Source of the DNA: the human T2T-CHM13v2.0 reference genome, Homo sapiens
NCBI RefSeq assembly: GCF_009914755.1
Contig: NC_060930.1
DNA length: 64,000 bases
Reading direction: 5' to 3' (one strand)
Position numbers and translations under genes: made by a program. Below, piece after piece: positions 1-64,000 of the stretch (the first letter of the stretch is position 1; every line of letters begins with the position of its first letter). The notes beneath the pieces are model-generated. The model ran no database searches. It was not told the DNA's origin and saw only the letters and a program-made list of their open reading frames with translations.

Positions 1-1795
1 AAGCACCCAGAAGCAATGTGTTGCAGGTATGCTTTCACTTTCATTGGCAAAGGACTCTCTCCTCGTCTTGCAAAAGTGAACCTATGCTCTCAGCATCCAT
101 AAGACCACACAAACACCACCTGTCTTGGCAAGTTGACAGGACCTTGGGTAGCATCCACAGCCCCTCCTCAATGCTCCCATCACATTTGCTAAGCCCTTGC
201 TAAGTGCCAGATATGCAGGAGCATGAGGTACAAAGAGAAGTAGGATAAGGTACCTACCTGCCTTCAAGCAGTTCACAGCCTCCAGGGAGAGAAAGAGGAA
301 ACAGAGAATTTTGAAATTATGTGGTTCATGAAATGGCAAAAGTATACACCAGCGTAATTTACCACGTTGTATTTTAACTACTTTTTCCTCTCTCTCCTCC
401 TTCTCTCCAAGGTGAGTGACTCTGGTGTAGGTACTGGATCCACAAGTATCTTTGAATCCCCTATGCTGAGCATGGTACTGAAATGATCTGAACTTCATAA
501 ATGTCTCCTGGAGAGCAATGCAATGGTATTTTAAGAAACAAATCCATGTGTCTTAATGTTTCAGAATGGTGATCAGTATACTTATCAACTACTAACCTGG
601 ACCTATGCAATGTATTACAATACTAGTTAATTTCAGCAACAAAACAAACATCTTTAACCTCAGAGATCCTCTGATCTTTTAGTCCTAGCTACACAGTCTT
701 GGCTTTGGTTTTGTAAAATGGGGAAACAATGAAAGCTGACCCCATCTGTTTTTTTTTTTTTTCCCTGGACGTCAATGCATTCTCACTTGTTTTTACTGGT
801 AAGACTGAAAACTTTCACCCACTAACCTTCAATTTCTATCCATGGCTAATTCATTGGTAATTTCTTGCAACTTTCAGAAAAACAGTAATTCTCAATTTGA
901 CACAGGTTTGCCAATATGCATTTAAAGACCTCTTACACTTCAAACCTTGGACTTGCAGATATGAAAAATAATAACATTCTCAGTATTCTACTCTTCACCT
1001 TTGCCCTGCCCTGAGCACTATCTAAAAACCAATGACAGAAATGAATTGCAAACATAGCATGAAGCACTGCTGCAATTAATCAACCCAGAGCCCAAGGGAG
1101 GAATTGTTTCTATTTTTAAATGCACTGTTACTTTAAGGGAAAAGTCTGTGGAGAAATATGAAACCAAGCTGCATAATGAAAATAAAAATGCATTTGGTGT
1201 CTTCATCTGTGCAAAGACAGTAATCCTAATGTACAAGGAGCACTGTTTTGTTGACTACTCAGTTTGTCTGTAAATGAAATGACCGGTACTCAAGACAGAA
1301 TCCCACAGAAAGCTCATCTGCTATTCAAAGAATTAGATCCGTCAGAAGGACAAAACACGAGAGTACCCATATTTCAATGCTATTTTTATAACTCCAGATA
1401 AGGGACTATCGTAAGTAAGCAGATGAATAGATCCCAAAATCACCCTTCAAATCTTTACCTAAAAGATCCTGATTAGTAACTAACGTGGTTCAGCCCGAAA
1501 AATGATCAACTGATTACTTAGCATTTGGAACCAACTGTCCACAGTTATAGATTGTACCAAATCCCACAAAATCAAATCTGTTTCTCTTCACAAATGACAA
1601 CACTTCATGTCATTAAACAGTAGCTAACAGTCGCACTGCTTATGGTTAAGAGTGACAAGGAGCAGGTGCCAAGCCAGCAAGGAAAACAAGTAACGGCTAC
1701 ACAACAGGAGCTAAAAAGTATTCTACCTGTTCCCCCAGACTGCTTTCAAGAATCTGACCCAACAGAATTTTTTCCCGAAACAATATGCAGTTTGC

Positions 1796-1821
1796 GGGGG
1801 GGGGGGGGGGGGGGGGGGGGG
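1796..1821 (+). repeat. G26 homopolymer
   Basis: 26 consecutive G followed by aGGGG. Confidence 0.9.
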
Positions 1822-2879
1822 AGGGGACATTCGTTGGTGATATGGGCATCTAATTTAATCTGTAAATATTTAATGTACTCAATGAGTTTACTTACTATCA
1901 CCATGAAATATGCTATACTATCTACACTGCTATAAATGCATCTAAAAATACATCCATTACTAGACAACATTCAGTACAATGTACAATAAACACTACATTC
2001 AGTGTTAAACACAACATTTTACATATAGCTTAGCTATTTAATATCACCACCAGAATCTGCTAAAGGTAGCAGAATGTTTGCAAACTGGATAAAAACTGCT
2101 ATGCTCAACACGAAAAGCAAAGAATCCCCAATCTTATCGCCTCATGATTTCTTTCCCCAAATTTGGCAAAACTGAGCTTGAACACCACACATTATAGAAT
2201 GGAGGCATTGCTTCTCTAAGCAATAATGTCACAAACCCTGCTTCAGAGTCTCTCTTCAGTGAAAATCTCTGAAGAAGGAAATTCACTAAATTGTATTCCA
2301 TCGATCAACAGGTGATTCGTGGAAACACAAACTCATATTCATTTCCAATGAAAATTAATATTGTAAACTCTCCCGTTTTTTCACATATATATATTTACAA
2401 GCTACTGCATTATTATATTGAATGAATTCCAACCGATTTCTTCTCAGAGGCTTACTAGAAAAATGCCAAATATTCAAATTATTTTGGGGCATTAACCCAT
2501 ACTGTTGCATGGAACAGAACGGAATTAATAAGGATCCAACAGTTACCACTTTTCAAATGCAAATATGTTGCCATCTAGTAAATACAGCCCCTTTTTAAAC
2601 ATCCCTCAGTGTCTATACAGTTCAGGGCCCTACTTTTGTTTCTTTGAAAATCAAAATTCGCGCATTACATTGAGACATTATCTCAACTCAGCAACAACAA
2701 CTAAAATAGATATTAACTAGTCCAGCCTGAGTCTACATCGTACAAGACTTTTGCTTTATTTTTTCCTCCCATTTTAGACACACTGTCCCTAAACAATTCT
2801 GCCAAAGGAAACAAACCCTGCAGTGATGAAAAGAATCACGGACACTGGGTTCCACGAACAATAAGGTCGTGGGCTGGTC

Positions 2880-2962
2880 ACCTGCCCGCCTCGGGCCTCA
2901 GTTTTCCTGTCTGTAAAATGTGGCCGCTGGACGAATCACCTATGGGGTCCCATCCGGCCCTC
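2880..2962 (+). mobile_element. MIR core fragment at CpG-island edge
   Basis: gggcctcagttttcctgtctgtaaaatg resembles the MIR core. Confidence 0.6.
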
Positions 2963-3228
2963 TCCCTCCCGGGTGCCTCGCAGCCCGCCCGGGCTCAGCT
3001 GACTGGTGCTGTGGCCAGGGTGCCCTGCCTGCCGCCGCTCTAGATGGAGGAGAAGGGGGGCGAGGGAGGAGAGGAACTTGGACTTGCAACAGCTTCAAAC
3101 AGGAGCCGGCGACAAACTTGAAGCCGTCCTCCTAACAATAGGAAAGAGCACTCCCATTTTCCTGGCTCAAACCTGCGGGACCCCGCGAGGCTGGATCCTC
3201 CCAGCCGCCCTCTCGGAACCCGCTTTAC

Positions 3229-3319
3229 CTTTCTCCCTGTTTGGTGTTAGAAGGAGGAGGGTGCAGGACCGTTTGATTCCCTTCCATCTCCACCACGCAC
3301 TTGGTGTTCAGTTCCAGTT
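3229..3319 (-). CDS. KIF13A: KIF13A coding exon 2 (ELELNTKCVVEMEGNQTVLHPPPSNTKQGE..)
   Basis: Pyrimidine tract plus tttcAG acceptor at 3321-3320; 91-nt exon in frame with exon 1; AG|gtaaag donor at 3228; matches the remembered KIF13A N-terminus. Confidence 0.97.
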
Positions 3320-3583
3320 CTGAAAGCAGAGAGAAAGGGACGTTGCAAAGTCCAGCATCCGCGCCTCCAGCCCGCCCGCCCGCCAGCCGCGCCGAGCGGG
3401 GCTCCGTCCCTGGAGGCGGCCGAGCCTGGAGACGGCGCCCCGGGCACCACGGCCAGCGCGGACGCCGCCTCCGCCCCGGCCCCCCGGCCCCGGCCGCGCT
3501 CTCGCCGTCCCGGCCCCGCAGTTTCTAAAGTTGCCCCCGCCCTCAGCCCGAGCAGAAATAAAAAAGAGCGGAAAGCTCCTCAC

Positions 3584-3638
3584 CTCGTCGGTTCATGGGC
3601 CGGACCCGGACGGCAACTTTTACCTTGGTATCCGACAT
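3584..3638 (-). CDS. KIF13A: KIF13A coding exon 1 (kinesin-3 motor N-terminus, MSDTKVKVAVRVRPMNRR+G)
   Basis: Minus strand reads gccaacATGTCGGATACCAAGGTAAAAGTTGCCGTCCGGGTCCGGCCCATGAACCGACGAG|gtgagg. It contains the kinesin motif VKVAVRVRP, is 55 nt long, and has a GT donor at 3583-3582. Confidence 0.97.
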
Positions 3639-3859
3639 GTTGGCTGCGCTCGCCCGGCCGCTCGCCGCGCCCGCTCGGCCTTAGGCGGCCCCTCACGCGC
3701 GGCGCCGCCGCCGCTGCAGCCGCGCGCCCCTCGAGCGCGGCCGCCGCCGCTCCGCCGTGAGCTCCGAGAGGCAGCGCCGAGGCGCGCGGGCCATCCCGGG
3801 GGAGCGCGACGCGGGGCACGGCCGCGGCCCGGGGAGGGGCGGGCGCGCGGGGCGGGGCG

Positions 3860-3883
3860 CGGCGGCGGCGGCGGCGGCGGCGG
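3860..3883. repeat. (CGG)8 trinucleotide repeat in KIF13A promoter/5' region
   Basis: Eight uninterrupted CGG units. Confidence 0.9.
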
Positions 3884-4904
3884 GCGGGGAGGAGGCCTCG
3901 CCGGCGGGCCCAGGCGCAGCTCTAGCCGCGCCGCCCCAGCCGAGACCGCAGCGCCGCGGCCCCTCGCGGCTGCCCGGGGCCCCGCGCCGCCATGTTCCGC
4001 GCCCGTCACCCGCCGGGGCTCGGGAGAGGCCGGACACGGCCACGCGCGGCGCCCCCTGGAGCGGCGGGACGGCAGTGAGAGGAGCGGCGAGCAGCGCGGC
4101 GCTTAGGGGAGGCTGGAGTCCGGGGCGGGACGCATTGTTTCCCCAGGGGACCTCCCAGGCCAAGCCTGCACCGGCGCCCGCGGGGCCCCCCCCCGGACAC
4201 CGCCGTGAGCTCGAGCCGCCTTCTGGGGCCGCTGCCACCCGGAGCCCCGGGACGGCAGCAAGGACCACGGCTCGCCGCGCTGGGTGCGCAGGCCTTCCCC
4301 TCCGAGTCCCGGCACGCCGCCCCCTCTGTCCCACACGGAGCCTGCAGCGGTATTTTAAGATCTCTGTGGTGAACCGAGACTAGAAATGAATCTGTGAATC
4401 CACCACCGAAACAGTGTATGTTTGTAAATAGTGCTCTCCCTTCCTTTCCCGGCCTCTCTTGTCTCGGGAGGGATGTCAAGTGGGCTGGGAGGGCCATTAA
4501 CTCTTACATAAGAATTTAATAGCAATGGATTCTGTCATCCTGCCAAATGCAGACCTCGCTGCCAGGGCGGAACTGGGCGAATCCGATTTATTCTGTTTGG
4601 TTCAACAAGTGCTTAAGGGGCGCTCACCGAGTGCCAGGCATTTTGAAGCGTACAGAAGTCAAAAATCCAGAGTTTAGATCCAGGAATCTTTCGATTTTGC
4701 TTAAATCTAGAAATCCACTTATTGGAAGATGCATTGAGGTTTTACTGTGTGCAGGGTGCTGTTGAGGACACACAGAAACATGAATAGCATGATGCAGAGG
4801 CACACGCTAAGGTGGAAGAGAGGGCGTGGAGACTTATTATGCTAGACAGTGTACGGCAGGTGCTAGGAGAGGGGTCCGTCCGCCTCCAACCGAGGTGATG
4901 CTAC

Positions 4905-5450
<546 letters not shown>

Positions 5451-5858
5451 ACTTCAGCCCCACCTTATTGTAGAGCCAGCTATCTCAGTCTACCTCTGAA
5501 GGGCCTGTTGCATCTTTCCTCCTCTCCATTCCTGCTGCTGCAATCTCACTTTACCTGTCCATTCACTTGTTCAACAAATGTGTTCTGAGCGCCCTACTAT
5601 GTTACAAACACTGTTGTAGGCTTTAGGCTACAGGCTCTCAGCTGCTGCTCAGAAAGAGGTGAAATTTCCAGCCCTCTGAGGCTAAGAATCTAGGTCTGTG
5701 CTTACCTCTTCACTTTTGGGCTGCTGAGACATCCTGTTAACCCTCCTAGCTTTGCCTCCTCTAATCACTCCTAAATCCAGCTTCCAGACTGATTTTTCAC
5801 AAAATTAAAATTTTATCCTTTAATCGTGCATGGTATTCTATTGTTCAAAAAACTCTCA

Positions 5859-6164
<306 letters not shown>

Positions 6165-6282
6165 CCTCTCTGTTTAATATTACCTCCCACCATTCCTGAA
6201 ATTCTTTATCCAGGACCTTTTCACAAGCAAGATACCATCCCTATGCTAAGCCATTGCTCTGGTAGTTTCTATCAGTGGGAAT

Positions 6283-7400
<1,118 letters not shown>

Positions 7401-7889
7401 TCAATCCCTTCTCTGTCTCATTTTCTCCTTCTCCCTCATTCTCTGCCAGATCATGAAAGCCTTGAGTGCCTAAGAAATTTCATGTTTATTGTAAAGGCAA
7501 TAGGAACTGAATGAAGCATTTGGATTTGGAGCCAGGGATTGACATATTCAGAGCATTGATTCAGGGTAATTAATTTGGCAACACTGTATCCATCCAGAGG
7601 ACTATTGTAGTCATCCAGATGAGGTGATGATATCATCATCCAGAGGTGATGATAGCATGAACAAAGCCAATGATAGCACAAATGGAGCAGAAGGAACAGA
7701 CGCAGAACTTACTGCGAGAAAAGTGGAACAATTTAGCAACCAATGGGATGTGAAGATTGAGGGAGGCAAAGGATTGCAAGTGACTGAGAAAGGGATTGGG
7801 AGGATGATGGCCCATAACACCACGAATAGTTGAGAAGAAGAATAGGTCTTAAGGTGAGAGGGGCATGATTCATTTGGTGTTACAGGTTA

Positions 7890-8318
<429 letters not shown>

Positions 8319-8627
8319 TTACTAAACATTTCTTTTTCAAAACAGTTTAGCCTTACATCATTAGGAATTATGTCTTTTTAGCGTTTGAAGGGCCTTTGGG
8401 AGTCCTGTGGACCTTTTTACAACAGCCCCCAAAACGGCCACCCATTCCGTGCTTGGATTCCGCTGACAGAGTTCTCAAATTGGAAGAGAAGCTGAACTCA
8501 GTCAGGGGACTCCTCAAGTTCTTCGCCTAGGAAAGGCCTCCATGAAGAATCAGATTTGCATCCCTGGGCATTCCACCTAGTGACAGAAGTGCTGCCTTCT
8601 CCTGCTTCCCATGCCAAATCTAACTCC

Positions 8628-8939
<312 letters not shown>

Positions 8940-9734
8940 TCCAAATCTAACTCCTGCTATACCTGAAGCCCCTCAGATACTTGAGGCTGGCTTTCATGTC
9001 CTTCTGAAGACTTCCATTCCCCTAGAACATGCTGTTCTGGTTACTGTTGTAGTAAATCCCACCAAAATTTAGTGTCTTAAAACAACAACAATCTGGTGGT
9101 GTGTGCCTGTAGTCCCAGCTACTCAGGAGGGATGCAAGGACTTTTCTATCATGACAACAGGAGAGTTTGGGATGCTGGACAGTATCCCATTCTGGAGTCA
9201 GCGAGGAGAAGAAGCTCAGAGTGTGGGCCCACTGCATACAGGTAAAGGCCCATCAGAGAGCTGGCCCAGCCTGGCTAGAGGCCCTGGACTGGGGCTGAGG
9301 TATGGAAAGACCGGTGAGGCTTGCTTGACAGAACACTCTGGCCCAGCCATCAGCCAGCCTTACAATGCCCACAGATCACCATATGCCAACGAATACAGCC
9401 ATGCGTACTAGTCACTAAGAGGGCCCTGGTCTATGCTCCTTTGTCAGGAAGAGCTTGTTAGCATAGCTTTACTTTAGAAACTGGAAACACCATGGGTTCT
9501 GAGGAACTGGCAGACAACTGATAGATAACAAACATCCCAAGGACTCTGGAATCATCCCATTTCAGATGTAAGACTAAGTTCCAAAGTTATTTCAGTCAGA
9601 AGTAGCAGATCAGGCTGCCAGGCTGATCTAAAAATTGCTAATGTCTTAAGTCTGCAGAGAATCAAAGAATAATCATAGAACAGTCAAATACTTTTAAATA
9701 AGAGGCTTTCTATAAACTAGTTTAACAACCATGA

Positions 9735-10440
9735 GTCAGCCTAGGCTAAGTTATGACATGGTGACCAACAACGCTTGAATCTCAGTGGCTTACAAAAAGC
9801 TTTATGCCCTACACGCATGACTTGTCCATCACAGCCTGCTTGTGGTTTTGCTTCTATCATTTTCTTTCTGAGTCCTAGGCTGACGAAACAGCCCCTAGCT
9901 GAGTCAACGCTGGTTTTGTAACAGAAGGAAAGGAGAAGGTGGCAGACCACACAATAGCTCCTCAAGTTTTGCTCAGAAATGGTACACATTGGCTGGGCAC
10001 GGTGGCTCACGCCTGTAATCCCAGCACTTTGGGAGGCCGAGGCGGACAGATCACGAGGTCAGGAGTTTAGACCAACCTGGCTAACATGGAGAAACCTCGT
10101 CTCTACTAAAAATACAAAAAATTAGCCAAGCGTGGTGGCAGCGCCTGTAATCCCAGTATTTGGGAGGCTGAGGCAGGACAATCGCTTGAACCCAGGAGGT
10201 GGGTGTTGCAGCAAGCCAAGCCCATGCCACTGCATTCCAGCTTGGACAACAGAGCAGGACTCTGTCTCAAAAAAAAGAGAAAAAGAAAAAAGAAAAAGAA
10301 AGGAATGGTACCCATCCCTTCTCAATTTTCATTGGACAAAGGAAGTCACACGGTCAAGCCAAGCATCAATGGAAAAGGGAAAAAGAATTCTCCCCCAGGG
10401 AGGGACTCCAAACCATTTATTACAAGAACATTTATATTTC
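9735..10440 (-). mobile_element. Old MLT1 (J/K-like) remnant interrupted by an Alu (9991-10300, plus)
   Basis: aatctcagtggctta, cattggacaaaggaagtcacacggtcaagcc motifs. Confidence 0.55.
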
Positions 10441-10459
10441 ACAACAGTTAACAGTAGAT

Positions 10460-10690
10460 AACATTTATTAAACACTGACTACTTACCAAGCATAGTTTCA
10501 TTATTTAATCCTCTCAATAACCCTATGAGGCACAAACTATTATTGTCATCCTTCATTATAACTAACCGGTAAAAAGTAAAGAGACAATTTAAGCAGCTTG
10601 CCCAAGGTCACATACCTGGGAAGTGATGGCCTTGGGATTTAAATGCAGGTCTTCAAAAACCACAGCTCTCACTTCCACACTGTGACTGCT
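10460..10690 (-). mobile_element. MIR
   Basis: tttaatcctctcaataaccctatgagg ... cccaaggtcaca. Confidence 0.7.
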
Positions 10691-10940
10691 TCAGATGTGT
10701 TTTCCGAAATAAAGCTGCCGACCTACATAATTGGAATGTGCACGTGAGTGGTTTTTCTAAGGGTGATAATGGATTTGCCTTGACTCGTCTCTATTTTTCT
10801 GGCACAAAAAATATAAGCAATATAAACAACACTAAATATTATGCTTTACAGTTCAATGCAATATGTAGTCTCCACAAAAGAGTTACAAAATTTATGGGAG
10901 ATAGAAAAGATGATAATCCTTTTGACAGAAGTAAGGGGTA

Positions 10941-11242
10941 GGCCACACACAGTGGCTCATGCCTATAATCCCAGCACGTTGGGAGTTTGAGGCGGGTGGA
11001 TCACCTGAGGTCAGGAGTTCAAGACCAGCCTGGCCAACATGGTGAAACTCTGTCTCTACTAAAAATACAAAAATTAGCTGGGCGTGGTGGTACACACCTG
11101 TAGTCTCAGCTACTCAGGAGGCTGAGGCAGGAGAATTGCTTGAACCCAGGAGGCAGAGGTTTCAGTGAGCTGAGATCATACCGCTGCATTCAAGCCTGGG
11201 TGACAGAGCAAGACTCCGTCTCCAAAAAAAAAAAAAAAAAAG
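10941..11242 (+). mobile_element. Alu (AluSx-like)
   Basis: Full Alu; TSD aagtaaggggta. Confidence 0.9.
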
Positions 11243-11335
11243 TAAGGGGTAAAGGAAATTGGGCTCAGAGTAGCAGAGTAGGAAAAGCAGACTTTGATGT
11301 CAGACCCACTGTGGTTTGTTTTCCAGCCTCTGTAA

Positions 11336-12157
<822 letters not shown>

Positions 12158-13128
12158 TGAATAGCTGTGGAAGAGCAGAGACTAGCAGGAACTAAGCACG
12201 TGGGCAGGAAAACAATGAAATGCTGTGCTTTAGGAATCTAATCAAGTATTGGATACAAAAGAGTTGAACCCAGAGAAATCAGACACTGAAAATTATTTGG
12301 GAATGGACTGTCCAAGCTAGCAGTGAGGAGGGTCAGAAGCGGGGGAACAGCAGGGACAATAGTGAGGAAGAGAAGGTTCAGGACACATCTCTTGATGGAG
12401 ATATCCATCTGTGCCCCAGGTTGGCAGAGCCCTCTTCCCTTGCCCTCTTCTGAGCAAGACAAGCAACTGATCAGAATAGGGTCTGTGGTCTCTAACAATG
12501 CACAGACCCATAAGCCAGCCTCATAAGCACGATAACCTCCCCAGGATCCCACACCTGGCTGACCATCCTTTGGAACCAGCTAAAGCACAGATTCCAGAAT
12601 CTTCCCTCAGGCAGAGGTTTAGGAGGTCTGGGCTGGCCTGATTCTGAAGTAGCCCATGCCTGGACTGGCATTTAGGAATAGCTTGACTAGGCTCCAGCCC
12701 ACATTGTGATGAGAGAGGGATTGTCCCTGGCTGTTGTATAACCTTGGAATCATTTGGAACTAGCCAAAACTAAAACAAAGTGAGAAGAAAGAAGAAGGCC
12801 AAAACGAAACATAGGCCTTTCCTGAGGGATTTATCCATATGTGAAGACTTCAGATTGGAAATTGTAAGAACTCAGCTGCTCCTAAGGAGTGCAGGGGACC
12901 AAGTCAACTTTAGCTTTTATTCTACAGACAACATGGGTAGAAAGTAGAAAAGCTCCTTGTATCCATCTGCCAGTGAATCCATTCATTTATCAAATGTGTA
13001 CTGAGTGGCAGCATCTGAGGTACTGTGAGAGTTGCTGGGAATTCAGAAACAGCACTTTCTCCGCCCTCAAGGGGTTTCCAGGCAAGGGAGGACAGCCAGA
13101 TGCAATCTAAAGTGGGACACACTCTGGC

Positions 13129-14760
13129 AGTTGTGTGAACCAGGTTGGTGGGAAGTGACAATTCCCATCTTGAGGGAGACTTCACATTGGAGAGGTCATT
13201 CGAGCTGGATCTTAAAGGTTCAGCGGGTAGTTTGCCAAGCAGAGAAAGAGAATGCCTTAATCACGTATCACTGAGTTGGAAGACACAGACGAACTCAAAC
13301 TAGCTGAAGCGAAAAGAGAAGTACATTGGAAGAACACATCCTTGAGAAGTTACCACATCTCATGAAGGGCTGTAGCCAGGGTCTAGAAAGTTGGGAATTT
13401 AAGTTACTACCTTCTTTTTTTTTCAGCTCTGTGGTCTTTCATCCCATTCTCTGTGTTTAATTTCTTCTTCTTCTCTCTCTCTACACGAGTTTTGTTGTCT
13501 TTCTCTGTACACATAATGAAAAATTACCACCTCAGACCCCTTTGCTTATGTCCTTGTTCCATGTCCCAATGATAGCCAACCAAGCAGAGGTTAGCTATCA
13601 TTGTCTTGTCTTCTAAGTGAACACAGGTTCCATTAAAGTCAGAACTTGTTGGGGGTGCAGGAGGGGTTCCTGATAAAGAGGGAAGAAACAGAAGAATCAA
13701 AAGTTTTGACAGTCTGGCCAGGTGCAGTGGCTCACACCTGCAATCCCAGCACTTTGGGAGGCAGAGGTGGATGGATCACCTGAGGTCAGGTGTTCGAGAC
13801 CAGCCTGGCCAACATGGTGAAACCCCGTCTCTACTAAAAATACAAATAATTAGCCAGGCATGGTGGTGGGCTCTAGTAATCCCAGCTACTCGGAGGCTGA
13901 GGCAAGAGAATTGCTTGAACCCAGAGGGCAGAGGTTGCAGTGAGCTGAGCTCAAGCCATCACACTCCAACCTGGGTGACAGAGCAAGACTCTGTCTCAAA
14001 AAAAAAAAAAAAAGTGTTGACAGACTGAAGAAAATGCTGGGTCAACTGAGCACATGGGATGAGCATACAGGGGAGAGACAGTGATCAGCAGAGTGGAGGA
14101 GGGAGAGGAGGGAGAGAGTCACGGGTGGTGGGACACTGAGAAAAGAAGGAGGGAATTTGGTATTTTCAGGTCCTGTGTGTGGTGGGAGTTGATAGTTAAC
14201 TTCCTCAGACCCACCACACTTTCTCCGCTGCTGTGGTTCATTCAGAAAGGATATTTTCTTTCATTTGGCAAAAAAATAGATACGGACTGCATCTCCACAC
14301 GACCTCCAAGCATGAGATCATTCAGACTCCTGCTCCTATGATCCTACCTTCTGTTTCCCTCCAGAGGAGAACCATGTCTAATCAACCATAGGAAGTGGCC
14401 AAAAGAGGAAGCAGGAGCTTGTGGGTCCAGTGTGGAGAAGGCAAAGACTAGGCTGCTGTTCCACACCTTCAGAACACTTTGTCAGTGTTGGTTGCTGCAG
14501 GGCTGTAGCCTGGGTCTGGAAAGTTGGGAATTCAAGTTACTGTCTTCTTTTCCTGCCTTCTTTTCTCTTTGGCTAGTTTGAATTCATCTCCATTTCTTGC
14601 AACCCAGTGATTCCTGATTAAGGCATTCTCTTTCCCTGCTTGGCAAACTACCCTGTGAACTTTTTGGATCCAGCTCAAATGTCCTCTCCAATGTGAAGTC
14701 TCTCTCAGGATGGGAATTGCCACTTCCCACCAAACTGGTTTACACAACTCTGAGACTGTG
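13129..14760. repeat. Local duplication: 13129-13320 copied inverted at ~14557-14749; 13366-13418 copied direct at 14499-14551
   Basis: Direct alignment by eye, roughly 85% identity. Confidence 0.9.
13716..14013 (+). mobile_element. Alu (AluSx-like)
   Basis: Full Alu; TSD aaaagt(t/g)ttgacag. Confidence 0.9.
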
Positions 14761-15228
14761 TAGAGTAAGCACAGTCAATGACACATAAAGGCATGATGTG
14801 GAAAACATGGGGGCAAGGAATGGAGATTCTTTTGAACTATCTTGTCACCTATGAGTCATAAACAAAATGTCCTGTCCCCAGACCGTAGAAGGTTGCAGCA
14901 CCTGAATGAAATGGAAGGAAAGGACAAATGACCCCAGGGAAAGTCTTGGGCTGGAAAAGCCTGTCTTTGATGCTGTTCCCAGGCCACTTTGGACACCCTG
15001 CTGCCCTGTCTCTTCCTTCTTCAGGGACTCTTGTCTGCTTCTAGACTTGTGAATAACATATACCATAACACCCTCACACAGTTCAAATATCAAATAGTGT
15101 AGAAAGATTTGTAAAATTATCAGCCACTGCCCATCCTTTTCTCCCTCCTGTCCTAGCCCTCCGGAGCAAGCACTTTTTAAAAAAGTTTATTTAACTTTAT
15201 TTATTTATTTTAGAACTGAACTCTTGCA

Positions 15229-15575
<347 letters not shown>

Positions 15576-15796
15576 CTAGCTTCAAGCAGTCCTCCCTAAG
15601 GGTTGAGATTACAGGCATGAGCCACCGTGCCTGGTCTGGAGCAACCACTTTTAACCTTACGTACCTGCTCTGTGCACGACACTGGGCAAGTTACACACGT
15701 TCTCTATACCTCAGATTCCTCATCCACAAAATGTCACTAATAATACGACTCCTTTGCAGTTTTATTACTATTATCTCATTTATGAAATGAGATAAT

Positions 15797-16272
15797 CTCC
15801 TAGTCAGCATTTTCCCGAGAAACAAAAACAATAGGATATAAAGAGATTTATTATAAGGAATTGGTTCACACAAATATGGAGGCTGAGAAATGCCACTATC
15901 TGCCATCTGCAAGCTGGAGAACCTGGAAAGCTGGTGGTTTAATTACAGACCAAGTCTGAAGTTCTGAGAACCAGTAGCACTAATGACGTGAGTCCCAGTC
16001 CGAGGGCAGGAGAAGACTGATGTCTCAGCTCAAGCAGCCAGGCAGAGAGTGGATTCAGCCTTCCTCTGCCTTTTTTTGTTCTATTGAGACCCTGAACAGA
16101 TTGGGTAGTGCCCACACACTTTGGTGAGGTCCATCTGTGTTACTCAGTCTACCAAATGCTAATCTCATCCAAACACACGCTCACAGACACACTCAGAAAT
16201 CATGTTTAACCAAATATTTGGCACCTCATGACACAGTCAAGTTGACACATAAAATTAATGATCACCATCACA
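15797..16272 (-). mobile_element. MLT2 (ERVL) LTR
   Basis: gatttattataaggaattggttcacac ... gtcaagttgacacataaaattaa ... catcaca. Confidence 0.85.
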
Positions 16273-16419
16273 CCATGTAGAGTGACTAGCATTGTGCCTT
16301 CACACAGTAAGCATTAATGTTAGCTTTCATTATCACAGTGTGTTTTAATCCATTAGTTTGATTGTTTGTTCCCCCATTGGACTGTTTCTTAAGGAATTAG
16401 CCAATGACACAATTCAATA

Positions 16420-18310
<1,891 letters not shown>

Positions 18311-18781
18311 ATTCAAGTGTGTAAAGTGGCAGGCACATGGAAGGAACCAAGTAAAAAGTACTCATTTTATTATTACTGTTGTTGAAGATGGTAGGAAACT
18401 TCCTCTGCTCATCTGAATATCTCCAATCCATGGCACAGAACTTGACACCTAGTACCATCTCAATGGAAGTTTCACGGAATGAATTAATTGAATAATTGGG
18501 TCTCTGTTCTTATCAAAATACTCAGCAGCAAAGTATATGCACGGATTACTGTGATGTTCCCAATTTTTTTTCCTTCAGAGCCTGTGACACATTCTGGTAA
18601 GCATTCTCAGCACTGGCAGGTCTTCATCCATCACCTAATCCTGGTATTTTCAAGCTGGAGGGAAACTTAGAGATTATTTAATCCAATCGTGTTGCCTTAG
18701 ACAGATAAATCTAAGACATCACTAAGGTCACATAGTTGGTCAGTAACAAATCAAGAAAGACTGGCTTCATAGCATAAGTGA

Positions 18782-19086
<305 letters not shown>

Positions 19087-19393
19087 TAAGTAATTTAAAG
19101 TCATTTGCAGTTAAGTCTGGCAGTAACATGAGTGAATCAGCTGGGAAATATGGGTTGGTCCAAAATCAAGGTGTGCGTGAAAACAAACCAGACTGCCCTG
19201 CTCTCAGGGCGGTGAAGGTGATCTGAAAGAAGAGCCCCCACTACCCAGTGCGGAGATGCCATCACTGCTATGTGAGTTGCCTCCCAAGATGGCTGCTTTG
19301 AAGGAGAGTATCCAAACAGGCTTCACCAGCTCCCTGCCATGGTCACAAGTTTTTTTCTTTTTTCTTTTACTTTCTTTTTTTGTCAGTCAATCA

Positions 19394-20428
<1,035 letters not shown>

Positions 20429-21031
20429 ATTTGGTCAGAATAGGGCTCAGAGCCAGAGGTCAGGGTGACCGAGATGGAGGGGTTGTGGGCAATGGGCTCA
20501 TGGATGTCGAGGTGTTTTTTTTAAAGACTCCTTTCCCAAGAGGTTGCAGACCTAGAGAACTGAAGCAATCTGACTCAACATCAGCTCTCAACATTTTGCT
20601 TCTGAGTCTCTGCCAGGCTTTCTACCCACCGCTTCCAACGTGATGCTCTGAAGACTTGCGCAGCTCAGGCTCCTTTTCTAAATTCCAGAACACTGAAAAT
20701 GATGTGAGTGAATCTTTTCATTTTTTCTAAGGTTGGTACATAATGAGCACCACTCTGAATGCACAGTAGAGAAGTTAATTCATTAGAACAGTGGATGCCA
20801 TGGGGCATCAGGGCTTAATTCTCTTGTGGAACCTGGTGGAGAAAGGACCCAGTGGGTTCTTCCTTTAATTCCCAATCTGTCATACTCTAGTGTGTCTTTG
20901 CTCCATGCCATTGAAGATATCAGTGCACCCTGCTCACCCCCGACTCCTGGCTCCCTCCAGCCTCACTGGGGATGTGCGGGCGGGGCAATGCTCTTGTCAG
21001 TAAAGGAATACTGATACATTTGGGTTTTTAA

Positions 21032-21361
<330 letters not shown>

Positions 21362-22072
21362 TAGTCATGTTAATATGAGGACAGATAACTAGGGAAAATA
21401 ACAAACTAATCTTGTTTGGAATTTAAGGCAGCTGTGACTAATTAATGCATTAATTCCTGAAAATGAAAAGGCCTTCTTTGCTTCAGGATTCAGGATTCAA
21501 AATTCATGATTCAAGGTTCAGGATGTGAGTCCGCTCTTTTGAACTATGATTCCTAACCTCCTAGGCCCTCATTAAACACTTCTGCAGATCTTTGCCTGCA
21601 CGGAGTATAGTTGTCTTCCAGAAAGTCTTCAAGATGAAAGGAAAACAATAACCTGCAAAATCTTTCTCCAGGGAAAGCGCCTTCATGTGAGCTAGGAGGA
21701 GTTCCAGTTTCCACATGAAGCGCTTGCTGATGGACAGTTAATTTCCCTGCTCACTGGCTCTGCTTTCCAGGTAGCACTGCAGGTATCACTTTATAATTTT
21801 AAAAAGCATTTCTTGAAGACCTTGGCAAAATTCTGAGACGAGTGGAAGAAATATGCCTCTAAAAATGACTGTTCCGTTTTGAACAAGGAAATCCTACATT
21901 TTTGTAAAGGGAGGAATGTTCTGTAATGGCAGCAAACAGATGTGTTTCCAAAAATAGATTGTAAGGCAGCGCTTATAAGGCTATTGAGAACCTTGGTTGT
22001 TACATGAATGCTTTCTCAAAAAAACCTAAAAAAAAGTTCAGCCACTTAAGTGACCTTAAAAAAGCCTTAGCT

Positions 22073-22246
<174 letters not shown>

Positions 22247-22312
22247 ATCCTCCACAGTCCGTGCAATGACAGCAAATTTTCCTGTAAGAGCTTTTTAAAG
22301 ATGTTATTTTAA

Positions 22313-23980
<1,668 letters not shown>

Positions 23981-24884
23981 AAATTTAAAATTTTTTGAAG
24001 AGAAACTCTAATGCTGTATACCAATAAGTAATTTCTCACAAAAGAAACAGATGCATGTTGCAAGTGAAAATAATACTCAATGAAGCTGAAGTAGATTGTT
24101 TGTAAGCCTAGTGAAAAGCAAATTTTTTCAATGAATGTTGACAATAATTCATAATCAGACACAATGTTGGTATTTAACACGAGCATGAGCATGATAAAGA
24201 AATCAAGTTAAAACACAAAATGTTTTACTTACATTTATTCTTAATCTCAAAATGTACTTTTAGATTTAAAATGCACTTAATCTCAAAATGTACTTTTAGA
24301 TTTTGAAAAAGTTTTAGTTTTTTAAAAATTGTAATAAAAATTGATCTTATCCATTTAAATGAACTATAATCTGAATACTAGTTGATTAAAAAATGAGTTA
24401 AATTTACAAATTATTTATATGAAGGAATAATTCCTATAAATTGTAGGAATTGCATGATTCCTACAAATCAGGATCGAGATTGCTTCATTTGTGGCTGTCA
24501 TAGTAATGACAGGATCCCATACAGAGTTGTGTGTTACTATTTGGGTTTCGATGTGTCTCAGGTCATGTTGTCTCTGAGGATGCTAACAGAAGAATGCTTT
24601 CTCATGACCGACTTCAACAGCAGGCACTTTGCATAGATTTAACTGTAGTGCAGATTTGAGTTTAGTCACAGCATTACTCTGGCCACCATTGGAGTACAGG
24701 CACATCTAAAATGTTTTCTGACAGTCTATTAGAACCAGTCTTAAAAACATGTATTTGAAAGTGAAGCTCAAGAGCCTCCTGGGCCAGAACTCACTCTAAG
24801 GATAGAAGAGACCAGACATAAAGACTTGATCATTGGAAGACGGTGAGGATTCTGAATAGAATAGAGTGGGTTTTGCTCTAATTT

Positions 24885-25860
24885 TCTAATCAGTCAGGGG
24901 ATCTCAAAGATAAAACCAAGGATCCCCTAAAGTCAGGATAACTTGAGGAAAGTTTGGGGACGTTTTACAAAGGTGGGTAGACAGGGAACCTCAGGGACAG
25001 TTAAAGCCAGGGGAGATTTTTGCTATACTCTGTATATGCCTGTGTGTGTGTCTGTGTGTGAAAGAGACAGACACATAGATTTTTTGCAGGGATTTGACCT
25101 CCCACAGTTGTGGAAGTGATTAAGCAGGCTCTGTAAGACTTGTCTTTGTGTGTGATGCTAGAACTTGACGCCCAGGGAGTGAAGAGCTGGGAAAGATGGA
25201 TGTGTAGTGTTGGGGAGCAAGAGCCGGCTGGGACCCACTGGCATGAGTTGGAGCCCCATGAGAAACTAAAATCCATGTCCATTTTTCTTAACTCTGACCT
25301 TACTGGTGTGGGTATCCTGCGGAAGTCAGGGCCTCTTGCCCAGAGCTAAACACACACCTGGCCTAGGAGGCAAAGAAGCTGAAAGGGGAGCAGTTGCAGG
25401 CTGCTGCCTCCTGGCCATGACAGCCCGCAGACTAGCAACCATACATGTGACTTTAAAAACTGCTATCACCGGGCGTAGTGGCTCACACCTGTAATCCCAC
25501 CACTTTCGGAGGCCGAGGTGGGAAAACCATCTCAGGTTGGGAGTTCAAGACCAGCCTAACATGGAGAAACCCCATTTCTACTAAAAATACAAAATTAGCC
25601 AGGCTCGGTGGCGCATACCAGTAATCCCACTTACTCAAGAGCCTGAGGCAGGAGAATCCCCTGAACCCAGGAGGCAGAGATTGCAGTGAGTCGAGATCAC
25701 ACCACTGCACTCCAACCCGGTGTCAGAGCCACTCTCAAAAAACAAATGAAAAAACAGCTACTGCTTCCTTTCTGCTGCCAAATCTCTCACAGGAAGATTT
25801 AGAAAAGGAGTTCTGGGAAATCAGTCCTAGCCACCTTGACACATTAAAAACTCCACAGCC
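24885..25860 (-). mobile_element. Old ERVL-class LTR remnant interrupted by a diverged AluSp-like element (25468-25752, plus)
   Basis: gggatttgacc ... ggagttctgggaaat ... ttgacacat motifs; subfamily uncertain. Confidence 0.45.
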
Positions 25861-26162
25861 CTCTGCATGACTGTTTAAATACTCGATACTCAAATGCCGA
25901 AACAGGCTCAACACTACCTCCAGAATCTGGACTGATCTTTCTGGTTTCCTTTTCTTGAGATAGGATCTTATAGGCACCCAGATTTGAACGCAGTGGTGTA
26001 AACTTATTAGAACACTTAACTCCTGAGCTAAAGTAATCCTTTGGTAAATTCTTAGGTTCAAGCAATCCCCCCACGACCTCAGGCTCGCAAGTATCTTGGA
26101 CTGTAGATACCTACTGCGTCCAATATTGAGTAGGTTCTTGCTTCACACTAACTTCAAGAATG

Positions 26163-26487
<325 letters not shown>

Positions 26488-26842
26488 AGACTTTCCTAGT
26501 TAAGTATTAGTTCTTAAAAACAGCAAATCCACAGTCTGCTCTTTTCTGATGTGCTGTGAGTCGACGCTTTCTGCTGGTGGGTTCGTGATCTTATCGGCTC
26601 AGAAGTGAGACTGCAAACCTTCACAGTGAATGTCATTAACTCTTAAAGCAGCGTGACTGAAGTTCTGTGTTATTTCCACCAAGTTCGTGGTCTTACTGGC
26701 TGAAAAACTGAAACGGCAGACCTTTTCGGCAAGTCTTATAACTCACAAACACAGCACAATAAATCAAAGGTAAAACAACAATGCACCTATACTATGAAAA
26801 CAAGTTTTTAACAAGTTACCAGTACTAGCTTGGGCAGCCTGC

Positions 26843-27300
26843 TTTTATTCTCTTATCTGGCCCCACCCACATCGCACTGATTGGTCCATTTACAGAGAGC
26901 CAATTGGCCCATTTTACAGAGAGCTGATTGGTCCGATTTGACAGGATGCTGATTGGTGCATTTACAATCCCTGAGCTAGACACAAAAGTTCTCCATGTCT
27001 CCACTAGATTAGCTAGACACAGTGTCCATTGGTGCATTCACAAACCCTGAGCTAGACACAGGGTGCTGATTGGTGTGTTTACAAACCTTGAGCTAGATAC
27101 AGAGTGCCGATTGGTGTATTTACAATCCCTTAGCTAGATATAAAAGTTCTCCAAGTCCCCATCAGAGTAGCTAAATACAGAGTGTCGATTGGTGCATTCA
27201 CAAACCCTGAGCTAGACACAGGGTGCTGATTGGTGTGTTTACAAACCTTGACCTAGATAGCGTGCCGATTGGTGTATTTACAATCCCTTAGCTAGACATA
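26843..27300 (-). promoter_or_regulatory. LTR12 promoter/enhancer: ~10 CCAAT (NF-Y) boxes in tandem units, GT-box, AATAAAA box
   Basis: Repeated ATTGG on plus; ggccccacccac; ttttatt. Confidence 0.8.
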
Positions 27301-27978
27301 AAGAGTCTCCAAGTCCCCACCAGACTTAGAAGCCTAGTTAGCTTCACCGAATGGATCCGGTATGGCGGCCACAGGTAGAGCTGCTTGCTAGTCTCGTGCT
27401 CTGTATCCGCACTTCTCAGCCCTTAAGTGGTTGATGGGACTGGGTGCTGTGGAGAAGAGAGCGGCGCTCGTTGGGGAGGCTCCGGCAGCACAGGAGCCCA
27501 CAGAGTTGGGGGAGGTTCAAGGCATGGCAGGCTGCAGGTCCTGAGCCCTACCCCGCGGGGAGGTAGCTAAGGCGCGGCGAGAAATTGAGCACAGCAGCTG
27601 CTGGCCCAGGTGCTAAGTTCCTCACTGCCCGGACCTTGCGAGCCGGCCGGCCGCTCCGAGTGCGGGGCTCGCTGAGCTCACGGCCACCCAGAACTTGGGC
27701 TGGCTAGCGCGGCGCGCAGTCCCGGTTCCCGACCGCGCCTCTCCCTCCACACTTCCCTGCAAGCTGAGGGAGCTGGCTCCAGCTTTGACCAGTCCAGAAA
27801 GGGGCTCCCACAGTGCAGCGGCGGGCTGAAAAGCTCCTCAAACGCGGCCAGAGTGGGTGCTAAGGCTGAGGAGGCGCCCAGAACGAGCGAGAGCTGTGAG
27901 GGTTGCCAGCATGCTGTCTCCTCTCAATCCTACCACCCCGTGCAGCTAATTTATGTTTACTTTTAAAATTAAAACTCC

Positions 27979-31560
<3,582 letters not shown>

Positions 31561-31789
31561 CCCCGAGTGTCAGTTTTGATTGTTTTTATGGGTCAAATTA
31601 GCATGTTGGTGAACTGCGCTTATGGTTAGGGTAACAAACAGATCCTACCATTTCTCTGTTCACCTTCTTACCTTCTCCCAAAGCATGGTTCTGGTTTTGT
31701 TTTGTTTCAATCAACAACCTACATACATTTAATTGATATCCTAACCTCAAACCACCCTCTTCTCGATACTAGAGGCATTTTGATTTGTA

Positions 31790-32242
31790 GGCAGCTTTGA
31801 GAGAGCTCCAGGACTATGCCTTGTGGACCGCCAACTTTGGGGCATGTAATTGACCGAGGAGCAGGCTGTGCTCTAAAATTTACTGAAGTGTTTGTGCTGA
31901 GGTGAGGCCTCTCAAAAGTTGCTACTCCCAGCCCGTGACTGAGGACAGCAGGGATGTTAAGGCAGGTCTGGAAGACAGGGAATGCCTGTCATAGCTGCCT
32001 TGGGCTTCAGGACTACCTAGTGGCCTTGTTGAGCCTTCTTTTGACTGCAGAGTAGTTGAGGACACTTCTGCCCAGCTTCCTCTCCTCCTTCACTTAGGGT
32101 CCGGTTTGCATGGTGGTTTGATGTTTCTCCCAGTCTTACCCAGCTTTCTCCCATTTTTTCTCACACAGGCACTTCCCCTAATAAAGTTCCTGCACATAAC
32201 CCTGATTTGACATCTGATTCTTGGAGGAGCTGAATTAATGCG
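31790..32242 (+). mobile_element. Old ERVL-class LTR remnant
   Basis: 3' motif ttcccctaataaagttcctgcaca ... ttcttggaggagctgaattaa. Confidence 0.5.
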
Positions 32243-33357
32243 AGCTTCCCATTCTTACAGCCATTAAATGTATTGTTTGGTAGTTTCCTACACACCCATC
32301 ACAAGCAGTTGTATGTTGGATCTTTGCTTTACTTTCCAACTGTGTGTTAGGAATAGCTCTTTTGCTCAATTCAGTATAGTACCCTGCCTCTTACCCATAG
32401 AGATGCAGTCACAGATCATTACATCTGTATGGCAGTAAGTTAGGACTCTGAGACTTCAGTGGTCACATACCAGGAATGAATGGAATATTCATCTTAAGAA
32501 CAATTGGTGCCTGATGAATAACACAAAGAGGTAATTTCAATCTGAGTTTCATAGAGGGTGTACCCAAAGAACAGAACTGTTCCTGGAGGCTGAGATCACA
32601 CTTTTGTTTGTAGGTGAAGCAGGATTAATGCATCACCCTGCTGAATGATGAGCAGACACACCCTTGAATTTAGTTAAATATGCACCCTTCCTGCCTTTAC
32701 TCAAGAAGTTCGGTGTTTCCAAAGCTATGATTTAAGGGTAAACATTCTTCCTCTCTGCATCTTAGGGCTTCTGATATTCTGGAGAAACCAGTGTTATCTG
32801 AGTGTCAAAGCTCAGTTATTAACCCTTTCTCAGAGTTTCTGGATAATGTTATTAGCTTTCAAGCACGTGATGCTTCTCAAGAGAGCTGTTGACTTCCAGT
32901 CTGACCAAATTCTTTCACGTCGTGGCGTGTACGATGTATAAAAGTTTTGGAATGTCTCTGAGATGACTTCTTCAGGTGAGTCTTTCCTCTGAATGTCTTT
33001 GGGGCTAGAACAGTCATGTCCATTTCATTGTTGATTAGGTGTCTGTGTAAAAAAGAATTTTTAAATGCTTTACTTAACAGCTGTGATTAACACTGAGTAT
33101 TTGGATCCTGATGTGTCAGCTATAGACATTTCATCTCTCATCATTAAATATTTCTGCTTCTTTCACTGAACAGAGGAGGATGTATGTGAGCAACATATGG
33201 GTGGAGTTGATCTGAACAAGAATTTAGGGAGGAGAAAATTGTACAATCTCTATAATTTTTTTAGGGAGAGGCTGAATCTACCTCACTAACTTTTATTAGG
33301 CTTGGCTCAAAGGCTCCTATCCGTTCATAGACCATCTGAGTTTGGTATGTCAGCTGA

Positions 33358-34452
<1,095 letters not shown>

Positions 34453-35404
34453 TGAAAGTTTAAACTTTCATTCATCCAACATTTCCTATGCAGTATGTCC
34501 ACATATATCTTTGTGTAACAGTGGTGCACATCCTTTAGAACTAATGCTATGCAGAACAGTTTGGGAAATGGTAACCTGCTCCATGCACTCTCCTTATTTG
34601 GCTGGTGAGTCACCAAAAAAAAAAAGCAAAATAGGAATTTTAAACCCGACCTAACTACAGTGAAACTCAGAAATATACAAATTGCAATGACCTTAAACCC
34701 CAAGAAAAACAAGGCCTAAAATTATAGTAAATGCTTCGAGGGGCAAATTGTCACCTGGTTTAGATGGAAACAGAGATCTGAGCAGCCTGTTGTTTTTCAA
34801 CATTATCTGAGCTGTCTCCTGGTTAGAGAAAAAGCTATTTCCAACTGGACGCCCTCTGCTCATCATTTACACTTCTTTGGTTTGACAAACAAAAGAATGC
34901 TTACTTCAGTCTTATTGGCCGCTAATCAGCCATTTGCTAAGAAAACATCAGGTTTTTAAACACCCATTTATTTATTCGTTTATTTCAGACACACAACCTT
35001 GCTGTATTGCTCAAACTAGATTTGCACTCCTGGAATCCAGTAGATCCTTCTACATCCAGAATTGGTGGGTTCTTGGTCTGACTTAAAGAATGAAGCCACA
35101 GACCCTCACAGTGAGTGTTACGGTTCACTAAAAGCAGTATGTCTGGGCGTTCCTTTATTTTTTTCTGATGTTCATCACGTGTTCAGAATTGTTTTCTATT
35201 AGTGGGTTCCCGGTTTCACCAGCTCAGGAGTGAAAATGCAGACCTTCACGGCGAGTATTACAACCCATACACACAAGGCTGACCCAAACAATGAACAGCA
35301 GCAAGACTTACTATAAAGAACCAAAAAAAAAAAAAAAATTTAAAAAACACCCACAAGGGAGAACAAACCTCGACAAGTTACCACAGCTAGTTTGGGCAGC
35401 CTGC

Positions 35405-36976
35405 TTTTATTCTCTTATCTGGCCCCACCCACATTCTGCTGATTGGTCCACTTTATAGAGAGCTGATTGGTCTGTTTTACAGAGCGCTGATTAGCCCGTT
35501 TTGACAGGGTGCTGATTAGTGTGTTTACAATCTCTGAGCTAGACACAAAAATTCTCCAAGTCCCCACAGAGCACTGATTGGTGCATTTACAAACCTTGAG
35601 CTAGACACAGGGTGCTGATTGGTGTGTTTACAAACCTTGAGCTAGATACAGAGTGCTGATTGGTGTGTTTACAAACATTGAGCTAGATACAGAATGCTAA
35701 TTAGTGTATTTACAATCCCTTAGCTAGACAAAGATTCTCCAACTCCCCACCAGCCTCAGGACCCCAGCTGGCTTCAACTACTGGATCCCGCACCGGGGCC
35801 GCAGGTGCAGCTGCCCGGCAGTCCCGCGCAGTGTGCCCACACTCCTCAGCCCTTGGGCGGTCGATAGGACCGGGCGCTATGGAGCAGAGGGCGGCGATTG
35901 TCGGGGAGGATCGAAGGCGCAGGAGCCCACGGAGGCGGGGGGGAGGCTCGGACATGGCAGGCTGCAGGTCCCGAGCCCTGCCCCGCAGGGAGGCGGTTGA
36001 GGCCCGGCCAAAATTCGAGGCAGCGCCGGCGGGCCGGCACTGCTGAGCGGTGACAGCGTGCTGGCAGCTTTCTCAGCCCTTGCTCTCCGTGCCTCCTCTG
36101 CCTCAGCGCCATTCTGGTAGCGCTGGAGAAGCCCTTCTCTGGGCTGGCCGAGGCGGGAGCCGGCTCCCTTGGCTTCAAAGGAGGTGTAGAGGGGGACGCA
36201 TGGGCGGGAACCAGGGCTGCGCGCGGCGCTTGCGGGCCAGCTAGAGTTCCGCGTGGGTTTGGCAGGCCCCGCAGTTGGAGCGGCCTGGCCGGCTCTGCCG
36301 GCCCCGGGCAGAGGGGCTTAGCACCCGGACCAACAGCTGCGGAGTGTGCGCCGGGTCCCCCAGCAGTGCTGGCCCACTAGTGCTGCGCTCGATTTTTTGC
36401 CAAGCGTTAGCTGCCTCGCCGCAGGACAGTGCTCGGGACCTGCAGCCCGCCATATAGTCCACCCCTGGCGGTGGGCTCCTGCGCGGCCTAAGCTTCTCCG
36501 ACGGGCGCCGCCCCTATGCTTCACAGCGCCCAGTCCCATCAAACGCCCAAACACTGAGAAGTGTAGGCGTCCGGCGCGGGGTTGACAGGCAGCTCCACCT
36601 GCAGCCCTGATAAGAGATCCACTAGGTGAGACTAGCTGAGCTCACTGAGTCTAGTGGGGGCTTAGAAAAAACCTTTATGTCTAGCTAAGGGATTGTAAAT
36701 ACACCAATCAGCATTCTGTGTCTAGCGCAAGGTTTGTAAACACACCAATCAGCACCCTGTGTCTAGCTCAGGGTTTGTAAATACACCAATGGACACTCTG
36801 TATCTAGCTAATCTAGTGGGGATGTGGAAAACTTTTGTGTCTAGCTCAGGAATTGTAAACACACCAATCAGCACCCTGTCAAAACGGACCAATCAGCTCT
36901 CTGTAAAACAGACCAATTGGCGCTCTGTAAAATGGACCAATCAGCAGGATGTGGGTGGGGCCAGGTAAGAATAAAA
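35405..36976. promoter_or_regulatory. Back-to-back LTR12 promoter unit with CpG-island-like core (~35770-36600)
   Basis: Two outward-facing TATA-like boxes, NF-Y arrays on both sides, many intact CpGs. Confidence 0.7.
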
Positions 36977-37356
36977 GCAGGCTGCTAGAACTAGTAGTAG
37001 TAAATGATGAAAACGTTTAGTATCTTGGTATGTGTAGGGTTAAGTGCTTTGGATGTTTGAGTTTTGTTTGCTGTGCTTTTATGGATTGTAATGCCATGAA
37101 GATCTGTAGCTTTAATGTTTTTAGTTAGTGATAAAAGTGTGAATCCGCCAAGAGAAATAAGTAAGTGCTGATGTGTTGGTTTGAGAGCTGTAACATTCAC
37201 TGCTAAGGTCTGTAACTTCTCTCCTGAGCCAGCAAGATAGTAAACCCGCCAGAAAGAAAAAACTTCAGAGAAGACACTACTTTCTACAACTGTAATGCTC
37301 ACTGTGAGGGTCTGCAGTTTCATTTTTGTAAGTCAGACCAAAAACCTGATTGTTGG
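36044..37356 (+). mobile_element. LTR12-family solo LTR (LTR-C, inner), opposite orientation
   Basis: Starts tgagcggtgacagcgtgctggcag; caccaatcagcac repeats; gtgggtggggccag..AATAAAA at 36970-36976; degenerate R/U5. Confidence 0.93.
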
Positions 37357-37769
37357 CCGTTGGGGAACTCTGCGTCCTTTGTAGCTACTGGTGTGAGTGT
37401 AAATTTTCTGTTAAGGGCCAGTAGTGTTTGTTAACTCTCCGGGAGTGCGGGGTGGCAGAGCCCAGGCCTGCACATCCGGAACTCGAGCTGGTTTGCAAGG
37501 GCTGCTGCAGGCCTGATTCTTGCCTGCGCCTCTCCATACGTGCCTGCAAGCTGAGGGAGTCGGCTTGGGCCTCAGCTATTCCAGAAGAGCTCCCACCGTG
37601 CAGCAGCGAGCTGAAAAGCGACTTAAGGAGGGCCAGGGTGGGTGCTGAGGCCTAGAAGGCCCCGTGAGTGAGTGAGAGAGGGCTGAGGGTTGTTAGCGCA
37701 CTGTCATTTCTCAGTTTCCTGAATGGCTGAGACTGCAAGTGTGTGCTACCACACGTTTGGCAACATCAG

Positions 37770-38063
37770 TTTTTCTTTTTGAGACAGGCCCTTATTCTTG
37801 CCTAGGCTGGAGTAGAATAGCATAATTATGACTCACTGCAATCTTCGCCTACTGAACTCATAAGCCTAGCATCCCAGCCTCCTGAGTAACTGGGACTACA
37901 GGTGTGCACCACCCTGGCTGGCTAACTTTTTTTGTATTTTTTGTAGAGATGAGGTTTTGCCGTGTTGCCCAGGCTGGTGTCAAACACCTGGTCTCAAATA
38001 ATCCACCTGTCTCCATCTCCCAACGTGCTGGGATTACAGGCGTAAGGTACCACACCCAGCCCC
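37770..38063 (-). mobile_element. Alu (AluJ-like), LTR-proximal part highly diverged
   Basis: Alu sequence. Confidence 0.85.
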
Positions 38064-39740
38064 AGTGTTTAATTGTAGAACTGAGATAAAATCTTACCTA
38101 CGTTGCTATCAAAGGAATTACTGTGAAACATTTGAAGCTTAAGCTTCAGGTCCTTCATTTAGATGTGCCTTTTTTATAGCTTTTTGCAAATTCTGTACGC
38201 TAAGTAATACTTGGCACAGTAAACTTAAGTTTCTTAATGAGCATCCCGAGTGTATAAACTCCAGACCTCATGCAATTTGGATCCCGTACTAATTGGGCGT
38301 GGTAAGTAACCAGACTGGAAGCTCCGTGAGGGCAAGAGTCCCCCAAGCCCAGCATTCAGAACCTGGCTGACAAGTGATAGGAGTTTAATAAACGTTTGTT
38401 GAGGACTGAGTGCTTGAAGATCATGTACATTTAATAAGGATCTGGAAAATAGTCATTATTAAGTGGCATTTTTTTGTATAAGGTGTCAGGCAGAAAGGAA
38501 AAACGCACTCAAAGATGTTTACATGCAGAAATATGCAAATGTGATTGGTTTCGAATCCACCCACAATACCTACGAAGAGTTTTCAACATCATAGGAACAA
38601 ATTGCAGGTTTAGAAGTGTAAACTTGTCCCTTTGCTCTAAAATGAATTTGCTTTTTCCCACTTACTGTCATCTAGTAGAGACCATCTTTGGAAGACAGCT
38701 GTGGCAGTTTGCCCTTGTCTGCAAGAGCTTGCCAAAGGGGACACTGATGCAACATTAATCATATTCCAAGCTCCATACAGTGCAGGTGAAGTCATTAGAA
38801 CAGCAAACACCCTGTCTGTTCCTTAAGAGACAGATGATTTTCATTCGGTGATAACTGGTATTTTTTGTGATAATGATGGGGAAGGTGAGGGCTTCACGAA
38901 AGCCGGTCAGCAATCAGTTGGGAACACAGGAACAGTGGTGTGTGTGTGCGCATGCACTCACATGGTCTTTGTTATAGCTGCCTCTGTAAATGGAGGGAAA
39001 AAAAACAAACAAAACAAAACAAAACAAAAAAACCAGCTGAATCCCCTGGGAATAGCAATTAACTGCAGCTTCAGTGCCTGAGCTAGTAATACAGTGAGCA
39101 CGAAGACATTGCTGGGCTAGAAAGGTTTTGCTGTTCTTTCCTCCTCCGCTCCTCCTACCTTCTCTGGAATCCTTCCTCGAAGGCGCTCACCCTGCTCATT
39201 ATCATAAAGAATGGCTGGAATGTGAGGATGACTGGGACTCACCCTGCCGTTCCATTGTCTGAATCTTAAACACTGCTCTAGTCTAGTCAAAGGAAATGAA
39301 AACAGAGGGACAACCCAGCTTATAAACACTGGGTACAAGATGTCAGTGCCATCGCTGCTCCCTGGAACACTGCTGTTTGTCACACAGAGCCCCATCTGTT
39401 TAAAGCAGAGGAATGCTCTTTGCTTGAAGAGGAAAGGATGAATTGATAGCAATATTCCCTAGCTTTTTCATTAGAGGGTTTGAAAAATAGTCTTTCCGAA
39501 GAATGACACCTTTATTTATAATCCAATTGAGCTATGAATTTAAGAACATTACTGGGCTGAGGTTTTCATCTGCTTTGATCAAGCCTAAGGTATGGCAGGC
39601 CTCCAAACCTTTCCTTTGAGAATTCTGCTGTTAATGAATTTCGTAAATCTGACAAGTTTTTGCTGCCCCCTCAAAAAAGTATTTGGCTTAATTTTATGGT
39701 GAGCAGAATTCAAAAGGCAAAAGGAAGGAAAATAACAGCT

Positions 39741-39981
39741 TTATTTTTTGAGACAGGGTCTCGTGCTGTTACCCAGTCTGAAGTGCAGTGGCGCAGTCTC
39801 AGTTCACTGAAGCCTCCACCTTCTGGGCTCAAGCGATCCTCTTCCCTCAGAATAGCTGGGACTACAGGTGCACCCCATCAAGCCTGGCTAATTTTTGTGT
39901 TTTCAGTAGAGATGGTTTCACCACGTAGCCAGGCTGGTTTTGAACTCCTGACTTCAAGTGATCCGCCCTCCTCGGCCTCCT
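39741..39981 (-). mobile_element. Alu
   Basis: Alu sequence. Confidence 0.85.
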
Positions 39982-40665
39982 AAGGATTGAGGAAAAATAA
40001 TTCAAGTATGGTTTGCAAATTCCTTTATACAATATGCTGATTTGCTGGCACCAGCTGAATAGCTGCAACATTTTGGGTACCACTCAGGAGTGGTCATAGA
40101 AGAGAGTGGGGAAGGGAACAAACAAAATAACCCAGAGAAAATAAAACTATACTTGAATTATTTTTCCCCAGTCCATTACCTATTAGGAACGCTGGAGGCC
40201 ATAGGTATCGGTTGAGGAAAGGCAGCCATGCAGCAGGAGTAGGTGGTGTGGAAGTCATGCAAATTATAGCTGCTTTTATGACCGCTCAAGGCCAGTCTTG
40301 ACTACATCATTTTCACTTGATGGCAGGTAGAGCGGTGAAGGGCTGATTGGAAGTGGTGGGGTGTGTGTGTGTGCTGCTTTTCAACCTGTGGCCCTCAGAA
40401 CAGGGTGATCATGTGCCAAGGGTTTTCACACCAGAATGACACACAAATGTCAGCTTGTAGAAATTTTATTTTCTGGGATTATTTTCTATAGAGAAGATCT
40501 CTCCAATTTTCTTCCTAAAGAATAGGAGCCTGACTGCCAACTTTCTGGCAGAAAGACAAGGAAAGAGATTTATGCAGGGTCTCACGATGCTGCGTGTAGA
40601 TATTCACTTAACAGTATCTCCCTTGGAATGTACCAATGTTCTTACCTAGAGAAGTTCTGGTCAGA

Positions 40666-40957
<292 letters not shown>

Positions 40958-41261
40958 AGATTTCTTTAGAGAATAAATTTCTGGGGACAGTGAGGAGAAG
41001 ACGACTTGCCTACCTTCCAGGGGTGAGCAAGGGGACCCGGGGAGGGTCTCATTGCCTTTTAAATAGATTTTCAATGATTATGCCAATTTTGAGCCCTTTT
41101 ACAGCCCTGCCTTCAGCAATACCTTGCTTCTTTACACCCTGAGATTGTCTGTGGTTCTCAGCACTCATTTTTGGCAGGCATACAGATATGTTGACACCTC
41201 TCATCCACTGTTGTCTCTTCTGAGGATTTGCCGCCTCTTTTCGGTTACTTCCATCAGTGGT

Positions 41262-41866
41262 TGTGGAAGTCAGAATTTTAAAAAGACACTCAAGATTCCC
41301 ACCCACTGGTGAACATGCTTTATATAATTCCCTCCACTGGAGTGTGGGTAGGATTCGTGACTATGATGGGATATCACTGCCGTAATTGGGCTACAGAATA
41401 CTTGACTTTCAGTTAATCGAAAGGGAGATTGTTCTGGGTGAGCCTGCCCTAATTAGCTGGACCTTTTACAAGATGGTGAAGCATCACAGAGACCTTCCAA
41501 CGGGCCTGGCCTGGAAGAAAGAAACAGCCGTGTTGTGAACTGCTATGGAAGGGGCTCATGGTTAACATGAGAGTGGTTCTTGGAACTGAGAGTGGTCCCT
41601 GGCTAGTAGCCAGTAAGAAAGTGGGGACTTCATCTCTATAACTCCAGGGAACTGAATTCTGCTCACAACCTGAATGACCATGGCAAGAGGACCATGAGCT
41701 TCAGATGAAATCACAGCCCCAGCCACACCATATTTCAGCCTAGTGACACCCTGAGTAGAGGACTCAACCTGTACCTACACTCCTGACACAAACTGAGATC
41801 AATTAGTCTTCATTTAAGTCATTAAATCACTGATAATTTGTTAGGCAGCAATAGACAGCAGATACA
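41262..41866 (+). mobile_element. MLT1E/F-like MaLR LTR
   Basis: gagtgtgggtaggattcgtgactatgatgggatatcac ... ggcagcaatagacagcagataca. Confidence 0.8.
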
Positions 41867-41910
41867 GTGAGGTTTCAAAGGTAGAGGAAATAGATTATAT
41901 GGTACATATG

Positions 41911-42198
41911 TTTTTTTTTTTTTTTTTTGAGACTGAGTCACACTGTTGCCCTGGCTGGTGTGCAATGATGCGATCTCAGCTTAGTGCAACCTCTGCCTCC
42001 TGGGTTCAAGCTATTCTTCTGCCTCTGTAGCTGGGATTACAGGTGCCTGCCACCACGCCCGGCTAATTTTTTGTATCATTAGTGGAGATGGGGTTTCAGT
42101 ATGTTGGCCACGCTGGTCTCGAACTCCTGACCTTGTGATCCGCCCACCTCAGCCTCCCAAAGTGTTGGGGTTACAGGCGTGAGCCACTGCACCTGGCA
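41911..42198 (-). mobile_element. Alu (AluS)
   Basis: Full Alu; TSD tacatatgttttt. Confidence 0.9.
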
Positions 42199-42349
42199 GA
42201 TACATATGTTTTTATTCGCTAGCATCCTTTCTTGAAAGCCATTCTACTCTGTAGTGCCAGTGGGGACATCAATAGTGGTGTCCCCTCCTGTCTGACTATA
42301 AATGTGGATGGATGCCCACCAGCCACACTGATTGTCTCAGGAATGGACA

Positions 42350-43053
<704 letters not shown>

Positions 43054-43339
43054 ACATCTGAGTTCATTTGCACTGCTAAGAGTCTCTCCTGGAGAGAGGA
43101 TTGTTTTGCACTGGAGTAGTTAAAATAGATATGAACCTGAGGTGGCTGTATACCTTATTTTCTGTTGTGTTTCTGATGTCAACCAAAGCATTCTGATAAT
43201 ACGTCCCATTTTATAGATTCAGAAACAATGATCAGAGATAATGAAGGATTTGACCAAGGACTTACAATGAGGCAGGTATTTGGGTTCCTATTGTCTAACC
43301 AAGAGCCAGAAATGTCTGACACAGAAAAACTGAGAAGAA

Positions 43340-43637
43340 GCCTGGGCATGGTGGCTTACGCCTGTAATCCCAGCACTTTGGGAGGCCAAGGCAGGCAGAT
43401 TGCTTGAGCTCAAGTGAGACCAGCCTAGGCAACATGGCAAAACCCGTCTCTACCAAAAAACAAAAAAACAAAAAAAAAAAACAGATGTGCTGGCTTGTGT
43501 CTGTAGTCCCAGCTACCTGGAAGGCTGAGGTGGGAAGATCGTTTGAGCCCAGGAGGTGGAGGTTATAGTGAGCCAACATCGTGCCACTATAGTCCAGCCT
43601 GGGTGACAGAGCAAGACCCTGTTTCAAACAAAAAAAC
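43340..43637 (+). mobile_element. Alu (AluJ-like)
   Basis: Full Alu. Confidence 0.88.
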
Positions 43638-44133
43638 AACTGTGGGAAGACTTGCCTGCCCTGTTCACCATCCTTGCACTTGTCACTTGGCCACAATAGT
43701 GTCACCATCTTGCCTCCATTTCCCCCCTCATCTTCCAATCTGTTATGTTTTGCTCTGCATCTGCGTAGGCCACAGAGCGAGGCAGAAGCCAACTCTAATA
43801 TTAGAACAATGCCACTACCACCAACAGCAAATTTTCCTACATTCAGCATGGTTCCTATGCACAGAATTATATAGTAGACCAAGAATGAGTCTTAGAAATC
43901 TTACAAATTTATTTTATAAATGATCAAATTAGTGCCTAGTGTCTCTTACCCCAAGATGGGCAGCTTTTTGTGGAAGTGTTTAGAATAGACCACACATCAC
44001 CCAATTTCCAGTCCTTGTTGGTTTCCAGGGAGAGTTGGAGGGTACTGGTATGAATGGTCATGGTCCAGGATGTCCTGTGACTCTGGTGTGAGGGAGTGGA
44101 AATTTGGCATGACAGATAGGCTGTTGAGGGTAA

Positions 44134-44447
<314 letters not shown>

Positions 44448-44867
44448 GGTCCTTTTCTTAAGTTGACTTTTTTATATTGGTTTTCCCTATATAACTCACA
44501 GTCCAGGGCTGTCTCCCATCTGGGAGACTCTTTAGATAGTTAGGGTAAACAGTTTGGACTGGCTTTGCTTGAGAACTTGGATTCAAGTATCTCTCTTCTT
44601 TCCTCCGTGTACTTTTCCTCAGACATGTCTCTCCTTGTCTCTTCTTGCCACAAGAATACTAAGATTTAGAGGACTGATAATAAAATATGGGCTTGAAGCA
44701 GGGATGATAAATGGGTTTCAACTTGTTTATCACTCCACCTGGTTTTTTTTTTTATAGTTACTTAAAGGCTGTTTTCAGAAGGAACCTTAATATTTTTCCA
44801 GGCTCAGCATGATAAAGCAAGTAATATGATTAATTGGTAATGTATTGTGACATGGCCACTGTTTTAG

Positions 44868-45562
<695 letters not shown>

Positions 45563-46399
45563 GCCACAGAAGTAGGAGTGGCTATGCATGTGCCAGATAT
45601 TGGTCACTTCTGGCCTGTGGGAGAAGGCCAAAGAAATTGCTCCCCTGCTTTTAAGTGTGAGCCTTAGGCCATGGCAGCAAGATAAGACCGTGAAACACAC
45701 AAAGTTCAGTCTAGCTCACTAGAAGACAATACTGAGATCAGGACCAAAAGTCCTTGTTGTCATAAAGTGTCCTTGCACCTGGCCTTGTCTACTGTGCATA
45801 TACCTTCCTTGGCAAACTCACATGGGGTGACAGTAGCTTCATCAGCAACTGGAGAGGATTTAGGAATTTGGGACTCCAAATTCTGGTCATCTTTCTCAAC
45901 ATCCACATTGGAGACATGACTAACATCTATTTAATGCTAGCTCATTACAACTAACAATATAATTCTTGGCTTACCCCACCTTCCCTCTCCCCCATGACTC
46001 CTAGCTCTGAAGGTGTCCATGTTGGAGGGTATCAGGGCCCCAGCTTTCACTGGAGTCTTCACTAACTGTAGAAGCAGCCGAGAACGAATGTGAATCTGAA
46101 TCCTGCATAGGTGGTCATTTGATGTTCAGGGCTTCTCTATAATTCTGTGTATTCCCAATCTCCTCCCAAATCCCTTAAATCTTCTCCCAACCCTTTAACT
46201 GTAAGAAAGCCCAGGTACAGCTTATCTATGGAGCCAGAGTTGGGATCAGAATGTTCTGCTGAGCCAGGACAACAGTTATACTTGTTCTTCCACCAAGGTG
46301 ACACGATACGGTGTTTATGCCAAAACTTCAACTTTCCCAACCTAAATAATGGATGGCCTCAATAGCAGCCTGCCATTTATACTTATTTGCTTGAGATTA

Positions 46400-48580
<2,181 letters not shown>

Positions 48581-48767
48581 ATAAATGAATAAATAATCAT
48601 AACGTAAAAATTGAAAGTCTGAAAACAATTGCTGATAATCCAGTCATCAATTAACACTCCCCCAGTCTTATTTCAGTGTATATTTATGTGGATAAAATAT
48701 TATCACACATATATATTTTATTTTGCTTTTCCCCCTTATAACACTTTCTCATGACATTAAAAACTTC

Positions 48768-51664
<2,897 letters not shown>

Positions 51665-52291
51665 TTACCATGTCCCACACCAAGCCCACGTGGTTCCTGG
51701 GGCATTTGTTTGTGACTCCTGGTTTATACCATTGTCATCCCATCTGTCCTGCTGCTCCTCCCCTGCCACCACCCACAGACGCTGTCCCTGTCCTCACCAC
51801 TCTCCGTGGAGAACACTGGTACGTTCTGTCGTCTCTTAAGAGCTTTTGTAGTTGACTCTGAATCCTAAGGCCTTAGTGAATGTCGAGTACATACCAGGTA
51901 CTCGATAAATCTCAAGTAATATGTGAATGAACAAATAAACGTTTACTTATTTCATGAGCGGACTTTGTGTACAAAGCACTATGTCAAGGCTAAGTACTTT
52001 ATAAGAAATGATTCCTTTGAAATGTGAACATCCTCCAAGATATTTAAAAATTAAACAATAGTCAAATAAAAATGTTATGTGTTAGACAAAACCCACTTTT
52101 GCCTAAGGGCATCTATCTAGTGTTATCATTTCACCCACATTAAATAAAGATAGCCCATGTTTTGGAAATAGTGACAGGTCCTGATGTCTAATAATCAAAC
52201 TTGTAAGTAATATTGTGCAATTAATAACAATCACGTTATATTGCTATAGTATTTTGTAAATTTTGTAGTTCTAATTTTTTTCCACCTTTAA

Positions 52292-52779
<488 letters not shown>

Positions 52780-52854
52780 TGCTGGATATACAGTAGTAAA
52801 GAAAATATAAGATGAGTATATAAGGAAAGTAATAGACTCTTTTCCTTACTTTGT

Positions 52855-52945
52855 GCTCAGTGACACAAATTGGCAGCTTGAAATCAGCCATGGTGGTGGC
52901 AGTATTTACACCATGGAAATTGGCAAATGCTACAAATTAGGCTAT
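52855..52945. mobile_element. MER63-like hAT fragment
   Basis: cttgaaatcagccatggtgg..gtatttacaccatggaaattggcaaatgctacaaat. Confidence 0.6.
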
Positions 52946-53280
52946 TGGCAGGTATATATATGGAAGGTAAGATAAGGAAGGTAATATGTACACACTCCAA
53001 GTTAGAAAGGCAGCTTACTACACTTGAGCTCCGCAGGGTGGGAAAGAGCCAGTCGGACAAAACCTAGGGGAAGAGGCCTTCCCAGCAGAGGAAACCAGTA
53101 CTTGTGATAGCCTTGAGCTGGCAAAGGGACTGGTGCATTCAGGAGCTGATAAAAGACCAGTGTGGCTGCAGCAGACTGACGGGTGAGAGAGGGCGAGTGG
53201 AGTTTGGAGTGTAGAAAGGGTTCTTCACATGGGACCTAACAGGCTAAGATGAGGAGTTTGGGTTCTATTCAAAATGCAGT

Positions 53281-55965
<2,685 letters not shown>

Positions 55966-55976
55966 GATGTCATTTA

Positions 55977-58285
<2,309 letters not shown>

Positions 58286-58722
58286 AGTTTCTCAATCTTT
58301 TTAAACCTTTGCCCTCTTAGATAAAACTGCACTTCAACTTCACACATGCTCCATCCTCACCCAGCTGAGATTCTGACATAGATTTCCAGGGTCATATCAT
58401 CCTCAGTGGTTTGCTGCCAGCCAAGATTCATGAAACTTCACATTTGGCACTTTGTATTACTTTAAAATTTTCCAGTAGAAGTTTGTGTTAGGATATTTAA
58501 CATGGCTTTTTGAATGACACTCCACCTCTGCCTCTCCAGTCCTGCAACAAAGAGAGCACTTCTCTTCCTTTGTCATTTTCCCTGTGGTCTCTTAGGACAC
58601 GCTAGGTCCCCTGCTTCTCTTCTTATATCCTCTCCTCTCCCCAAGGGGAGTTTCTTCTGCATATTCATAGTTTCTGCTCCTTCTTTTCCTTGGCTTGGCC
58701 ATCCTGGACACAAACCTAGTTG

Positions 58723-59238
58723 TGATGGCAGCACACTCCATGGAGCTGGTGAGAGCCCCACCCCTTCTGAGTTGGGACAGGAGCTCCCCGGGTGCTGCTA
58801 TAGCCGCCCAATGCAGCTGCAGACCCAGGCCTCCTGCTCTACAGAGCAGGCAGGAACCCCACTCTCCTGGGTGGGGCTACAGGAACCCAAACTGTAGCTG
58901 TGGATTCATCTGAGCCTCCCTGTGCTCTTGGGGGAGGGCTGGCAGCAGGCAGGATCTGCCTTTCTGGGTGAGGGTGTGGCTGCAGCCACCCTCCTAGATG
59001 CGGGAGCCAGGTGTCTCTGCAGCCTGCACCCTCAGCAGCCCCAGGAAGGACCCCCTCCGCTGCCCTGAGCCACCCACTCCTCTGAGCTGTTCTAACACTA
59101 AATAAAACTCTTCTTCTCCACCCTGCGCTTGTCTGTGTACCTCATTCTTCCTAGATGCAGGGTGAGAACTCGGGCAAAGGTGCTTCGGCCGCAGAGGTTT
59201 CCCACCAGAAAAATTGACACCCCAGAGATCCTGTAACA
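58723..59238 (+). mobile_element. MER52-like ERV1 solo LTR
   Basis: TGatggcag start, aaataaaactc polyA signal, cctcattcttcct, ends cctgtaaCA. Confidence 0.75.
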
Positions 59239-59662
59239 CTTGGACATCAGTGTCTGCATCCTTTTGTTTTCTGTTCTTTCTCCTGCTAAGTGACCCCTTT
59301 TCTTGTTACTTTTCCATTCAAGCTGCTGGCAGAAAGAAGCTGTCTGGCCATGTTCAGGCTAGAAGTCACAGTCAGCTCATACCTGCCTAGGTCAGAGGCT
59401 CCATCCGGTCCCACATCCATAAGAGGCTGGTGGAAAACATGCTGCCTAACCCCACCACTTTGACAAGTGGATGTCAGTGGGCAGGGCCCATGGAGCCTGC
59501 TCAGCAGAGCACTGTTGTTCCTGGAGGCCATGCTGACTGCAGCAGTCAAGGCTTTAGCTGCTTTACCAGTGCTCCCCTCCAGAGCTCCGTGGCAGGGTGA
59601 GTCATGCTGTGGGAATCTCACACTGGAAATGGCCAAAAAGCTTCTATTTGCTTCAGTGTTAG

Positions 59663-60360
<698 letters not shown>

Positions 60361-61420
60361 AAAATGAACATTCTTTAATATTGCTATGACCTTAAATCCT
60401 CATCTGGTATTCCTTACTGTGATAAGGTGGGGGCCAGCTGGGCCACCACATATAGCTGTGTAGGTTGTGACTTGCGCAACTCCAGGCCGTCCCTTTTCAC
60501 ATTAGCATCTATACCCTAGCCTTACTTTTATCCCCCAGGCCATTCCTACTTTTCCAGCCACATGGAAGAGAGAACATAAGCAAAAAAGAAGTCTCATCCT
60601 TCTCCTCGTTCCTCCCATTGAAAGGTCCTTCTCCCTTACATGCACCACGTGGCCCATTGCATGCTCTCTGTGCTGTGAGTGTGTCCTGGGCCTAGAGTAA
60701 AAAACGTTTCGTTTTTGGAAGTGAATTAAGGAAGTGCGCTCGAGTGGCTTCTTGACTTTAGTATCTGGGAAAGTTATCTTCCTAGAGGTGATGAAGGTGC
60801 TAAAAAGCAAAGTGGAAGATATGTGGATAACATACCTGACATGCTTTTAGCCCTGCCAGCCCTGACATAGGAACAATCACATTACCATTAATGTGAGGAC
60901 AAGCAGCCTGAATCAGTGTGGCCCAGGATAGACATGACCTAATTTGGAAGCTAAAATGTTGTTTTACAAAAAGGCCTGAGGCTCTCGTATCCCTCCTCTC
61001 CAGCATCGTCAGTTCCTTTAGAAAAGAGAAAGGCAAAGGTTGATGGGAATGCTAGTGGAAATGGAATCAGGTTAGCCTGGAAAGAATTCTATGCTTCCTT
61101 TGCACTATTTTATGTACAGTATCTGTGTCTGTTTGGTTGACAACAAGGAAGGAAGTTGCTTCTCCCTATTATTCCTTATCAGTTCACATGTCTCTGTTCC
61201 CTGAACATTCCCAGTACTTTCTGCCTCAGCTATAAAGTTCTCTGCTTTGAATTCTGCCATATTCAATGCTTAGCAAAATACAATACAAAATTCTTTGAAT
61301 TCTGCTAATTCAATGCTTAGCGAAAATGTAAAAAACTTTTTTAGTATAAAATCTTAAAAAGTACTCAATACTACTTAAAAAAGAGAGAAAATAGAATAGT
61401 ATAATAATATCATACGTCCA

Positions 61421-61858
61421 GTAGTGGGTTGAAAATGTTATGCCCATGTCCTGATGCTGAAAATTTATGAATGTGACTTTATTTGGAATGAAGGTCTTTG
61501 CAGATATAATTAAAGATCTGACAATGAGATCATCCTGAATTATCTAGTGGGCTCTAAATTCAATGATAAGCATTCTTATAAGAGACAGAAGCAGAGAAGA
61601 CACAGACACAGAAGAGAAGGCCATGTGATCACGAGAAATGGATTGGAGTTATGAGCCCGAGCCCATGGCCAAGAACCCTTGAGGCCACCAGAAGCTGGAA
61701 GAGGCAGGAAGGATTCTCCCTTAGAGCCTTCAGAGGGAGCAAGACCCTGTTTTGATTTCAGACCTCTGGCTTCCAGAACTGTGAGACAATAAGTTTCTGT
61801 TGTTGTAAGCCCCCCAATTTGAGGTAATTTGTTACAGCAGCCTCAGGAAATGAATACA
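61421..61858 (+). mobile_element. MLT1C/D-like MaLR LTR
   Basis: gaatgtgactttatttggaatgaaggtctttgcag ... aaatgaataca. Confidence 0.85.
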
Positions 61859-61907
61859 TCATCACCTAGATTCAAATTCACTATTTTGCCACATTTGCTT
61901 TACTTCT

Positions 61908-62032
61908 GTCTCCCTCCCTCACTCCCTCCTTCCCTCCCTCCCTCCCTTCTTCCCTTCCTTTTTTCCTTCCTTCCTTCCTTCCTTCCTTCCTCCCTCCCTC
62001 CCTCCCTTCCCCCCTCCCTTCCTTCCCTTTCT
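61908..62032. repeat. (CCCT/CCTT)n polypyrimidine repeat
   Basis: Almost pure C/T tract of ~125 bp. Confidence 0.92.
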
Positions 62033-62671
62033 TAATGAAGTGTTTTAAAGCAAATTCCTAGTATTATATAATTTAACTCCTATATACATCTACATATATC
62101 TCAGAATTTACAAGCATTTAAAAATGTAACCCCAATGCCATTATAACAACCAACTAATTAACTAACTAAAAATAAGTATCTGGTATCTAAAATATCTTTT
62201 AATATTTCTCTTTAACACTATCTCTGAATCTTACTAGATTTTCACTCCTCTTTGAATTTTCCTATATTTTTGAGCTATCTTTCTAGAAAGGAACTGCCTA
62301 GGATTAAATGCACCATTACAGGTTTGGGCTTCTATGTGTATGGATGGCAAGTATCTCAATGTTCTTCCTCACTAATGGTGAAAAATTTTTGGAATTCTTT
62401 CTCTAGCTAAAAATAAAGATTTACTTTTTCCTTTACAACATTAGCTTTTGTCTAGGATTGACATTCAGAAGTCCCACTTCAAAGTCATTTGGGAGGTGGG
62501 TGAAAATAAAGTCACAGAACAGAAAAGCAAACTGGATTCTAATATTTTTGCCCCAAATTTATAAGAATTTAGCTGTGAAAAATGAAATACCAAAAAAAGG
62601 TGAAAACCAGGAAGTTATTCTAAGTTGGCTTTTAAGTGATTCTATCACAAGTTTCTCCTTTCTGTGAGAAA

Positions 62672-62975
62672 TTTCTTTTTTTTTTTTTTTGAGACAGAGT
62701 TTTGCTCTGTGGCCCAGGGTGGAGTGCATTGGTGGCATGATCTTGGCTCACTGCAACCTCCACCTCCCAGGTTCAAGGTATTCTTTTGCCTCAGCCTCCC
62801 AAGGAGGTGGGATTACAGGTACCCACCACCACGCCCGGCTAATTTTTGTATTTTTAGTGGAGACAGGGTTTCGCCATGTTGGCCAGGCTGGTCTCCAACT
62901 CCTGACCTCAGGTGATCCACCCGCCTTTGCCTCCCAAAGTCATGGGATTACAGGTGTGTGCCACTGCACCCGACG
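62672..62975 (-). mobile_element. Alu (AluSx-like)
   Basis: Full Alu; TSD gagaaatttct. Confidence 0.9.
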
Positions 62976-64000
62976 GAGAAATTTCTCTTAACATTTTAAA
63001 AGTGCCAAATGTTATGCTCTGAATAATTGTGTTTGACAGTCCTTTCAAAGAGATATATGGTGCCCAATGAACTGTATTTCAGTGCTTTCTGTTATAGAGG
63101 CATATAGCCTTTTGGCACTTTACCTGTGTTCCCCAAATTGCTTTTCTCTTTTAAGGACGTTACTATTGATCATGTCCCTCATCCCTAGTAAAAGGAGTGA
63201 AAGGAAAATCATTGATACATGTTATAAAAAGGGTGTACTGGCATCTCTTTAGGTGACATGGTGTGAGTGGTACAGGTCGAATCCTTTGCCTGAAAATTAC
63301 ACTGCCTGTCTCCTAGGTTATTACCTTAGAAGCTTCTTTGTTCTAAGGCATGCTTTGTCAAAATTTAATACTCTTTAGAAAGAGTGTGCCTTTGCATGTG
63401 CTGAAAAATGTTGGTGTTGTGAACATGAGCGTCGAGGCTTCGGTGGCTGACCATGAGCTGAGAGCTAGATGTGTAAAACTGGGGAATGAATATTTTGGGG
63501 AGACAGACGAGGTAGTGCCATCATGATGGAAGAAAGGCAGCCTGAATAACGAAGAAGTGTGAAGGTACCAAGGATAAAACCCTCCAGCCTCCTTTCCCAT
63601 TGTTCCTCCTTCAAACCCTTGCGTCCCTAGGCTCAGGGCTGACTTGGGCACTGGGACAATTGCTGAATGCTGAGCTTTTCTGTCTGTAAGCAGTGGAACT
63701 ACATCATTTGAAGTGGGCTTAGTCAGATCTTGAGATCTAGCCAAGTGACTCTGCCTCCCTTGTCTCTCTTTATATATCATATATTTCATGAATGGTTCTC
63801 TTTCAACAAGGAAGCTACCTCTCCTTCCTGTAGACTTTGAAGCCCTTGATTTGTGCCCATGAACTTGTTTGTTCATGCTTAAATGAAACCCTTGGCAGAG
63901 TAGACAAGCTTGTTCCCAGTCTCTTTTCCTGGTAATATTTTCTTCTATCATAATCCAGTCAAAGCGAAGGAGGAATGTAACTGATTAGCACACAGTTTAT

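What the first reader, a model, noticed from the sequence alone, without database searches (positions are those of the whole stretch)
37357..37713. Built-in control: one LTR, two fates depending on which promoter transcribes it
Seen: the U3 of outer LTR-B is split by the inner LTR. The piece upstream of both TATA boxes (35700-36043) is intact and CpG-rich. The piece downstream of the inner plus-strand promoter has lost C on the PLUS strand. LTR-A ctggcccaggtgctaagttcctcactgcccgg (27601-) corresponds to ctggtgtgagtgtaaattttctgttaagg (37388-), and ggttgccagc corresponds to ggttgttagc. The same element's own R/U5 (35051-35390) instead lost G on plus (35261-35380: 14 G vs 29 C). Inference: the polarity of mutation follows the direction of transcription, not element age or orientation, so it arose after insertion, in the germline.
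Basis: partly seen in the sequence, partly recalled or inferred. Interest (0 to 1): 0.85.

Follow-up and report, generated by a model that had tools for sequence, protein, structure and literature searches.

The report
Nested LTR12s with strand-specific cytosine loss
Three old retroviral promoter remnants (ERV9/LTR12 solo LTRs), one inserted inside another, have each lost cytosines mainly on the strand that lies downstream of a promoter and would be left unpaired by transcription, which makes the locus a natural experiment on how transcription mutates inherited DNA.

Summary
Window 37357-37713 is the 5' end of a minus-strand LTR12 (LTR-B). A plus-strand LTR12 (LTR-C, 36044-37356) cut it off from the rest of B (35051-36043) and left a 4-bp target duplication.

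I compared the pieces pairwise with 82 other genomic LTR12 copies and built no consensus. The cut-off piece has a net 9.25 C>T per 100 nt on the window + strand, and 0 of 82 copies reach that (maximum 3.13). The adjoining part of B on the other side of C has none (-1.9).

R/U5 of all three local LTRs (A, B, C) has the mirror pattern on each element's own sense strand: 7.5-8.5 per 100, with 0 of 82 copies reaching it. In each LTR the excess starts within 50 nt of the TATA-like box. From C it runs on into B's piece, to +749.

There is no APOBEC3 dinucleotide context, the changes are not shared between the LTRs, and there is no sign of gene conversion.

Best reading: post-insertion, transcription-start-anchored cytosine loss on the non-template strand, a known kind of asymmetry that is unusually strong here.

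Limits:
- No expression data.
- Flank evidence is weak.
- The next Alu shows no asymmetry.
- No family-wide signal in downstream flanks.

Family and age: long-form LTR12 (C/D/E type), about 6-20 My old by print.

The parts
26113..26162 (-). LTR-A, last ~50 nt of U5, cut off from the rest of A by an Alu
   Evidence: Matches the last 38-50 nt of other LTR12 copies. On the window + strand G>A 3.1 against A>G 0.2 per copy.
26163..26488 (+). Young Alu inserted in LTR-A's U5 (a neighbour, not part of the LTR); bounds approximate
   Evidence: blastn hit 26167-26475 plus an A-run. Net changes lie below the Alu mean.
26489..27928 (-). LTR-A main body, a solo LTR12 of the long form. TATA-like box 26843-26849; R/U5 below ~26815; 41-nt CCAAT repeats ~26870-27300; 5' extension 27300-27928.
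   Evidence: R/U5 net sense C>T is 8.36 per 100 nt, and 0 of 82 copies reach it.
35051..36043 (-). LTR-B, 3' piece. R/U5 35051-~35380; TATA-like box 35405-35411; 41-nt repeats ~35420-35740; CpG-rich U3 part 35744-36043.
   Evidence: R/U5 net sense C>T is 7.45 per 100 (0 of 82 reach it). The U3 part next to the junction has net G>A -1.94 and net C>T -0.35.
36040..36043 (.). Left copy of the 4-bp target-site duplication made by LTR-C
   Evidence: 4-nt overlap on 47 of 84 ruler copies.
36044..37356 (+). LTR-C, a solo LTR12 nested in B. 5' extension 36044-~36650; 41-nt repeats ~36650-36960; TATA-like box 36970-36976; R/U5 ~37000-37356.
   Evidence: R/U5 net sense C>T is 8.54 per 100, and 0 of 82 copies reach it.
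37357..37713 (-). LTR-B, 5' piece of U3 (the finding). The first 4 nt are the right copy of the target duplication. About a third of the cytosines on the window + strand have been lost.
35750..36650 (.). CpG-island-like block made of the two head-to-head U3 parts, lying upstream of both TATA-like boxes
   Evidence: 901 nt, G+C 0.68, 73 CpG, observed/expected 0.69.
34967..35050 (-). Alu-like fragment flanking B's U5 end (host DNA downstream of B's promoter)
   Evidence: Local alignment to 45 window Alus. On the window + strand G>A 5.4 against A>G 1.6, and C>T 3.8 against T>C 3.2.
37714..37764 (-). Alu-like fragment flanking B's 5' end (host DNA downstream of C's promoter)
   Evidence: On the window + strand C>T 3.0 against T>C 1.0, and G>A 3.0 against A>G 3.1, over ~36 nt.

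Best explanation
LTR-B, a minus-strand ERV9/LTR12 solo LTR, was hit in its U3 by a second ERV9 element. Only the plus-strand solo LTR-C of that element remains. After that insertion, each stretch lying downstream of an LTR12 transcription start lost cytosines on the non-template strand of that start. The losses were mainly C>T, with some C>G. This happened in B's own R/U5 (and in A's) on the minus strand. It also happened in C's R/U5 and, without a break, in B's cut-off U3 piece (37357-37713) on the plus strand.

The most likely cause is deamination of cytosine while the non-template strand is unpaired near an active germline or early-embryo promoter, in a transcription bubble or R-loop. This is the localised [C>T]/[G>A] asymmetry already described for the first 1-2 kb of mammalian genes, here unusually strong.

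The U3 parts between the two starts (35750-36650) are upstream of both and kept their CpGs, forming a CpG-island-like block.

What is shown: the anatomy, the polarity, its onset at the TATA-like boxes, its crossing of the C/B border, and its absence on the other side of C. What is inferred: that transcription is the cause, that it took place in the germ line of ancestors, and that the deamination was spontaneous rather than enzymatic.
For: (1) Nested insertion with a 4-nt duplication: 47 of 84 rulers.

(2) B's cut-off piece has net C>T on the window + strand of 9.25 per 100 nt, and 0 of 82 other copies reach it. At non-CpG sites alone the counts are 28.4 against 3.2.

(3) The neighbouring B piece across the insertion has -1.94. 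So the change of regime lies at the insertion point.

(4) R/U5 of A, B and C has net sense-strand C>T of 8.36, 7.45 and 8.54 per 100, and 0 of 82 copies reach any of these (maximum 5.06).

(5) In 50-nt bins, C>T on the non-template strand is 0.1-2.3 per bin in the four bins before each TATA-like box and 2.1-6.7 after it, in all three LTRs. From C it continues into B's piece at 2.0-9.4 per bin, as far as +749.

(6) There is no deaminase dinucleotide context. The share of G changed in B's piece, by 3' neighbour, is A 0.28, C 0.31, G 0.36, T 0.36.

(7) The changes in A, B and C fall on different sites (observed joint shares about equal to expected). They are therefore not inherited subfamily letters.

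(8) C>G on the same strand is also in excess in B's piece (9.9 against 2.1; net beyond all 55 copies).

(9) The right copy of the target duplication has diverged from the left copy, which still matches the other copies.

(10) In all three downstream flanks the predicted type is net positive (+2.0, +3.8, +2.0 changes), while the complementary type is -1.3, +0.6, -0.1.

(11) Print:
- LTR12C is the top LTR promoter of chimeric transcripts in human oocytes and testis (PMC8767690, passages).
- LTR12C/D carry an unexplained excess of G-to-A on their negative strand (PMC11853044, passage citing Anwar 2013).
Against: - No expression, methylation or R-loop data for these three LTRs could be consulted. 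RefSeq lists no transcript here.
- The right end of the affected stretch lies within about 50 nt of B's own 5' end, which a pre-integration process would also predict.
- The whole Alu that follows (37770-38057, +800 to +1085) shows no asymmetry. On the window + strand net C>T is 2.29 and net G>A 3.11 per 100. At non-CpG sites the values are 1.36 and 2.72.
- Flank counts are only 2-4 changes each.
- B's repeat block has a slight net G>A on its sense strand (2.25 per 100; 1 of 55 copies reach it), as pre-integration editing would give.
- The effect is not general in the family. Among 55 copies, C/T and G/A mismatches in R/U5 differ by a factor of 1.30, about what base content gives.
- The 300 nt downstream of 73 copies have a sense-strand GC skew of 0.021 +/- 0.017. 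That skew is not correlated with R/U5 C>T (rho 0.12, p 0.29).
- CpG retention in U3 correlates only weakly with R/U5 C>T (rho 0.23, p 0.04 pooled, n=82; p 0.09 and p 0.14 in the two subsets).
- Why these three neighbours are all extreme is unexplained.
- Transversions are also raised in the affected stretches (31.7 per 338 nt in B's piece, against 16.0 and 20.7 in A and C). Some of this may be misalignment.
Confidence: 0.65

Rival explanations
1. Same place and time (after insertion, downstream of the starts), but the cytosines were removed by an AID/APOBEC-type deaminase acting on R-loops or transcription bubbles. Uracil excision would then give the C>G changes. This replaces spontaneous deamination as the cause.
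For: C>T and C>G are both in excess on the same strand. The size of the effect is large for a spontaneous process: about 0.38 of sites changed in B's piece, against 0.08-0.14 for the comparison classes. PMC2927911 itself discusses a somatic-hypermutation-like process for the localised asymmetry (passage). Two 2026 preprints tie germline hypermutability of short, highly transcribed genes to AID/APOBEC or R-loops (starts of abstracts in the search listing only).
Against: There is no TC, CC or WRC-type preference. The changed shares by neighbour are flat in B's piece (0.28-0.36). In R/U5 they are highest after G and at CpG, not after T.
Confidence: 0.15
2. LTR-B was edited by an APOBEC3 protein during reverse transcription, before it integrated. 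This would give G>A on its sense strand, which is C>T on the window + strand. The contrast with the rest of B would then be chance or later repair.
For: The polarity in 37357-37713 is G>A on B's own sense strand. The affected stretch ends within about 50 nt of B's 5' end. B's repeat block has a slight net G>A (2.25 per 100). LTR12C copies are reported to carry GG-to-AG footprints (PMC11853044, passage citing Ito 2020).
Against: There is no GG or GA preference (3' neighbour G 0.36, A 0.28, C 0.31, T 0.36). The 300 nt of B just across the insertion have net G>A -1.94, and B's R/U5 has -0.62. The same window-strand polarity runs on from C's own R/U5, where it is C>T on C's sense strand. The right copy of the target duplication, identical to the left at C's insertion, has since changed. 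From general knowledge of retroviral editing gradients (recalled, not tested), the part of U3 next to the polypurine tract should be the least edited.
Confidence: 0.07
3. A strand asymmetry linked to replication or some other regional process, for example an origin in the CpG-rich block. It would switch sign between the two LTRs and have nothing to do with their promoters.
For: The sign change is G-poor on the + strand to the left and C-poor on the + strand to the right. That is the sense expected at an origin (recalled). GC skew rises to +0.41 and +0.51 at 36900-37199.
Against: The effect starts within 50 nt of each of three TATA-like boxes, including the lone LTR-A 8 kb away. It spans only 0.3-0.75 kb. 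Alus between and beside the LTRs show no matching asymmetry.
Confidence: 0.05
4. All of B was hypermutated, and the piece left of C was later overwritten by gene conversion from C or from another LTR12. The tract would have stopped where homology is broken by C.
For: B-left and C are inverted repeats 89% alike over 130-155 nt, an arrangement prone to conversion.
Against: B-left is no closer to C than to unrelated copies: 0.752 against a mean of 0.811 in the U3 part, and 0.871 against 0.876 in the repeats. Its best genomic matches are only 0.79-0.93 alike. B-left carries its own opposite-strand hypermutation in R/U5.
Confidence: 0.03
5. 37357-37713 is an independent, older LTR12 fragment that merely abuts C.
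For: It is only 70-75% alike to any other copy and has more transversions than its counterparts in A and C.
Against: Its end and the start of 35051-36043 meet with a 4-nt overlap on 47 of 84 rulers, and the others mostly lack the stretch. The excess is of one transition type on one strand, not general decay.
Confidence: 0.02

Closest known systems
Localised transcription-associated strand asymmetry at the 5' end of mammalian genes (Polak and co-workers; PMC2927911 read in passages; the 2008 paper it cites was not seen)
   Same: More C>T than G>A on the non-template strand. It is confined to the first 1-2 kb after the start and stronger at CpG-island promoters. It is ascribed to single-strandedness of the non-template strand.
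   Different: That result is a small average over thousands of genes. Here single promoters of retroviral origin show about a third of the cytosines changed on one strand, with 0 of 82 family members comparable. The polarity can also be read in one split element.
Unexplained excess of G-to-A on the negative strand of LTR12C and LTR12D (Anwar et al. 2013, known here only through one sentence of the review PMC11853044; the paper itself is not held)
   Same: Same family and same polarity: C>T on the LTR's sense strand. It is not explicable by APOBEC3 editing of minus-strand cDNA.
   Different: I could not see where in the LTR that excess lies or how large it is. In my 55-copy panel the family-wide excess in R/U5 is small (mismatch ratio 1.30, about what base content gives).
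APOBEC3 G-to-A hypermutation of endogenous retroviruses (for LTR12C: GG-to-AG, Ito et al. 2020, via PMC11853044)
   Same: Strand-specific transitions from cytosine deamination. In B's cut-off piece the changes are G>A on the element's sense strand.
   Different: There is no GG/GA context. The changes are confined to the part of B downstream of another promoter, they are of opposite polarity in R/U5, and they continue across an element border.
GC-skewed, R-loop-forming CpG-island promoters, and AID-driven somatic hypermutation downstream of starts (recalled; the latter is also discussed in PMC2927911)
   Same: G over C on the non-template strand just after the start. An unmethylated CpG block lies upstream. 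C>T together with C>G on one strand within about 1 kb of the start.
   Different: No R-loop or methylation data here, and no WRC context.

Membership tests
ERV9 / LTR12 long terminal repeat | U3 with tandem repeats of about 41 nt carrying CCAAT (PMC11853044) | tested here: met
   Start-to-start spacing of 41 nt in all three LTRs (families D4 and D19). CCAAT occurs 10, 5 and 7 times in the repeat blocks of A, B and C.
ERV9 / LTR12 long terminal repeat | GATA-type motif and G-rich motif as printed in the review (PMC11853044) | tested here: met
   The printed 13-nt GATA motif is found 1, 2 and 1 times in A, B and C. The printed 7-nt G-rich motif is found 0, 1 and 1 times, so it is absent in A.
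ERV9 / LTR12 long terminal repeat | Thousands of copies in the human genome | tested here: met
   The first look found 3117, 3310 and 2762 candidates for the three repeat blocks, of which only 39-40 each were scored.
LTR12C/D/E (long form) | About 600 nt of 5' extension upstream of the repeats (PMC8767690; PMC11853044) | tested here: met
   About 615-650 nt lie 5' of the repeats in A and C, and in B as two pieces. Which of C, D or E applies could not be told, since no named family models are on hand. A lacks a ~45-nt stretch that B and C hold.
ERV9 / LTR12 long terminal repeat | 72-bp repeats in U5 (PMC11853044) | not tested
   R/U5 of all three is too decayed (identity 0.67-0.74 to other copies), and I did not look for the unit.
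Nested retroviral insertion | The host element is continuous across the insert, with a short target-site duplication | tested here: met
   4-nt overlap on 47 of 84 rulers; 29 lack the stretch; 8 gave other values. 2 of 4 duplicated positions now differ. The 4-bp length for this class of virus is recalled.
Solo LTR | No internal viral sequence next to the LTR | tested here: met
   C is flanked by B on both sides. A and B are flanked by Alu-like host repeats. A and B are not a proviral pair: they are less alike than each is to other copies, and they are of different structural variants. The 7 kb between A and B was not searched for viral genes.
APOBEC3 hypermutation before integration | G>A on the element's sense strand | tested here: met
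   B's cut-off piece: G>A 36.4 against A>G 5.1.
APOBEC3 hypermutation before integration | GG or GA dinucleotide preference | tested here: not met
   Changed share by 3' neighbour: G 0.36, A 0.28, C 0.31, T 0.36.
APOBEC3 hypermutation before integration | Editing spread over the element, bounded by the element's ends | tested here: not met
   Absent in the 300 nt across the insertion (-1.94) and in R/U5 (-0.62). The repeat block has a slight excess (2.25). The right end does lie near B's end.
Transcription-associated localised asymmetry | C>T exceeds G>A on the non-template strand | tested here: met
   This holds downstream of all three TATA-like boxes.
Transcription-associated localised asymmetry | Begins at the start of transcription and fades within 1-2 kb | tested here: met
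   There is a step in the first 50-nt bin after each box. From C it is seen to +749. Net + strand C>T falls to 2-4 per 100 in the Alu at +800 to +1085, where G>A is as high.
Transcription-associated localised asymmetry | Independent of what sequence lies downstream (it crosses element borders) | tested here: inconclusive
   Clear at the C/B border. Beyond the ends of A and B there are only 2-4 net changes of the right sign. There is no skew in the flanks of 73 other copies.
Transcription-associated localised asymmetry | The promoter is active in the germ line | not testable with these tools
   There is family-level print only (PMC8767690).
CpG island | Over 200 nt, G+C above 0.5, CpG observed/expected above 0.6 (criteria recalled) | tested here: met
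   35750-36650: 901 nt, G+C 0.68, observed/expected 0.69. Other copies' 5' U3 have a mean of 0.49, range 0.20-0.70.

The most novel reading that the evidence does not exclude
A subset of LTR12 promoters undergoes a strong germline hypermutation anchored at the start of transcription. It removes cytosines (C>T and C>G) from the displaced strand for at least 0.75 kb, whatever sequence lies there. This is the cause of the published, unexplained negative-strand G-to-A excess of LTR12C/D. At this locus two head-to-head LTRs have built a CpG island with divergent starts, and together with a third LTR 8 kb away they mark a germline-active domain upstream of KIF13A. The process has erased about a third of the cytosines on one strand within roughly 20 million years or less.
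Probability: 0.3. Interest if true: 0.65.

Novelty: new member of a known kind. Interest (0 to 1): 0.5.

Why it matters
Strand asymmetries tied to transcription are known only as small averages over many genes, so cause and effect are hard to separate from selection and base composition.

Here one LTR is split into a part upstream of every promoter and a part downstream of a foreign promoter of the opposite orientation. Age, origin, family and chromosomal place are therefore held constant, and only the position relative to a start differs. The two parts differ by about 11 net changes per 100 nt on one strand.

If ape orthologues confirm the timing, the locus gives a rate for promoter-proximal cytosine loss in the primate germ line. 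It would also give a simple explanation for an anomaly reported for LTR12C/D.

There is a practical warning too. Dating or subfamily typing of LTR12 copies from R/U5 divergence, and scans for APOBEC3 footprints that count G>A by strand, can be misled by this process.

Tried and rejected
Independent older fragment: rejected.

Pre-integration APOBEC3 editing: rejected on context and distribution.

Shared subfamily letters in R/U5: rejected. The joint shares of changed sites in A, B and C are about as expected for independence, for example A and C 0.186 against 0.178.

A and B as the two LTRs of one provirus: rejected. Their identity is 0.70-0.87, below each one's mean to other copies, and they are different structural variants.

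Gene conversion between B-left and C: rejected.

Artefact of my transition-lenient scoring: checked with blastn at +1/-1. The direction is the same.

Artefact of panel choice:
- Set 1 was chosen by likeness to the finding itself, which works against the effect.
- Sets 2 and 3 were chosen by the repeat block.
- A same-variant panel of 22 gave 9.35.

Rows dropped before counts:
- L038, an inverted LTR12 pair.
- L047, truncated at 934 nt.
- L057, 2159 nt.
- L001, L031 and L061, which are the window itself.
- In set 3, 27 of 29 loci had all the segments needed.

Generalising to the family led to little:
- Flank skew gave nothing.
- The correlation with CpG retention is weak.

B's own target duplication could not be recognised. 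2 of 4 flanking positions agree, and the two Alu-like flanks do not abut cleanly.

Print:
- No held paper joins LTR12 with asymmetry and deamination in this sense. One search found 1 paper, unrelated. In one search, none of the 15 papers listed holds the term LTR12. One search (KIF13A with LTR12) found 0 papers.
- Anwar 2013 is not held.
- Supplementary tables of PMC8767690, which list the LTR12C loci expressed in oocyte and embryo, may bear on whether these LTRs are transcribed. They are closed.
Full report
WHAT IS THERE.

The window holds three LTRs of one family within 11.6 kb. All three have a block of tandem units spaced 41 nt apart, each with a CCAAT box (10, 5 and 7 CCAAT). They carry the GATA-type and G-rich motifs printed in a review of LTR12 (PMC11853044, passages; the G-rich one is absent in A). 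Each has an AATAAAA box after the repeats and about 620-650 nt of CpG-rich sequence before them. Their repeat blocks find 2762-3310 first-look candidates in the same genome. This is ERV9/LTR12 in its long form. Two papers assign the ~600-nt 5' extension to LTR12C, D and E (PMC8767690; PMC11853044). I could not tell C, D and E apart without named family models.

- LTR-A lies on the minus strand at 26489-27928. Its last ~50 nt are at 26113-26162, beyond a young Alu that split its U5.
- LTR-B lies on the minus strand in two pieces, 35051-36043 and 37357-37713.
- LTR-C lies on the plus strand at 36044-37356, between those two pieces.
- All three are solo LTRs. C is flanked by B, and A and B are flanked by Alu-like host fragments.
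- No viral gene is part of this finding. I looked for none and translated nothing.

IS B REALLY ONE LTR SPLIT BY C?

I used other genomic copies as rulers and compared B's pieces apart.
- The end of 37357-37713 and the start of 35051-36043 overlap by exactly 4 ruler positions in 47 of 84 copies.
- Another 29 copies (overlap 40-55) belong to a variant that lacks a ~45-nt stretch holding the junction. A is of that variant.
- The other 8 copies gave other values.
- So C inserted into B's U3 and duplicated 4 nt (36040-36043 and 37357-37360). The left copy still reads like the other copies, and the right copy differs at 2 of 4 positions.

It follows that B is older than C. A and B are not the two LTRs of one provirus. 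They are less alike (0.70-0.87 by segment) than each is to unrelated copies, and they differ in structure.

THE ASYMMETRY.

To keep to the rule against consensus sequences, I compared each piece pairwise with other genomic LTR12 copies. For every pair I counted copy-has-X, piece-has-Y. The net of a change and its reverse, averaged over copies, measures what the piece has lost more than the others have. Each reference copy was treated the same way against the rest, to give a null distribution.

The panel held 55 copies. There were 29 chosen by likeness to the finding, which works against the effect, and 29 chosen by the repeat block. Three were dropped: an inverted pair, one truncated copy and one over-long copy. 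A third set, chosen by B's repeat block, added 27 of 29.

In 37357-37713 (all unless another call is named):
- On the window + strand, C>T is 36.4 per copy against T>C 5.1.
- G>A is 15.4 against A>G 10.5.
- Net C>T is 9.25 per 100 nt.
- No reference copy reaches it: 0 of 55 (maximum 3.0, sd 1.16), and 0 of 82 with the third set (maximum 3.13).
- The homologous parts of A and C give 2.71 and -0.46.
- The 300 nt of B just across the insertion (35744-36043) give -1.94.
- At non-CpG sites alone the piece has 28.4 against 3.2.
- A panel of 22 same-variant copies gives 9.35.
- Plain blastn alignments give 19.2 against 3.3 over the 237 nt they can align (46 of 55 copies).
- The density is highest next to C: about 19 per 100 in the first 57 nt, then about 8-10.

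THE MIRROR IMAGE.

R/U5 of A, B and C has net C>T on each element's own sense strand of 8.36, 7.45 and 8.54 per 100 nt. None of the 82 copies reaches these values (maximum 5.06). Net G>A there is ordinary (1.22, -0.62, 0.82).
- On the window this is G loss on the + strand for A and B, and C loss on the + strand for C.
- The changed sites in the three LTRs are no more shared than chance predicts. So they are independent events and not subfamily letters.

WHERE IT STARTS AND STOPS.

In 50-nt bins measured from each AATAAAA box, C>T on the non-template strand behaves as follows:
- In the four bins upstream it is 0.1-2.3 per bin.
- From the first bin downstream it is 2.1-6.7 per bin, in all three LTRs.
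- Downstream of C's box it runs through C's U5 and on into B's piece without a drop (2.0-9.4 per bin), up to +749, where B ends.

Beyond the LTR ends the evidence is thin. In the Alu-like flanks the predicted type is net +2.0 (left of A), +3.8 (left of B) and +2.0 (right of B) changes over 36-62 nt. The complementary type is -1.3, +0.6 and -0.1.

The whole Alu at 37770-38057 (+800 to +1085) has + strand net C>T of 2-4 per 100 by thirds, but G>A is as high. Over the whole Alu the values are 2.29 and 3.11 per 100, and at non-CpG sites 1.36 and 2.72. It is the most diverged of the 45 whole Alus in the window (identity 0.72). So the asymmetry is not seen there.

WHAT KIND OF CHANGE.

About 0.38 of the sites that are G in other copies are A in B's piece (sense strand). 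The figure is 0.13 and 0.08 in A and C, and 0.14 for C>T in the same piece.
- The share does not depend on the neighbour: 3' A 0.28, C 0.31, G 0.36, T 0.36. After a 5' C, the CpG case, it is 0.45.
- In R/U5 the share of C changed is highest at CpG (0.52-0.72) and shows no TC or CC preference.
- C>G on the same strand is also in excess. In B's piece it is 9.9 against 2.1, with the net beyond all 55 copies. In R/U5 the nets are 1.0-1.5 per 100, reached by 1, 6 and 3 of 55 copies.

EXPLANATION.

The pattern is what a process tied to the start of transcription predicts. It acts on the non-template strand, and it acted after C arrived. This matches the localised asymmetry described for mammalian genes. 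There [C>T]/[G>A] exceeds one only in the first 1-2 kb, it is stronger at CpG-island promoters, and it is ascribed to single-strandedness near the start (PMC2927911, passages).

LTR12C is reported as the most frequent LTR promoter of chimeric transcripts in human oocytes and testis (PMC8767690, passages), so germline activity of such promoters is plausible.

The U3 parts between the two divergent boxes form a CpG-island-like block: 901 nt, G+C 0.68, observed/expected 0.69. Other copies' 5' U3 average 0.49. This fits low germline methylation.

The review also records that LTR12C and LTR12D carry more G-to-A on their negative strand than APOBEC3 can explain (PMC11853044, passage citing a paper I could not read). 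A start-anchored loss of sense-strand C would give just that.

WHAT SPEAKS AGAINST IT, OR LIMITS IT.

- I have no expression, methylation or R-loop data for these LTRs.
- The right end of the affected stretch nearly coincides with B's own end, and the next Alu is not asymmetric. A process confined to B would look the same on that side.
- The effect is not general. Among 55 copies the C/T to G/A mismatch ratio in R/U5 is 1.30, about what base content gives.
- The 300 nt after 73 other copies have a sense-strand GC skew of 0.021 +/- 0.017, with no link to R/U5 C>T (rho 0.12, p 0.29).
- CpG retention in U3 goes with R/U5 C>T only weakly (rho 0.23, p 0.04 for 82 copies; p 0.09 and 0.14 in the two subsets).
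- Why three neighbours are all beyond 82 other copies is unexplained. A locally open, germline-active domain is a guess. RefSeq lists a stem-cell enhancer at 38428-39382.

RIVALS.

- Pre-integration APOBEC3 editing of B fails on context, on its absence from the rest of B and on the continuity with C's R/U5.
- An independent fragment fails on the 4-nt overlap.
- Gene conversion of B-left fails on identity.
- A replication-linked switch does not explain three onsets at three boxes.
- An enzyme acting on the displaced strand after insertion remains possible, given the C>G excess and the size of the effect. The flat context does not favour it.

AGE AND FAMILY.

By print, ERV9 entered about 30 My ago. 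The long 5' extension is almost confined to hominoids and spread about 20 My ago, and activity ended about 6 My ago (PMC8767690; PMC11853044).

In the parts not hit by the asymmetry, A, B and C are 0.76-0.91 alike to other copies. Those copies are 0.84-0.90 alike to each other. So the three are as old as, or somewhat older than, the average sampled copy, probably in the older part of the 6-20 My span.

Relative order: B came before C, and A came before the Alu in its U5. A firmer date needs orthologues, which I could not fetch.

VERDICT.

It is a striking single-locus case of a known kind of mutational asymmetry in a known family. It is not a new kind of system.

Noticed in passing
L038 (G000 C6:48823498-48826832), locus 1369-2226 and 2472-3330: Another head-to-head LTR12 pair on chr6. 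Here it is an inverted repeat 91.9% alike over 860 nt with a 245-nt spacer, so an inverted duplication rather than a nested insertion.
   Followed up: partly
window 26113-26488: LTR-A's U5 is split by a young Alu (~26163-26488, + strand). The last ~50 nt of A lie at 26113-26162.
   Followed up: yes
window 27580-27610 and the B/C junction region: There are two structural variants of the long LTR12 form. B, C and 47 of 84 other copies hold a ~45-nt stretch that A and 29 of 84 copies lack.
   Followed up: partly
window 37770-38057: This Alu (- strand) is the most diverged of the 45 whole Alus in the window (mean identity 0.72). It has excess transitions on both strands. Its non-CpG C>T on the Alu sense strand is the highest of the 45. 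Unexplained.
   Followed up: partly
window 38428-39382: RefSeq lists an 'OCT4-NANOG-H3K27ac hESC enhancer' 0.7 kb to the right of LTR-B.
   Followed up: no
window 26826-27165, 35390-35696, 36668-36988: Only the 41-nt repeat blocks of the three LTRs are soft-masked in the assembly. The 5' extensions and R/U5 are not.
   Followed up: no
window 26030-26112, 27929-27990, 34967-35050, 37714-37764: Both A and B sit within antisense Alu-like fragments. B's two flanks do not abut cleanly in Alu coordinates, and its own target duplication is not recognisable.
   Followed up: partly
window 27329-27628 (LTR-A, middle of U3): A's U3 part has net G>A 4.57 and net C>T 3.17 per 100, each beyond all 55 copies. 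This is symmetric, CpG-type decay, unlike the one-strand loss elsewhere.
   Followed up: no
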